A stretch of 63,964 nucleotides of DNA, filler included, from Licmophora abbreviata (lineage: Eukaryota), in NCBI GenBank assembly GCA_900291995.1. It is 6 parts of 6 records of this genome, joined end to end, with 100 filler letters (N's around TTAATTAATTAA, not from the genome) between each part and the next. Parts side by side here need not be neighbours in the genome. Positions count along the whole stretch, not along the records: positions 25,499 to 43,079 come from OLMU01003924.1; 5 more parts are not named here. One strand, given 5' to 3'. How positions within the stretch are numbered: the first letter of the stretch is position 1; every line of letters begins with the position of its first letter. Positions 1 through 63,964 of the stretch are shown piece after piece. A model generated the notes under the pieces. It did no database searches. It had not been told where the DNA came from and saw only the letters and a program-made list of their open reading frames with translations. The position numbers and the translations under genes are program-made.

Positions 1-25
1 CTGTGGTCTCGGTTGCGTTGTGAAA

Positions 26-1014
26 ATGCCGTCGTCGCCGCGTCCTGCGTCGCCCATCATGGGCCTCTGGCTTATCATTGTCCTTTTCTGTGTCCATACA
101 TCGTCTTCCTTTTCAGGTGAGTCGCATGATTCATCGTAGCGAGCGCAAGAGGCGGGCAGCATGGTGGCCACCTCATGCTGACGACGAAAGGAAGAGACGA
201 TCCACGCCGAGAACCCTTTGTGACGTCGATTGCGAACTGCAATGAGATGTGAAACTAGTCTCACATATTGTGAAAGTATATAAACGCTGCGCCTCTCACA
301 GTCTTTTCTCGTGACCATCACCCCGTTACAGCGATATCTACCAATCGATTTGAAAAACTGCGCACTCATTTGCCCAAAGATCTGAATATCGTCGGAATCG
401 GCGGCTGGCATAGGCTCGAAACCTTGAGCAATCAACCTGAATCACCCAAGGATCTCTTGGTCAAGTGGATTTTTGATGGAAAAGATGCGAAAGAAAAGGA
501 CAATGGTACTCTTCTTGGACTCGTTTCGTTGCTCCAGGCAGAAGGCAAGGGATTCAGTAGCGACTTGATTGACGGAGAATGGAGGACTGTCTTGAGCATG
601 AGTGCAAAAAAGTCTCCCAAAGTCCAGCGCATCTTTGATTCCAACTCTGCCAGTTTTGCCAACTTTCACGTGAAGGACAGCAAATTCGAAGGAGACGTAC
701 GATTGCTTAAATTTGGCCACCTCAAGTCCTTTGTCAATTATGCGCCACTCTCGGATAACTACGACATTGCCCCGGATGGGAGCGTCGTGCTGCGACGCAT
801 ATCGTGCGACATTACGGGTGCGTCGTGGAAGTTTGGAAAGCTACCGACCCTTCCGATTCCACTGAAGAAAAAGGGAGGCTTTTTGGATTTCTTGTACTTG
901 GACAGGGACCTGCGTATCACGCAGGGTAATCGAGGTGGCTTGTTTGTGCATGTGCGTCCAGCGTTTTGGGAGCAGCAGAAAGAGCTGCAAGTGGAGGAAG
1001 TAGATACGAGATAG
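26..1014 (+). CDS. Plastid lipid-associated protein (PAP)/fibrillin-family protein, plastid-targeted; exons 26-116 and 332-1014
   Basis: ATG at 26 gives a signal peptide ending ...HTSSS-F. The GT-AG intron 117-331 joins in frame to ORF 370..1014. The C-terminal 'GFLDFLYLDRDLRITQGNRGGLFV' is the fibrillin signature. Confidence 0.8.
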
Positions 1015-1381
1015 TGAAATGTATCAGCTATTAAGTCATATTCCCAGCTATTTACGTTAAGCTGGATAGACAGTATTATATGTAGGAGAAGAAGAAGAAG
1101 TCGCATCATCCGCATAGAGCTCAGTCCGGCCACGAGATCGACGAGCTCTATACATTATGCACTCTGAAACCGCTTCTTCGGAGTTTCGGACAATATTTTT
1201 CTCCCCGCCAAAAAAGTCCGAACGCGGCCATCGCACCATGATGACGCGCACGAACTCTTCGCATTCATTCCGTCAGCGCATCAGCCTGCAATGTAAGAGA
1301 ATACCTTGTCGCTGTGCTTGCTCCAGAACATTGCCTCCAATACTTGCCCTGTGTCAATCAGTCACACCGAAGTCAATCATC

Positions 1382-1939
1382 ATGCGCACCTCTCCTCTTC
1401 TCGCGTCTCTCTTGGTCTCATCCATCACTACGACCATTGTCCATGCCTTGGCACCTCGACCGCTCTTGATTCACACGTGGGGCATTTCCCGTGTCGTACC
1501 TCGAGTCGCGCCCCATACTTACCCCTTTGTCACCACGACAACGACGGCTCTGTTTAGTAGCAGTCCCTTTCAGACCATCCACAAGCCTCAAATGGAAGAA
1601 ATCATTCAAGATCTCGAGGAGATGACGAGTGATGGATCGCGTAGTTGTGATTATGTCGTGCTGGATGTTCGCAATCCAGAAGAAATCCGCGAGACGGGAC
1701 CCCTGAGCGCGAGTGTCCAGAACTTGCCCCTCTCTCGTATTGTAGAGGACAATGTGTTTGAATTGGATGACGCGGATTTTGAGGAAGCCTGTGGTTTCCC
1801 AAAACCCGCTGCAAGTGACACGCTCGTGTTTTCTTGCAAGGCGGGCAAGAGAGCCGAAATGGCAGCAACACAAGCGAGTCAAGAAGGATACGAGAACCTT
1901 GTCGTGTACAGTGGAAGTGCGAATGAGTGGTTTTCGTGA
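1382..1939 (+). CDS. Single-domain rhodanese/sulfurtransferase with N-terminal targeting peptide
   Basis: Motifs VVLDVRNPEE, LVFSCKAGKRA (active-site Cys loop) and YSGSANEW. ATG at 1382 begins a hydrophobic signal peptide. Confidence 0.85.
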   Translation: MRTSPLLASLLVSSITTTIVHALAPRPLLIHTWGISRVVPRVAPHTYPFVTTTTTALFSSSPFQTIHKPQMEEIIQDLEEMTSDGSRSCDYVVLDVRNPEEIRETGPLSASVQNLPLSRIVEDNVFELDDADFEEACGFPKPAASDTLVFSCKAGKRAEMAATQASQEGYENLVVYSGSANEWFS

Positions 1940-2183
1940 GACAAGAGTTTTCCGCTTCTTGCTCGAGCAACTATTATGAAGGATGGCCTTGCGCAACACA
2001 AAATAAAACAAACGCTGCGATACAGGAGCGGCTGCACTTTTTCGAATCTTGCCGTAGAATATGAGTGGCGTTCTTTATAAGGGCTACTACACTTGCATTC
2101 CTATCATCGCGCGACCGGTCTATAGGCTCGCTTTCTTATTATCCGTCAGGCATACACATAGTTCGTATGTTTTGTGGTTCTTC

Positions 2184-2815
2184 TTACTTCTTCACCTCAT
2201 CTTCATCCAGGTCCACTCCAACTTCGTCGTTTTCCGGATCCGGATTCATTTCAATGGGCACATTCGGATTGAGCTTTTCCCACCAACGCTCCCTCAAGTA
2301 CATGTCCAAAACTTCCATTTCATCGTCCGCCTGTTCCACCAGTTCTTCCACTTGTCCGCAGTTGCACAGCTCCTCTACCATGTCTGGATCGTCGGGATGC
2401 TGCCTGCAGGCATTGATTCGAAACCGAGCGATCTTTTCAATGTCCATGCGGTACTGAGCGTCTTCGGGCATGTCGCTGGCAGCCATCTTGTCCAACAAGG
2501 CCTGGTACTTGACAATCATTTTGGGAATGGCATCGTGATCCACCTCCAAACCGACCTGTGCGAATGGAACAATAAGAAGGAAACAACAAAGTGAGTCAAG
2601 CTTCAAGACGACAGACACTCCAAACATGACAAGACCCTGCAGCGCCGCAGCGACATACGTACAATTCCAGTGGACGTTTTGCCTTTTCCAATGCCCGGAA
2701 CGAGCGCCTCCGACGAAAATAAGACACGGGATACACTGCCGGCAAACGTTGGTGGTGTGCTTTGACGGATCGCAACACGCGATACGAAACGACCGGCTAC
2801 GGATGCCATCATCAT
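2184..2815 (-). CDS. NDUFA5: NADH:ubiquinone oxidoreductase subunit A5 (B13); intron 2556-2662
   Basis: Spliced product reads 'KTSTGI|VGLEVD...MPEDAQYR...[14 protein letters not shown]...RWWE', the B13 pattern. Mitochondrial-type presequence; GTACGT donor and CAG acceptor. Confidence 0.85.
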
Positions 2816-3083
2816 GGTGCTGATCGTTGATGATACTGTGAGTGTTTTGTGTGTGTGTGATCTGCGTGGTTCACAGCCACGCTCGAACAGAAAACGCACA
2901 CGAGACAACACACATTGAACAAGACGACAAACGGACACAGACAAAAAAGACCCGGATCAGCCCTTTTCAATTTGTTTGTTCTTTGTCTCGCAGGACAATC
3001 AAAACAAATCACCATGTTGGGGGAGGCAATACGGTTCATTCGGCGCCGCGGATTGATTCTCTGCACGACCCGTGTCCTCCAAG

Positions 3084-6000
3084 ATGGGAGTGACTACTGG
3101 AACAAGGATGGAAATTGTAGTTGATGGAGTGAGACTTTCAATAGAATCATCCGTGGTGCATCCAGAAGACCATGGTCCTGATGAGGACATTTTGAGGGAT
3201 GATGTTGACGAACAGCCGCCGAAGACAACATCATTGCTCCTCCGTTCCTCCAGTGATGACACTGGGAAACAGCAGCACTATATCGATTTTTCAAACTTCA
3301 CGGGGAGGCTACATGTGGTATCATCCGAGGTAGCAGAACCATCAGCAAAGAACCGAATTAGTTTGGAAAACAATCACCAGATGCTACCGCCATCAGAAGG
3401 CCCATCTTCCCATAACGACGACGACGATGAGGAACATCACGAACGCAATCACTTGACTTCTAAATCGAGACCCTTTCGACACTCTACAGTCATAGAAGGC
3501 AGTGATGATGCCGATGATCGCTCACTCGAGTCCTTTGACGCCGAACGCGATACACTGGAGCTTCACAATCCCGTCTCACCCCTGCACATGCTCTGCGCCT
3601 CACCGACCGCCACACTTCCAACACTCATAGAAGCTCGTGATGCCCAGCCCTCCTCTGTGTTAGAACCCGACAAGGAAGGGCAATTTCCTTTGCATGTACT
3701 ATCACAAAATACACGACTCTTGGCAAGACCGGAGGGCCGTCGTGATGCGACCGAATTTTGTATTCTATTGGTCGATCAGTATCTGGACGCCATGACCTTC
3801 AAGGATGCAGCCGGACACTTTCCGTTCCAACGCATAATTGAAGAGTGGGTGGATGGGACCTATCGCAATGCAGTCAAAGTGCAGCCGTCCTCGCGGGGAG
3901 GGAAATCGTCGGCCTTGCGGCATGCATGGTCAGGTCTGACTGCTAGCTGGCACGGGGATGCAGCAGGTAGTGGGAGCAACAACAAAACTGACGATGAAAT
4001 CAACGTCACAGAGCATGCAGAAGAGCATGAATCCTCCAGCAGAGGCTTGTTCTGGAGTCGTTCTGCAAGCTTTCTGTCGCGACGGAACAGTAGCCACCTT
4101 GTGGAGGAGGACGAGGCGGATACGTCCATTGGAGGACCGCATGCGTACAAGCTCTTTCCATATGCAGTACTTCCATCGCATGTTGAGTGGGCGTTTACGA
4201 TGCTGTCGACAATACTAATTCGTATCAACGCGGCGTATGCGAACATGCAGCTCAAGCGAGACGAAGTTCTCTTTGTATGGGTTTCCTTGACCAAAGCACT
4301 GGCGTCCATCCCGTACTTGTTGAAGACAATACTGTTGATTGAACAGGACGAAACAAGGCGACGATTGTTGCGAGAGTGTATCGTCCAGCGTGTCTTGTTA
4401 TCGTCACGGGCATGTGGGAGGTGGTTATGTCCCATGCTGCATCGTCGTGGGGTTTCTTCCCATCGCGCGGTTGACTATTTTGTCGAAGTGTCCAAAGTGA
4501 CTGTGACATCCTATGTGGGCCCGAAACGGACCCCGCGATCACAAGATTTCAAGGACTTTGAAACGGACCGTGCGGGTGTATTTGCAATGCTGGGCAGTAT
4601 TTCCCGGGTCATCCCGTCGCTTGCCGTCTTGGATCAGAAGGAAACAGAGCGAGCAGGAGCGACCGATGCGGTTTGGGATATTGTCAGTAGAAGCATATCG
4701 CGCCCCATCGTCGTCGGGATTCTTGCTCTTGATCTGTTGTTTCACATGGTCCTACTTTTTGTCTTTCGGTTCGACATCAGCCACCCCACGTTTGATTTAT
4801 TGGAGCAATTCGATGAGCCGTGGCAAAAGCGAGTTTCAGACGCGGCCGTTGTTTCGATTTGTATATACTTTCTGCTTCGCAAGACCAGCGAGGTTTTTGC
4901 GCTTCTGCGTATATCGAAGAGAGCATTTCGAGCCTACAGCTTGGACTTTTGGAACATGATTGATGTGTCTGCGATCATCCTGCCTCTTGTGTCCTGCACG
5001 CTGCATGACAACTATCCTGGTGTGTTCGCGTTCACCATGGCAACTTTATGGCTGAGACTTCTGGGACTATTGAAAGCTATCAATATGGAGTTGGCCACTT
5101 TCATACTTGCCATCATCGAGGTAGGAAGAGTTGTCTCCCAAAACGGCATGCAAAGCACTGAATTCATCGTGTTTTCCTGACAAATGCACCTCCGTTTTTT
5201 TCTCTTTAGATCTTCAAAGATATCCGATGGTTCCTGGTCGTTCTTACGATCTTTATTTTAATGTTTGGCGATATGATCCACATAGTTACGCTCCGATCAG
5301 ACTCAGACTACTGCTCGGACAAAACGGCACCGGCCGAGTTTTGCTCTGAAACAACCATCTCGCTGGCCTATCTCAAGCTCTACTCTGTTATTGTTGGGGA
5401 TGTAGGGTTGGAGGACTTCTCCTACAGCCCGGCAGTGGCGTTTCTATTCTGCATCTTCATGTTGCTTGGCTTCATTGTACTGCTAAACGTACTGATCGCC
5501 ATCGTGAGTGATTCGTACGAGAAATCCGTGATTCGCGCCAAATTCTTGTTTGGACGGTACGTATGATATGGTGGAAAGAATCGTGTTGCTGCGTCGATTT
5601 GGAGGAGGACAGTGGCATGAAACTCACGGTTATCACGTGTGCCATTTTGTTCGTAGAGCGCGAGTCGGCTTTGCAGTTACGCACGTGGCTCAAGAGCAAT
5701 TCCTTCAAGGCACAGCCATGCCCCCCTTTGAAGGCGTCCTTCATTCCCTTTGCGACCACGAATTTTCTCTTTGGGTGGTTGAATGGATTGGTCGATGGAC
5801 CATGTTGGCTTGTATGGTATGGACGTTTGCGATTTCAGAAATGTACCTGATCATGCTCGGACTGGAACCACCCGACAAGGGCTCACCGGGTCTAAAAGTT
5901 GTCTCCATGATTCTGATTGTCCTCTTGTCCATACTACTCTTCGTCGCCATGACGCTGGTGCTGCAGAACCTATTTCACGAATCTCTGGATCGCATGGCTC

Positions 6001-6310
6001 GGTGCCTCCACCTGACCGCCTTGAACGATTCCATCAATTCCATCCTCCATTACGTCTTGCAATTCATCACGGAACAGTTGTTGGGCATCCATCACGCGAC
6101 GGGCCTTGCCGAGAAGCGGGATGGCATGGCAAGTTTGAGTTTTTGGAGAATACCATGCACCGGCTGCTCGCTTCGACGGAGCAAAAGTTGAGCAGTGACA
6201 TGCTGGCGTCGGAGCAACGAATCAAGACGCATGGTAGTCAGGTAGGAGAAGATGTGAAGACTCACACGGAGCAAGCCTTCGTCAGCAGCGCAAAAGCGCA
6301 GGAATCATAA
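3084..6310 (+). CDS. TRP-like cation channel with degenerate ankyrin-like N-terminus; introns 5121-5209 and 5557-5656; apparent -1 frameshift near 6120
   Basis: Motifs DFWNMID, LWLRLLGLLK and pore/S6 'IVLLNVLIAIVSDSY'; ankyrin-like 'SPLHMLC' and 'FPLHVL'. Splice sites keep frame. Confidence 0.75.
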
Positions 6311-6382
6311 TGGTGGTGGTGGTGGATGACTTTGTGACCTTAGTAAGACTGAATGTACCTGCTAATCCTTTTTTTAAAATAG

Positions 6383-6958
6383 CTAAGTGAACCATTCATT
6401 GGCCCCACCCATATAATTCACCAATTTGGTGTATCCACCCTGCGCCGCCGCCAATTGAGCAGCATGTTGACTTCGAATCCCCGCCGCACACGAAAAGACA
6501 AGCGTCTCATCGAGACCGGGCTTTGGAAACTTGCACAGTTCTTCAAAGTCTTCATCGTCCATTTCAAAGACCTTGTACTGAATAATGGCAGGCAGGGGAA
6601 GGGTATGGACATCGGGCGAGAGCTTGCCCGTCATTTGAATCTCGTCTTGGCCCCGGACATCCATCACGACGTAGCCACTCTCGGGACCCTCCTGTTCTAC
6701 ACTCTCAAGAATATCTTCCATTTGATCCTTCCCAATGTGAGTCAGGGGCGATGACGGCCCACTAGCACTCGACATGTACATGGGAGGAGACGAAAGGAAC
6801 GAAGAACGAGGAACGGATGCTCGGCCTCTTGCAAATAATGGTAGGCCAAACGATGCCACTAGCTGCTGTTGAGAAAACGCAAAACAAGAAAACGGACGAG
6901 CCAAAGTCGTTGAGGTCAAGGCCAAGACTCGCGATACTAGCAGTGCTGTTGCTTTCAT
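6383..6958 (-). CDS. Single-domain rhodanese/sulfurtransferase, paralog of 1382..1939
   Basis: Motifs YVVMDVRGQDE, LVFSCAAGIRS and YMGGANEWF. Presequence MKATALLVSRVLAL...CFA-F. Confidence 0.85.
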   Translation of the reverse strand: MKATALLVSRVLALTSTTLARPFSCFAFSQQQLVASFGLPLFARGRASVPRSSFLSSPPMYMSSASGPSSPLTHIGKDQMEDILESVEQEGPESGYVVMDVRGQDEIQMTGKLSPDVHTLPLPAIIQYKVFEMDDEDFEELCKFPKPGLDETLVFSCAAGIRSQHAAQLAAAQGGYTKLVNYMGGANEWFT

Positions 6959-7304
6959 CGAGGTGGCTCTGCTAGGGGTACTGTTCGCGGGTAGAAGATG
7001 GCGTTGCAACAAAGCCGCTGTCATCATCATGGTCGCACCGACGAAATCGAACGTGTGATTCTTGGTTTGGATCTCGGACAATACGACTACTTTGACTCGA
7101 AATGACCGATCGTTCATCGCGCGATGGGAGAAGACCGCGCGCGGCTCGTCAACCTGAACTCTGAAATCTATCAAGATGCCATCACACTGCACACACCATG
7201 GTGAAAAAATAGTGTCAAGCATCAGTGATCGTATCGTCCCATCCTCTTCATCTCCGTCCTTCCTCGCCTTCCTGGTTATGTTTGCATATACGTACATTTC
7301 TAAA

Positions 7305-10002
7305 ATGAGCCAAGAAAGAGCCAACAGAAGGAATATTTCGAATCTTAGAAGAAGAAGAAGATGTCTGATTCTGTTTTGTCTTCTGCTGCAACTACCATCA
7401 AGCGTCGGTTGGCGTTTCCGTCTGCCGCGACTGCGCGGTCAGGGATCGACGACGAGATCATGTCCCAGTGAACTACAACGGCGATGTTTGCGAGATTGAT
7501 CCGTTTGTTGATATTGTTCCAGCAACAATGGAGGGTCCAACGAAAGGCAGTAGTAGTAAAGTACTATGGCCGTCGTCTCATGGCGACGACAACTACGAGG
7601 ACGCTGTGTTGGCCTTCTTCAAGCGTCTTTCGTCCAGTATGAGAGTGCCAGATCCTGTAATTGAATTCTGGCATCGAGCAAAAGCAATTCTATTGTACAA
7701 GCCGCCTGTTGGAATTGCGGCAGTCTTTGTTGCCTTTCGACTCGTCTACACGGGACGAATCTTTTCATTGCATCGACGAAATCGTTACAATGCAAAACGA
7801 CTGTCGGCTGAAGGAATGCTGCAGCAGGCGGAATCATCGACACTGGACAAACGAAGAGTGAGACCGTCCCGCGCCTTGTGTTTGGATAAGGATGACTTTT
7901 CCTATGATTCGTATGGAGGTGTGCAACGGATTCGACGAAAATTGTGCTGGGCGGTGTTGCATGGTATACTGCAAGATGATCATCATGATGAGGAGGACAC
8001 GAGGCATGACGGCGAATCCCAGCAACGACGTAAAAGTCGTGTTGGTACTAGCAGCAGTATTGACACTACGAACGCGATCCCTCTTGCCCTGGAGGCACTT
8101 CATGCTACTCATAGACCTGGGTCGCCACGTGCAAACTTTGTAGAAGAAGTGGCTCTGCCCTTGTCACAACTGGAGGCTCATCTGACGAGCACAATCAAAA
8201 TTCCACCAGCAGCGACAACTGATCCGAGTTTAAGCGACGCCGATGTGGTGGTCCAGATGAGTGCCAAGGTTGCCGAGATCCGTGCGCTGGATGCTCTGCT
8301 CCGGCTGACCCGTGATCGCCTCTTGGTTACATCCTCCCGTCTGGCACGGACCGTACAACATTGGCGACGCCGTGTTCTTGTGCAGCGGGCACTTGCAGTA
8401 TGGTTTCTGCAGCTCTTTGGTAAAACGTCAGAAGGACACCAGCTCGTCCTGTCGGTGGTGCAGGCGGCGTATGATGCTGAGATCTCTCGACTGGGGGCTG
8501 TACAGAAAGTATTGATGGACCGACCTGAGGAAATGAGCGACGGGGATCTTTTGCGAATTCTTTCGGCCGGTGATGATTCAGGCAAGAAAGCGCCGTTGCC
8601 GTCTCGGGTCCAGAGAAGTACAGACTTCAAGAGGAAGAGAAAAGGAATAAAGTTCTCCTTGCCGGAGCTATCAAAGTATGCCATTCGGTGGAATGCTGAA
8701 GGCCGAGGTCGACTGTCCCTACGAGTCTTTGATGATTATCAAACGCTAAGCAGTGACGCCGCATGGGAGTCGCTGTTCCAGAATAACGGGGATCCTCGTC
8801 AATGGATCGAAGGTGCACATATCTGGACTATGGAGGCAAGACGTGTACTATGTAATGTGCTCAGAGAGACACTCGATACATGTACCGAAGACACCTCTTC
8901 GTCGAGAGGAGATATGGCCATGGTGGAGGACTGGTGTCTTTGCAGTTACGAGGGGCTGAACGGCTTGGACTTGGAAAAGCGTTGGGCAGCCGTGTTGGGT
9001 CTTGTGGAATCTCTCGACATGCATCGACGAATGGGTGAAGGTCGAACGATTCGCATGGACACTGGTCTAGGTTTCTGGGCAGGTCGAATCGACTTGTGTG
9101 GCATTCCATCCTCGCTTGCCAGTGTAGGACTGGCCCTGCTCGTGCACAATCGTCTCCTTCCACATTGGCCTGACTTCAAACTTGCGGCCCTGGAGCTCAT
9201 CAGCATTACTTGGACGATTATCGAAAAACGATTCTGGAAACCATTTTACGGTATCTTCCAAGGCCTGATTTCGAAAAAAAGCAGCGGTTTGCTCGATGCG
9301 TTCGATGTGGGAAACGAGGAGACCAGTCTCGACAATATGCTGCGAGATCTGGGACTCGGTGACGGAACATCAGAGACGAGACGAGCGGGTATGCAGGGTG
9401 CAGCACGTGCATATGAGAACGATATGGATAACGGTGTTTTACGAAGCGCGCTACGAGGCAATTTGATACGTCTTCTTCTTGTCCAAGTACAACAACTCAA
9501 GGCTGGTCTTCTCCATGCCTTGGCCAGCATTGATGTGTTGGTTGACGCGAACAAGCTGAACCTTCAGATACTGACGGCGATTCCATCTGTCTTGATAATA
9601 ATATTCGGAAGTCGGCTGTTCATTCGGTCGCTCGTTACAGTCCGGACTAAGGATCTACGATCTCTGGAAGATGTCCATGGCGAGATGGCCCAATTCTTGG
9701 ACGAAATGGAGAAGTCTCTCATCATGTCGAATTCGCCCTTATCGCCTCTTGCGGCGAATGATACTGACGCTTCCGTTTCAGTGCTACAGCCCAAGCAACT
9801 CGGCCAATATGTCTTGCACATACACTTATACTTGGTCTTGCTAGATTATTGTTCCCCGCCGGTTCCTTTTCGTACCTGCGAGTCGATTCAAAAATCCATG
9901 CAAGACCTCTTGAGCATGCAAGGATCGTCAGCAATGGATGCCCAGGTCGCATTGGTTCACGTGCTGCGACAACAGCACAATGACTTGATCAAGTTCTTGT
10001 AG
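7305..10002 (+). CDS. NCA2/DGS1-like (nuclear control of ATPase) membrane protein; 5' end requires a +1 frameshift near 7466 (alternative start 7528)
   Basis: C-terminal 'YENDM...SALRGNLIRLLLVQVQQLK...IDVLVDANKLNLQILTAIP' matches the NCA2 family pattern. Confidence 0.7.
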
Positions 10003-10012
10003 CGACGTAAAG

Positions 10013-10756
10013 CTATAAATCAGGATCAACGCCAGTCTCTCTAGAATTCTCCCCGTTCGGCACATGAAAGGAAGCTGGAGCGAATTGAAATCGCGGTTTC
10101 GAAGGTACGCCTGGTTGCATGGCAGTAGCGTGTCCCTCTACCCCTTGGTCGTCATCGCTATCCTCTACCTCCAAGGAAGAAAATGGATTTTGCGAGACGA
10201 ACGAAAGACGGTTCATTCTTTCATTGTTTCGCTGTTGTGCTGCCAAGGCTTGAAGTTCATAGCTTCGACTTATATCTCCCCGCCGCGCACTGTGTCCTTC
10301 CACCGAAATAGCAGCGTCACCGACATCCTCCAACCCCGTTCTATCGACATGCTGCATCGTCTCTTCAACAAGCCGCGATGTAGGTTTTTCGCTGTCGTCC
10401 AATAGGAAGATTGCAGGCTGTATCGACACGGACGGCTGATGTCTATTGCTGCTTCTAGTACTAGTACCCTTTCGTGCAGTGCTGCTTCGTTCTTGCAGGC
10501 TGGCCATTTCCCGATCAAAATCGGCCTGTTCGGCGGTGGATGCGATTGTCGTTTTGATATCTGTTCGTCGTCTCTTGCGTTGTATTCTGTTGGGAAATGA
10601 CCTTGACATTGCCTTCTTGCTGCTGCCATCCGCGAGCAAGCTCAAGTTGCTGTTGTGGTCTCGCGCCACGACGCCAAAGAGGCTTTGCAAACGTTTCTTC
10701 TTCTTGTTGGCGGCGGCTTTCTTCTTATTTGCCGTCTTGGAGCGTTTCTTGGTCAT
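10013..10756 (-). CDS. Hypothetical protein with basic N-terminus (NLS-like)
   Basis: 247-aa ATG-initiated ORF filling the intergenic space; no family recognised. Confidence 0.6.
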   Translation of the reverse strand: MTKKRSKTANKKKAAANKKKKRLQSLFGVVARDHNSNLSLLADGSSKKAMSRSFPNRIQRKRRRTDIKTTIASTAEQADFDREMASLQERSSTARKGTSTRSSNRHQPSVSIQPAIFLLDDSEKPTSRLVEETMQHVDRTGLEDVGDAAISVEGHSARRGDISRSYELQALAAQQRNNERMNRLSFVSQNPFSSLEVEDSDDDQGVEGHATAMQPGVPSKPRFQFAPASFHVPNGENSRETGVDPDL

Positions 10757-11073
10757 CGTGGTGGTGCTGTGTACAAGAAGAGAGAGTCGGAAGATAGACT
10801 TGTGTGATTGACTTCGTCATGGTCTACACCTCTTTTTCTTGTCTTTGAAACAAAACTGAAAACGGGTGGCTGACGGAGCGCTCCAACTACGAGCTCCAAC
10901 GCTCTTCTAATAAAGTGCGCGACCAACTTTTGTCAGTATTGGTGGTTGTAGGTTATCATACCTATACAGATGAGTGACGTCGTCCAACCTCAATGAAAAC
11001 TTGGTCATTTTTTGCGCGAGACCCATGGTTACTTACACCTTGCCCGCCTCGCCACACCCTGCTGTCGACGACC

Positions 11074-13239
11074 ATGGATTCCGCAGCCACCAACGCGTTG
11101 GGTCAGCCCACGTTGAAACCCAAGACGCCCGTTCCCAGTGATATTCAAGTCAGTCAGGATATCGTCAAGGAAGTTGGTCTTTTGCCCATTGCCGATTTGG
11201 CCCGGCAGTAAGTTTTGGAAGAAAAAACAATCTTGAAAGATTCATTCCTTACAACCCTTCATCGCTCTTTCTCATATAAACCATCACTATTTTCAAATTT
11301 CTATCTCTCCAGAATTGGACTTGCAGAAGACGAAGTCATACCATGGGGCATCGCCAAGGCCAAGATTTCCTTGACGGCTCGCACACGCCGCGCCGAACAG
11401 CCCGACGGGAACTACGTGGTCGTGACGGGCATCAACCCCACGCCCCTCGGCGAGGGCAAGAGCACAACGACCATTGGCTTGTCCCAGGCCCTCGGTGCCA
11501 TTCTCGGTAAACCCACCTTTGCTTGTATCCGCCAACCATCACAGGGACCCACCTTTGGGATCAAGGGAGGAGCCGCCGGAGGCGGCTATGCGCAAGTAGT
11601 GCCCATGGAAGAGTTCAACTTGCATCTGACGGGAGACATTCATGCCGTCACTGCAGCCAACAATCTATTGGCTGCGGCCATTGATACTAGACTCTTTCAT
11701 GAAGCCTCGCAGACGGACGAAGCGCTCTTTAAGCGTCTCTGTCCGACGGACTGCTTTACGCCCGTCATGAAGCGGCGATTGGTGAAACTGGGAATCCCAG
11801 CGGAAACGAAACCGAGTGAATTGACGGACGAACAAAAGTCTCAGTTTGCACGACTGGACATTGACCCATCGACCATCACATGGCAGCGTGTCTTGGACAC
11901 GTGCGATCGTCACTTGAGGAATGTGGAAATTGGCAAAGGACCCAATGAGACTGTGAAAGATAGACAAAGGAACGATGGATCGCGCATGCAGCACTCGCGG
12001 GAAACTGGCTTTGATATTACCGTGGCGTCCGAAGTCATGGCGGTCCTGGCATTGGCCAAGGACTTGCCAGATCTGCGAGAAAAGCTGGGCAGTATGGTGA
12101 TTGGGTACTCGAGAAACAAGGTTCCAATTACGGCAGATGATTTGGGATGCGGTGGTGCCTTGACGGTCTTGATGAAGGACGCTTTGATGCCCACGCTCAT
12201 GCAGACGGCAGAACGCACACCTGTCCTGGTCCATGCTGGACCATTTGCCAATATTGCAACGGGGTAAGTAGGGAAAAGAATGTATTCTATATTGCAATGT
12301 GAAGGAGCGAGGACATTTCAGTCTCTTATTCCCATTCGTCGTTTCTTGTTGTGTAATAGAAACTCATCCGTCGTGGCGGATGAAATCGCTTTGAAATTGG
12401 TTGGAAAGGACGGGTTCGTGGTGACGGAGGCTGGCTTTGGAGCTGATATTGGCATGGAGAAGTTTTTCAACATAAAATGTCGCGCGAGCGGCCTCAAACC
12501 CAAATGTGCTGTGATTGTGGCTACCGTGCGAGCATTGAAGATGCACGGTGGCGGTCCGCCGGTCATGGCGGGCAAGCCTCTCAGCAGAGAGTACGTGGAG
12601 CCCAATGCGGAGCTTGTGACCAAGGGAGCCGCGAACTTGGCCAAGCATGTTCAGAATGCCAAGAAGTTTGGTGTGAATGTGGTGGTCGCCGTCAACAAAT
12701 TCAAGACTGATACAGAGGATGAAATTGAAGCTGTAAGAAGAGCAGCAATGGACGCCGGTGCCTTTGATGCGGTGCTGGCTAATCATTGGGCTGAAGGCGG
12801 GGCGGGAGCGGCTGACCTTGCGGCAGCCGTGGAGCGTGCCTGCCAGGCAAATGATGAGTCGAGCTTTCGGTTCCTGTATGACGTTGATCTCCCCATTAAG
12901 GAAAAGATTGAGTGCATTACCAAGGAGATCTATGGCGCGGATGGGGTCGACTACACGGATGTTGCAGAGAAGCAAATTGCTCAGTACGAGGAGTCGGGTT
13001 TTGGGAACCTGCCAATCTGCATTGCAAAGACTCAATATTCGTTCAGTTGCGACGCGTCTGCCAAAGGAGTGCCGACAGGCTTTCGCATCACAGTCCGTGA
13101 GATCCGAAGTTGTGCCGGGGCCGGCTTTCTTTACCCCATCGCTGGGGATATAATGACGATCCCTGGGCTTCCCACCAGACCAGGCTTCTATAATGTTGAC
13201 ATTGACACGGAAACTGGAGATGTGATTGGTCTTTACTAG
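11074..13239 (+). CDS. FTHFS: Formate--tetrahydrofolate ligase (monofunctional); introns 11208-11312 and 12264-12359
   Basis: Motifs [46 protein letters not shown] and [11 protein letters not shown]. Canonical GTAAGT donors restore frame. Confidence 0.97.
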
Positions 13240-13367
13240 AGGAAAGTCAAAGAACGGCATGTCGCTACCTGTAATCCGTCTCTGTTGCGATGCAGCTCAA
13301 TAAATATATCTTATGCAGTCATTCGGGATCATCACTATGCTGTATTTGATGGTGTAGCGTTGGCCCT

Positions 13368-16300
13368 CTACTTGGCCTTTCCGTCCAGTCTCTGCTCTAG
13401 TCGATGCAGACGACTCTGGACTCTTTTCGCAGCTGCAGCGTTTTCCTCGTCCTGTCTGGAAGCCGCGACGGGCGTCTCATTTTCGTTCGTTGCAAGACTT
13501 CCTTCCTCCTCGAGTCCACTTCCTAATAATTCACTTATGTTTCCAGTGCTTTCCAGTTGACGTCGTCCTTCCGTGATCGAAGGCGAATCAAAGCTTTTGG
13601 AGGCAACGTACATTTCAAACGGACTGTCCACTCGCTGATCCATCCGTACGGACATCGAGCCTTCGCAGTCCATCTCGAGCCGACACGGCGTTGGGGCCTT
13701 TGCAGTGGACACATGTGAGGAGTCGCCGCCACAGGATTCTTCACACACCGTACTCACTGCCATGCCGATTGTCGGATACTCAGTGCCACGACCCAGGCTC
13801 GTGCATGGCGCGATTGAGGCATTCGATTCTTCCTCAGAGAGCATCCGTCGAGCGTCTCTCTTCGATCCGTCGCAGGTCTCTCTTCGCTCCTCGCCGACTG
13901 AAGACTGTTTCGATGCTACTGACAGGCGAGACTGGCCGCACAAGCTGTTGCGACTGTCACGACCATACTGAGAACGACGACCACTCTTGGAGCGCATTGC
14001 CTTGTTCATTCTCCTCGTCTCCTTGTGCTGCTCGCGTTTCATTTCGTCTTCAATACACTTTGGAAGTTTCGAGATTGATGTCTGCATAACGTATTTGATG
14101 AGTAGCATAACATGCTCCCAGCCGACCACGACACAGAACAGAGCGAGGTTACCGATCTTCTGGCCAAGCTCGGTAAACTTAGCACTTGCGAAGCCCATGA
14201 GCCAACAATTGGTGAGAACCGCGATGACGGTAACAATGTGTAAAACGTGCTCCCACACTCCGATTCCGCCTGTCTTCTGAGCGAGCGTTCGAGCCCGGCC
14301 CCGACATAGTTTGTAGGCATCCAAGCGCATACTCAGTAGATGATTCAGTAGACAAATCAGCGGAGCAATAGGAAGAACAACACTAAAGCAAGTCGCATAG
14401 GCGAAAAGCACAACAGCTTGAATGTACTCGGGAAAGCTATCGTGCATGGGCAACATGGTTTCAAGCCAAATATCATCTTGCGCCTGATCGAGAAGCAAAC
14501 GCTTATTGACGAGGTGAACCCTCGTGTTTTCAAATTCGGTCTTCTTGAACTCGTCTCGGTCTTTTTCTCGAGACGATTCTGCCTCGGCAGCAACAAGATC
14601 GGATTCCTCTAGCTCGATCTGGCGGAGCTCCTCGTGTAGTTGCTTTTTCTCAGACCAGACTTTCAATCGGTAAATCAGCAATGGGAAGAACACTTGGAGG
14701 AAGACTCCCCACCAATGGACGACCGTGATGTACACGAAGACACCAGTTCCGACCCGAAGAATTCCATTCTCGATTGCTTGCGTCGTCCCGACGGAAATAA
14801 AGGAGTAGTAGTATAGCGTAGCGAAGTAGCAGACGAATCGGAAAGAAAATACCTTGATAATCAAGTGCGTCCGATACTCCGTCTCCGTTCGGTAGTTTTC
14901 GAAGTTATTGAGAGACACTGATACGCGCATCAAAACAAAGTTTAGAAGCGGCAAAAACAGGCCAAGAAGAGCAGGTAGCCCAGCGACGATGAACCAGAAC
15001 GTAGGATCGTAGAAAACCTCCTTGTTCAGCTCCACAGCGTCGAGTGGAGCTTGCATACCAATCGAACTGATCGAAAAGGTAAACTCAAACGTGGTTGCTC
15101 CAGTAGTTCCGATATCTTCGTAGTATCGGGCCAACATCAGATCGCGATTCGCATGGACAAATAGAATGAGAATGAGAGAACCGAACGTGAACAAGAGAAT
15201 GATGGGGAAGCTCACAGCGTACTTGAGCCAACGTTTCCACGACGGGTAGTAGAGAACTTCCTCTCCCGTAATTGCGTCGTAGCGAGGCTTGCCATGAAAC
15301 TGAGGTCGCGTTGTTTCCTGTTCCTTGTAATCCATCGTGCCCCACTGGTACGCCAAATAGTTTGAACGTTTGCGCCAGTTGACCAATACGACGAAGGACC
15401 AGAGCATCACTAGGGTCGCAAAGTAAGGCCGAATCGGATGATCCCAATTATTACTCCGGATCTGGCAGATAAAGACGATAAGGCCAGCGATAGAAAGGAA
15501 CAGCAAATGGAAGGAGAAATGTTGCAACCACGCAAAGTAGAAGGCGACTTTCTCTCCAAAATACTGCTCGATGGAGTCCAATGGTTGGTTGAAGCTGCCG
15601 ACGAACAAGCGGTAGAAACCGTTTGGAATATTTCCTTGGCGAGCCGAGATGAAAGATTCCTGCTCCCACGGATGAGCGCTCGGGACGGATCCGTCGATGG
15701 GATGTTGTGATTCCACGTCCGACACTGCATTCGAGAGGCGACCAACCCAATTCTCCTTTCTCCAGAAGAAGAACCAAGCGTTGAACAATGCATCGAGTTT
15801 CGCGTGCATGTGAAGTGGGACTCGCTTCTGAATCATGGTTCCAAGAGGGTCGGTCGACTGTCCTAGTCCAGCTCCGGAGTAGTCAACTCTCGACCGAATA
15901 ATATAGTCGATTATGGTTTGACGTTCTGAAGATCGGAAGAGAGACGCTTCTCCCAGGAAAGAAGGTGAGTCCAGCTCGTCGTTCGGTGGACGGAAGTTTG
16001 CGATGTTGTCCTCTCGAAAGAGCTCCAACTTGCCTGATATCACACAGAGATAAAGAAGGAGGAGTTAATCCATGGTTGCAACAAACTGGAAAGCACGCGT
16101 GCGCTTAGGCGTTGTCTCACCATCACGGTTCATCAGCTTGAGCCGTAGTACCTCCGCTAGATCCGTGATTCGGTCCGAAGGGCAGCGAACCTTGATCATG
16201 ACGCGAGTTTTGTCGAGGCCATAGATGCGTTGCGTCTGGAATAACGCCAGGCGAAGCCTGCTCCAAATCTGACGAAAGGAACAGGGTATGAGGTGAGGAC

Positions 16301-19300
16301 GGCATCCGCAGTGTATATTGCAAGTAACGAGAGAGTCGTATCATACCTGTGTTCCGGGCGAAAGGAATCCTAGAAAGTCAGACGACGGAGGAGGCACCGC
16401 ATCAGGCATCACATGCCCTCTCATGTAAGCGTCATCTTTCCCAAACAGTTTCACCAGGCACTTCTCTGCAAGAGAGACAGCGGGAGGCTCCTTGAACTCG
16501 TCTTCGTGTAATGTATTCTGATTCTCCATCATAGCGTTGATGTTTGACCCGAATCCAGCGTTACGTTGCTGAGCAAATCGATTGGACGCAGCATCACGAT
16601 GCAAGAGAAGAAAGCCCCTGAAAGCCAACCAGTACTCTCCGTCTGTTGCTGTCTCAATGTCGAACGATTTGAATTGCGCATCTTTTCCTTCGCCAGAGTA
16701 CCATTTCTCACTCCCAGCCGTGTTGAACGGTTTGGCTGTCTTCGCAACAAATGTCCGCTCAACCCTGGTGACGAGTGAAAACGTACACGGGGTATGATAG
16801 CTCGTTTTCGATCGACGCAGTGAAAACGTTCCCAGCTCGCCGTCAGACGAGCGAGGATCTTCGTGGCGGGCCGGATGAACGGCAATAATATCCGAAACAC
16901 GAATCTGACCGCTGTTGGCCGCCTTGAAAGCCATATCAGCAACTTTGCTGGGAACTTTCTTTTCCTTTTCCTTCAAGATTCTCTTTCGTTCTTCCTGCTT
17001 CGACTTTTTCTGGCGATGCTCCATGGCAGCGATAGCATCTGCGAGCGGGAGAAACGGCAACTCTTCATCTGGAACGACTGGATCAGAGTCGTTTCGTTTA
17101 CATTCTTCGATCTTTCTATTGTGGCGGAAGCGCTGTTCGTGAAACTGCATCCTCGCTTCTTCTTCCTCAACGACCTGATACCTAACAGAATGGTAGACAA
17201 AGTAGAGGGCGGATGCATGAGATAGGATAGACGTAGATCATTTTGAACTCCACTGCCCCCTCCCCCAAGTTGAGATCACTTACCTAATTGTGTCACCTCC
17301 GTCCAAAGAAAACAGCATGATAAAGACGGCGGTGTTCATAGGTCGATGGCGCCGTACTACAATACCTCGCTTGAGCGCCGAAAGGAACTCCATCATACCA
17401 TGCGTTCGGGCAACGATTCCCCGAGGAATGACAAGAGTAGGAATGTCTTCAATCCGAAGCGAATTGGGATTGTGCTTTCGTCGGTTAGTCCCCGACGCAA
17501 TTTCATCGTCGCTTACAGATTCCTGCTGTGTCGATGAGGGAGGCAAGACAACCTGAGTGACTCGTCGCTTCTTGCGGATCGACGATCCTCTCGACAGTAG
17601 CGACCGGCGAGAAGCGGATCGTACAGGGGTTTGCGATGCCCCCCAGCGACGGCGTGTCATGGCGGCGGTCGACGAGGACAGTGGCATTTCGGTAGCACCC
17701 CCACGACTCGGCGTCGGCGTCCGATTGGCCGACATTGCAGCGGTACCCCAGCGACGGCGTGTCACGGTGCTTGTCTTTGGAGAGAGCGGCGTTCTAGGGT
17801 TCGGCGTATGAAAGTCTTCGTCGTCGTCGTCCGCATCGTATTCGAGTTTCGAACCCGAAATAGACTGCCGCAGGCCTACCGCTTGTTGAAAGATACTGGT
17901 ACGCGTCCGTCTCGCCACGGGGCGTCCAGAGTCGTACAAGATGCCACCTGAAAAGATCCCGTCCGCCTCATCACGCCTGGCTGCTGCTGCGTTGGTGGTT
18001 GTACGAGGCGTCTCGGTGGTAGGTTTGCGACGCTGCCGCATACCCAGGGACGGTGACAAGAAGGGTCTTGCATCAATCACTGACGACACTGGATCGACAT
18101 CCTGCACAGCGCCGGCATTCGTCTTTTCACTCTCTTCCGTCCCTTGCGACGACGATAGCATGGTAGTGTCATCCTCCCACAGAGTCTCTTCTCCCAACAC
18201 TTCTTGTCGAAAGTCCAATAAATCAGCCCAATAGGCATAGACCGCTTGCGGGTGCAGAATAATGGCAAAGTCATAATGATCGTCATAGTCCACCCTCTTC
18301 ATGCGTCCCACCTTTTCCTTGTGGACGCGTTGCAAATAACTCAAATGATCTAGCAAATCAGTCTCTTCGTCATCAGATTCATCATTACGACGATAGTGCA
18401 CGGCACCACGCACCCGATGCACCGCCACATGAGACCAGTGTTGAAATTCTTGTACCGTGAATTGAGATGCGTTCCGAAGGGTAGGGTAGACATGAGAGGA
18501 CCACCATGACGACAACGAAGTCTGCGGTTGTTGTTGGTTGGAATCAACATGATCTCTGCAACGACCTGCCTCGTGTTCACTCCTGACATGAACGACACCA
18601 TCCTTGCCTCTTCCTTGTTCTATATCATCAGCAGCATGTCCATGTCGTGTCGCAGTGTTGTTGTTATTGTTGTGTTGTTCGACAGTTGTAGAAAAGGACA
18701 CACGCAGTGGCGGTCGATCGATCCGACGTTCGGTTTCCTCTGCCGCAACACCCGATAGAACACTGCGTGCCGTCGTGGTGGTACTCACCACAAAGGAAGT
18801 GTCCTGACTCGGCTGTTGCAATACTAACAAGTCTTCACCATACAGCCAGGAAGAGCGTCGTTCTTGTGCAGTACTACTACTACTAGTAGTAGTACCAGTA
18901 GTAGTATGGTGCATGCCACCATCGCGGGAGGGTAGCAAGGAAGGTTCTTCGTCGTCAGATGAAGTGGTAGAAGAGTAGTAACAATTTGAAGCAGGCCGTG
19001 TGTGGTTGGTAATGGACGTCAAGACAGGTCGTCTTGCGAGTGACGACGACACGTGGTCGTCTCCAGGCCTGCCTCTAGTAGTAGTATGCTCGTTGTAGGA
19101 GGGCGTCTTGGTGCGTCGATCAATGGTAGTTTCTCGAAAGACAGAACGAGCCTTGTTCTTCTTTTCAGTAGCAGCAGTAATAGAAGTAGGTGGAGAGGAA
19201 CGATTGGCCAACCACGATGGATTGTACGAGGGCGGTGGTTCATGATAGTCTGTCGTCGTCGTCATCATCATCATCGTGTTTGGCGCAGCAGTAGTAGGGT

Positions 19301-19559
19301 CGTCGACTCCAGTGTTTTCGTCGTCGTCGTCGTCATTGTCACTGACCAAGATGGGTTCACCCATGTCATCGTAGAGAACCTTCTTCTTTTTCGTCTTGTT
19401 TGTTTGGTGGTTGGAAAGCTCCAAAAGAGCAGTAGTAGTCTTGGGTCGTGAGGACGGTGATGTCGTCGTCATGGTACGGCTTCTTACGGGATGTTGATCT
19501 CTCGTCTCTTCCTCCTCACGATCATGATGATGACGACGATGATAGTCCTCGTCCGACAT
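13368..19559 (-). CDS. Anoctamin/TMEM16-family protein with long disordered N-terminus; introns 17182-17283, 16269-16346 and 16034-16120
   Basis: Motifs QPLDSIEQYFGEKVAFYFAWL, NFENYRTETEY, RLDAYKL and GIGVW. Three GT-AG introns join ORFs 17280..19559, 16341..17150, a short exon and 13368..16043 in frame. Confidence 0.88.
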
Positions 19560-20098
19560 GTCTCTGAGGAAATTCTGTTTACAAAGGAGCAGCAGCGTTG
19601 GTCAAGGTCGATTCGGCTCTTTCTCATACTGTCAGCCTTGCTCACCCGATCATCATCATGTGTGTGTGTGTCTCATACTTTGTATCATCCTGTTGTTGGA
19701 GGAGCCTGCCGGCGGGACGAGTGTTTGAAAATGTCTCTTCGTACAACTGTAATGAGTATCTACGCTAGTACAAAGGCAACGAAAGGTCTACGACATTCCA
19801 ACCGACACGTGTCAAAGCTCGAGGGTGGAGCTCGTGAAGAGTGAACGAGTCGAATGAGTCGAACCCAATGAATCTTTCAATCTTTCATCCTCACTCACTC
19901 CCTAGTCTACTACCACAGTGTGTTCGAGGCAACCATGAAACGTCTCTACTGCTGCTCTCTGCTATATTGGATATACATGCGCGTTCCTCGTCCTACAATC
20001 ACTCTCTATCGTCGTGTGCCACCCTTCCTTCTTGTCGGTTGCGAGTAGAACACTAGCAATCCAAAAAAAACGCCTTTTCCTCTTTGAGTGCCACAAGC

Positions 20099-23000
20099 AT
20101 GAACAGCACACCGGGTCGTACTACTACGACGACTACTACTACTCCTAGTAGAGGAAGAAGTACGAGTAATACTCCATCGCCCGCTCCCAACACTTTTTCT
20201 TCTACTACTACTTCTACTACTACACCGGCGCATCGACGAGTCTTGCAGGCTGCCGGAAGACCCTTGCGTCGGGTCAGTCGAGCCTTGCTCGTGGTGAATA
20301 ACAACGACAAACGTCACCCCACAGCTACTACTGCTACTGCTACTGCTAGTAAGCAAAGAAGAAGAAGAAGAAGAACTAACTACGGGGCGGTGGGCGTGAA
20401 TGATGGTCCAGACGATCCGATTGCTACACAACAACAACAACATCGTCGGAGAGTGTCACACTCTGGAACTACTTCTGCGATTGGAAGATCCTCCGAGAGT
20501 AGAGACGACGACGACGACGAAGCTTCTTCCTCCTGCTCGTCCGTAGGAGCACCTACTACGAAAGAAGAAAACAATGATGCAGTACAAGGAGGGGTCGTTC
20601 GAGGAGTGGAACGTGGCTTGCGACAGACCCTATTCGTAGTATCTGCCTATCTCTTGGGAAACTCACAACCACATCGACTGTGGGTCACACATCTTGCCGA
20701 ATATACGCTTGTGGCATGGCTCCTGTGCCTTGTTGTACTACTGTACTACGTCACGATCCAACAACAACAACAACAACAACAACAGAATCATGAGGATGAA
20801 CTAGAGGAGGAGGAGGATGCACTTCAAGACGAACTGTACTTGGAAGAAGGCGACATTGGGGAGCAAACGCGACTTTTGGTCGATACTACAACGACTAGTA
20901 GTATTTTGGAACAGGGTGATGATGATCATATGGAACCGAGAGGGCGAATGTTGTTTGAGCAAGACTACAACGACGACAACAGTGATGGACTATTACTCCC
21001 TGAACAGCTTGGTAGTAGTGATACTGTCGAGTCGCCAAAGAAGAAGCCATTGACCTTTCCGCATCCATCTCTGGAATCCCTCTTTCTTGTACTCCCCGGA
21101 GACCGTCGTATGGTTCCCAACAGTGGCCAGACCTACCGTCTGGACAATGAATGGTTCGATGGTGTCATGATGATTATGGTTCGCACTCCCGATGTGAACG
21201 AACCGCAGTCGGCCGCATCCTACTTTATCGGGAAGCAGCGTCGCTTTGAATTCCACTATCAGCTCAAGGTCAAGAAGGTTCCACAGGGACGTCCCTATTT
21301 TGCAGCAGAGTTGCAGGAACCCATCAAAATGGGCATGATTCAACGAGCCATTGTCGGTGCGGCCATGGCCTTTATGAAAAAGATGAATCCGACCTTTCAC
21401 TTTTCTCTGACAAAGAGTAATAATGGCGAGAATGGGGACTATGAACTCCCCCATGTTGCATTTACGGTCGAGGGGAGTATGGATCGTATGGTGGCCACAA
21501 AACCAGGAGAAGCGCTGCCGGTCTTAGGTGAGCCGATTTTCGAAGACGCGGAGTCCATCAAGCGGCGAAAGAAGGGCGGGGCGACTCAATGGAATACGCA
21601 GACACTTATACTTTCGCACTGTGGACGGCCTATGTTGACTTGTTGGACTGGAAGTGTCTCAATCTTCCCGGCATTCGACCTTTCTCGTTGGCGAGGGTGC
21701 TTGGCGATCAACACATGAATCTGACGCTCTACGCTATGCCAGACGGAGTGGATACTCATGGGAAACTGGGTCGAACGGAGATGGTCAACCTGGAAGTGTC
21801 CAACGGAAAGCACAGTTCGCTTGGTCCACTAGCTCGAGAATGGGTCAAGAAGAATGCCGTCCAGCTTAATGAAGAAGAGATGGACGAGGAAAGACCGGAC
21901 ATTCCCCTCTCAGAGTCGACGGACGACGAAGAAGACGAAGAAGCCGAAGAGGTCGACGCACTCGGAGAGAGCATCTACTTGCGGAGCGGAGACAATGTCA
22001 TTCTGCAGGAAGTCGTACCCGACGACGATCGAGGAGTATTCTTTGTGTGTAGCGGGGGAGGCTTCGCTGTTCTTCAGGACAGAGCAATGTCGACTATCGT
22101 AATCGAGAAGGTTCAGTCTGGGGTTTTGGGACGATCGCATCCATCGGCGTCTACTCGAGCTAGGTCTCGACTGATCAAGAGCGGAGACAAGGTCCTGGTA
22201 AAGCTTCTCACGAGATCCAATCAGGGCGATGAAACTGAAATTAGATATCTCTCGATTCATAGGGGGTGGTGGCTGAAGTGGGTATCGACTGCGCCTACCA
22301 AGAACGGCTTCTTTCGCATCTACACCCATGAGAGTGAGTTTGACCCCCGTAGTGGACGAGATATGTCGCAGGAGACTCAGTCATCGTACTTGACACTTGG
22401 GGGCGCTTTCTGGCTACGGCATCAGCGCTGGTCAAAGTATCAGGTCGGAGTTGGCTCGCAGGAGAGCGCGACATATGGTGGTAGGATGCTTGGCCTGTAC
22501 AGACCTCAATCTTTTGGTATGGGCGGGGAGGCTCGGCAGTCCGATGACGAGAATGAGCGGGATATCGACGATTCCGACGACGGACGTAGGCGAAGCCGCC
22601 AGTGGATGCAGCCGATCCAACTGAAAGCCCAGCTTGCAGCACCGGTCGTACCTAATATTGGAAGTCTTGATATTGCGGAGCCCCTGAGTACAGGTGACCC
22701 GGAGCTTCGCTCTCTTCTTGCTGGGCACTACGACGTGGATGTCCCTGTCTGGATCGAGATGATGAATCGAACCGCCAGGCGTCGTCAGCTGCTTTACGTC
22801 GTGCGAGTTTCAGGTGAAACGGCATCCACGGGCGAGCCATCAATTGAGCTGCGAGCCGATGATGAGGTTGAGAGAAGCGAGATGCTTTCGTTCTCTAGGC
22901 TTCGCACGGGCGATGAGCTTGCTTCCCTTATTCGGCTTGGCCAGACGCACCGGCGCGAGACAATACCAAAGCGGAAGAGCGACCCTTTCACAAGGTACAT

Positions 23001-25398
23001 GTATGTAGTGAAACTCACTCGATCTCCCTTTAATGCGCTCTGAAATCACTAACATCGCTCTCGCTTCTCCTGCTCTTTCTGAAAATCTGTCTAGCGGGTA
23101 TGCGAGTGATGGTGCGTTGGCCCGAACCCCCACCGGTCTGCCCAAGCCAGATGGAGGGCATCGCGCCCGAACTACCAGCAGCTCAAGCTTTGATGGCGAC
23201 GATGGGACCGCGATCATCAATAGACAAGGTCACCATGCCCTCTGGGATGACATTCCGGTCTCCTATTCATCGCCGCCGGACTTTCCACGAAGCGGGAAAC
23301 GTGGCAAGAAAATTATTGGTCAGATTGCCAAGTCCGTCAAGACCGGCACATCGAAAACTGGGAAGCAAGTGGTCAAACAAAGCAAGAAGGTCGGAAAGGG
23401 CACGGTAAGCGCAGGAAAGAAGATAATGACTCCAATAGCGAAGACCAACGTACGCCCAAGAAGACCGCCGTCGAAGGAACCGACCACTCGGAGGATCAGA
23501 ACATCGAGCAAGGGCAACCGCCGTCGCTCAGGTAGAGATCATTACGTTGTCGTGAATCGGGAAATGCGGAGAATGGAGGAAGAGGTATCGCAGAGAAGAT
23601 CGCTCCACCCACCGAAGTTTCTCGCTGGTCAGCTCTGCGCTTCTGACCAGTCTTGCCGAACAGCATCCCATATGCTCTCACAGATTCGAAACGAGACTGC
23701 ATCTTCGGCTTCTGCTAGACAATTCTCGAGCGATCTCTGTACTCACATCTCCCCTCTCAACGAGTTCGACTCGTCCTTTCTGCTGGGTGGATCGAGTCAG
23801 GTCGGGGTCCTCCCGGAAGATTCCAGCCAGAGTTTAGTATACGAGTCACTAGTCGCAAGATGCCTTTGGGAAAGTCACTGGCGGGAGGAGTGGTGTGGCA
23901 TTTATGAGAGCGGCATAGTCTTTTACGCGCCACTAACCAAGAAGCCATCTCTGAAGCTGTCATTTGCTGATATTGAGATAGCCCGCCCTAACGAGCTTGA
24001 TGTTCTCAGTCCTCTTCCTGGATTTGCGATTCTGACGATTGAATCGGCCTGGCAATGTCACTACATTGCTTTCAGCGGAGAGGAAGCGAGGGGCACTTTC
24101 ATCGAGAAACTTGATGATGCTATGGAGTCATGCTCAAGGCGCCCTGAGGAGCTCGAAGACGAAGACAGCGTGCGGGAGAAAGCGCTATGGAAAGCTAGAT
24201 TCTGGCAAGGATTCCAGAACTCAGTCGAATCGTCGTTGTCTGGTGGTCAAGGAAAGTGGGCGAAGGTGTCCTCCTCTTCCAAGATGTTGCATCGTACAAT
24301 ATTAAACTGCCGAAAGATGGTATTTGATTGTGAAGCACTGTCCAACGAGCAGGGAGAGAGTATCTCAACTGGGAGTCTGAGTTCCTTTGTTGAGCGCCTC
24401 CTGTCGATGTCTCTCTCATTTTCTGAGGATTCGCTCCGAGAAGACCCACAGAAGTTCGTCGACTTTCTGAACGCGACGAGCAGACTTCGACACGTTGCAC
24501 TGGGGGATATCGATCTGTCGAGCAGCGAGGCGCTCTGCTTGTTTGTCAATCTTTATCATTGCCTCTTGCAGCACGCCCTGCTAGTGACTGTCAAGGGGCC
24601 TTTGACCAAGGTGAGGAATCATGAGACCGACACCGCGGAATTCCTTCGATTCTTGTTGTATTTGCTATATAAACACTACTTGCTTCTCATCGCTCCCCGC
24701 ACGTTTGTTGTTTCCCTCGCTCCACCAGCGTTCCTGTTCGCATTTTATGCGCAGTACATCGTACGAGATCGGGGGAGATGTCTTCTCCCTGGCAGAGCTG
24801 CATTGTTGCATCATTCGCGGCAATCTGTCCAAGGCTGTTTCACCAAAGCCGCCGTATGTGGAAGCACCGAGAAAGTCGAATGCGTATCGTTTCTACGCCC
24901 TCGAGCAGGCAGATGCAAGAATCAATTTTGTATTGGTGAGCTCCTGATGAGTGCGCTTTCGAATCTGATCTCGCTTTCTGAGACAAACCAACTCTCTTTC
25001 TCACACTCTGCATATTTTTTGTCACAGAACACTGGTGACGTTTCTTGTCCTCAATCAGTTCCTATTCTGATTCCGACTGACCTAAATCAGCAACTCAATG
25101 CCGCCGCCACGACCGTGATTCGCACCCAACTGCAGGCATCGGATCGACGACTGATTGTATTGCCAAAGCTGTGCGAAGTCTACCGAAATGACTTTGGTGG
25201 CGGCAGCGATCGCGACATTGTTTCATTCTGTATGCGCTACCTGGATGCGGAAGCCCAACGTAGCATCCAGTCGTCGCTCTTTGCAAGCAGCGATGAGGCC
25301 GAAACTGTGATCAAGTTTCAACACACGGCGCAGCAGTATCATGTCGTGCTGCGACTGGACAGGACCATCGCAATGACTGACGAAGATGATGATGATCT
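20099..25398 (+). CDS. Large membrane-anchored protein with DUF1769-like, PH-like and DUF547-like domains; introns 22995-23094, 24611-24728 and 24936-25027; -1 frameshift near 21598; 3' end lost in gap
   Basis: DUF1769-like 'YFIGKQRRFEFHYQ...DTYTFALWTAYVDLLDW'; DUF547-like 'LFVNLYHCLLQHA...YEIGGDVFSLAELHCCIIRG...DARINFVL'. Confidence 0.7.
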
Positions 25399-25498
25399 NN
25401 NNNNNNNNNNNNNNNNNNNNNNNNNNNNNNNNNNNNNNNNNNTTAATTAATTAANNNNNNNNNNNNNNNNNNNNNNNNNNNNNNNNNNNNNNNNNNNN
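25399..25498. other. Artificial contig linker/gap (44 N + TTAATTAATTAA + 44 N)
   Basis: Identical 100-nt unit found five times; stops in all six frames. Confidence 0.97.
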
Positions 25499-25861
25499 CA
25501 CCCCACACCGTCCCCAACGCCACAACCCACTCTCCTGCCGACGCCACAGCCAACAGCTGGACTCGCCGATAGCAATGCCAATTGCAATATCAGCTTTCAA
25601 CCCCGTAATGAATACTGGGCAGGAGTTAATGTTGGATTTGACACTCCTACCGCTGTTCTTGATTTCAGCAACACTGGTTTGAACTTGAACGGCATAACAT
25701 TTGACAAGGGCGGATTCCTAGAAGGTTATGTTGATGGTCAGACTGTCTTTCTTCGCAAGCCCGATTGGATAAACAGCGGGAACCCAGGTTATATCGGACT
25801 CAACAGCAACGCGGGCCCGAATGCTGGTCTGGCCAACTTTGCCGTTCCCGGCTGTTCGTGA
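25499..25861 (+). CDS. 3' fragment of a protein with a Pro/Thr linker and a C-terminal CBM2-like module
   Basis: Open frame from the gap: PTPSPTPQPTLLPTPQPT, then about 90 aa bounded by two Cys with two Trp, ending VPGCS*. Confidence 0.55.
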   Translation, partial: HPTPSPTPQPTLLPTPQPTAGLADSNANCNISFQPRNEYWAGVNVGFDTPTAVLDFSNTGLNLNGITFDKGGFLEGYVDGQTVFLRKPDWINSGNPGYIGLNSNAGPNAGLANFAVPGCS

Positions 25862-26410
25862 GCTCCCACCCTCATGCATTCTTCGATGCATGCGGTCATA
25901 CTTACAAGCCAATACATACTTATATTCTTACAGCCAAGGTACGATTTCTCTATTAGACACCTCTAGCTTTTATAGTTGAGATAGGATTGCGTGCTTTCCA
26001 TGCTAGCTCCTCCTCTCTCCGATGGGAGAGGACCATTTTAGCATTTTCGCCTGCCCGATGCGGTCCTGGGAAGCAGTGAATCTTTGAAGGCACCAACGAA
26101 GAATAGACCTTGCTTCGTCTTTTGCCATTCTCCAACACGAAGAAAAGGTTGCCAAAGACGAGAGCTCCAGCGATGGACCGGACTCGACTCAGTCGACTCA
26201 GGATTCATTGACTCGTGACTCGTTCCATGTTGACCGCGCGCGCGTTGCGCGCCGCCACTCACCTCACATCCACTTCACTTCTTTTTTTCTTTTCTCATCA
26301 CGTTTCGGAATTCGATGCCGGCGGCGGCAATAACAGCACACTCTGCGCTGATGCGTTGCTGCGATTGACGAGAGAGAGTGCTGGACGATTACAACGCATA
26401 CACTTCCACT

Positions 26411-27634
26411 ATGAGCACTCCCAGTGCCCTTGTCGACCTGGAGTCACCGAACAGTCCTACTAGCATGAGGAGTTTCGTCTCCCTCCTTGTCGGCGTGTGC
26501 CTCGTCTACTTTCTTGGTGAGATTTTGCAAAAACGACGGCGGCCGACCGCTTCTTCGGGAGACGGCAAAGACTCATCGTGCCCCGTTTGTGCGGACACGG
26601 TGTATTCTCCGGTCGGGCTGTCTTGTTGTGGACAGACTCTTTGTCAATCCTGTCTTTATCGACATGTTCAAAGTGTTTTACAAGAGGGAATTACGAATCA
26701 AGGACGAAATGAGCTCCATTGCCCACTGGCGTGTGGCTCGGAACTCGAGGACCACACCATTCGCAAGTGTATCAAACGGCAGCATCCCCAGAAACCACTT
26801 GGAAAGTTAATTGCGTTTGTCGTCATGGCGTTCCTCCGCTTGGTGGGATGGTTCCGTACGGCAAGAGAATCGACAACGCCGCTTGACCACCAGAAACGAA
26901 CCTCTCGGTACTACGAGAGTTGGTGGTATTGGTATCATTCCCGAGATGAGAGACACGATCTGATTCGATATGAGCAATGGAGTTTAGCAGTAGCCTTGCG
27001 GCAGTTGACACACAAAACTGATGATCAATCGGTAGTGCTGCACTGCCCCGCACCTGACTGTGGCTACACGTGGCTGGCGAACGCGGAAAACCGAGAACAA
27101 AAGAGGGAGAACGAAAACAAGTCATACCTTCTATGGTACAAGCCGCCTGAGGCCGAGCCAGAAAATTTGTACTGGGCGGAACCGGAGTTTATAAACGTTC
27201 AAGTTCTTAACACCGAGTCGCCACCGGAACCGTCCGACAAGTACGATGGACGACGCATGTGCTGTGCCAAGTGCCATGTCGTATTTTGTGGCTTATGTCG
27301 ACGCCCATGGACCATGCGCTCGGAAGGTGGAGGAATCATATTCGGAGGTCGTGAAAAGTCGCATCGAGGTGTGTCGTGTGTCTCCTATGCTAAACAGATT
27401 GGTACGACCCAAGAGGACGACGAGTATGCATTTGTGGGGCAGCTGGCCAACACTAGGTCCTGTCCATCCTGTACACTCCGTACCGTTCGGAGTGACGGCT
27501 GCAATCACATGTCGTGTCCTTGCGGTATGGAATGGTGCTATGTGTGCGAGACTAGCTGGAGCCCACGGCACTATGGCTGTCGTGAACGCCGGAGAAGTAA
27601 CGCCGCAAGCATGAGTTGGTGTGTCGTGTCGTGA
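26411..27634 (+). CDS. RBR (RING-IBR-RING) E3 ubiquitin ligase with N-terminal transmembrane helix
   Basis: RING1 CPVC...CCGQTLCQSC...CPLAC; IBR CPAPDC...CAKC...FCGLC...H; RING2 CPSC...DGCNHMSCPCGMEWCYVC. Confidence 0.9.
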   Translation: MSTPSALVDLESPNSPTSMRSFVSLLVGVCLVYFLGEILQKRRRPTASSGDGKDSSCPVCADTVYSPVGLSCCGQTLCQSCLYRHVQSVLQEGITNQGRNELHCPLACGSELEDHTIRKCIKRQHPQKPLGKLIAFVVMAFLRLVGWFRTARESTTPLDHQKRTSRYYESWWYWYHSRDERHDLIRYEQWSLAVALRQLTHKTDDQSVVLHCPAPDCGYTWLANAENREQKRENENKSYLLWYKPPEAEPENLYWAEPEFINVQVLNTESPPEPSDKYDGRRMCCAKCHVVFCGLCRRPWTMRSEGGGIIFGGREKSHRGVSCVSYAKQIGTTQEDDEYAFVGQLANTRSCPSCTLRTVRSDGCNHMSCPCGMEWCYVCETSWSPRHYGCRERRRSNAASMSWCVVS

Positions 27635-28153
27635 TATGACCCAGCGGCGACTTTCTACTGGTGCGTACGTAGTCCTGCACTCGGTAATGCCCGTAGAAAT
27701 AGCAATTCGTTGCACACTTTCTCTGCTGTCGTACTGTAATAGAAACAAAGATGAATCCGGTTGCCGGAGAGAATGGCAGTCGAAAAGTGAGGTGATTTCG
27801 AACAACATGAGCCCTGATGAGCGAGTCGAGTCCCCTCGCGAGCTAGAAAGTTGGTGAATAAACTTGAGCTACATAAAAGTCAATGTATATAATTTATATT
27901 CAGGCTTAAAAACTTGTGAATTTTTCTCCGTTGAGTTTCGTGGCGCGCGCGGATTTGGCGGGAAGCCCCATTGATTTCGAAATGCGCCAATAGAGCTGCA
28001 CTGTGAAGATTGGGGCCTCATTTATTGCACCCACTCCACCACAAGACCAACGGCTCAATCCCGTCTAACTCCCGGCGCCATCGTTTTCGTGCCATATTTG
28101 GCTTCTTCAACGTACCTTGAATCCTCGAGATCTTCACATCTACCAGTTAAATC

Positions 28154-28666
28154 ATGTCGGAGAACGAGGGACCAACAGGCTGCTATTTAGTCTTTGAGAG
28201 CAACTCGGGAGGACGCTTGATGCTGCACTATTCGCAGGGTGTCATTCCGGACAATGCTGTTGGATTTTGGTGTGCCGGAGAGGGAAAAAAGATTCAGGGA
28301 TTCAAATTCAAGCAGGCTGGGGGGAGAAGCGAGCTGATCAAGGGAATTGCAGGTGGAGACTCGAATCGACGCAAGTACTTTGTCGGGTGGTGTCAATTCA
28401 TCAAACTAGCGAAAGCCATGAATGGCAAAGTCATCAAGTTTCCGAATGCTGAACAAGGGGTCGAAGTTGACGTGTATGGCTACAATCAAAGTGAGAGTAA
28501 GCCCTCCTTGTTGGAATTGGACGAAGGACTCGTTCAGGTCGGTGAAATTGATGCCGTGGCCGTCTTGCCCAGGCACAATAACAAACTTCAGGGTATCAAG
28601 AGTATCGTCGTCTCGAACTTTCTTGAGATCGGAAACATGTCTGGGGCGTCGACTACTTTGAATTAG
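28154..28666 (+). CDS. IMP1/IMP2-like (immune mapped protein N-terminal domain) protein
   Basis: 'GCYLVF..SGGRLMLHYS...FKFKQAGGRSELIKG...KYFVGWCQFIKLAK' resembles the apicomplexan IMP1-like domain, recalled rather than searched. Confidence 0.55.
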   Translation: MSENEGPTGCYLVFESNSGGRLMLHYSQGVIPDNAVGFWCAGEGKKIQGFKFKQAGGRSELIKGIAGGDSNRRKYFVGWCQFIKLAKAMNGKVIKFPNAEQGVEVDVYGYNQSESKPSLLELDEGLVQVGEIDAVAVLPRHNNKLQGIKSIVVSNFLEIGNMSGASTTLN

Positions 28667-29284
28667 ATGAGTGAACGCTTCTGTGGGAGGGTCTTAGTAC
28701 AGGGGCAAGATCGACGGAGCTATATGGCGCGTTGGGAACTTGGGTGTGCGGAATGTAACCGCCGGGAACGAAAGAGGTTCCAAAGACGGAGCAAGCAGAC
28801 ACAGTTACAATGACATGAGGCTGACGAGGAAACTCGCCGATATTCAACTTTATCGTTAACAAAGTCGAGTTATTTGTTGGTGTATTGCTGTCGTGCACGA
28901 AATGTCTCGCTTTGGACCTTGAAATCGCTAGGTGTCCAGAGTATCGTTTCGTGACCCGTAGCGATAGAACCCTCCTGGCGCTGCAGATTGATTGTGGGTC
29001 TACCTAATCCGATCGGTGCTTTCTTGACGACCCAATTCGATAGTTTGATTCGATTCTTTTGCTACCGGTAGGTCTATTCGACTCATTCCCGCGGCAACTC
29101 TGATAGGGATAACAAGCTGAGCGCGCGCCCGTCACGCCGCGTTGGGAAAAGTCCCGCCGGCCAATGACAGAAAATATCATTGCGCCGATCAGCGATCACA
29201 AAATCACAGCATCATCACAACATCATCAACAGAAGGAATGCCGCTACTCTGAGACTTTACACTTCCCCATCACTGCGCTTTACC

Positions 29285-30043
29285 ATGGGATTTGTTGACG
29301 CACTCACAGCAACAGCTGTCTCGTTCACAGTCGCCGGGAATACGGGCGTGGCACCGGTTTTGACCTTGTTCCTCGTGGGATGTCTGGAAAACTTCAACCC
29401 CAACCTGCTCAATATGGGCGGCACCATGGAAACGCTGCTGGCTTCGTGGCCTGGGATGACACTGCTGGGTGCGGGGACGATCCTAGAGTTTGTCAGTCAC
29501 TGTGTTCCTGTCGTGGACGAAATTGTGGACGGGGCCATGACGTTCGTCGTTCCGATTATGAGTCTTTTGGGTTCATTGAGTACGATGGGCCTGTACGAAC
29601 TGCCGGGAGTCGTCGAGGAGTTTGGAGGCGCAACCGACGATGACGACCAGAGACGTCGTCTTTCTGCTGCCACGACAGCACTAAGAGTATTTCAAGGTGT
29701 CGTGATTGCGATAGGCGTCGGACTGGCACTGGGTGTGCATTTATTCAAAATGATGCTACGATTGGTTGGAGAGGGTTGGTTGACGGGAATCCTGACAGTC
29801 CTCGAAACCTCGTGGTGTGTCCTCACGGTCATTTTGGCAATTTTTATTGCCCCGATTGCGATTGCCGTGGCAGTGTGTATTTGTGTGGCGGCGGTCGTGA
29901 TACTCAAGCGAAAGTTCTGTGACAAACAGGACGAAACACAGGAAGAGGGGCTGGTAGTGATGGACGAGGCAGTTCTTTCCGGTGTAGATGCAGCCGAGAC
30001 GGGAACAAGCAACTATGTGCAGATGTCAAGGCTTGGGAATTGA
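29285..30043 (+). CDS. DUF4126-like multi-pass membrane protein
   Basis: Motifs 'GVAPVLTLFLVG' and 'ILEFVSHCVPVVDEIVD'; five to six hydrophobic segments. Confidence 0.65.
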   Translation: MGFVDALTATAVSFTVAGNTGVAPVLTLFLVGCLENFNPNLLNMGGTMETLLASWPGMTLLGAGTILEFVSHCVPVVDEIVDGAMTFVVPIMSLLGSLSTMGLYELPGVVEEFGGATDDDDQRRRLSAATTALRVFQGVVIAIGVGLALGVHLFKMMLRLVGEGWLTGILTVLETSWCVLTVILAIFIAPIAIAVAVCICVAAVVILKRKFCDKQDETQEEGLVVMDEAVLSGVDAAETGTSNYVQMSRLGN

Positions 30044-30205
30044 AACACACCAGCCGATTTCTATTGTACCTTGCCACCGTCCTACACGGCAATCTTTAAA
30101 GTGCATTCACTCATCTGGATATGTACAAGTGTCGCTTCTAGTTGAATCTACAAAACGACCATCATTGTTAACAACTTATAATCACATACTTTCATCGTTT
30201 GCCAA

Positions 30206-30811
30206 CTAGAATGTGTTCAAGTGCTTACGAAGAATCGAATCCTGTCGGACTTGATCACCAAGCAGCTGACCGTCAAACTGAACCTTTTGATCCCAAGTGA
30301 ACTTTCCCTTTTCATTCTGTTCTGCTTCCCAGTCTTCGACACGTTGGTACTTGCTTACCGTTTTTGGCGTTTCAAAGGAAGTATCATTATTTACACACGA
30401 GGAAATGCTGGTGGTGGCATTGCTTCCGCCGTCGACACTCTGTTGACGTTGATCGTTCATCACGGCCCGCTCAAACGTGGCAGAATCTTGGGACATTTCG
30501 TGCAATCTCTTGAAGAAGGCATCGTTCGATTCACCAGGTCGCTGTTCAAACATGCCACTGTATAGCACAGTCGTCGTGAAATAATTTCCTGTGAGACTAG
30601 CAACACGACGAGACGAACATGGCGGCCGCGTGGAACAAGAAGGAAGTCGTCGTATTGGCGACGGTCTTGAAAATGCGGTAGAAGGAGATCTCTGTACGTT
30701 CCCAGTGCTCCCAAACGCCGAAGAGACCAATCCAGGAAGACACGCGTATAGAATGAACGCTACAAGAGAAGCGGGAGTGCGGCGTCGGTGCATCGTCGTT
30801 TTCTTCATCAT
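30206..30811 (-). CDS. Plastid-targeted hypothetical protein
   Basis: Signal peptide ending VSSA-FG, S/R-rich transit peptide, conserved-looking C-terminus WDQKVQFDGQ..GDQVRQ. Confidence 0.65.
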   Translation of the reverse strand: MMKKTTMHRRRTPASLVAFILYACLPGLVSSAFGSTGNVQRSPSTAFSRPSPIRRLPSCSTRPPCSSRRVASLTGNYFTTTVLYSGMFEQRPGESNDAFFKRLHEMSQDSATFERAVMNDQRQQSVDGGSNATTSISSCVNNDTSFETPKTVSKYQRVEDWEAEQNEKGKFTWDQKVQFDGQLLGDQVRQDSILRKHLNTF

Positions 30812-31727
30812 GGTCGCAGATCACTGAGAGAATACGAACTCGGAACCAACTTTCTCCGCGTGTTCTTTCGTTTCGCGTGAAAGTGCGCGATGCCGTGACT
30901 CATACGAGCGACGGAGGGACGACGTCCGTTGAGCCGTCTGAGCCTCTGTCCATCGACGATCCGCGGGATTGAAGGCGACGAGATGAGCGCGAGAGTGAGT
31001 GAGTCTTTTCCACCCCCTTTTTCTTTCTCGACGGATTCTGAGCCATCGTTCGATGCGCTCATAGCTACTACGAGTAGTAGAATGCCCAACACGAAGTGTT
31101 ATTCGAGACACAAGTCATCACGGAGAGGAAAGTAGGAGAAAGCTAAAAGTAAAGAGTAGCTAACAACAAGTTACAATTCATTCAGGCCGGCGCCATGGTA
31201 TAGCTACGAATCTACGACTGGAATTACTTTGCGTGGTAGCTTTTCAACCTGGTCTGACTCTAGCAATGTACTCGTAGTCCTATAACGGTGTTAGGGGCTA
31301 AGAGAAGCTCCTGGGGTACCATCTTTGCCCGATGCTCGGGACCTTTCGCAAGGACACCAGCTGCTCCTAACTCTTCTTCCTCCAGTCTTGTGGCTAACCT
31401 TCGACCCAAGCAGTGGAACCTAATAGCTAGCTATTAGCTACTGAAATAACGCTTCAAGGTCAAAACATAAACGTTCTTCTAAACATTGAAAGAAGCTACA
31501 TAGACATACCGGTCAATCGCAATACTGTGTATATCCGATCCATGTTGGCCTCCCCCACGGCAAAGTAAGTATACCATCCATCCAACGCTCAACCCCGACC
31601 TCGCTAGCCTTCTACTAAGAGACTTCTCTGTTCCTTGTTCCATGAAATCCGCAATTTACATGGAAACGATCCCTCGAAGCATCTATATACCAAGACAACC
31701 ATCCACTATTTTCCGTCGATCGACAAT

Positions 31728-32351
31728 CTAACAACACTTCTTCTGTGTTCCCGGTCCCGCCGCTCCGGATTGAATCTTGAGTCCACCGCTCTTGGGAGCC
31801 GGTCCACCCTGTCCATCCGCTACGAGTCGATCTTTGACACCCCGAGCAATGCCAACGAAGGACTCGTCGACGTTAATGTCGTTCTTGGCCGAGCACTCCC
31901 AAAAGTCAATGCCAAACTCCTTGGCGAGCTTCTGTCCTTCTTCGGTGGAGACGACCTTTTCGTCGAGCATATCGCATTTGTTACCGACAAGGATCTTGTT
32001 GACGTGGACATCGGCGTGCTGCTGAATCTGGGAGATCCAGTTGCGGATGGACTCGAAGGAGCGACGGTCCGTGACGTCGTAGACGAGCAAAATGCCCTGT
32101 GCGCCGCGAAAGTAGCTCGTGGTGATGGTGCGGAACCGTTCTTGTCCGGCCGTGTCCCAGATCTGTAGCTTGATGCGAGTGCCCTCAATGTCGATATTCT
32201 TAATCTTGAAATCAATGCCAATCGTGGTAATGAAGGTGGGAGAAAAGGAGTCGTTGGCGTAACGCAAGAGTAAGCATGTCTTTCCGACGCCGCTGTCTCC
32301 AATCATGAGCAGTTTGATCTGCATGTCGTATGGGGCGCTTCCTGAACTCAT
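31728..32351 (-). CDS. RAB8: Rab8/Sec4-family small GTPase
   Basis: Motifs [36 protein letters not shown] and ECSAK; C-terminal CC prenylation motif. Confidence 0.96.
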
Positions 32352-32754
32352 GCTGGTTCTGTTGGGGGGCTAGTTATGATAAGTAAAAAGGGGAAAACAA
32401 GACGGACTACAGCAGCGGCAATCGGGGCTTTCGATCAGCACAGCAGCAAGAGGGATCAAAAGTATGCGTTGCGTTGTTCGTGCCGTGGCAATCCTAGCAG
32501 AAGGCCGTTTACTGCGGCAAAGAGTCTCCTTGTTTTCGTCTATTCGTGGTACTTCGTCACGTAGCTTTCTACGTTGAATATTTCAGACATAATTCTGGGA
32601 CCACATTATGCTCTTCAGCCATGAATAACATAAATGAAAAGGTCATCTGGGGTGACCCGTCAGGGCGTCGTCCGATCGGCACTTTTGCAAGACTCGACAC
32701 CACAACAAAAACGTCAACGGCAAATTTGAAATCCGCAGTTTGTCTTGCACACTG

Positions 32755-33591
32755 ATGGCGATGATGTCGGCTCTTGTTGTTCTTGGTGTTGTCCCTCCTT
32801 GTGTAACCAGCAGTAGTTGTAGATCATGGGCGTCATTGATGCGTCATCGTCAGTACTCCACGTCCATACCACGTTTCCACAGCAAGAAACAGAAAAGCAG
32901 TTCTGGATCATCCTCATGGATGCGACGACACGTTCAGGATGAATACGTCAAACGGGCACAAAAGGATGGCCATGTCAGTCGAGCCGTGTACAAGCTACAA
33001 CAGATGGACGAAAAGCATGGGATATTCACAAATGCGCATAAAAACAACAAGCCACAAACTGTGCTGGAGCTAGGAGCAGCTCCCGGGGGGTGGACGTCCT
33101 ATGTGGTAGATAGACTCTCAGCCGGCAGTACCGTCATTGCAGTTGATTTGCTACCGTTGGATGCCGTCGTGATGCAAAAACTTCAGCGCCAGGAGCCACA
33201 GATTTGTCGACATGTGCTATTGGGTGATTTTCAATCGCATCAAGTACAATCATCCCTTCAAGACATTCTGCGCGAAAACGATAATGATGATGGCTCTACT
33301 TCCAGCAAAGGAGTATCAGTAGTACTGAGTGATATGGCGGCCAATACGATGGGCGACACGAGCACTGACGCTCTCAGGACAATGGCCTTGTGCGAATCAG
33401 CCTTTGACATGGCCATACAAATACTGGACAAGAGAGGATCCTTCGTAGGCAAGTACTTTTCATGTCCCGACGAGAAAGAACTGCGAGAGCGGGCGAGAGA
33501 CTATTTTGACAAGGTACACGTTGTCAAGCCCAAGGCAAGTCGAAGCGCCAGTGTGGAACGATATCTTGTAGCAAAGGGATATAAGCGATAG
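32755..33591 (+). CDS. MRM2: RrmJ/FtsJ-family rRNA 2'-O-methyltransferase (MRM2-like)
   Basis: Motifs SRAVYKL, LELGAAPGGW, VVLSDMA, FVGK and KPKASRSASVERY (K-D-K-E tetrad). Confidence 0.9.
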   Translation: MAMMSALVVLGVVPPCVTSSSCRSWASLMRHRQYSTSIPRFHSKKQKSSSGSSSWMRRHVQDEYVKRAQKDGHVSRAVYKLQQMDEKHGIFTNAHKNNKPQTVLELGAAPGGWTSYVVDRLSAGSTVIAVDLLPLDAVVMQKLQRQEPQICRHVLLGDFQSHQVQSSLQDILRENDNDDGSTSSKGVSVVLSDMAANTMGDTSTDALRTMALCESAFDMAIQILDKRGSFVGKYFSCPDEKELRERARDYFDKVHVVKPKASRSASVERYLVAKGYKR

Positions 33592-33625
33592 AAACATATG
33601 TAGTAAGTCTGATTGAGAGTAACTT

Positions 33626-35456
33626 CTACCAACCATCAAAGAGACCTTTTCCGACTTCAGCTTCATCGTCCGTGTCGCTTGTGTTGTCACTCTTATGCTC
33701 AACCATGGGCGGCAACTCGAGTCCCTGCTGCTTGGCCGTTTCCATGGCTGCCTGGGCGCGTTCCTGTCGTTCTCGCATTGACTCTTCTTCTCGTTGTTTT
33801 CTCCACTCCTCTTGAGAACTCTCCTGTTCCAACTGTACCTTTTGCTGTCCCTCGTCGTCGTCAGTTTCAGGAGCGAGTTGTAGACTGATCGGTCCCAACC
33901 GCCCCGCACGGAAATCCTGGATTATCTTACGTGCAGCATCCTCCTGATTGCCACGACATACATTGTCTGCCGCAGAGAATAACATATCTTCCCCTGTCTG
34001 ATAACGTTTGTTATCGTCTCCGTTGCCTTGTTGCGAAGGCTGAAATTCGTCGTTCCGTTCTATTGGTTCGAGTGGATCAAAGCCGTAGCGTTCCTTACAT
34101 TTTCTAGGCCATTTGGGCGACGTCACTCTACCTTTGCCCATCAGATGGAGAGTCTTGAGCCATTCACATAAGAATGCCGCAATAGCCTGAAGGAAAAGAG
34201 TTCCATGTTTGTGGTAAGAGGGGCGACAGGAAATCGAATTGATCTGTAATATACAAGTGCAGACTTTATCCGACACACACCTGGTTGTCGTACGCTGCCT
34301 GTCCGATACAGTTACACACCGCCAGCAACGCAGCATCATTTTGATCGACCAAGTTGGCTGGAATGATACCGGGACTATCCAACAGCTCGAATTCCTTTCT
34401 TTTCGTCTTGGTCTCTTCCGCTTTGACTCGAATCCATTGTAGGGATCGCGTAACTCCCGGTGTATTGGCCGTGCGTGCTCGTTTGCGACCCAGCAGTCGG
34501 TTGATCAATGCCGATTTCCCAACATTCGGGTAGCCGATAACACCAACACGCAGCGCTCGTTCTTTGAGTCCCCGTCGCTCGCGCCGTTCTTGCACATGTG
34601 CGCCAGCCTTCAAGACAGCTCGCGTGATGCTATGAGTGCCTTGTCCCTGCTTGGCATTGACAAACAACACGTTTTCAACAGGCGACACGACATGAAGTGG
34701 CGTCGCTGCACTCTTGGTAGACAACTTGGAAAGTCGCTTTAACGCTTCAGGTGCATACTTTTGACGTTCCATGGCCGCCTGCAGTGCCTGATGGCGCACT
34801 TGCAGATTCACGGCAGCATCCCATCTCCCTGCCCCAAGAGACTCATACGATTGCTTCCACTGTTGCAAAGAAAGCTTCGGAATCGCATCCACATGAGTCA
34901 TTACCACAATACGAGGTCGCCCCGCACACCATTCTCCCACTTTCGGATGCGATGTCGCTTTGCAGGCACGAGCATCCCTCACTTCCACTACAACATCGAC
35001 GGCTTTCAAGGTTTCGGCCAATTGACGTTCGGCTTTGGCGATGTGACCAGGATACCACTGAACCGTAGGACGACGATAGCCGGAAGTCGAGTCGAACAAC
35101 GAGGCGTCCATCGCATTCGTGCTCGTTGCGCTACTGACGCGACGCCGTTCGGCGTGAAGGAGCGTCGAGGTGAGACTTTTCGGATGCCTCCCGACAGTGC
35201 ATATGCTGCTGAATGAAGCTTGAACGGGGTATGCACTACGAGATTGCCGAAATCGCCTTGGTACAGAGCCATTGGGGATATTCAAGAACGATACGACCAC
35301 TCGAGAACTCGAGAGCATGGTCAGAATTGAAAGTAGAGTCACAGTGCGCCACGATGATGGTATTCTGCGGCAGAACAGTCCTCCGCCCGAAGTTCTGAAT
35401 GTGGCTATTTTTCTACACCGACGAGATGCAAGGCTGCTCCTGGAAGATGCTTCCAT
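33626..35456 (-). CDS. RbgA/YlqF circularly permuted ribosome-biogenesis GTPase, probably plastid-targeted; intron 34187-34280
   Basis: Motifs QWYPGHIAKA, EVRDAR, GYPNVGKSALIN, TPGVTR, LLDSPG and DFRAGRLG. Confidence 0.92.
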
Positions 35457-35876
35457 CGAATAGATTCTCTCAAGCAGTCCACCCCTACAAAATCAAATGG
35501 ACTGCCTTTAGTGTAAGAACAGATGGGCTAACATCGCCGAAGCGTCGCGTGTGTGTGATGGCTGTGATGCAGTTTTGGGTTGCTTTTGTTCTCTTTTTTG
35601 GTTTTTGGTGTCGCAAAAAGCAAAAACAGAAAAATGTGCGGTGCGGACGAGCGTCCTCCGGAGTCGCGGACAGACTATACACTTCTTCAATGTTGCTGTC
35701 GCATCCATAAGTAGAAAAGATATTATGGAAAACGTCACTCCAGCCGCGATCCTTCAATCCTGTGCGTGGCAAGAGTCATCAATGTGTGTACAGGAACCAT
35801 GGTGAACTGTGGAACAGTCTCATTTTCTGCTTCAGCCGGTGTTTCAATTCCAAACTTCTCTATATAACTACGAACT

Positions 35877-38800
35877 ATGGGCTGCAATGGTTCAAAATTT
35901 GACGCGGCAGCCACAGCGACCTCGAAGTCGGGCGTTACGCAGGTGCGTATCATTTGTCGAGTTTGCGTGAAGTTCTCTTACACTCCTGGGCAAGAACCGC
36001 TTCAAATGTCCCTTTGGCCTCGAATGTGCAGGAATCTCTTGTTTCTTCTGTAGCTCATTTTTCAATTTCCTCAATCTTTTCACAGCCAATCTATCTCACG
36101 GCCAATGATCTCCCAGCAGAGACGCGACATCGAACATCCATCCACAATCCTGCTGTTTCCGCCACGGGAGTATCAAACCAGCGTACGGTTCCGGCTACCA
36201 CCACCGGCAAAAGCGCACCGGTAGCTAATCGCCGCCCTGGACGTCTATCTTCGCCGCAGCCATATGAGGAACCTTCAATGAAGAAGCATGAGGAATTCAC
36301 GCCTATCATGCAAAGTACTAAGTATGTGAAGAAAACGACGACAGTGACGACTACCAAGCCAGGAGTTGTGCCCAAACCTGCCGATGTCAGCGTTGCTGTT
36401 TCTGAGGCTCCGTCCCTGAACTCATCCTTCCAAAAAAGAACGATGTGGACGTTCGTTCGGAGTATTTGCTCATCAGAGTAGTAAGTCTCTACGTAAATTG
36501 TGTGCTGCTCTTAGCTTGTTGGGCTTGTCTCAAAAGCGCGACTCATACGATCTCCTGATATTATCCTCAGGTGGGCAGTGGTGCCTTCGCCGAAGTCTAT
36601 ATAGCATCACACCATGGCAGTGGTCAGGAGTATGCCATCAAGAAAGTTGATCGCAGCAAGATGACTTGGGGCGGACGCGATGCGTTGCAAGACGAGATTA
36701 ACAATCTTAAGCTTGTTAGGAACGGACCGAATATTGTGCAGCTCTACGAAGTTTATGAAGAGAGGGCCTACTGTTACCTGGTGATGGAAATGATGCAGGG
36801 TGGGGAACTTTTTGACCGCATAATTGAAAAGAAGACTTTCAATGAAGAGGAAGCGCGCGATGTTTTGAAGTGTATCTTGGATGGACTGCAATACATGCAC
36901 AAGCACCGGGTCGTGCACCGCGATCTGAAACCAGAAAATCTCTTGTTGAAGGTGAGTAGTGTGTGGGTGTGTGTGAGAGAGAGACGTTTTGCCTCCAGCC
37001 CTGAAGCAGTGAGTGGAACATCTGGTTGCGTGGGGGCTCACTTTGATTGTTTCGACCTACTCGCGCAGAGGGTATCGACCGAGACAAATGTCAAGTTGGC
37101 TGACTTTGGCTTCGCCAAGCGCCTTCAGACTCAAAATGGATGTCGCACGCTCTGCGGTACGCCGGGTTATTTGGCTCCTGAGATTCTCGAGCGATGGCCG
37201 GCTTATGATACAAAGTGCGACATATGGAGTGCGGGAGTCATCTTGTTCCTTCTGCTGGGAGGATATCTGCCGTTTGATAGCGACGAGGAAGAGGAGGTGT
37301 TCGATCAAACCCGCGACGGCGATTATGACTTTCATCCAGATTACTTCAAGAAAGTGTCACAGCCGGCCAAGAACTTGGTTACGCAGATGCTAACCGTCAA
37401 TCCCTCGAAGCGGGCTTCGGCGAAGGTGGCGCTGGAACACAATTGGATGGACCAAAAACCGAAGGATTTGAAGGACAGGTATTTGAACGTAGACAAGCTG
37501 AAGAAGAGCGTGCTGCGTGATCGAGCCAGAAACGTGAAGAGAGACACGGCAGCAACTGCGCAGACAGAAGCTGACCGTATCGAACAGTTGGAAAAGAAAT
37601 TCGAATCGTACCTCTCGAAGCGCACAGATTCCATGACAGTGTTTACCAAGCAGTCCAGTGCCCCCCATGTACGTTCTAATGTGATATTGCCCTTCCTGGA
37701 TGTTTCCGTTCCTTGCACTGGGAATCTCACGTTATCATTGCGCTGTTGCTGTTGTAGCCCCATGACTTCGTGGAGGACTCGGCTTCTGGACGTCCGTTTT
37801 ACCACTTTTATGATCTTGGGCGTATGGTACGTATGCTTATTGTGCGGGTACCAGCGACGAGCGCCGAAGTCAGCACTCTCCTCACATTAGATCGAATGTA
37901 TCGCTCATAGTTGGGCGAGGGTGGTTTCGCAACTGTGTGGCGGGCGGTGCACAAGGAAACACGCCAGGTTGTCGCGGTCAAGAATGTGGACCACTCGAAT
38001 CTACAGGAGAAGAGCAGGACGAATCTCAAAGACGAGGTTGCCGCCTTGAAAGTCCTGCGTGGGGGTCCTCATATTGTGCGGCTTTTCGACGTTTTCGAGG
38101 AAAGTGCAAACACATACATTATCATGGAGGAGATGAAAGGAGGCGAGTTGTTACAGCGAATCGTTGACAAGGAGGTTTACACGGAGCGCGAGGCTCGAGA
38201 GCTATGCAAGATGTTCTTTTCTGCTATCGACTACTGCCATAAGAAAAAGATCGCCCACAGAGACCTAAAGCCAGAGAATCTCCTCTTGTCGGTACGTTTG
38301 TCACCGCAGATGCGAGATGAAGCACTTTATAGGGTCCGTCTCACTGGTTTGCTCCTGTTCTGGACAAATCTGACTACAGGAGAAAGAAGACGACACAAGC
38401 ATCAAGGTGGCAGACTTTGGATTCGCCAAGAAGGTTTTCAAACCTTTCTGCTTACAGACTCTTTGCGGAACGGCTTCCTATGTGGCCCCCGAAGTGCTAG
38501 ACCTGAGGTGGAGCGGTTATGACACGAAAGCAGAGTAAGTTTGATCTACGTGTTGCGTCGTCTCATTGCCCTGCTCTTATGGAGGTGCTAACGTCCTTGA
38601 ATTTCCCGTAGCATGTGGAGTGTTGGCGTAGTCGTCTATATTCTTCTCGGTGGATACGCGCCATTCGAGGGCGAGCTCAAAGAACTGGCGAAGGTCATCA
38701 TAAAGGGCCAGTACAAGTTCCATGACGAGTACTGGAATCACATATCTCCTGATGCAAAGGATCTCATCAAGTCGTTACTGCAAGTGAATCCAAAGAGACG

Positions 38801-40133
38801 AAATTCGGCAGAAGAGGCACTGACCAGCGATTGGATGCTGGTTGAGGCCGAGTCCCTCATTTCGAGAGATTTGACAAGTGCCCAGTCACAGATCCGGAAA
38901 GCCTTGCCGCTGAATAAGGTCCGCGGAGCTGTCAATGCAGTAAGTTTGATGGATGCCGTTGCAACTTTTGTGGTGATTTTCTGTTGACACGGGCTCACAT
39001 TCTTCCGTCGCTTGTCTTCTTCCGCAGATTATCGCTGCGAACAAACTCAATAAGGCTGGCCTGGCGTTCACATCGACCCTGGGAACACCGGATCAGCTCA
39101 AGACGCGAAAGTCAAAAATGCCTAAGCGGCCGTCCCCCAGCAAGGTTGGCGGAAATGTCGTCGAAGATTCATCCAGTGGAAAGGCGTTTGCCGATCTGTT
39201 TGAGCCAGAAGTACAGGTACGTGAGCAGCTCTCCTTGCCAATATGCTCTTGATTGTACCGATTCCCGCATTGATTCGATACGCTTCCCTCATCCCTTCAC
39301 TTTCAGATTGGACAAGGAGCGTTCTCTCTGACGCTTGAGGCAAAGCACAAGCAGTCGAATATTCGTTACGCAGTCAAGCGCATCGATCGGCGAAACTTGC
39401 ACCCAAACGATGCTATCGCTGTTCAGGATGAGATCGACGCACTTCAGGCGATCGCTGGCTGTCCACAGATTGTTCGTCTGCACGACATTTTCGAAGAGTC
39501 CGACATGACCTACCTCATTCTGGAGAACATGCAGGGCGGTGAACTGATTGACCGAATCATCAAAAGAGCTAACTACACCGAGTATGATGCGAAACAAGTC
39601 TGCGAATCGCTGCTGAAAGGCGTCAAATTTTGTCACAATCAAAAAATTGCCATTCGAAACCTCAAACCGGAGAATCTCCTCCTCGTGTCTCCGGACAATG
39701 ACACCGACGTGAAGATCAGCGACTTTGGCTACGCCAAGAAAGTCCTCTATAAAAACTCCCTGCGCACCCAGTGTGGCACCGAAGGATACGTCGCTCCTGA
39801 GATCTTAGAGCACAAGCCGGCCTACGATGTGAGTTGCGACATGTGGAGTCTTGGCATTGTCATTTACATTCTGTTGGCGGGTACCGTCCATTCCGTGGTG
39901 ACAGCAAGTCAGTCATGCGGCAGATCCGCTACGGCGAATTTGAGTTCCACGAAGCCTACTGGAGGCATGTGTCCGCCGACGCAAAAACTCTAATTCGTCG
40001 CATGATGACAGTAGACGCCGACGAGCGCATCACCGCTCGTGAAGCTCTCAACAGTGCCTGGATCACGGCCGACGACGATGAACTCACTCATTATGACCTG
40101 AGTTCCAACCAAGATCAGCTTCGGGGATTCTAG
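35877..40133 (+). CDS. Multi-exon Ser/Thr kinase with three tandem CaMK-type domains and N-terminal MGC acylation motif; two apparent -1 frameshifts (near 36420 and 39877)
   Basis: Exon 1 (35877-35942) reads MGCNGSK. Three sets of GxGxF, AxK, HRDLKPEN-like, DFG and APE motifs at about 36571, 37911 and 39307. Confidence 0.85.
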
Positions 40134-40203
40134 GGTGTGTCAGTTTGGAAAAGGTCGCATGAAAATGTAAATGTTCAGTGCTTGTATTAGCGTGTATTGA
40201 AGT

Positions 40204-41301
40204 TTACCAGTTCCATATGATCGGCCGCGTGTAGTTGATGAGGTGGGCAATCTCGTCGGTCAATATTCTTGACGTTTTGAAAAATACAGTTTCATTGATG
40301 GACGGCACTCTTCCTCCGTAATAGTCTTGGAGTCGATGTGTAATCCACACGTCGTCTCCCTCACAGGCCCCCGTGTAGTTGGTGAGAGTGGTATCTCGCA
40401 TAATGCTGCGTACAGCGTAACCCGAATTCATAATATGCTTGCTCATGCCCACTTCGTAGCGTTCAATAATACTCCCCTTATCCCCACCTCCTTTCCGACA
40501 GTCATATACCGCCCCGGATTGCAGGACGAGTTCTATGCCTCGTCGGTCCAGCGCATAGGCAATGCTCTGCACGTGCGGTCTAAAATAGTCTTTCACCGGA
40601 TAACAATTGTGCGACACACCCACCAATCGAACTTTTTCATCGAATCGCTGTAGGAAGGCGTCGGTCCAGTGCGACGTGGGTCCCTCTGGAACCGCCGGTC
40701 CCGACGTCCCACAATTGGCAAACACAAAGTAATCATAGTCGGTCACATTGACTCCCGCCACCTCCCCGCTCATGACCCTTCGGACCGACTCCATATCGTA
40801 ACAGATATTCTCCCGCGTGACCATTTTGACAAAGTGCTCACCACTGCACTTGTAGTCTTGCAGTTCGTCGCGATAGTGCACGTATACTTCGTGCGTCACC
40901 ACCAGTACCGTGTCGTGAGTTGTGCAGTCGACTCCGCCGTGGCGTAGAAAGTATTCGAAATTCTTGAGATAGAGTTCGTTCTTGAGCGCCGGAATGCCCG
41001 TGCCAGTCGTATCGAGCGTTGTGGGACCCGAGTAGACGACCAAAATCTTATTCTTGTTTGTAGAAGTAGCACTCAGCCTTTCGTCCTGTCCCGCCATGAT
41101 ATCGAACAGGCTCATGCCGCGGGTGTCCTCACTGACAGTACCAGTATGGAACAGTAGGGTGCCCCAGGATGCCGGAACGTACGGGAGGAACAAATACACG
41201 AGACCACAGCATAGTACCAATGGGGTATACAGCCGACTTGGGAGTAGAGACTGGCGTCGAGTCACCATCGTGCTGCCTTTACTGCCTCGACCGAAACTCA
41301 T
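40204..41301 (-). CDS. Type II membrane protein, putative glycosyltransferase-like
   Basis: N-terminal TM anchor; motifs RENICYD, DYFVFANCG, PHVQS and YEVGMS resemble rhamnan-synthesis/GT-like proteins. Confidence 0.55.
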   Translation of the reverse strand: MSFGRGSKGSTMVTRRQSLLPSRLYTPLVLCCGLVYLFLPYVPASWGTLLFHTGTVSEDTRGMSLFDIMAGQDERLSATSTNKNKILVVYSGPTTLDTTGTGIPALKNELYLKNFEYFLRHGGVDCTTHDTVLVVTHEVYVHYRDELQDYKCSGEHFVKMVTRENICYDMESVRRVMSGEVAGVNVTDYDYFVFANCGTSGPAVPEGPTSHWTDAFLQRFDEKVRLVGVSHNCYPVKDYFRPHVQSIAYALDRRGIELVLQSGAVYDCRKGGGDKGSIIERYEVGMSKHIMNSGYAVRSIMRDTTLTNYTGACEGDDVWITHRLQDYYGGRVPSINETVFFKTSRILTDEIAHLINYTRPIIWNW

Positions 41302-41628
41302 CCTGCTGTATCATAGAGTATCGGTACGATACGCAAAAGTGTGGTCATCCCGAACGCGAACCAAAGCACAGCAGAACACGAATGGGTGCGTTGGGCGCGC
41401 CTGTGAATATAACCCGGAATTTGAATTGCAACGGCTGGCGGTGGATGATGCGACAATGAGGTCACACGAAATTCTTCGATGTTTGGAGCCAGGCGTCAAA
41501 ACTCATGGATGACTGAGGACTGACTTGACGATGATGGCATCGCCCATTCATTGTCGAATGAAAGAGTCGTCTGATGTCACAGCAAAACGTACTCTGCCGA
41601 AGTAGGACTGTAGTAGATCAGCTGCACT

Positions 41629-42856
41629 ATGTCAGTTGACAGCGCAGCCAACAATACTACTACTACTACTACTACTACTAGTGCTACTAGCAGTACCGCC
41701 ATTACACTTGTCCTACAGCGATTTCGAACTACGCGACTGTTGGTGGTGGTCGATAAACACGACGACGACGACAATGAGCGCACAGCTGTGGTGACAGCTG
41801 GAGAGGATAACGAGACAACAACGGCGGATATCTTGATGAGTCCCAGACCAACCGATGCTTCCTCTGGACTACTGGTATATATTTCCTTTGCCAAGTCTGC
41901 GACTCGGTCCAAAGCGAAACTAGCGGCAAGGACGCTTTTGAATCTGCCACTGCTGACGCAAGGTGTCTGGGGAGATGGCATCAGCGAAACGAACAGTCTA
42001 CTGGATATGGCAAGGACCATGTTCAAAAGTAGTCAATCAATACTACCAAGGAAACGAGGCGTTGCAGTCGTGATTGTCCCGCAAGCGAATGTGATTTGCA
42101 AGGTAGGTACTTCACTAATCACTCTAATGTTTAGATCATCATCATGCGCGGACTGACTTACTCTATCCTGCGTGCATCTTGTAGGTACGGGGTCAAGGCA
42201 AATCCATTCAGTACCACGGTCAGAGTGACAAGAAAACTGGAGAGTCTCTGTATGAATACTTTGTCGAATGCGTCAAGGGCATGGTGCTCTTGCATCAACT
42301 CGAGTTTTTCGAGGACGAACATAAGGATGTACAACAAGTGCCCGACTGGCTCATGGAGTACGCGACAATGGATGAGAAGAACAAGAACAAGAGTGCGACA
42401 GTAGGCAACGAAAGCAACAATGCACAGGTCTCCAGCAGCGTCCCCCCGGACCAACTATTTCGTCAAGACGCCAGCAACAACGACAACAAGTACGCTTCCT
42501 TTGACGACAGGACTGGGTTGCCGCTGACAGACTCACGCGGCGAGCCACTGACCAAGTCGGCCACCAAGAAACTGCGAAAACGAATGGAGGCTCATAGGAA
42601 GCGACATGAAACGTACTTGAAGAAAATGAAAGAGTTTAGCATCGACGATAGTAAGACCAATGATGAGTCGGAGACACCAAAAGAGGAAGCTCAAATTCGA
42701 CTGCCACAATCTTCTCCTTGTATGCAGAATGTCAAAGACAAATGGAGCGCTCTGGATTCATCCTTTATTCATGTCGTTGACGGCTCCTTTGGGAAGCGGC
42801 AGGGATTGGAATTCATGTCGGATATGGGGCCCTTTTGCCATGTCGTGAACGTGTGA
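41629..42856 (+). CDS. DTD2: ATD/DTD2-type aminoacyl-tRNA deacylase with a large internal insertion; intron 42103-42184
   Basis: Motifs LVLQR, GLLVYISF, TLLNLPL, VIVPQANV, SIQYH, GESLYEYFV, GSFGKRQ and GPFCH are colinear with human DTD2/ATD (PQATL, MQYH, GTYGNRQ, GPFTH). Confidence 0.8.
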
Positions 42857-42948
42857 TTGTGCGCAATATAAGTTGACTATAGCATAATATCATTGAACTT
42901 CTGATTGGTTTCCATGCACATGTGTAAGCAATCGTCAAGGATGATGGC

Positions 42949-42954
42949 AAAAAA
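42949..42954 (-). terminator. Pol III oligo-T terminator of tRNA-Ser
   Basis: T6 run 4 nt after the tRNA 3' end. Confidence 0.75.
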
Positions 42955-42958
42955 TATG

Positions 42959-43040
42959 CGACACGGGCAGGACTCGAACCTACGCGGGATGAACCCAGTG
43001 CATTTCGAGTGCACCGCCTTAACCACTCGGCCACCGTGTC
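42959..43040 (-). tRNA. tRNA-Ser, anticodon CGA
   Basis: Cloverleaf: acceptor GACACGG/CCGTGTC, D-arm TGGCCGAGTGGTTAAGG, anticodon stem GTGCA-CTCGAAA-TGCAC, long variable arm, GGTTCGAGTCC, discriminator G. Confidence 0.96.
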
Positions 43041-43067
43041 CTAGTACTGGAGAGGGGCCACTTTCTG

Positions 43068-43076
43068 TATATATAC
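43068..43076 (-). promoter_or_regulatory. TATA-like element upstream of tRNA-Ser
   Basis: TATATATA about 28-36 nt upstream of the tRNA 5' end. Confidence 0.5.
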
Positions 43077-43079
43077 TTT

Positions 43080-43179
43080 NNNNNNNNNNNNNNNNNNNNN
43101 NNNNNNNNNNNNNNNNNNNNNNNTTAATTAATTAANNNNNNNNNNNNNNNNNNNNNNNNNNNNNNNNNNNNNNNNNNNN
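43080..43179. other. Artificial contig linker/gap
   Basis: 44 N + TTAATTAATTAA + 44 N. Confidence 0.97.
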
Positions 43180-43403
43180 TTTACCACTCCCTCTACATGT
43201 TGGCCAAGGGTAACCAGTTCAAGAACAAGCGTGTCTTGGTCGACACCATTCACGAGATGAAGTCTGTTCAGGCGCAGGAGAAGGCATTGAAGGAACAGGC
43301 GGAAGCGCGTAAAGGACGCGCCAAGGCTCGTTTGGAGCGCAAGGCGGCGCGGGAAGCCAAGAAGGCGGCCGATGCTGCTGCGGAGGAACAAGCAAGTAGC
43401 TAA
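43180..43403 (+). CDS. RPL19: 60S ribosomal protein eL19, 3' fragment
   Basis: YHSLYMLAKGNQFKNKRVL..IH...EKAL.EQAEAR. Confidence 0.92.
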
Positions 43404-43702
43404 AGGCGAGAGAGTTTAGCTTTGAAAGATCAATCAATCTATCTAATGGTTTAGCGGTTTGTTGAATACATGACTAAGAAGTGTGTCGCAGGGCATAGAT
43501 CTTACATCATCATCGCTGTCTGAAAGCGGACCACACTGAATCGCTGAGTATTTCGTTCTCGTCTCTGGTTTTGCTTCTCAGATCGCGCCACGTCACATGA
43601 ACTGATATCGTAGTCGACCCCGTTCGCTGTTCACTATGTTGCATTATCGGTGCGATCGGCCATGCGTCGTCGATTGTTTCAACAACCCTTGTTCCATTCA
43701 CC

Positions 43703-44471
43703 ATGCGCTACTCTACATCCATGGCCCCAGCGTTGGCGTTACTAGTGCTGCTGCACACGGCGTCCTCGTTTGGTGTGGCGCCACAACATTCTCACCTGCA
43801 GCGGCATCACCAATCCAATAGTATGGCTCGCACCAGCATCCAAAGCAGGCCCCTCCGACTTTTCTTTGACCAGGACGATACGCTTACCAGCACTACGACT
43901 CCGTGTCCGCTACTGCCTACACCGGAGGATGTGGAAGCGACGGCAGATTTTGCCATGGGATGATTTTGGGGCCCACAACGCGATTTCGAAAATGGCGTTG
44001 CGGGCATTGTGGACACAGTAGTCGGCTACTCTGGAAGTCAAGATGCCGAGGCGAGACCCTTTCCCACCTATCGAAAGATTCACGACTGTACGTATAGTGT
44101 GTAGGAATATGCGTTTGCATAGGATAGCATGTGCCGTGTGACGAGGTTTGGTCTAATCCTCTGTTGTTGTTGTTGTTGTACATACCATTCTCATCATAGA
44201 CGCCGAGTCCATTCGGGTACACTTTGATCCGCGCAAGGTGCAGTACGTCGATCTATTGGATATGTTCTTTGCGTTCCATACACCGGCAGATCCTCGATGG
44301 GCAGGCACACAGTATCGCTCTGCCATCTTTGTGTACACGCCCGAGCAGCGTGCATTGGCGGAAGCGGCTGTCAAGTCGAAAGGCGCTTTGGGAAAGTACG
44401 TTGCCATTGAGGACGCGTCGGATTTTTACAAGGCGGAAGAGTACCATCAGCGATACTTGGACAAGCTATAG
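43703..44471 (+). CDS. MSRA: Selenocysteine-containing peptide methionine sulfoxide reductase A with plastid-type presequence; Sec TGA at 43961-43963; intron 44088-44199
   Basis: FAMG*FWG corresponds to the GCFWG active site, followed in frame by VVGYSG, PTY, YAESIRVHFDP, GTQYRSAIF and FYKAEEYHQRY. Confidence 0.92.
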
Positions 44472-44506
44472 AGAGAGGATCTCTACGTTGGCACGACGGT
44501 TCTTCT

Positions 44507-44588
44507 TGAGATAGTGTACTGGAATGACGGGCGGGCTGTGCTGCACTGTAAAGACGCAGCGCCCCACTCTGACAAACGTACCGTCTCA
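44507..44588 (+). promoter_or_regulatory. SECIS-like element in the MsrA 3' UTR
   Basis: ATGAC (44524) and TGAC (44570) quartet. Helix II GGG-C-GGG-CT-GTGCTGC pairs with GCAGCGC-CCC-A-CTC; apical loop ACTGTAAAGAC. Helix I TGAGAT..GTAC pairs with GTAC..GTCTCA. Confidence 0.75.
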
Positions 44589-44689
44589 TGTCGAAGCTAT
44601 TCCTTCCACGTCCAGCATAGTCGCACTGTCGTACAACAGAAAGATAGTCAGTCTGTATCATTGTGTAATTCCCCTTTTTAAAAATAAAA

Positions 44690-45910
44690 TCAGACTTCCG
44701 CCCGATGTTCCGTAGCAGGCTCATCGTCCTCGTCAATGCTAAAGATATTCTGCCGACGGTATATTCCGCTGGCAAAGTTGGGACTGTCAACGTCGATTCC
44801 ATACACATTGGACCACGCCTCTCGCGTCGACTTGCGATGCCGTCCACCCCCCGTTGCTGTAGACGCGACCACCCTGATCGGAATTTCCCCGTCGTCTCCC
44901 TGAAAATACTCAAACCCGTCGTCCTCTGGACATGTCAGTTCCGAATCGTCGGTCGTTCGCTCATCCCCGACATGTCCGGCCATGGAACCCGTTACCAAGT
45001 GTATCTGATTCGCTCTGCCATACTTTGGATTCTCAGGAGACAGCATGGGCAAGTCTCCCATGAGCAGATAGTTTCCCAAGACGAGTTGTACAAAGACACA
45101 GGCGTACCCGACCCAATCCCTCACGACCTTGTAATCTTGCCATACAATCATCCCCGTCATGGCATTGACAATGATCAAGGCAGAAGCATTGAGCGGCGTG
45201 AACATGTTTTGCTGCACTGCCGAGGCCTGCACAATGAGTGCGTACGTAATGACCAGTCCACTGGAAATCTTGAGTCCAATAGCGGATAGGAGCAGCATGG
45301 TGCTAATGTCGAGGACCATGAGTTTCGATACGGTCAGGTTGACGGAAAACGAAGTTGCTCGAGCCACAAGTAAGAGCCCTATTCTGTACGTGTGGCCCAG
45401 TTTGGAAACGTCCAAGAGGACCAAGAGTACGGCCGAAATGGTCATGCCCACGACGAGAAAGGCGCTCCAGAGAAGGGAGTGCCACTGATCGAGGAGGAGA
45501 GGTTCTATGTCTTGATTCTCTTGAGCAGCAGGACCAACAATCGGCAGGAGCACGACCCCAATCATGACAACAAAGGTACCGACCCGCATATCCTTGTTGA
45601 AAGATTCCAGACCGAGCAAGGATCCAAAGACGACCATGTTTGCAATCAGCTGAGTTCCCAGAAAGACGGGACCGACGAGCGAAACAGGCCCGAACCAGGT
45701 TGCCACTAGATTTCCTAGCATGGATGAAGTCACTTGCAGAGTCACGTTCGCAGCGATGGCTCCGACTGAGGCGTTCTTGCACCAGTGGACGCCAGTCTCT
45801 CTTTCGTTGGCATCCCTGTACGCAAGCAGCGCCGTCGCCAAGACTTCGATGGCTCCGCCGACTGCAGCGAAGCCTATACAAAGCGGGGTCGACTGAGCGA
45901 AATTACCCAT
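44690..45910 (-). CDS. NIPA/DMT-superfamily membrane transporter (Mg2+ transporter-like)
   Basis: About nine TM helices; 'WFGPVSLVGPV...QLIAN...LGLE' resembles the NIPA 'FAPAILVTPL' motif. Confidence 0.7.
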   Translation of the reverse strand: MGNFAQSTPLCIGFAAVGGAIEVLATALLAYRDANERETGVHWCKNASVGAIAANVTLQVTSSMLGNLVATWFGPVSLVGPVFLGTQLIANMVVFGSLLGLESFNKDMRVGTFVVMIGVVLLPIVGPAAQENQDIEPLLLDQWHSLLWSAFLVVGMTISAVLLVLLDVSKLGHTYRIGLLLVARATSFSVNLTVSKLMVLDISTMLLLSAIGLKISSGLVITYALIVQASAVQQNMFTPLNASALIIVNAMTGMIVWQDYKVVRDWVGYACVFVQLVLGNYLLMGDLPMLSPENPKYGRANQIHLVTGSMAGHVGDERTTDDSELTCPEDDGFEYFQGDDGEIPIRVVASTATGGGRHRKSTREAWSNVYGIDVDSPNFASGIYRRQNIFSIDEDDEPATEHRAEV

Positions 45911-46433
45911 TTCGGCTCGTCTTGAATTTTAGTATACGAAGAAAGATTCTCGCCTTTTCCTTGCTGTGTATTGTGATGCTTTCTTCGAGTGATAAGGTCG
46001 TGATTACAACGCGCCGATGACAACAACGACGACGACGACGACGTGATGATGTCGGTTGTGTCATGATAAGATGCTGTGCTGCTCTGGTCATCACATCACG
46101 TAATGTCGCCGCGCGTCGGTCCGGCGAGCGATCACAACATTTGAAAGTTGCTGCGCGCTGGACGAACTCGCACTGCTGACGCAAATGTACTTTCTACCAT
46201 CCTTTGCCACGACACTTGTGCATTGAACTTGTTCATCCATATCAACTAGCCAAACAACAGATGCGTTGTACCATTCTAGTGCAGTCAAATACAGATTGCT
46301 AGTAACCACCATCGTAGCAGGGTTCGTATCGCGTACGATGAGCACCTGTACTGTAACCCAGGCTATTGATTCGATTCTCGTTCAACGCCCTGATCTGTTC
46401 GTCTCAGAGACTTCAGTTAAGATTCTACTCGTA

Positions 46434-47107
46434 TCATCGACCCAACATTGCGCTTTGCAGATCATCTGCAGATATGCTATACCGAAGAGAAGCTCCAGAA
46501 ACGTTCAAAACAGCATCGATTCGATCCTGCAGCACCCTCGTGTCATCGTCCGGAGGCACAAACGACGCCCCAATCCGTACTACTCGTCCTTTCCTCGGCG
46601 GTGCCGTACTTGCAAAGACCATTCCTTCTCGCTGAATGTCACGTGGACTAAAGGCTCCCTGTAGATTTTTGGCCAATGGTGAATACAAGACAATCGTCCT
46701 ATCATTGTCGTCACCCTCTCTCGTAGAGATACTTCTTGGGCAGAGTTGCGCTTCGACACCCGTGTTCGTCACAGGCTGATATCCAAACGTATGTTGTAAG
46801 ACAAGGGCCAAGAGAGGTTTTTGAATCACACCAGTGGTCGGAGTCAACCGACTGTACAAACACAAATGCATCCAGATGGCTAGAAAGACTTTGGACAAGC
46901 CCTGTTTACGGTGAAGTGGATCGATATAGACTCCCAGCAGCTGACTCCTCCTTGTAGTGTCGACACCACTGTGCATCGTCGGTGTCATGAGCAAGTATCC
47001 CAGTTTGGTCGTACGTTCCAATAGTATCAGAGAGATGCCATTCTTGGCAGGATTGCGATGAGGCTGAAGAGCTACCGTCAATCGCATTGTCGTCGCTGAT
47101 GCCGACT

Positions 47108-47141
<34 letters not shown>

Positions 47142-47142
47142 G
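46434..47142 (-). CDS. GNAT-like domain protein, 5' end lost in gap
   Basis: 'LLGVYIDPLHRKQGLSK' acetyl-CoA binding motif; frame continues upstream through an (AAC)n repeat to the gap. Confidence 0.6.
47110..47142. repeat. (TTG)n microsatellite at contig end
   Basis: About 11 TTG units running into the gap. Confidence 0.9.
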
Positions 47143-47242
47143 NNNNNNNNNNNNNNNNNNNNNNNNNNNNNNNNNNNNNNNNNNNNTTAATTAATTAANN
47201 NNNNNNNNNNNNNNNNNNNNNNNNNNNNNNNNNNNNNNNNNN
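47143..47242. other. Artificial contig linker/gap
   Basis: 44 N + TTAATTAATTAA + 44 N. Confidence 0.97.
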
Positions 47243-47485
47243 CCCTCTGGCCTGTTTGAGGTGGACCTTGAGAATAAGTACAACGACGAAGTCTTTGCGT
47301 TCGATCGGACGAGGAGTCGGTTGGAGGAAATGGGATCGGACGAGTACTTGCAACAACGATGGACGGGTAACAAGTCATCAAGAGGCGAGGGGGACAGCCA
47401 GGCAACGGTGAAAGTGTTGCTGGAGCCGAGCCTTTCGGACAATACGGTCGACTCGGAACCTCCCATTGGCAGAGGAGTTGTGTAA
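47243..47485 (+). CDS. 3' fragment of an unknown protein
   Basis: Open frame from the gap to TAA, convergent with BUD32. Confidence 0.45.
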   Translation, partial: PSGLFEVDLENKYNDEVFAFDRTRSRLEEMGSDEYLQQRWTGNKSSRGEGDSQATVKVLLEPSLSDNTVDSEPPIGRGVV

Positions 47486-47534
47486 ACAGAATTCAATTTT
47501 GTAATCGAAGAATAGTATTGACATATTCTCATGT

Positions 47535-48329
47535 TTACCCAAAACACTCTCGTTTTCTTCCTCGCTGCCGCACTTGTTCCAGTCGTTGTAATACAGCATT
47601 GCTTTTCTGCGCATGGACCTTGTAGGCATCCAGCACTGCGTCCATAAACTTTCGTTCCTGCAATTCCGGATGTGTCGATAAGAGCGCTCGTTCCAAGACA
47701 TACAAGTCAACCCCCAGCTCTTCCACACTGCTGGTGATCCGTGCCAGTCCAAAGTCAATCAAACAAATCGTGTTGTCATCAGTAGTAGCTGCGTCCACCA
47801 TTATCATCATGTTGGATGTGGTGAGATCGCCGTGCATAACTCCAGCATTGTGTGTTTTGGCAATGAGTTCTCCCATGTTTGAAGCAAGCGACGCATAGAT
47901 CGACTCGTTTGTGTTTTGTTCCTTGATGACACTGGTCAAATGCTGTCGCACTGTCGTGCCATGAATGTATTCGAGGTAGAGTGCGTTTCCGTGAACACCG
48001 TATACCGCAGGACACTGCACGCCGCGCTGTCGACACCTGTGAATGCACTTGACTTCGGACTTGACCCGCTGTTTGGTAAGTTTGGCGTCGAGAGTGGGAT
48101 GCCTGTATGCTTTACTGAAACGCTCCTTGGCAATACAAGGCAGTGCAGAAGTCGTAGCTGTAGAAGCAGTTTCACCACTGATGGGTGTACTCGTAGTAGG
48201 AAGGTAGTTTGGAATCTTCCATATGCGTGCCTCGGCGCCTTGAGATATGCATTCCCAGTCTGACTGAGGTTCGAAATGGAAGTTAATTGTCGTTGCCTTT
48301 GACATGCTGGGAGTGTGGGACCTTTGCAT
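47535..48329 (-). CDS. BUD32: KEOPS kinase Bud32/PRPK
   Basis: Motifs QGAEA, KERFSKAYRHPTLD, HGDLTTSNM, IDFGL, VDLYVLERA and VRQRGRKR. Confidence 0.95.
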   Translation of the reverse strand: MQRSHTPSMSKATTINFHFEPQSDWECISQGAEARIWKIPNYLPTTSTPISGETASTATTSALPCIAKERFSKAYRHPTLDAKLTKQRVKSEVKCIHRCRQRGVQCPAVYGVHGNALYLEYIHGTTVRQHLTSVIKEQNTNESIYASLASNMGELIAKTHNAGVMHGDLTTSNMMIMVDAATTDDNTICLIDFGLARITSSVEELGVDLYVLERALLSTHPELQERKFMDAVLDAYKVHAQKSNAVLQRLEQVRQRGRKRECFG

Positions 48330-48605
48330 GAATCGAGAGGGGAACGTCTATGATACCCTTGGAACAGCTCCAGCATGCAAGATGGTACGATAGCCGCAAG
48401 ATGAACCCAACTCTCTCTCTCCCGGGGTGCGACACGTTTCAATGGCGACAATTTGAGACGCTCGAATACCGGTGCGACACAAAAAGTATCATGATACTAC
48501 ATTCTCACCATTTGAAACTCCAATTTGAAATTGACTTGGCCAGCGCAACCACAACAATGATGGCACACATCATCTTTGACGTGAAAACCACAACTTTCGG
48601 GGACC

Positions 48606-50303
48606 ATGCCATCCACTCCGGTTGGAACTAGCCACCCATGGGCCAATTCTCCCTCTGCCAGGAGCAGCAGCCTTTCCCCTCGTAATCGGTCTCAGCGTAA
48701 AGCATTCAATATTGGGTCGCTGTTGAGCGCAGTTTTGATTTTGTTGGTACTGAACCTGGCCTTGCTAGTGTGGCATCAATTTGGTCTGTCGGTCGAGCAA
48801 GACTCCGCGACCTACTCTGGAAGTAGTCAATTGGAAGAGGAACTCACCTATTTTACATCTTCGCCTGAAAAAGTGAAACGAACTAAGCAAGTCAAGGCCT
48901 CTCGCCGAATGAAAACGAACACTGCACAAAGGTCCGGGTATGTGAACTCGCACTATCCCATTTATTACCACCCCAAGATGGATTCCTTTCATTCTACTGT
49001 CCATTGTGTCGGTGAGGGGTTTGAGATTGAGCACGCATGGATCTATCGATCCTGTCACTTTCGGAATCTCTGCATGGATACGGAAACACACGAGTACGTC
49101 TTGTTTGCCTCTCCAGAAGAGCAAGCCATCCGACAAACACTCGAGCGGTCTTCCCATGCCAAGGCGAAGAAAGACGACGGCGACTCAGTATGGCCTTACA
49201 TTCATATACCAACCACGACCTTTGGAAACAGCTCTCATGTGAGCATTGGAGGAATCAATACGAAATGGACTTGGGATCATGGAGTGCCGCGACTCGAATG
49301 GTTTCCCAAGATTCTAGAAGCGCCACCCCCGGAGGGCGTTTACATGCTGGACGAACGTGTCGTATGGGTCCCATTTCATAGTATGGCTGGCTTTAATGTC
49401 GGACATCAAATATGGGACGACTATCTGCCGATTTATACACTGCTCAGTATGTTTCAGTTGCTTCCTGAAAACGACTTTGAGCTGCTCTTGACACGTTACA
49501 TTCTACCTGGAAGCGATCCGTTGTGGGCGTCGTGTGAAACACAAGAGACTAATAACTTGGACATGTGCAACACAATGTTTCGAAAATTCGTGCCCCTCAT
49601 GGGAATTGCACGCTACGATCATTTTTCCACCAACCGTGACATCCAGGTGCGATTAAACGGTACTATTCGCTCCAAGTATGTTTGTGCTCGAAATGGCGCA
49701 GCCGGATTGGGCATGTTGACAGACCATGGAACAAAATTGCATGGATGGAGCAAGACTGATTTTGAGTCCATGCATAATCATGGACGGGGTGGAGCGTTGT
49801 TTGCGTTTCGACAGTTCCTCATGTCCAATCTGGGTCTGTCGCATCTTCCGTCGCAAGTCAAGCCTAAGCCTCCATACAGAATAACCATCTCTGTCAAGAG
49901 TTCCAGCAATCCGAATCGGAACATTGACTTTGCGAAACAAGTCGGTGCTATCAAGCAAGCGTTTCCGCCAGGTATGGTGTTAGTACAGCTTGTGGAGCTC
50001 AAGGAGATGTCGTTGGAGGAACAAGTGCGCGTTGCATCGGAAACGTCGATCTTCATTAGCGCGTGTGGAGGAGGCGCTGTGACGGCAACCTTCCTGCCCC
50101 GCGGCTCGAGTGTGCTTTTGTACTTTGTCCATCGATCTCGTAGAAGTGAGGGACCGGCGCGGCTGGATTGGGACTTGTTTAGCAATGCTGCGTACCTTCG
50201 GACACATTGGCTCCCCAAGCAGGGAATGGACGAACCGAACCGCCTGGAAATGCTCGTGAAGCTCATCCAACTTGAACTCGACACAATATCGCATTCTCAA
50301 TGA
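48606..50303 (+). CDS. GT61/DUF563-like glycosyltransferase, type II membrane protein
   Basis: N-terminal TM; motifs SCHFRNLC, NVGHQIWD and 'MSLEEQVRVASETSIFISACGGG...FLPRGS'. Confidence 0.7.
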   Translation: MPSTPVGTSHPWANSPSARSSSLSPRNRSQRKAFNIGSLLSAVLILLVLNLALLVWHQFGLSVEQDSATYSGSSQLEEELTYFTSSPEKVKRTKQVKASRRMKTNTAQRSGYVNSHYPIYYHPKMDSFHSTVHCVGEGFEIEHAWIYRSCHFRNLCMDTETHEYVLFASPEEQAIRQTLERSSHAKAKKDDGDSVWPYIHIPTTTFGNSSHVSIGGINTKWTWDHGVPRLEWFPKILEAPPPEGVYMLDERVVWVPFHSMAGFNVGHQIWDDYLPIYTLLSMFQLLPENDFELLLTRYILPGSDPLWASCETQETNNLDMCNTMFRKFVPLMGIARYDHFSTNRDIQVRLNGTIRSKYVCARNGAAGLGMLTDHGTKLHGWSKTDFESMHNHGRGGALFAFRQFLMSNLGLSHLPSQVKPKPPYRITISVKSSSNPNRNIDFAKQVGAIKQAFPPGMVLVQLVELKEMSLEEQVRVASETSIFISACGGGAVTATFLPRGSSVLLYFVHRSRRSEGPARLDWDLFSNAAYLRTHWLPKQGMDEPNRLEMLVKLIQLELDTISHSQ

Positions 50304-50367
50304 TTTGATATGTGGGGAGACGCCTCTTCCTGTGGCGAAGCTTTTTCTAAAAAGTTCTGTAGTACGA

Positions 50368-52299
50368 CTATGACTTCTTTTTCTTCCGTCGCGCCATGGC
50401 CTCCTCGGCACGACGCTTGAGCATTTCCATCTTTTCAGCCTTGCGTTTAGCATCAGCTGCAGCTGCTTCCGCCTCGGCCTCAGCCTTGGCGGCTTCCGCC
50501 ATAGCCTTTTCGATATCGTCCTCGGTGTTACTTTCGTCCACTGCAGCATGACCCGATGGTGGTTCATCGCGGACGACCTGCGCGGATGGGTCGCGCTGCA
50601 GGTACCCCATGGTGCTCCCCTCGTCGACCGGCTCGTACATGTCAATATCTTCGAACATGCTTTGACCTCTTCGATAGCGTCGGCTAGGAATCATTCTCAA
50701 TTTACCTACCGTAAAGCTTCCACCAACAATTACTTCAAGTCCGTCCAATGGATCGAGGGGAGGCGGCTGTATTATGCCGCTCCCCTCCACTCCCATAGGG
50801 TCGGTTTCGCGAAATGATGACGAGCCCAACTCGATATTCATATCTTTCATTTGCTTCATGATGGAGTCGGCTCGTTTGATCAAGGCCAGCCCGACAATGG
50901 ACGGATCTCCCGTCCCGCCGGGTTCGGCCACCGATGTCAGCGTCCCCACCGATATTTGCTCATTTGACCCCAATACAAACAACTCCAGTCCTTCCGACGG
51001 CAGCGTGGTTAAATTCTCGACTTGCGTAGACTTACTAGTCATTTCTCCGTCGGACTGGTGTTGGTAAACGTTTTCGTCGTCGTCAAAGACGACGCAGTAG
51101 AGCAGCCGTGGAGGACCCCGAGGATTTTTAACTACAGACGCCACCCCCTCCTGTCCCAAATAACAGCCCTTGTCTAGATCCAAATACGACTGCCAATGAA
51201 GTTCCAATGGACCGGCTGGGGTCGATTGTTTCTTGTGAGTGCTGCTTTTACTAGTCTTGGCAGATGTGAGCTCTTTTCTAAATGCCGGCATTCCCGCTTC
51301 GATACGAAGGGTTTCAAATTCAAGTGGTCCCAGCTCAATCGGGCCTTCGGGATTGGAGTCGCCTACAAGCGCGTTCCACACACGTTCGGCCAGGCCTCCG
51401 CTGGATGCCGCCATGTCAAGAAATATAAGAGTGCATCCGACCGATGCGCAGGATGGCAAGGTGACACTGGGCAGAATCAACAATGAAGAAGCTGTCGAGT
51501 CGTCGCCCCCCTGCGAGACTGCCGTGCACTCGGAATTCGATAACGGAAAAGTCAATGTGGTGCCGAGTATCGGCTCGACATATGTCTTGAGTGCGCGTCG
51601 TACATGCTCCATTCGGGTCGACGCGATACTCATGATTCGTGCAGACGAAGTAGCATCGCGCAATATGATTTGATCCATTGGAAAAATCAAAGGGTCCAGT
51701 CGTTCGTACAGGGTGGATCCGGCATGACCTGGTGACGTCCACAAGTATGCCTGTTCCGAAGAGGTCTGAATAACACTCACCAAATCCACTACTTTTCCCT
51801 TGGCATCCAGTAGACAGGCTTCTTGAAACACATTGGTCGAAGTCGACTGAAATGATTGCGAAAACTTGTTTTGCAAAAAGTCGGTTGTTCCGCTCCCTTG
51901 CACCGAGAGCCACCCAGTTTCGAGCGGACTGCCAGCAAGATCCCATGCCAGACATCTCGACGACCGCAGAGCACTTCGGACGGCTTCGCCTCGGAGTCCT
52001 GCCGGAGTTCCAGGTGGATATACTGACTTAAGATCTGTCTCAAACGGTGCCAAAGCAGATGGATTGGGCGGTATATACTCGTAGTCCATGTTGCTCATAC
52101 GGTGTTGAACCACGGGCGCCCGTGATGATGCCCAGCAGGGTCTCGAAAGCGCGACTCGAAGACGATTTTGAATCCCCAATGGAAATCCATTAGCCTTGAA
52201 TTGTCCGTTCAGTATAAACACGGCCAGTAGCAATCTCCTCATTGTCAATTTAGCAGTCGTCGTCGTCGTCATGGTGAAGTGAAGCTTTCCCGCCGCCAT
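50368..52299 (-). CDS. YgfZ/COG0354 folate-dependent Fe-S/tRNA-modification protein, plastid-type
   Basis: KGCYLGQE signature, LRIEAGMP and CLLDAKGK; presequence ...ANG-F. Confidence 0.85.
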   Translation of the reverse strand: MAAGKLHFTMTTTTTAKLTMRRLLLAVFILNGQFKANGFPLGIQNRLRVALSRPCWASSRAPVVQHRMSNMDYEYIPPNPSALAPFETDLKSVYPPGTPAGLRGEAVRSALRSSRCLAWDLAGSPLETGWLSVQGSGTTDFLQNKFSQSFQSTSTNVFQEACLLDAKGKVVDLVSVIQTSSEQAYLWTSPGHAGSTLYERLDPLIFPMDQIILRDATSSARIMSIASTRMEHVRRALKTYVEPILGTTLTFPLSNSECTAVSQGGDDSTASSLLILPSVTLPSCASVGCTLIFLDMAASSGGLAERVWNALVGDSNPEGPIELGPLEFETLRIEAGMPAFRKELTSAKTSKSSTHKKQSTPAGPLELHWQSYLDLDKGCYLGQEGVASVVKNPRGPPRLLYCVVFDDDENVYQHQSDGEMTSKSTQVENLTTLPSEGLELFVLGSNEQISVGTLTSVAEPGGTGDPSIVGLALIKRADSIMKQMKDMNIELGSSSFRETDPMGVEGSGIIQPPPLDPLDGLEVIVGGSFTVGKLRMIPSRRYRRGQSMFEDIDMYEPVDEGSTMGYLQRDPSAQVVRDEPPSGHAAVDESNTEDDIEKAMAEAAKAEAEAEAAAADAKRKAEKMEMLKRRAEEAMARRKKKKS

Positions 52300-52466
52300 C
52301 TTGCCATCTTGAATCTTTGGAGTTTCGATTCATTCAAGGAGAGAAAAGCTCGTCGGTTAGAGAGAGCTCGAGCACTCCCTCGTTCGAAAGCGATTTCGCG
52401 CCAACGCAACGGACCACAGCACGGTGTCGTATTCGCGTTAAACAAACAAGCGAGCTAGTAGGGTTC

Positions 52467-54608
52467 CTATGGCTTTATTTTCTCATGACACATTTGTTTA
52501 GTCTTGACCAGGAGATCTCGTGTTGCCTGCATGACCTCCGTCGAAGTCATTTCCACCCATCCACCCTTGACTTGCGTTAGAAATCGTCTCGCCTCGGCAT
52601 CTTTTGCTTCTGTTTCGTCAATGATTTGCTTTAGTATCTTCTCCTGTGACTTGGTCTGTTCCACAAATTTGTCGACGGATCGTGCAGCGATCGCCCGCCA
52701 TTGTCGGTTGCCTTCGTGATAATCCAGCATTTGAGCGTACGCATACAGAGGCGCGGCGTTCGAAAGCAGGGGCGACAACAAGACATCCTGAAAGACGGGT
52801 CTGTCAATCAACGTTTGATTCTCTAGCAACGTTGGCAATCGTATACTTGGAACATCGTTCACTCGTCCCGTTGCCATGTTTCTCCAGAACTCGGAAGAAT
52901 TAAGTTGCGATACACCAAAGAGAGCCAGCATACTCGCAAGCACAGCGATGCTGCAAAGTCGGACTACACAGCCCCTGACGCTCGTCTGCTTCGACAAATG
53001 TACAATTATCCAAAAATAGCCTGCACTGAAGGCAACCAACAGCAATACCACCAACGTACGCAGACGTCGGACATACTCTACCAAAAAGAACTCAAAAAGC
53101 GCACCGGGAATATTCGTTTCCTGCCAGGCCTCCAAGTTTTCCAATGGAAACAAGACAGACGTTAACCACCACCACCACTTTTTCTGCAGATACCGCATAG
53201 CGGAAGCTCCTCGCCTAGCATAGTGTCTGTCAGCAACCAATGCACATATATCTTCTATGGCCGTCCATCCCCACTCGGCTTCGGTATGCTTCCACAACCC
53301 CCAAGATCGCAACCACGGATATCGCATGTACTTGTTGGCATCCAACATGTCGTTCAGTGTAAATCCCCACATGTCCCATCGTAACGCAAAGTGAGGCAAT
53401 AATGGTAGCATGCGGCGACCATTATGTGAGGTCGTATTGTGCGATACTGGTCGACTGCCAAACGTCAGAATCAACACGACTCGGGCCTCCCCATCGGCGC
53501 CACCCACATGAGCACTTCCGCGATGTCGTACTTGACCATGATAGAGCAAGCCAAACCCCGCCTTCCACACCCCTTCGGCGCTACTATCTACTACAGGGAA
53601 TCCTTCTTGTTCTGCAAAGGTTCGATTCATGGCATCGCAACGATGTGTTCCAGGGCAAATGGCCGTGGCACCCATGTCCTGTGTCGTATCTTGCAGCGGA
53701 ATCAGCAATGCATAGTTCGGGAGGAAGGAGTGCGCAAATTGCATACTGGATCCATCGGGTGGCTTGTCAACATGATAGTTCTGATGCTCGGCCCCAGGGT
53801 ACGCTATTATGGTTGAGAGTGCTAAGATGGCAGGGTTCGGACCCAACAAAGATTCCAGTGTGTCTCTCAAGAAGTGATTGGACGCGATGGAATGAAGCAC
53901 TCTTGGAATGGAAGAGTGTTCAATTGCTGTCAATCCAACACTGTGCCGATTGGCATTCATCAATACGGGGAGCGTACTAGAAGAGGAACGGGATGGACTA
54001 CCATGTCGATGCAGTAGGTACTTTCGTAGCTCGGCTGCATCGGTTGGATCGATCAAATCGGCAAAGACGGCGCCGCCGTGCTGCATGACGAATTCGGTGG
54101 CATACTGAGTCGTCCTAGTAGCAGAATCCAGAAAAAGATCATCGGGAGACTGTAGGGTGATTGCGTTAGGATCGTTGGCACAGTCAAAACTTGGATAGGT
54201 CCGTTCGTTCACTCTTCGTTCCTCGGTCCATTCCAATGATCTCAAGTAAGGGTGCAAAAAGACAGTATGAACATAGAGTGAAGTCTGTAATAGCACCAAC
54301 AGTACGAGTAAGAAAGACAGTATTGGCAGCTCGATGGTGAAGATTCGAACCCAGACACTCTGAAGGACATTCGGAAGGTCGATAGGTAATGATGAGGGTG
54401 AATCACTATCAACATTCGTAGTTGTAGTAGTAGAAACTGACGAGATCGTAGCAGTACCATCGTCAAGGTCGTTTCGAGGACGAACTCGCTTGATGACTGT
54501 TTTCGTCCTGATTACTTTACGGGTCGTAGTCGAGGAGATCACTCGTCGACCATTTTTAGGAGAAGAGGAAGGACGAGCGAGTTGTTGAGGTGGATCATTT
54601 GTAGTCAT
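52467..54608 (-). CDS. Membrane-anchored PhyH-family Fe(II)/2-oxoglutarate dioxygenase
   Basis: HxD...H triad: QNYHVD, LIPLQD..MGAT.ICPGTH, HRGSAH; flanking TM helices. Confidence 0.78.
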   Translation of the reverse strand: MTTNDPPQQLARPSSSPKNGRRVISSTTTRKVIRTKTVIKRVRPRNDLDDGTATISSVSTTTTTNVDSDSPSSLPIDLPNVLQSVWVRIFTIELPILSFLLVLLVLLQTSLYVHTVFLHPYLRSLEWTEERRVNERTYPSFDCANDPNAITLQSPDDLFLDSATRTTQYATEFVMQHGGAVFADLIDPTDAAELRKYLLHRHGSPSRSSSSTLPVLMNANRHSVGLTAIEHSSIPRVLHSIASNHFLRDTLESLLGPNPAILALSTIIAYPGAEHQNYHVDKPPDGSSMQFAHSFLPNYALLIPLQDTTQDMGATAICPGTHRCDAMNRTFAEQEGFPVVDSSAEGVWKAGFGLLYHGQVRHRGSAHVGGADGEARVVLILTFGSRPVSHNTTSHNGRRMLPLLPHFALRWDMWGFTLNDMLDANKYMRYPWLRSWGLWKHTEAEWGWTAIEDICALVADRHYARRGASAMRYLQKKWWWWLTSVLFPLENLEAWQETNIPGALFEFFLVEYVRRLRTLVVLLLVAFSAGYFWIIVHLSKQTSVRGCVVRLCSIAVLASMLALFGVSQLNSSEFWRNMATGRVNDVPSIRLPTLLENQTLIDRPVFQDVLLSPLLSNAAPLYAYAQMLDYHEGNRQWRAIAARSVDKFVEQTKSQEKILKQIIDETEAKDAEARRFLTQVKGGWVEMTSTEVMQATRDLLVKTKQMCHEKIKP

Positions 54609-54887
54609 TATACGGTTGCCGTTCGTTTCCCCATGGTCGAGCGAATCTTGACGCGAATCTCAATCAATCTTGATGTGTATTTTGTCCGCGGTTCGCGCGC
54701 GGGAAAAAAAGTATCGGGGCAAGTCTGTCTGTCCCCCCTACAAATAGTGATATTTGTTGTTACGTAAAATCTGGTATCAACTCTCGCGCACGTGCATCAT
54801 CATACACTTTCTACACACTCACAGGGAATCCGAACTTCCATTCGACTTCACAATTGCGGCGCTGCTTCCCTGCTGCTCTCCCCCACC

Positions 54888-55512
54888 ATGGTCCGCGTTT
54901 GGTATGAACCTCCGCCCTTTGGGCCTCGCACATCCTTGAATCGTGCTCCTTATGGTATTCCGGCAGGGTCCAGGACACCAGCATGGCTCGTGAAATTGAG
55001 CAAAATGCCAAAATACCAGGCCATTCCCGCCCTCATCGGCGCCACCGCAGTGCTGGCCTACATTCCGTTGAGTACGTAGAAGTATACTGCAGTGCGCATA
55101 CGTGATGGAATTCAGTATCGTGGGCGATTGTGGTTTTACAGAGTGGCGATGACACAATGGCGACGACGATGACGCGAGCTGGATGTGTCTGGCGCTGTTG
55201 TGCCTTGCTATTGATTCTTGTCCACTTGCGCTTTTTGCCTGTGTGTTAACTGATCCTTCTCACACCTTCTCTTTCCTCGCGCTCTCTATAGTTGGTACGA
55301 AACTCCCATTCACCATGTCGCCCGAATATCAGGCGGCCCAGAGAGCTTACATGCGCTATCACAACATGAACCCAATCTACGGAATTTCTTCCAAGTGAGT
55401 AGAATTCAAGCATGAACTATGTAAACCTCTGAAGGAATTCCTTGTTGTGGTTTCTGACTGTGCTGTCGCTTTTTGCCTTTTGCGTTACGCTACTTTTAGG
55501 GAAGAGCGTTAG
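54888..55512 (+). CDS. Small single-TM protein resembling cytochrome c oxidase subunit IV (yeast Cox5); introns 55072-55291 and 55395-55499
   Basis: Spliced C-terminus 'LPFTMSPEYQAAQRAYMRYHNMNPIYGISSK' after one TM helix. Confidence 0.6.
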
Positions 55513-55634
55513 AGACAATCATCTAATGCGGACGACGGGAGTTGGGAGGTCATCGTGATGGTTTAGTAGAGAATAAATCGACGAGCGTTGGGAGTAGGAG
55601 CGGTACTAAGTAGGATGGTATTTCTAGTGACAAC

Positions 55635-55734
55635 NNNNNNNNNNNNNNNNNNNNNNNNNNNNNNNNNNNNNNNNNNNNTTAATTAATTAANNNNNNNNNN
55701 NNNNNNNNNNNNNNNNNNNNNNNNNNNNNNNNNN
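55635..55734. other. Artificial contig linker/gap
   Basis: 44 N + TTAATTAATTAA + 44 N. Confidence 0.97.
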
Positions 55735-55779
55735 CACGGGGTTGCCCCGGGTTTCCCCCACGACCTTCCATCACTCTTT

Positions 55780-56907
55780 CTATACACTCTCATCATCGTA
55801 TATCAAAAAGTCCAACACGTGCTGTCTCCACTCGCGCGGTCGTTCCAGTGGCACGGCGTGCCCGCAGTCTTCCAAAACGTGCAGAGGCCAGCCCAGCTGC
55901 TCGGAGAGCTCTTGTGCGGACTCGACGGGTGCCATACTATCCTCGCGTCCCACCAAGAGGCATGCACTGTTGATACTACTGGTAGGATGTTGACGATGAG
56001 TATCAAGTACTATTCTTTTTGCCATGGACTTCACGTGCCATGGGTCGTTGTTGGAATCATCCGTGGGGTAGGTTTGTTGCAACAGAGCATGCAGCCCTTC
56101 CACGGTGTTCGTGTTGCACAGAAATTCTATCCACATTGTGAGCTTCGCTCGATTCTCGAATATAAAATGGGAGGAATACGTCGTTTGCATGGCACACCGC
56201 GCAAAGGCGCGGAGCGCTACATGCTGGTAGTCCTGGACGTCGTATAACGCGTCATCACTAATAGTAGTCATGATACCATCACCACTTCTCCTGTGCGCAA
56301 GAAGCATAATATCTTTCCAAGCTTCAACCGTTATATGCCCTGCCGGAGATCGGTCCAGTGCAACTCCTGTTAGGTGTAGTTTGTGAATTCTCTCGGGATG
56401 TATCCCGCACAGCGCCATGGCCAAGCGTGCACCCCATGAGTAGGCGACAACGTTCCATTTTGGTGTAGCAGTGGTGCTACCATCAGTACTACTAGTATGA
56501 TCTCGGACTTCGGTGCTTTCCAGGACACACAGAAGTCGTTCTAATTGTTTTGGAAATGTAACGTTGTAGAATTTTTCTGACGAGAGACAATGAACACTGT
56601 TTTCCGAAGATGATGGTGATGGACCGAATCCCAGTCCTTCGTAAACAAGGATAGGGCCTGTATATCGTCGCGACAGAGCTAACACGTGGGATTCGTAGGA
56701 TTCAATACTCTGCGCCAACCCAGGCAGAAGAAGCAGTGGTGGTTCGTTGTTCCTACTCGTAGTAGCAGTAGTATGCTTGACAGTCGACGGTACCAGCAGA
56801 CATCGCTGTCCCTGGATATGCTGGGGCGATGGTGTTGGTAGGCAATGGCAGTGGCACAAGAAAGCTGCGGTCACGAGAAGATGGAGGAGATGATAGAACG
56901 GCATCAT
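55780..56907 (-). CDS. Alpha/beta hydrolase with signal peptide
   Basis: Motifs LLPGLAQ, AYSWGA nucleophile elbow, VGREDSM (Asp) and CGHAVPLERP (His). Confidence 0.85.
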   Translation of the reverse strand: MMPFYHLLHLLVTAAFLCHCHCLPTPSPQHIQGQRCLLVPSTVKHTTATTSRNNEPPLLLLPGLAQSIESYESHVLALSRRYTGPILVYEGLGFGPSPSSSENSVHCLSSEKFYNVTFPKQLERLLCVLESTEVRDHTSSTDGSTTATPKWNVVAYSWGARLAMALCGIHPERIHKLHLTGVALDRSPAGHITVEAWKDIMLLAHRRSGDGIMTTISDDALYDVQDYQHVALRAFARCAMQTTYSSHFIFENRAKLTMWIEFLCNTNTVEGLHALLQQTYPTDDSNNDPWHVKSMAKRIVLDTHRQHPTSSINSACLLVGREDSMAPVESAQELSEQLGWPLHVLEDCGHAVPLERPREWRQHVLDFLIYDDESV

Positions 56908-57086
56908 CGGCGCTCATCGCGATAGCGGGCCGCGATTGATTCCATCATGTTTCAGTTTTGATTTTTGGAAGAAACACCTACTCGTACATCCGGTAGAAAG
57001 ATACCTTCAATGTGTGACGTCATTCGTGTCTGAAGTCACCTAACGTAGTTCGTAGGTACAACATGGCAACGAAGCATGCACCATCA

Positions 57087-57731
57087 TTAGTCTCTTATTA
57101 TCTGTCCCCGATGGTCTCTCGGTGCCTTGGGCTTATACGTCCACTTGTTGTCTTGATAGCTAGTTCGAAGCTCAATCCCGCCTTCATCAATGTTGGCCAG
57201 ATACAAAGTCGCGGCGAACCCTCGAATCTCCACAACTGCGACATCCCTCCCGATGACACTACTGAGGTCAAATACCAACTGATCGGTCACTCCATGGACA
57301 TTTCGTCGAGACTCCTTGCTCACACTCCTGATCTGGAGGAGTTCGTCTGTCTCGAACAATTTGGCAATATCAATCAAAGTGTCGTCCGTAAAGTCCCCGG
57401 AGCTCTCCGCGGCCGGAAGAGAGTACTGTGGAAGTGTTCTTCTCGCCATGCGCTTGGAAGATTCCTTTCTCAAAAGTTTGATTTGATTGGGAGTCAATTC
57501 CATGCCGAAGTAGTCCTCCTCCTCATCTTCATCCTCTGCAGCACTTGACAGCTGAATCATCGCGGAGCGGCGACGCCTGTGCTGATGGAGTCCATCAATA
57601 TACTTTGTCACTTGTCGGAGTGAGAATGGGGCAGGAGCTACCTGGAAGCCTTGCACAGTATTGTCGCTAATGACGGCGCATAAAACGACTAGAAACAGTG
57701 GGAATGCCTGGAGCAGCAGCATCACAATCAT
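57087..57731 (-). CDS. CRM/YhbY-like RNA-binding protein, plastid-targeted
   Basis: Presequence ...VQG-FQ; 'ELTPNQIKLLR...DELLQIR...VVEIRGFAATLY' follows the CRM pattern. Confidence 0.65.
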   Translation of the reverse strand: MIVMLLLQAFPLFLVVLCAVISDNTVQGFQVAPAPFSLRQVTKYIDGLHQHRRRRSAMIQLSSAAEDEDEEEDYFGMELTPNQIKLLRKESSKRMARRTLPQYSLPAAESSGDFTDDTLIDIAKLFETDELLQIRSVSKESRRNVHGVTDQLVFDLSSVIGRDVAVVEIRGFAATLYLANIDEGGIELRTSYQDNKWTYKPKAPRDHRGQIIRD

Positions 57732-58026
57732 CTCGCTGATGTGAGATATTGAAAATGATGGGAAGTTACGGATAATTGAACGAGAGTGAGCAAGATGATG
57801 AGTGGCTGATGGGCGTTGACACGTCCTTACTTCACACCTCACCGCGAGTTGCATCAAATCTTCCAAATTTCCAAATAATTTCGAACCCCGCGGCTACTGT
57901 TGCGTGTCACGACGAAGCGACGACCGCGACTGTCGAGATTGTTCGTCGTTGCCGCGCTTTCATCTCAAACTGCAGGTTGCAGGGGATATGTTTCTTCGTG
58001 CTAGACACGAAAAAAGCAGGGCCAGC

Positions 58027-60089
58027 ATGAGAGGGCGCAGTGGCGGTGGTGGACGGGGGCTTATACTTTGGCTGATGGTGCCGTTCCTTTTCTTGTTTGT
58101 TTCCGTCGGAGCCTGGACTTCGGTTTCGTCGGAACAGCATAATACAATTACAGCGAAACCACGGAGACGCGCTTCCATTCGCAGCTCCTTTGCCACGACA
58201 TCTCTGGATGGTATTTCGAAATCGCAAGTAGCTGTATTGGATGGTGCCGAATGGGTATCGGTACAGAGACTTCTACAAGAGCAAGGGCGGCACCCCACGA
58301 GGACCACACCATCCCAGATTGGATATATGACTGTGTTGACAGGCAGCACACTAGAGTCACCGGACGAACGCATAGTGGGAATTCAAGCTGAGGATGACGA
58401 TGCTTCGGGCCTGGGCACAGTCAGGCTATCCGATACTGTCCATATTTACAAAGACTCTATGGCAACGATTCCCAACAAGATGAGCGATACTACTGCCATA
58501 GAAACTCTGATCTCGTCGCTGGCATCGGTTCATTGCGCCTTGCCTCGCATCGACCATGTGGGTGGATCCGAGGAAGCCAGTTTTGTATCGGGAAAAGTTG
58601 TGATCATGGGTGGGAGTGATTATGCATGCTTTGCGGCCGAGTAAGTGCGAAAATACTGTGCAGGGCATCGATGGCTTGTGGGAATCGTAGCACCCAGGCG
58701 AGTGACTCATCCTTCCGATGCGTGGGTTTACCCGACAGAGGTTTGGCGGCAATGGGAGCTACTGCCCACTTGGTAACAACCAACGCGCCCAAGATCAAGA
58801 GCAACCAAGGTGAGTAATATTTATGACATGGCATGCGTCTGCTGCCCGTGAATTCCATTCACTTGTTGACACCGGTCTTTTCGCTAACTCGTACATCCTT
58901 TTCTTCAGTCCAAGTCTTGACGCCAGCCATTGGAGAATTGGAAGTCGGGTTCTCTGCTTATGTTGGAGAGTTTGATGTCTTGCTGGATACAATGAGCGAC
59001 GAAGCGCGTGGTAGGATGGTACTGTCTGACGACCGTGACAACGGCCAGTTCTATGGACGAGCGGTTGGTGGCGTTGTGGAGGAGCTCAGCAAGCAACACA
59101 ATTGTCGAAGGTACGAATGAACACACCCCGAAAGCGGGCTATGGGACACACGCCCATCTGGACTAACCGTCGTTATGGCCGGCTGCTCTTGCTGCTATTT
59201 CAGGTATGTGTCCACCATGTCCGCCTCGCAGCGTATTGTGCGAGACGAAGGTGTCTTCTTCGGACCAAAGAAGGCCGATCAACACATGGCAGAAGTCACC
59301 AAAGCAATTTCGACGAAATCGCAGAGAGACGATGACTATCAAAAGGTGATTCCGCCCGCCGGCTTTTGTGTGACTCTCCAGACTCTCCTGAACAAGGATA
59401 TTACGTATTCGTGGAAAGCAAAATCAAAGTACGTTGCCATACGCGGATGGGCCCTCAAAGAGTTTTGGGAACTCACCACATGGCCACGAGACTCGTCGGT
59501 CAATGTGCGCTTTGGGCTTCCAGTGGTAGAAGACGTCATGGAGCTTTACGACGATGACGACGTGGAAGATGAACGCATGATCTCAGATCCTACCCCTTAT
59601 CTTCGTGAAAAGTTTAAGATTGAGGAGGGCATGACGCGTGCGCAGATCAAAGAGAACGAGGAAGAAAAGGCGGCAACATCTTCCGATCCATTTGTTACCA
59701 ACATTGAAGGCGTGAAGGGACTGCAGCTTGACATAATATTACCGAAACGAGACTGCCTCCTATTCTTGTCGGCTCCCTGGTGTCGCACATGCAAGTCACT
59801 TTCACAAGGATATACGCGCATGGCCCGACAACATGGAGACGAGAGTCTGCTGTTTGCCAAAGCGAACGCTTCAGGGAAACAAGGCAAGCTGCTGGGAAAG
59901 GTGTTGGAAGTCGAGGTTGTGCCTTCGTTTGTCATGTTTCGACGGGGGAAACTGTACGGGACACCGTTGGGTGTAACACGTCTGCCGTCTGAAAAGCTCA
60001 ATCGAGCTTTGGAACACATGCGAGATGGCGAGGAATGGGACAGCTCAATACTACAAGAAGACACAACCGATTTGAGGGACAATGAATAA
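58027..60089 (+). CDS. Degenerate MDR/quinone-oxidoreductase-like region fused to a C-terminal thioredoxin (WCRTC); introns 58641-58738, 58810-58908 and 59111-59203
   Basis: Motifs KVVIMGGS..A..A.EGL.AMGA and FDVLLDT; LFLSAPWCRTCK...VPSF. Signal peptide ...VGA-W. Confidence 0.7.
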
Positions 60090-60580
60090 GTAGACATGAA
60101 GGTGTGAGTGTGGCGTCCGGCTCATCGTCAATGTAGAGCTAACTGCTACGAACAATACGTCTTAGTAGGCCTGGTCTATCATTCTTGTTTTGCTGTGGTG
60201 TACCAGTACTTGAAACAAAATCTCCCATTCTTGCTGACGAGGCTTCTGTGCCCTGATAGGTGCTAAATGCACTGATGCGGCTGACACAGAAGAGCAAGCT
60301 AACCTACTTGATAGCTAGTTCGGCCGTACCGGTAGGTGTCGAGAATCTCTCGAAAGGCCAAATTTGTAAGATGATTGGAAGCGGGTCAAACCAAGCGTTT
60401 TGATACAATGTTTTGCTAAACACATTGACGACATTGATGAAAATAATTGTAGCGCGTGCGCTGCGATTTCCCACTTTCGCGCGAAGCCCAAGAAAAGCTT
60501 TGCGGATGTGATCGCGACAGCATCATCGCTTTGAGAAAGCGTCAGCACTCTTGTCTGCTTCTGTGTTTTCGTTTTCCGTT

Positions 60581-62264
60581 ATGTCGTCTTATGTGAAAGC
60601 GGGCTTTTCGGAAGGCACTGGCTACGGCGGTGCGGACGGAACAGATAAAAAGAAGCTTCTTGAAGGTCGCAAAAAGGCCGCCAAGGAGGAGACCCAGCAT
60701 GACAAGGAATCGCTGCAGTACTTGAAGACGATTCACCAGAAACTCGCCATGATCAATGGCGAATCCTCCTTTTGCCGTGGGTGGAGAGGACTCGACGAAG
60801 CTCGTCAAGCTGCTGCAAGAACTCTTTCGGAATCAGGTTCCGGCCGACTGGACTCCACGCTGCCCACTGTACCTAATGGCCTTTGACGTCTGCGACCGTC
60901 TGGCAGCCTGCGGCTCGCTCGGGACACTCCTGATTCACGTCGTCGACGACGAGGAAGCTTCAGGATCAGCCAAGATTGAGATTGAAGAGACGGATGATGA
61001 GACAATACTGTCGTCGCTCTCTCAGCTCGCCAGTTTGGCAGAGTGCTTCGTGTCGTCATCGGCCAAGCCGACGGCAGCCGAACGAAAATTTGCGGCGCGC
61101 GTCGTGGAGGTTCAAAAGAAAGTGGAACTTACAGCGACTCGGGTAAAGGCAAAGACAAAGAAGAATGCCCCGATACTCTCTGTAATGACACAGCAAGACA
61201 TTTACAAGAAGGAACTTGGGCCTCTGCGATTCGATCTGTGTCCTTCTCTCTCTGACCACTATTTGACCAAGGGCAAGGTTGCTGGTAGTACACCGGCAAC
61301 TCGAGCTCGTACCTTGTTCAAGGAGCTAACAAGCTACAAGACGGCACTACCGGTTGAGTACGGCAGTTCTATTTTTGTCCGAGCCGTGGAAGATCGGCTC
61401 GACACGATCCGGGCCTTGATTCTCGGCCCCGACGAGACACCGTACGCAAATGGATGCTTCGTCTTTGATATCACTCTGCCTCCAGGCTACCCAAAAGTCG
61501 CGCCAAAGGTACACTTTGCCAATCACGGCGGACAACGCTTCAATCCGAATCTTTACAATTGCGGCAAAGTTTGCCTGTCGCTGCTAGGCACGTGGAGGGG
61601 TCCTGGCTGGATCTCTGGAGAAAGCACACTGTTGCAAGTTCTCATTTCGATTCAAAGCTTGATTCTCGTTCCTGATCCCTACTTCAACGAGCCTGGCTAC
61701 GAATCGTCTCGTGGAACATCTTCGGGAACAAGTCGGAGCAACGGCTACAACCAGAACATCCAAAGACACACGCTCCGTATTTCACTTGCTCCCATCCTCT
61801 CTTGTCTCGCGGAAGGCAAGCCATCTCCATATCCCGAATTCGACGATGTCTTTCGCAAGCATTTTCTTCACAAGCGATTGCCTATTGAACGGCAGCTCAC
61901 GGACTGGGCCAGGAAGAATGCAGCTGCACATTGCGCGGCGGAAACCGTTCGAGGTCACTTGCAGACCTTTGCTGCCTCGCAGAAGCCGTTGGCAGCCGCC
62001 AAACGTAAGCGAGTTCCCACGTACAATGTAAATGCGAACGGCGTCATTGATCTTGCGAACGGATGGGGCTCGTCAAAACGCCCAGCATCGGTGCCATGGC
62101 CGGCGACAGCTGGCGGCATCGCCAAACCCTCGTCTCCCAACGAAGTCGTTTCACTCCTGGACGAAGCCGAAGCGGGGCAAGAAGATTCGAAAATGCCAGC
62201 CGTCGTGACAAATAGCAACAGTCTAGCGAGCGGAGGCGGATTTGATGTCGTGGATTTGACCTAA
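60581..62264 (+). CDS. BIRC6/UBE2O-class ubiquitin-conjugating enzyme; apparent +1 frameshift near 60771
   Basis: Motifs GPDETPYANGCFVFD, RFNPNLYNCGKVCLSLLGTW, LLQVLISIQSLI and PYFNEPG. Upstream 'GTGYGG' and 'LFRN..DW..RCPLY' resemble the BIRC6 pre-UBC region. Confidence 0.88.
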
Positions 62265-62627
62265 GTAGAGACAACGCCGTGTGGGATGCATGATACGCAC
62301 GTGGATTCGTTGGAACAAATCGGGGCATATAGAACGATTGCAGAACTGCCGCGAGACTGGGAAGTAGTAGGCCTTCTCCCAGAAAACAATGGCTGTAATG
62401 TTGCACCTAGCCTTGATTAGGAGTCCACCATGTCACGTCGCTCGCTAGCCTAGAGTGAGTGTACTAAAGATCGGGTCTTCGTCTCATAAGACTGGAAGCA
62501 ATTCTCCTCCTCATCAATCCGCCGATGCAGTTTCAGATATATGGATGTGTTACTGCGATCCCAGTCCCTTGCAGACAAAAGAGTAGGTCTTCCCCGACAC
62601 TCTGGACGAAACAAGAGAAAAGTGCAA

Positions 62628-62746
62628 AAAGAACAACACCCGGGATTCCAACGTGGTCCCCCACCGTAGTACTAACCGGGCCAGACGATGCTTAGCTTCG
62701 CTGAGCAGACGGGAAGCGGCGCTGTCATCGTTGTATGGTCGTTCCT
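62628..62746 (-). rRNA. 5S rRNA gene
   Basis: Reverse complement AGGAACGACCATAC...CCCGTCTGCTCAGCGAAGCTAAGC...GGTTAGTACTACGGTGGGGGACCACG...GTGTTGTTCTTT; boxes A and C present; T-run terminator. Confidence 0.95.
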
Positions 62747-62753
62747 GACAAAG

Positions 62754-62853
62754 NNNNNNNNNNNNNNNNNNNNNNNNNNNNNNNNNNNNNNNNNNNNTTA
62801 ATTAATTAANNNNNNNNNNNNNNNNNNNNNNNNNNNNNNNNNNNNNNNNNNNN
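62754..62853. other. Artificial contig linker/gap
   Basis: 44 N + TTAATTAATTAA + 44 N. Confidence 0.97.
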
Positions 62854-63951
62854 TAGTTCGGGACCGACCTCGGTGGGATAGTTGGGAGGATACGTGACTC
62901 TCAACGCAAGCGGATGCGGTGGCCACGTTCCCATCGCATCGGTCGGAGGCAGGGATATCTCATACGCAATGGGACAGTCGTTGCTAGTGATAGCCGCCGA
63001 AGAATCTGTCAACAGTGTGAACTCGTCGGGAAAGATGGCCTGCAGGGCCTCCACTTCGTCCTGTTGCGCCTGCATCGTCTCTTCATCGGGAGGAACAACA
63101 GGATGGCTCTTCAAGACTGTGGCGGTGTATGGGTCGTTGTTTTGATGACGAGGATTCATTTGCCTCGTGTTCGTTGCTGCCTGAGTCACACTACTACTGC
63201 TGCTCGAGAGTCGTCCTCGTCGTCTCGCATTCTCGATAAACTTCAAGTACGCATCGACATTGGCAGCTCGCATGGGCACATGATGCCCTCCATCGTGTAC
63301 ATGCGATACTGGATCATGATAGTGTCGCAGGACACTGCTGCTCTGCTCAGGCGTAATGAGCGCATCCCTTTCGCCCCAGACGTGCAAACTGGGAATTGGA
63401 ATGGCATCATGATCACTGGAAGGATGCTGCTGGTGCACCAAAAAGACGGAATCCCAATAGTTCGATGGAAGTGGAGCGTCGTAACCTGACACGAGAATGA
63501 TATATTGCAAATTGGGAAAGTGGACCCTTCTTTTGTCGGATGTCGTTTCGTCGCTGCTGTCACCGGTCAAACACGAAGACGAAGACGAAGAAGAAGAAAG
63601 AGACGCGATCAAGTGTGCCAGTCGAGCTCCCTGCGAGAATCCTAGAATTCCTTCCAATTCCTGATGTTGATGATTGTTCCATATGCGTTCTAAATGACGC
63701 ATGGACTCTTCGAGACCCTGATAGTGATTCGGATCCTCGCCTTGACCGTCCGATCGATGCCACCACGTGCGCATCGACTCCTCGCCGCCGTCACCATTGG
63801 AATACAGAAAGGGAGCATCGGGAGCGACCATTTCAATGTTGAATCGTTTGAGAAGCTTCTTGCGTAGCTTGTCCATGCGTCCCAACAGCAATTGTCCAGT
63901 CTGTCGATTGCCATGCAGTACTAGCAGCTTGCGGCGTGGTGGCGACGACAC
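62854..63951 (-). CDS. FSH1/OVCA2-type serine hydrolase fused to an RWD domain (partial; start uncertain, 3' end lost in gap)
   Basis: Motifs LHGNRQ, GFSQGA, HVWGERD and GGHHVP; then RWD-like 'QQDEVEALQAIFPDEF...LRVTYPPNYP'. Confidence 0.8.
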
Positions 63952-63964
63952 ACCATCTCGGCCA

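Follow-up and report, generated by a model that had tools for sequence, protein, structure and literature searches.

This locus raises the question of whether a diatom encodes an ATD-type tRNA deacylase that carries, within its fold, a module resembling the C-terminal extension of cysteinyl-tRNA synthetase (CysRS), and what such a module might contribute to the enzyme. In the published account, ATD is presented as a genomic innovation of animals and choanoflagellates tied to tRNAThr(G4-U69), and the few protist cases are read there as possible transfers from hosts (PMC5802732; PMC7302879). The gene analysed here lies in record OLMU01003924.1 of the Licmophora abbreviata assembly GCA_900291995.1, and all coordinates count along the whole window, that is, the entire 63,964-nt stretch of DNA that was analysed. 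An initial annotation had described the product as an algal ATD-type deacylase with a CysRS-like insertion. The algal origin agrees with the first homologue search, in which all five organisms named are diatoms.

The gene consists of two exons on the plus strand (41629–42102 and 42185–42856), which give a spliced coding sequence of 1146 nt (381 aa) with no internal stop. Exon 1 (158 aa) starts at ATG 41629, the first ATG in its open frame, and encodes the N-terminal half of the DTD-like fold, preceded by an N-terminus of low complexity; it ends at 42102 with VPQANVICK, is colinear with the N-terminal halves of diatom orthologues, and alone scored 13.7 bits against Pfam Tyr_Deacylase. The intron (42103–42184, plus strand, 82 nt) was predicted from sequence: bounded by GT and AG, it starts with GTAGGT, ends with TGTAG and contains a CTGAC branch-like site. 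Splicing restores the frame, and the exon junction is gapless and colinear with the orthologues (PQANLISK-VKxQGKSIQYHGQ). Exon 2 (plus strand, 223 aa and TGA) supplies the remaining core together with the insertion and the C-terminal strands. In a run of presumed RNA type (0.13 of words), a single 215-nt contig fell on the locus, at 41841–42055, inside exon 1 only. The spliced frame contains both PQANV (42079–42093) and DMGPFCH (42821–42841), as had been described, and the stretch quoted from the insert, VPPDQLFRQ...HETYL, was located at 42440–42619. Judged by its sequence, the locus holds an intact diatom gene, in two exons, for a putative DTD-fold deacylase. The sole tRNA in the window is tRNA-Ser(CGA).

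We compared the core with solved ATD and DTD1 structures by sequence profile and by fold. The profile of 71 orthologues identified Leishmania major 1tc5 ('probable eukaryotic D-amino acid tRNA deacylase', LmATD) as the best solved relative in the PDB (70.9 bits, E=1.2e-18), followed by mouse ATD/DTD2, 5xaq (57.7 bits, E=1.2e-14); no DTD1 chain was matched at E<=10 in this search. With a profile of 25 orthologues, the two ATDs scored 65.9 (1tc5) and 54.3 bits (5xaq) versus 12.1 bits for the best DTD1 (2dbo), and a phmmer search of the PDB with exon 2 returned 1tc5 and 5xaq as the only matches. The full-length fold comparison was made with the AF2 model of orthologue P0004 (pLDDT 88.0, pTM 0.73), which is not the window's own protein and is about 44% identical to it in exon 2. 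Foldseek with this model gave the same order, with 1tc5 at rank 1 (1.8e-10) and 5xaq second (1.7e-9), and the best DTD1 at 1.0e-6. The model contains a helical hairpin, the second helix of which is not conserved in pennate orthologues. Full-length orthologues passed Pfam Tyr_Deacylase with 35–51 bits. Membership of the DTD1 equivalog TIGR00256 was rejected, two full-length orthologues scoring 14.5 and 15.4 bits against a cut-off of 101.5; a third full-length orthologue and the window's exons gave no match to TIGR00256. Sequence profiles, Foldseek and TIGR00256 agree with the original view that the core is of the ATD type and not DTD1, and these profile and model comparisons support its placement in the ATD branch, the solved members of which are mouse ATD/DTD2 and Leishmania 1tc5.

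Next to the overall scores, we analysed the signature motifs. According to Kuncha et al. (2018/2020), motif 1 is PQATL in ATD and SQFTL in DTD1, and motif 2 is TNGPY/FTH in ATD and NxGPVT in DTD1. Motif 1 of the diatom protein, PQANV (42079–42093, plus strand), aligned with PQA(S/T)L of 1tc5 and 5xaq, and none of its first four residues, P-Q-A-N, varies among the 71 orthologues. PQA agrees with the ATD signature, with Asn in fourth place where ATD has Thr. Motif 2, DMGPFCH (42821–42841, plus strand), which contains the cross-subunit Gly-Pro, aligned with GPFTH and GPYTH of 1tc5 and 5xaq. It has G-P-F-x-H in common with the ATD signature, with D-M replacing T-N and C replacing T, and is unlike the DTD1 signature. 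In the description of mouse ATD (PMC5802732), the family is also defined by an invariant Arg151 and by the replacement of Arg7 of DTD with Gln (Gln16). An equivalent of Arg151 was found in FGKRQGL (42788–42808, plus strand), which aligned with GTYGNRQ of 5xaq and GTFGNRQ of 1tc5; its G, G and Q are invariant in the 71 orthologues and its R is nearly invariant. The protein thus shares with mouse ATD the DTD-like fold, a PQA-type motif 1, Gly-Pro-aromatic-x-His and the Arg151 equivalent in G.(F/Y)G.RQ, and with Leishmania 1tc5 a near-identical C-terminal motif, G(S/T)FG.RQGL...GPF.H.

The second of the two arginines lies in QRFR (41716–41727, plus strand; aa 30–33), where Gln and Arg stand side by side at the C-terminal end of strand 1; the Q, the R and the second R do not vary among the 71 orthologues. 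Two observations place the motif on strand 1, the AF2 model of P0004 and a Pfam match of P0058 that starts at profile position 1. In the alignment to the Pfam DTD profile, position 1 of the profile falls five residues before the strand-1 Q, which suggests that the Arg is retained and, in turn, that the Arg-to-Gln replacement of ATD is probably absent. By this alignment and model, the Arg of QRFR appears to be the equivalent of DTD Arg7, to which Kuncha et al. 2018 (PMC5802732) assigned the role of holding the Gly-cisPro. Strand 1 of the diatom protein thus appears to retain Gln-Arg, in contrast to Gln-Gln in mouse ATD. Canonical DTD1 (TIGR00256/PF02580) likewise has in common with the diatom protein the fold, the superfamily and the apparently retained strand-1 Arg, but differs in having SQFTL and NxGPVT where the diatom protein has PQAN and GPF.H. 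Because the DTD-type Arg beside the strand-1 Gln appears retained, the core is not a textbook ATD; it appears to be a mosaic that combines PQAN, GPF.H and the Arg151 equivalent with a DTD-type Arg that ATD replaces with Gln. Further criteria for ATD are a cross-subunit Gly-transPro and the deacylation of L-Ala-tRNAThr(G4-U69) with co-occurring genes for such tRNAs (Kuncha et al. 2018/2020). Since the strand-1 Gln-Arg is invariant while ATD is partly defined by the change of Arg to Gln, the Gly-Pro conformation and the L/D selectivity are not readable from these motifs. The two-arginine mosaic bears on the evolution of the Gly-Pro cis/trans switch.

The insertion (42296–42745, plus strand; approximate boundaries) is about 150 aa long, follows the last helix and precedes the C-terminal strands. 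When exon 2 was aligned with mouse ATD 5xaq, its residues 2–31 corresponded to residues 98–128 of the chain and its residues 188–221 to residues 135–166, and hence about 150 residues before the last strands are without a counterpart in mouse ATD, in keeping with the earlier estimate of well over 100 aa. At the same loop, Leishmania 1tc5 has about 30 residues between the aligned blocks, compared with one or two in mouse. This loop is short relative to the diatom insertion. A search of PDB sequences with the insert profile did not detect the CysRS-like module there, and its single match, to a flagellar motor component, was at chance level (E=1.6). A survey of orthologues for the insert, as had been proposed, showed its motif to be conserved in all 20 aligned diatom sequences; invariant positions are likewise maintained in the 71 full-length orthologues, which speaks against a chance resemblance. 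The insert-bearing orthologues include complete MMETSP transcripts, Proboscia, Thalassiosirales and Nitzschia; since transcript-derived orthologues carry the insert, it is not spliced out in the transcript-sampled diatom species. The flanks of the module are variable and of low complexity among the orthologues. The linkers of the insert are partly disordered, and a module of about 60 aa is the sole conserved part of the insertion.

This conserved module (42434–42640, plus strand; 69 aa) has a net charge of +6 and a pI of 9.9. An AF2 model of the window's own module alone (pLDDT 87.1, pTM 0.68) predicted a short helix, a beta-hairpin and a long Lys/Arg/His-rich helix. The predicted hairpin, KYASFDD...GLPLT (42491–42532, plus strand), has its strands at module residues 20–23 and 30–33, with conserved Y, P and G. 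The long Lys-rich helix, TKSATKKLRKRMEAHRKRHETYL... (42554–42637, plus strand), was predicted over module residues 41–68 (28 residues); K41, K45, K49, H54 and H58 do not vary in alignment A2, and these invariant Lys at i, i+4 and i+8, plus the two His, would form a basic stripe on one face of the helix. The best Foldseek match of the module in the PDB had an E-value of 3.1, which does not show that the fold is new, and when the module model was compared with 48,161 chains by VIA-align, the highest Z was 4.4, with none at Z>=5. Because no solved structure resembles the module, its binding mode is not modellable by analogy. The N-terminal domain of AsnRS showed weak recurrent matches on the Lys-rich helix. 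The AsnRS_N model (PF20917) scored 16.4 bits on the window's insert, below its 27-bit gathering score, and matched 7 of 43 fragments from relatives at E<=0.01, all likewise below 27 bits (best, 25.4 bits). Kinship with AsnRS_N was set aside on these sub-threshold scores, in which the helix alone was aligned, to profile positions 34–77.

We searched 1.84 billion proteins with a profile of the module (17 sequences, 64 positions) and obtained 1095 matches at E<=1e-3, 179 of them at E<=1e-10. The CysRS extension was matched at E-values of 1e-13 to 1e-11, as in P0146 (852 aa; match at 791–847, E=2.7e-13) and P0155 (826 aa; match at 769–824, E=7.2e-13). A Pfam scan of 30 profile matches found the CysRS catalytic domain and/or DALR_2 upstream of the match in 11, and Tyr_Deacylase in 10. 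The clusters from Hymenolepis, Macrostomum and Zancudomyces carry the source name cysteine--tRNA ligase, and a Rhodosorus cluster, named in its source as class I tRNA-synthetase catalytic domain-containing, carries a CysRS-specific Pfam domain. Pairwise identity was 38–43%: by BLASTP, the window's insert was 43% identical over 60 aa to the tapeworm CysRS tail (P0146, E=3e-13) and 38% identical over 64 aa to the Rhodosorus CysRS (E=1e-10). The resemblance noticed in the initial annotation is therefore significant by both profile and BLASTP matches to CysRS C-termini. An earlier word-index search of the insert against longer proteins, which the profile search superseded, had given 24 candidates, none at E<=10. 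The module and the CARS1 C-terminal extension (CTE) share PP..(F)R, Y..(F/W)D, G.P, G..(L/I)(T/S)KS..KKL.K and KRH..(Y/W)L; where the diatom 'AH.KRH' has its His, CysRS often has Gln.

On these alignments, the module core of about 60 aa is a homologue of the very C-terminal end of cytosolic CysRS of eukaryotes. In CysRS, the module forms the last 55–65 residues of a synthetase of 680–860 aa, downstream of the anticodon-binding domain, whereas in the diatom it is internal to a DTD-fold protein, within a loop of the deacylase. The inserted module is thus a CysRS-tail domain in a different architecture. To our knowledge, it is unusual and rare for a trans-editing factor to carry an aminoacyl-tRNA synthetase appendage within its fold. 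Three to four tandem copies of the module were found in P0072 (from the diatom Dactyliosolen), P0190 and P0223, proteins in which no other Pfam domain was detected. The CysRS tail, for which we found neither a Pfam model nor a solved structure, behaves as an autonomous, mobile domain.

Two trees of the module were built, the first with FastTree from 203 rows and 61 columns, and the second, a quick tree, from 85 rows and 62 columns. The rows of the second tree comprised 35 of 138 ATD sequences (13 chosen, 22 random), all nine CysRS, all eight repeat and 33 of 38 'C-terminal fragment' sequences. The ATD label needed 10 changes on the first tree and six on the second; these labels come from motif patterns, and few branches of the trees are supported. 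An ATD fragment that is not diatom-like, P0162, grouped at 96 with two unnamed C-terminal fragments. In a separate Atlas search with the module, used as a lead only, the nearest clusters were short unnamed eukaryotic fragments without Pfam families.

We also modelled two copies of P0004 as a dimer. The prediction scored 0.80, compared with 0.02 for the best of three controls, and in a calibration of the mark used here, 21 of 30 proteins solved as one-chain pairs passed it and none of 23 solved as single chains did; among eukaryotes, 17 of 29 passed, including just one of the seven without an older solved relative. Contact agreement between the runs was at least 75%, and the pLDDT of the partner was at least 73. 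Because solved dimers of DTD and ATD exist, the predictor may owe this pass to structures that it had already seen. The predicted interface is formed by core residues only, with no residue of the insert, and PQAN pairs with GPF.H across the subunits. The protein is accordingly predicted, on this model, to be a homodimer with a cross-subunit active site, as in mouse ATD.

The DTD fold contacts only the acceptor end of tRNA. In the mechanism that we propose, the catalytic dimer would hydrolyse mischarged aminoacyl-tRNA at the cross-subunit PQAN/Gly-Pro site, as in ATD and DTD, and the two tethered basic modules would serve as accessory tRNA-binding arms. These modules could contact the tRNA body beyond the reach of the bare DTD fold and so confer higher affinity or a bias to particular tRNAs. 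We regard this reading, an ATD-branch homodimeric deacylase with CysRS-derived basic modules as accessory tRNA-binding arms, as reasonably probable. What we infer here is the binding of tRNA by the module, a changed substrate range, the substrate itself and the cis or trans state of the Gly-Pro. The module is internal and tethered at both ends in the diatom protein and terminal in CysRS, and its constraint may differ accordingly. A comparable design is described for plant ProXp-ala (PMC11295145), a free-standing editing enzyme in which an appended domain adds tRNA affinity, a property that the diatom module would share. However, its catalytic fold (INS/YbaK superfamily) and its appended domain are both unrelated to those of the diatom protein, and that domain is terminal, not inserted.

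Other explanations bear on the insertion, on the module and on the chemistry of the core. That the insertion is an annotation artefact, such as an unrecognised intron or retained sequence, or that the gene is a pseudogene, is extremely improbable: the reading frame is open across the entire insert, the amino acids of the module are conserved in 20 of 20 aligned orthologues, complete transcriptome ORFs included, and the module both folds confidently alone in AF2 and is homologous to a bona fide protein domain. A real module might nevertheless be an element for protein docking or localisation and not an RNA binder, with a synthetase, an elongation factor or the ribosome as a possible anchor for the deacylase. 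The tandem arrays in P0072, P0190 and P0223 show a pattern also typical of scaffolds, no fold match links the module to a known RNA-binding fold, and the role of the CysRS tail comes from one sentence in PMC12542199, which, citing Liu et al. 2007, calls the CARS1 C-terminal extension important for anticodon recognition. That sentence, on tRNA anticodon recognition, is at the same time the sole functional statement found on the extension. Furthermore, the invariant Lys/His stripe and the net charge of +6 are the usual signature of phosphate-backbone binding, and the weak matches to the AsnRS N-terminal domain recur on the module helix. We therefore consider a docking role unlikely.

Somewhat less unlikely, yet still not the reading that we prefer, is that the enzyme proofreads D-aminoacyl- and Gly-tRNA like DTD1, instead of editing L-Ala-tRNA like ATD, and that the module merely boosts general tRNA affinity. 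Such an activity is proposed because a retained DTD-type Arg would lock the Gly-Pro in cis, the role given to it by Kuncha et al. 2018, and the strand-1 Q-R pair is invariant in the 71 orthologues. Choanoflagellate ATDs are described as mosaics in the same manner (PMC7302879), a precedent that can be read both ways: a mosaic choanoflagellate ATD with the DTD-type Arg/Lys was active on L-Ala-tRNAThr in that report. The ATD-specific Arg151 equivalent is present and aligned, motif 1 is PQAN and not SQFTL, and the profile and fold searches both favour ATD, all of which argue for the ATD-branch reading.

The diatom host is a free-living photosynthetic stramenopile, in contrast to the animal source of mouse ATD, and the conservation of an ATD-type gene among free-living diatoms ranging from Proboscia to Nitzschia is at odds with the account of an animal and choanoflagellate innovation with possible transfers from hosts. 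One scenario, which we offer as a conjecture with less than an even chance of being correct, is that ATD-type editing was invented neither by animals nor by choanoflagellates and was not passed from host to parasite. Diatoms would then possess an old, lineage-wide ATD clade, related to that of kinetoplastids and bearing both 'migrating' arginines, that captured a mobile tRNA-binding domain, one without a Pfam model, otherwise known only as the CysRS tail and also present in diatom tandem arrays. Through this capture, the enzyme would come to act on a mischarging error or a set of tRNAs other than Ala-tRNAThr(G4-U69). In the literature consulted, no description of a diatom ATD or of the present insert was found, and Supplementary Data 1 of Kuncha et al. 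2018, which lists species with ATD, may name more protists; a review that covers tRNA deacylases and ATD mentions stramenopiles for ProXp-ala only. As model diatoms can be transformed, the diatom gene provides a tractable system for what ATD-like enzymes edit outside animals. In a comparison of language-model features, taken as a lead only, the nearest Atlas clusters were two from diatoms, followed by one from Euglenozoa.

The locus is a two-exon gene on the + strand, read from the sequence at 41629–42856. Exon 1 (41629–42102, +) starts at the first ATG of the frame and ends in ...VPQANVICK; it is separated by an 82 nt intron (42103–42184, +; 5′ GTAGGT, 3′ TGTAG) from exon 2 (42185–42856, +), which starts with VRGQGKSIQYHGQ and ends in ...DMGPFCHVVNV followed by TGA. 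The spliced CDS of 1146 nt yields a protein of 381 aa, and in the alignment with orthologues the exon junction was colinear, with no gap. All motifs quoted in the initial annotation were found in the sequence at their positions. The large insertion that it placed between the last helix and the final strands was also observed, as approximately 150 residues at this site had no counterpart in mouse ATD (Animalia-specific tRNA deacylase) on alignment to 5xaq.

To the single exons, the Pfam Tyr_Deacylase model gave only 13.7 and 17.8 bits, under the threshold of 25, the domain being interrupted by both the intron and the insert; full-length orthologues scored 35–51 bits, above the threshold. A phmmer search of all PDB sequences with exon 2 detected two chains only, Leishmania major 1tc5 and mouse 5xaq, the latter labelled 'DTD2' and corresponding to the ATD described by Kuncha et al. 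2018 (PMC5802732). Searching with a profile built from 25 orthologues gave 65.9 bits for 1tc5 and 54.3 bits for 5xaq versus 12.1 bits (E=0.82) for the best canonical deacylase, DTD1. With a profile of 71 orthologues, the scores were 70.9 bits (E=1.2e-18) and 57.7 bits (E=1.2e-14), respectively, and no DTD1 in the PDB was detected at E≤10. The AF2 model (pLDDT 88.0, pTM 0.73) of P0004, an orthologue with a complete 345-aa ORF from a transcriptome, likewise placed 1tc5 (1.8e-10) and 5xaq (1.7e-9) on top in Foldseek, with the best DTD1 at 1.0e-6, and the DTD1 equivalog TIGR00256 reached only about 15 bits, its cut-off being 101.5. Thus, the profile search of the core recommended in the initial annotation matched 1tc5 and 5xaq well above any DTD1, and all of these approaches agree with the ATD-type rather than DTD1 core proposed there. 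By overall similarity, the predicted diatom enzyme is ATD-type.

Within the insert, a conserved module of approximately 60 aa (42434–42640), with the pattern PP..(L)F(R)...Y.S.D(E)..G.P(LT)...G(EP)LTKS..KKL.K...AH.KRH, is embedded in variable flanks of low complexity. A 64-position profile of this module, built from the window and 16 orthologues, was used for an exhaustive search of 1.84 billion representative proteins, giving 1095 matches at E≤1e-3, of which 179 reached E≤1e-10. Next after the diatom deacylases came proteins with the match at their extreme C-terminus, such as P0146, a tapeworm cysteinyl-tRNA synthetase (CysRS) of 852 aa (match at 791–847, E=2.7e-13), and P0155, of 826 aa (769–824, E=7.2e-13). 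When 30 module matches were analysed with Pfam, a class I (C) catalytic domain and/or DALR_2 was found upstream of the match in 11, Tyr_Deacylase in 10, no family in eight and just one unrelated sub-threshold family in the remaining one. Three clusters (Hymenolepis, Macrostomum and Zancudomyces) carry the source name cysteine--tRNA ligase; for that of the red alga Rhodosorus, the source name gives only a class I tRNA-synthetase catalytic domain, and the CysRS-specific domain was found by Pfam. In BLASTP, 60 aa of the window insert aligned with the tail of the tapeworm CysRS at 43% identity (E=3e-13), and 64 aa with the Rhodosorus tail at 38% (E=1e-10). The resemblance to the CysRS C-terminus, pointed out in the initial annotation together with a suggested HMM search, is therefore real homology. 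No Pfam model exists for the module, and the one Pfam family it gave a signal for was AsnRS_N, which matched the Lys-rich helix repeatedly but always below threshold. These results show that the locus encodes a DTD-fold, ATD-type predicted deacylase with a CysRS-tail domain.

AF2 modelled the window insert (pLDDT 87.1, pTM 0.68) with the module as a short helix, a β-hairpin and a 28-residue helix. The module was also confident in the P0004 model (block means 91–97), followed by a disordered linker; no resembling fold was detected among solved structures by Foldseek or VIA-align. The module carries a net charge of +6 (pI 9.9), and its invariant Lys residues at i, i+4 and i+8, with two invariant His after them, form a basic stripe on one helix face.

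In a dimer prediction, two copies of P0004 scored 0.80 versus 0.02 for the best of three controls, with at least 75% of contacts agreeing between runs and a partner pLDDT of at least 73. Among proteins solved as same-chain pairs, 21 of 30 reached the mark, as against none of 23 solved as single chains; for eukaryotes the figure was 17 of 29, but only one of the seven lacking an older solved relative. The predicted interface comprises core residues only, with PQAN of one chain opposite GPF.H of the other. Since DTD and ATD dimers are already solved, this pass may reflect memory of them; the model shows likeness, and shows that dimer formation can be compatible with the insert.

Two basic modules per dimer could serve as tethered tRNA-binding arms, raising affinity or biasing the choice of tRNA. 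We infer this role indirectly, from the charge pattern and from published statements: the extension of CARS1, the eukaryotic cytosolic CysRS, is described as important in anticodon recognition (PMC12542199, citing Liu et al. 2007), lysine-rich aaRS extensions as having a general role in tRNA binding (PMC8319005), and plant ProXp-ala as a precedent, a trans-editing factor to which a domain contributing affinity for tRNA is appended (PMC11295145). Alternatively, the module might be a protein-docking element. An artefact is very unlikely: the insert is contained in complete transcriptome ORFs of orthologues, indicating that it is translated in those species, and the survey of orthologues advised in the initial annotation recovered it in diatoms.

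A further alternative is that the substrate range is DTD-like, not ATD-like. As defined by Kuncha et al. 2018 (PMC5802732), ATD has PQATL, TNGPYTH, Gln in place of DTD Arg7 and an invariant Arg151, which holds the Gly-transPro motif. The diatom proteins have PQAN(L/V) as motif 1, (D)MGPF(C/V)H as motif 2 and an Arg151 equivalent within FGKRQGL on alignment to 5xaq and 1tc5. A Gln-Arg pair, invariant in 71 sequences (QRFR in the window), was placed at the end of strand 1 by the Pfam match of an orthologue and the P0004 model, and looks like retention of the DTD-type arginine. Choanoflagellate ATDs are a different mosaic, with a DTD-type Arg/Lys and DTD-type motif 2 but without Arg151, and are reported to be still active on L-Ala-tRNAThr (PMC7302879). 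Given the apparently retained arginine and this precedent, ATD-type similarity does not indicate which Gly-Pro conformation or chiral selectivity the diatom enzyme has.

The occurrence of an ATD-type enzyme in an alga was borne out, as all five organisms named in the first homologue search were diatoms (Nitzschia inconspicua, Nitzschia sp. Nitz4, Conticribra weissflogii, Mediolabrus comicus and Skeletonema dohrnii); an additional cluster was from Proboscia inermis. Database names of orthologues are 'D-Tyr-tRNAtyr deacylase' or 'hypothetical protein', and the best protein match of window exon 2 in BLASTP was just 43% identical, indicating that the species is absent from the protein collection. 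The module was present in all 199 proteins collected by the homologue and module-profile searches; both core motifs were found in 92, one in 44 and neither in 63, the last being CysRS tails, fragments and repeat proteins. According to PMC5802732 and PMC7302879, ATD arose in the choanoflagellate/animal lineage, and its rare occurrences in protists (Leishmania, Trypanosoma, Saprolegnia, Salpingoeca and Acanthamoeba) are treated as outliers or as transfers that may have come from hosts; the main texts of both papers make no mention of diatoms. No published account of an ATD from diatoms, or of the insertion described here, was found in our literature search. Between the last helix and the final strands, Leishmania 1tc5 has approximately 30 residues, compared with 1–2 in 5xaq; as this is the loop that holds the diatom insertion, it seems, from these sequences, to be a permissive site.

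Two unnamed marine fragments, P0185 (127 aa) and P0162 (167 aa), carry the module followed by an ATD-like C-terminus unlike the diatom pattern (G.FGGRQG...GPLTH in one, GTFGNRQGL in the other), and may represent ATDs with the insert from lineages other than typical diatoms; P0162 clusters in the module tree with a pair of unnamed C-terminal fragments. Three to four tandem copies of the CysRS-tail module were also seen in proteins without a Pfam domain, namely P0072 (305 aa, from the transcriptome of the diatom Dactyliosolen fragilissimus), P0190/P0221 (741/763 aa) and P0132/P0223 (461/714 aa), so that the module acts as a mobile domain, found in three or more architectures.

In the N-terminal extension of the window protein, a poly-Thr tract is encoded by an ACT-triplet run (41650–41690), and 41643–41693 was left out as a repeat when reads were mapped. 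Upstream of the deacylase gene, on the opposite strand, lies a 368-aa open frame (40207–41310, −), for which a Pfam scan at E≤0.01 detected no family. The window has a single tRNA gene, tRNA-Ser(CGA) (42958–43040, −), which lies on the opposite strand, 102 nt past the stop codon of the deacylase gene. At 43081–43180, the literal linker TTAATTAATTAA stands between two N runs, an arrangement that looks like an assembly join, so that the sequence beyond may not be a true neighbour. The N run is followed immediately by a ribosomal protein L19e gene represented by its C-terminal part (43182–43400, +; Pfam Ribosomal_L19e_C, 28.3 bits), the 5′ part being absent at the gap.
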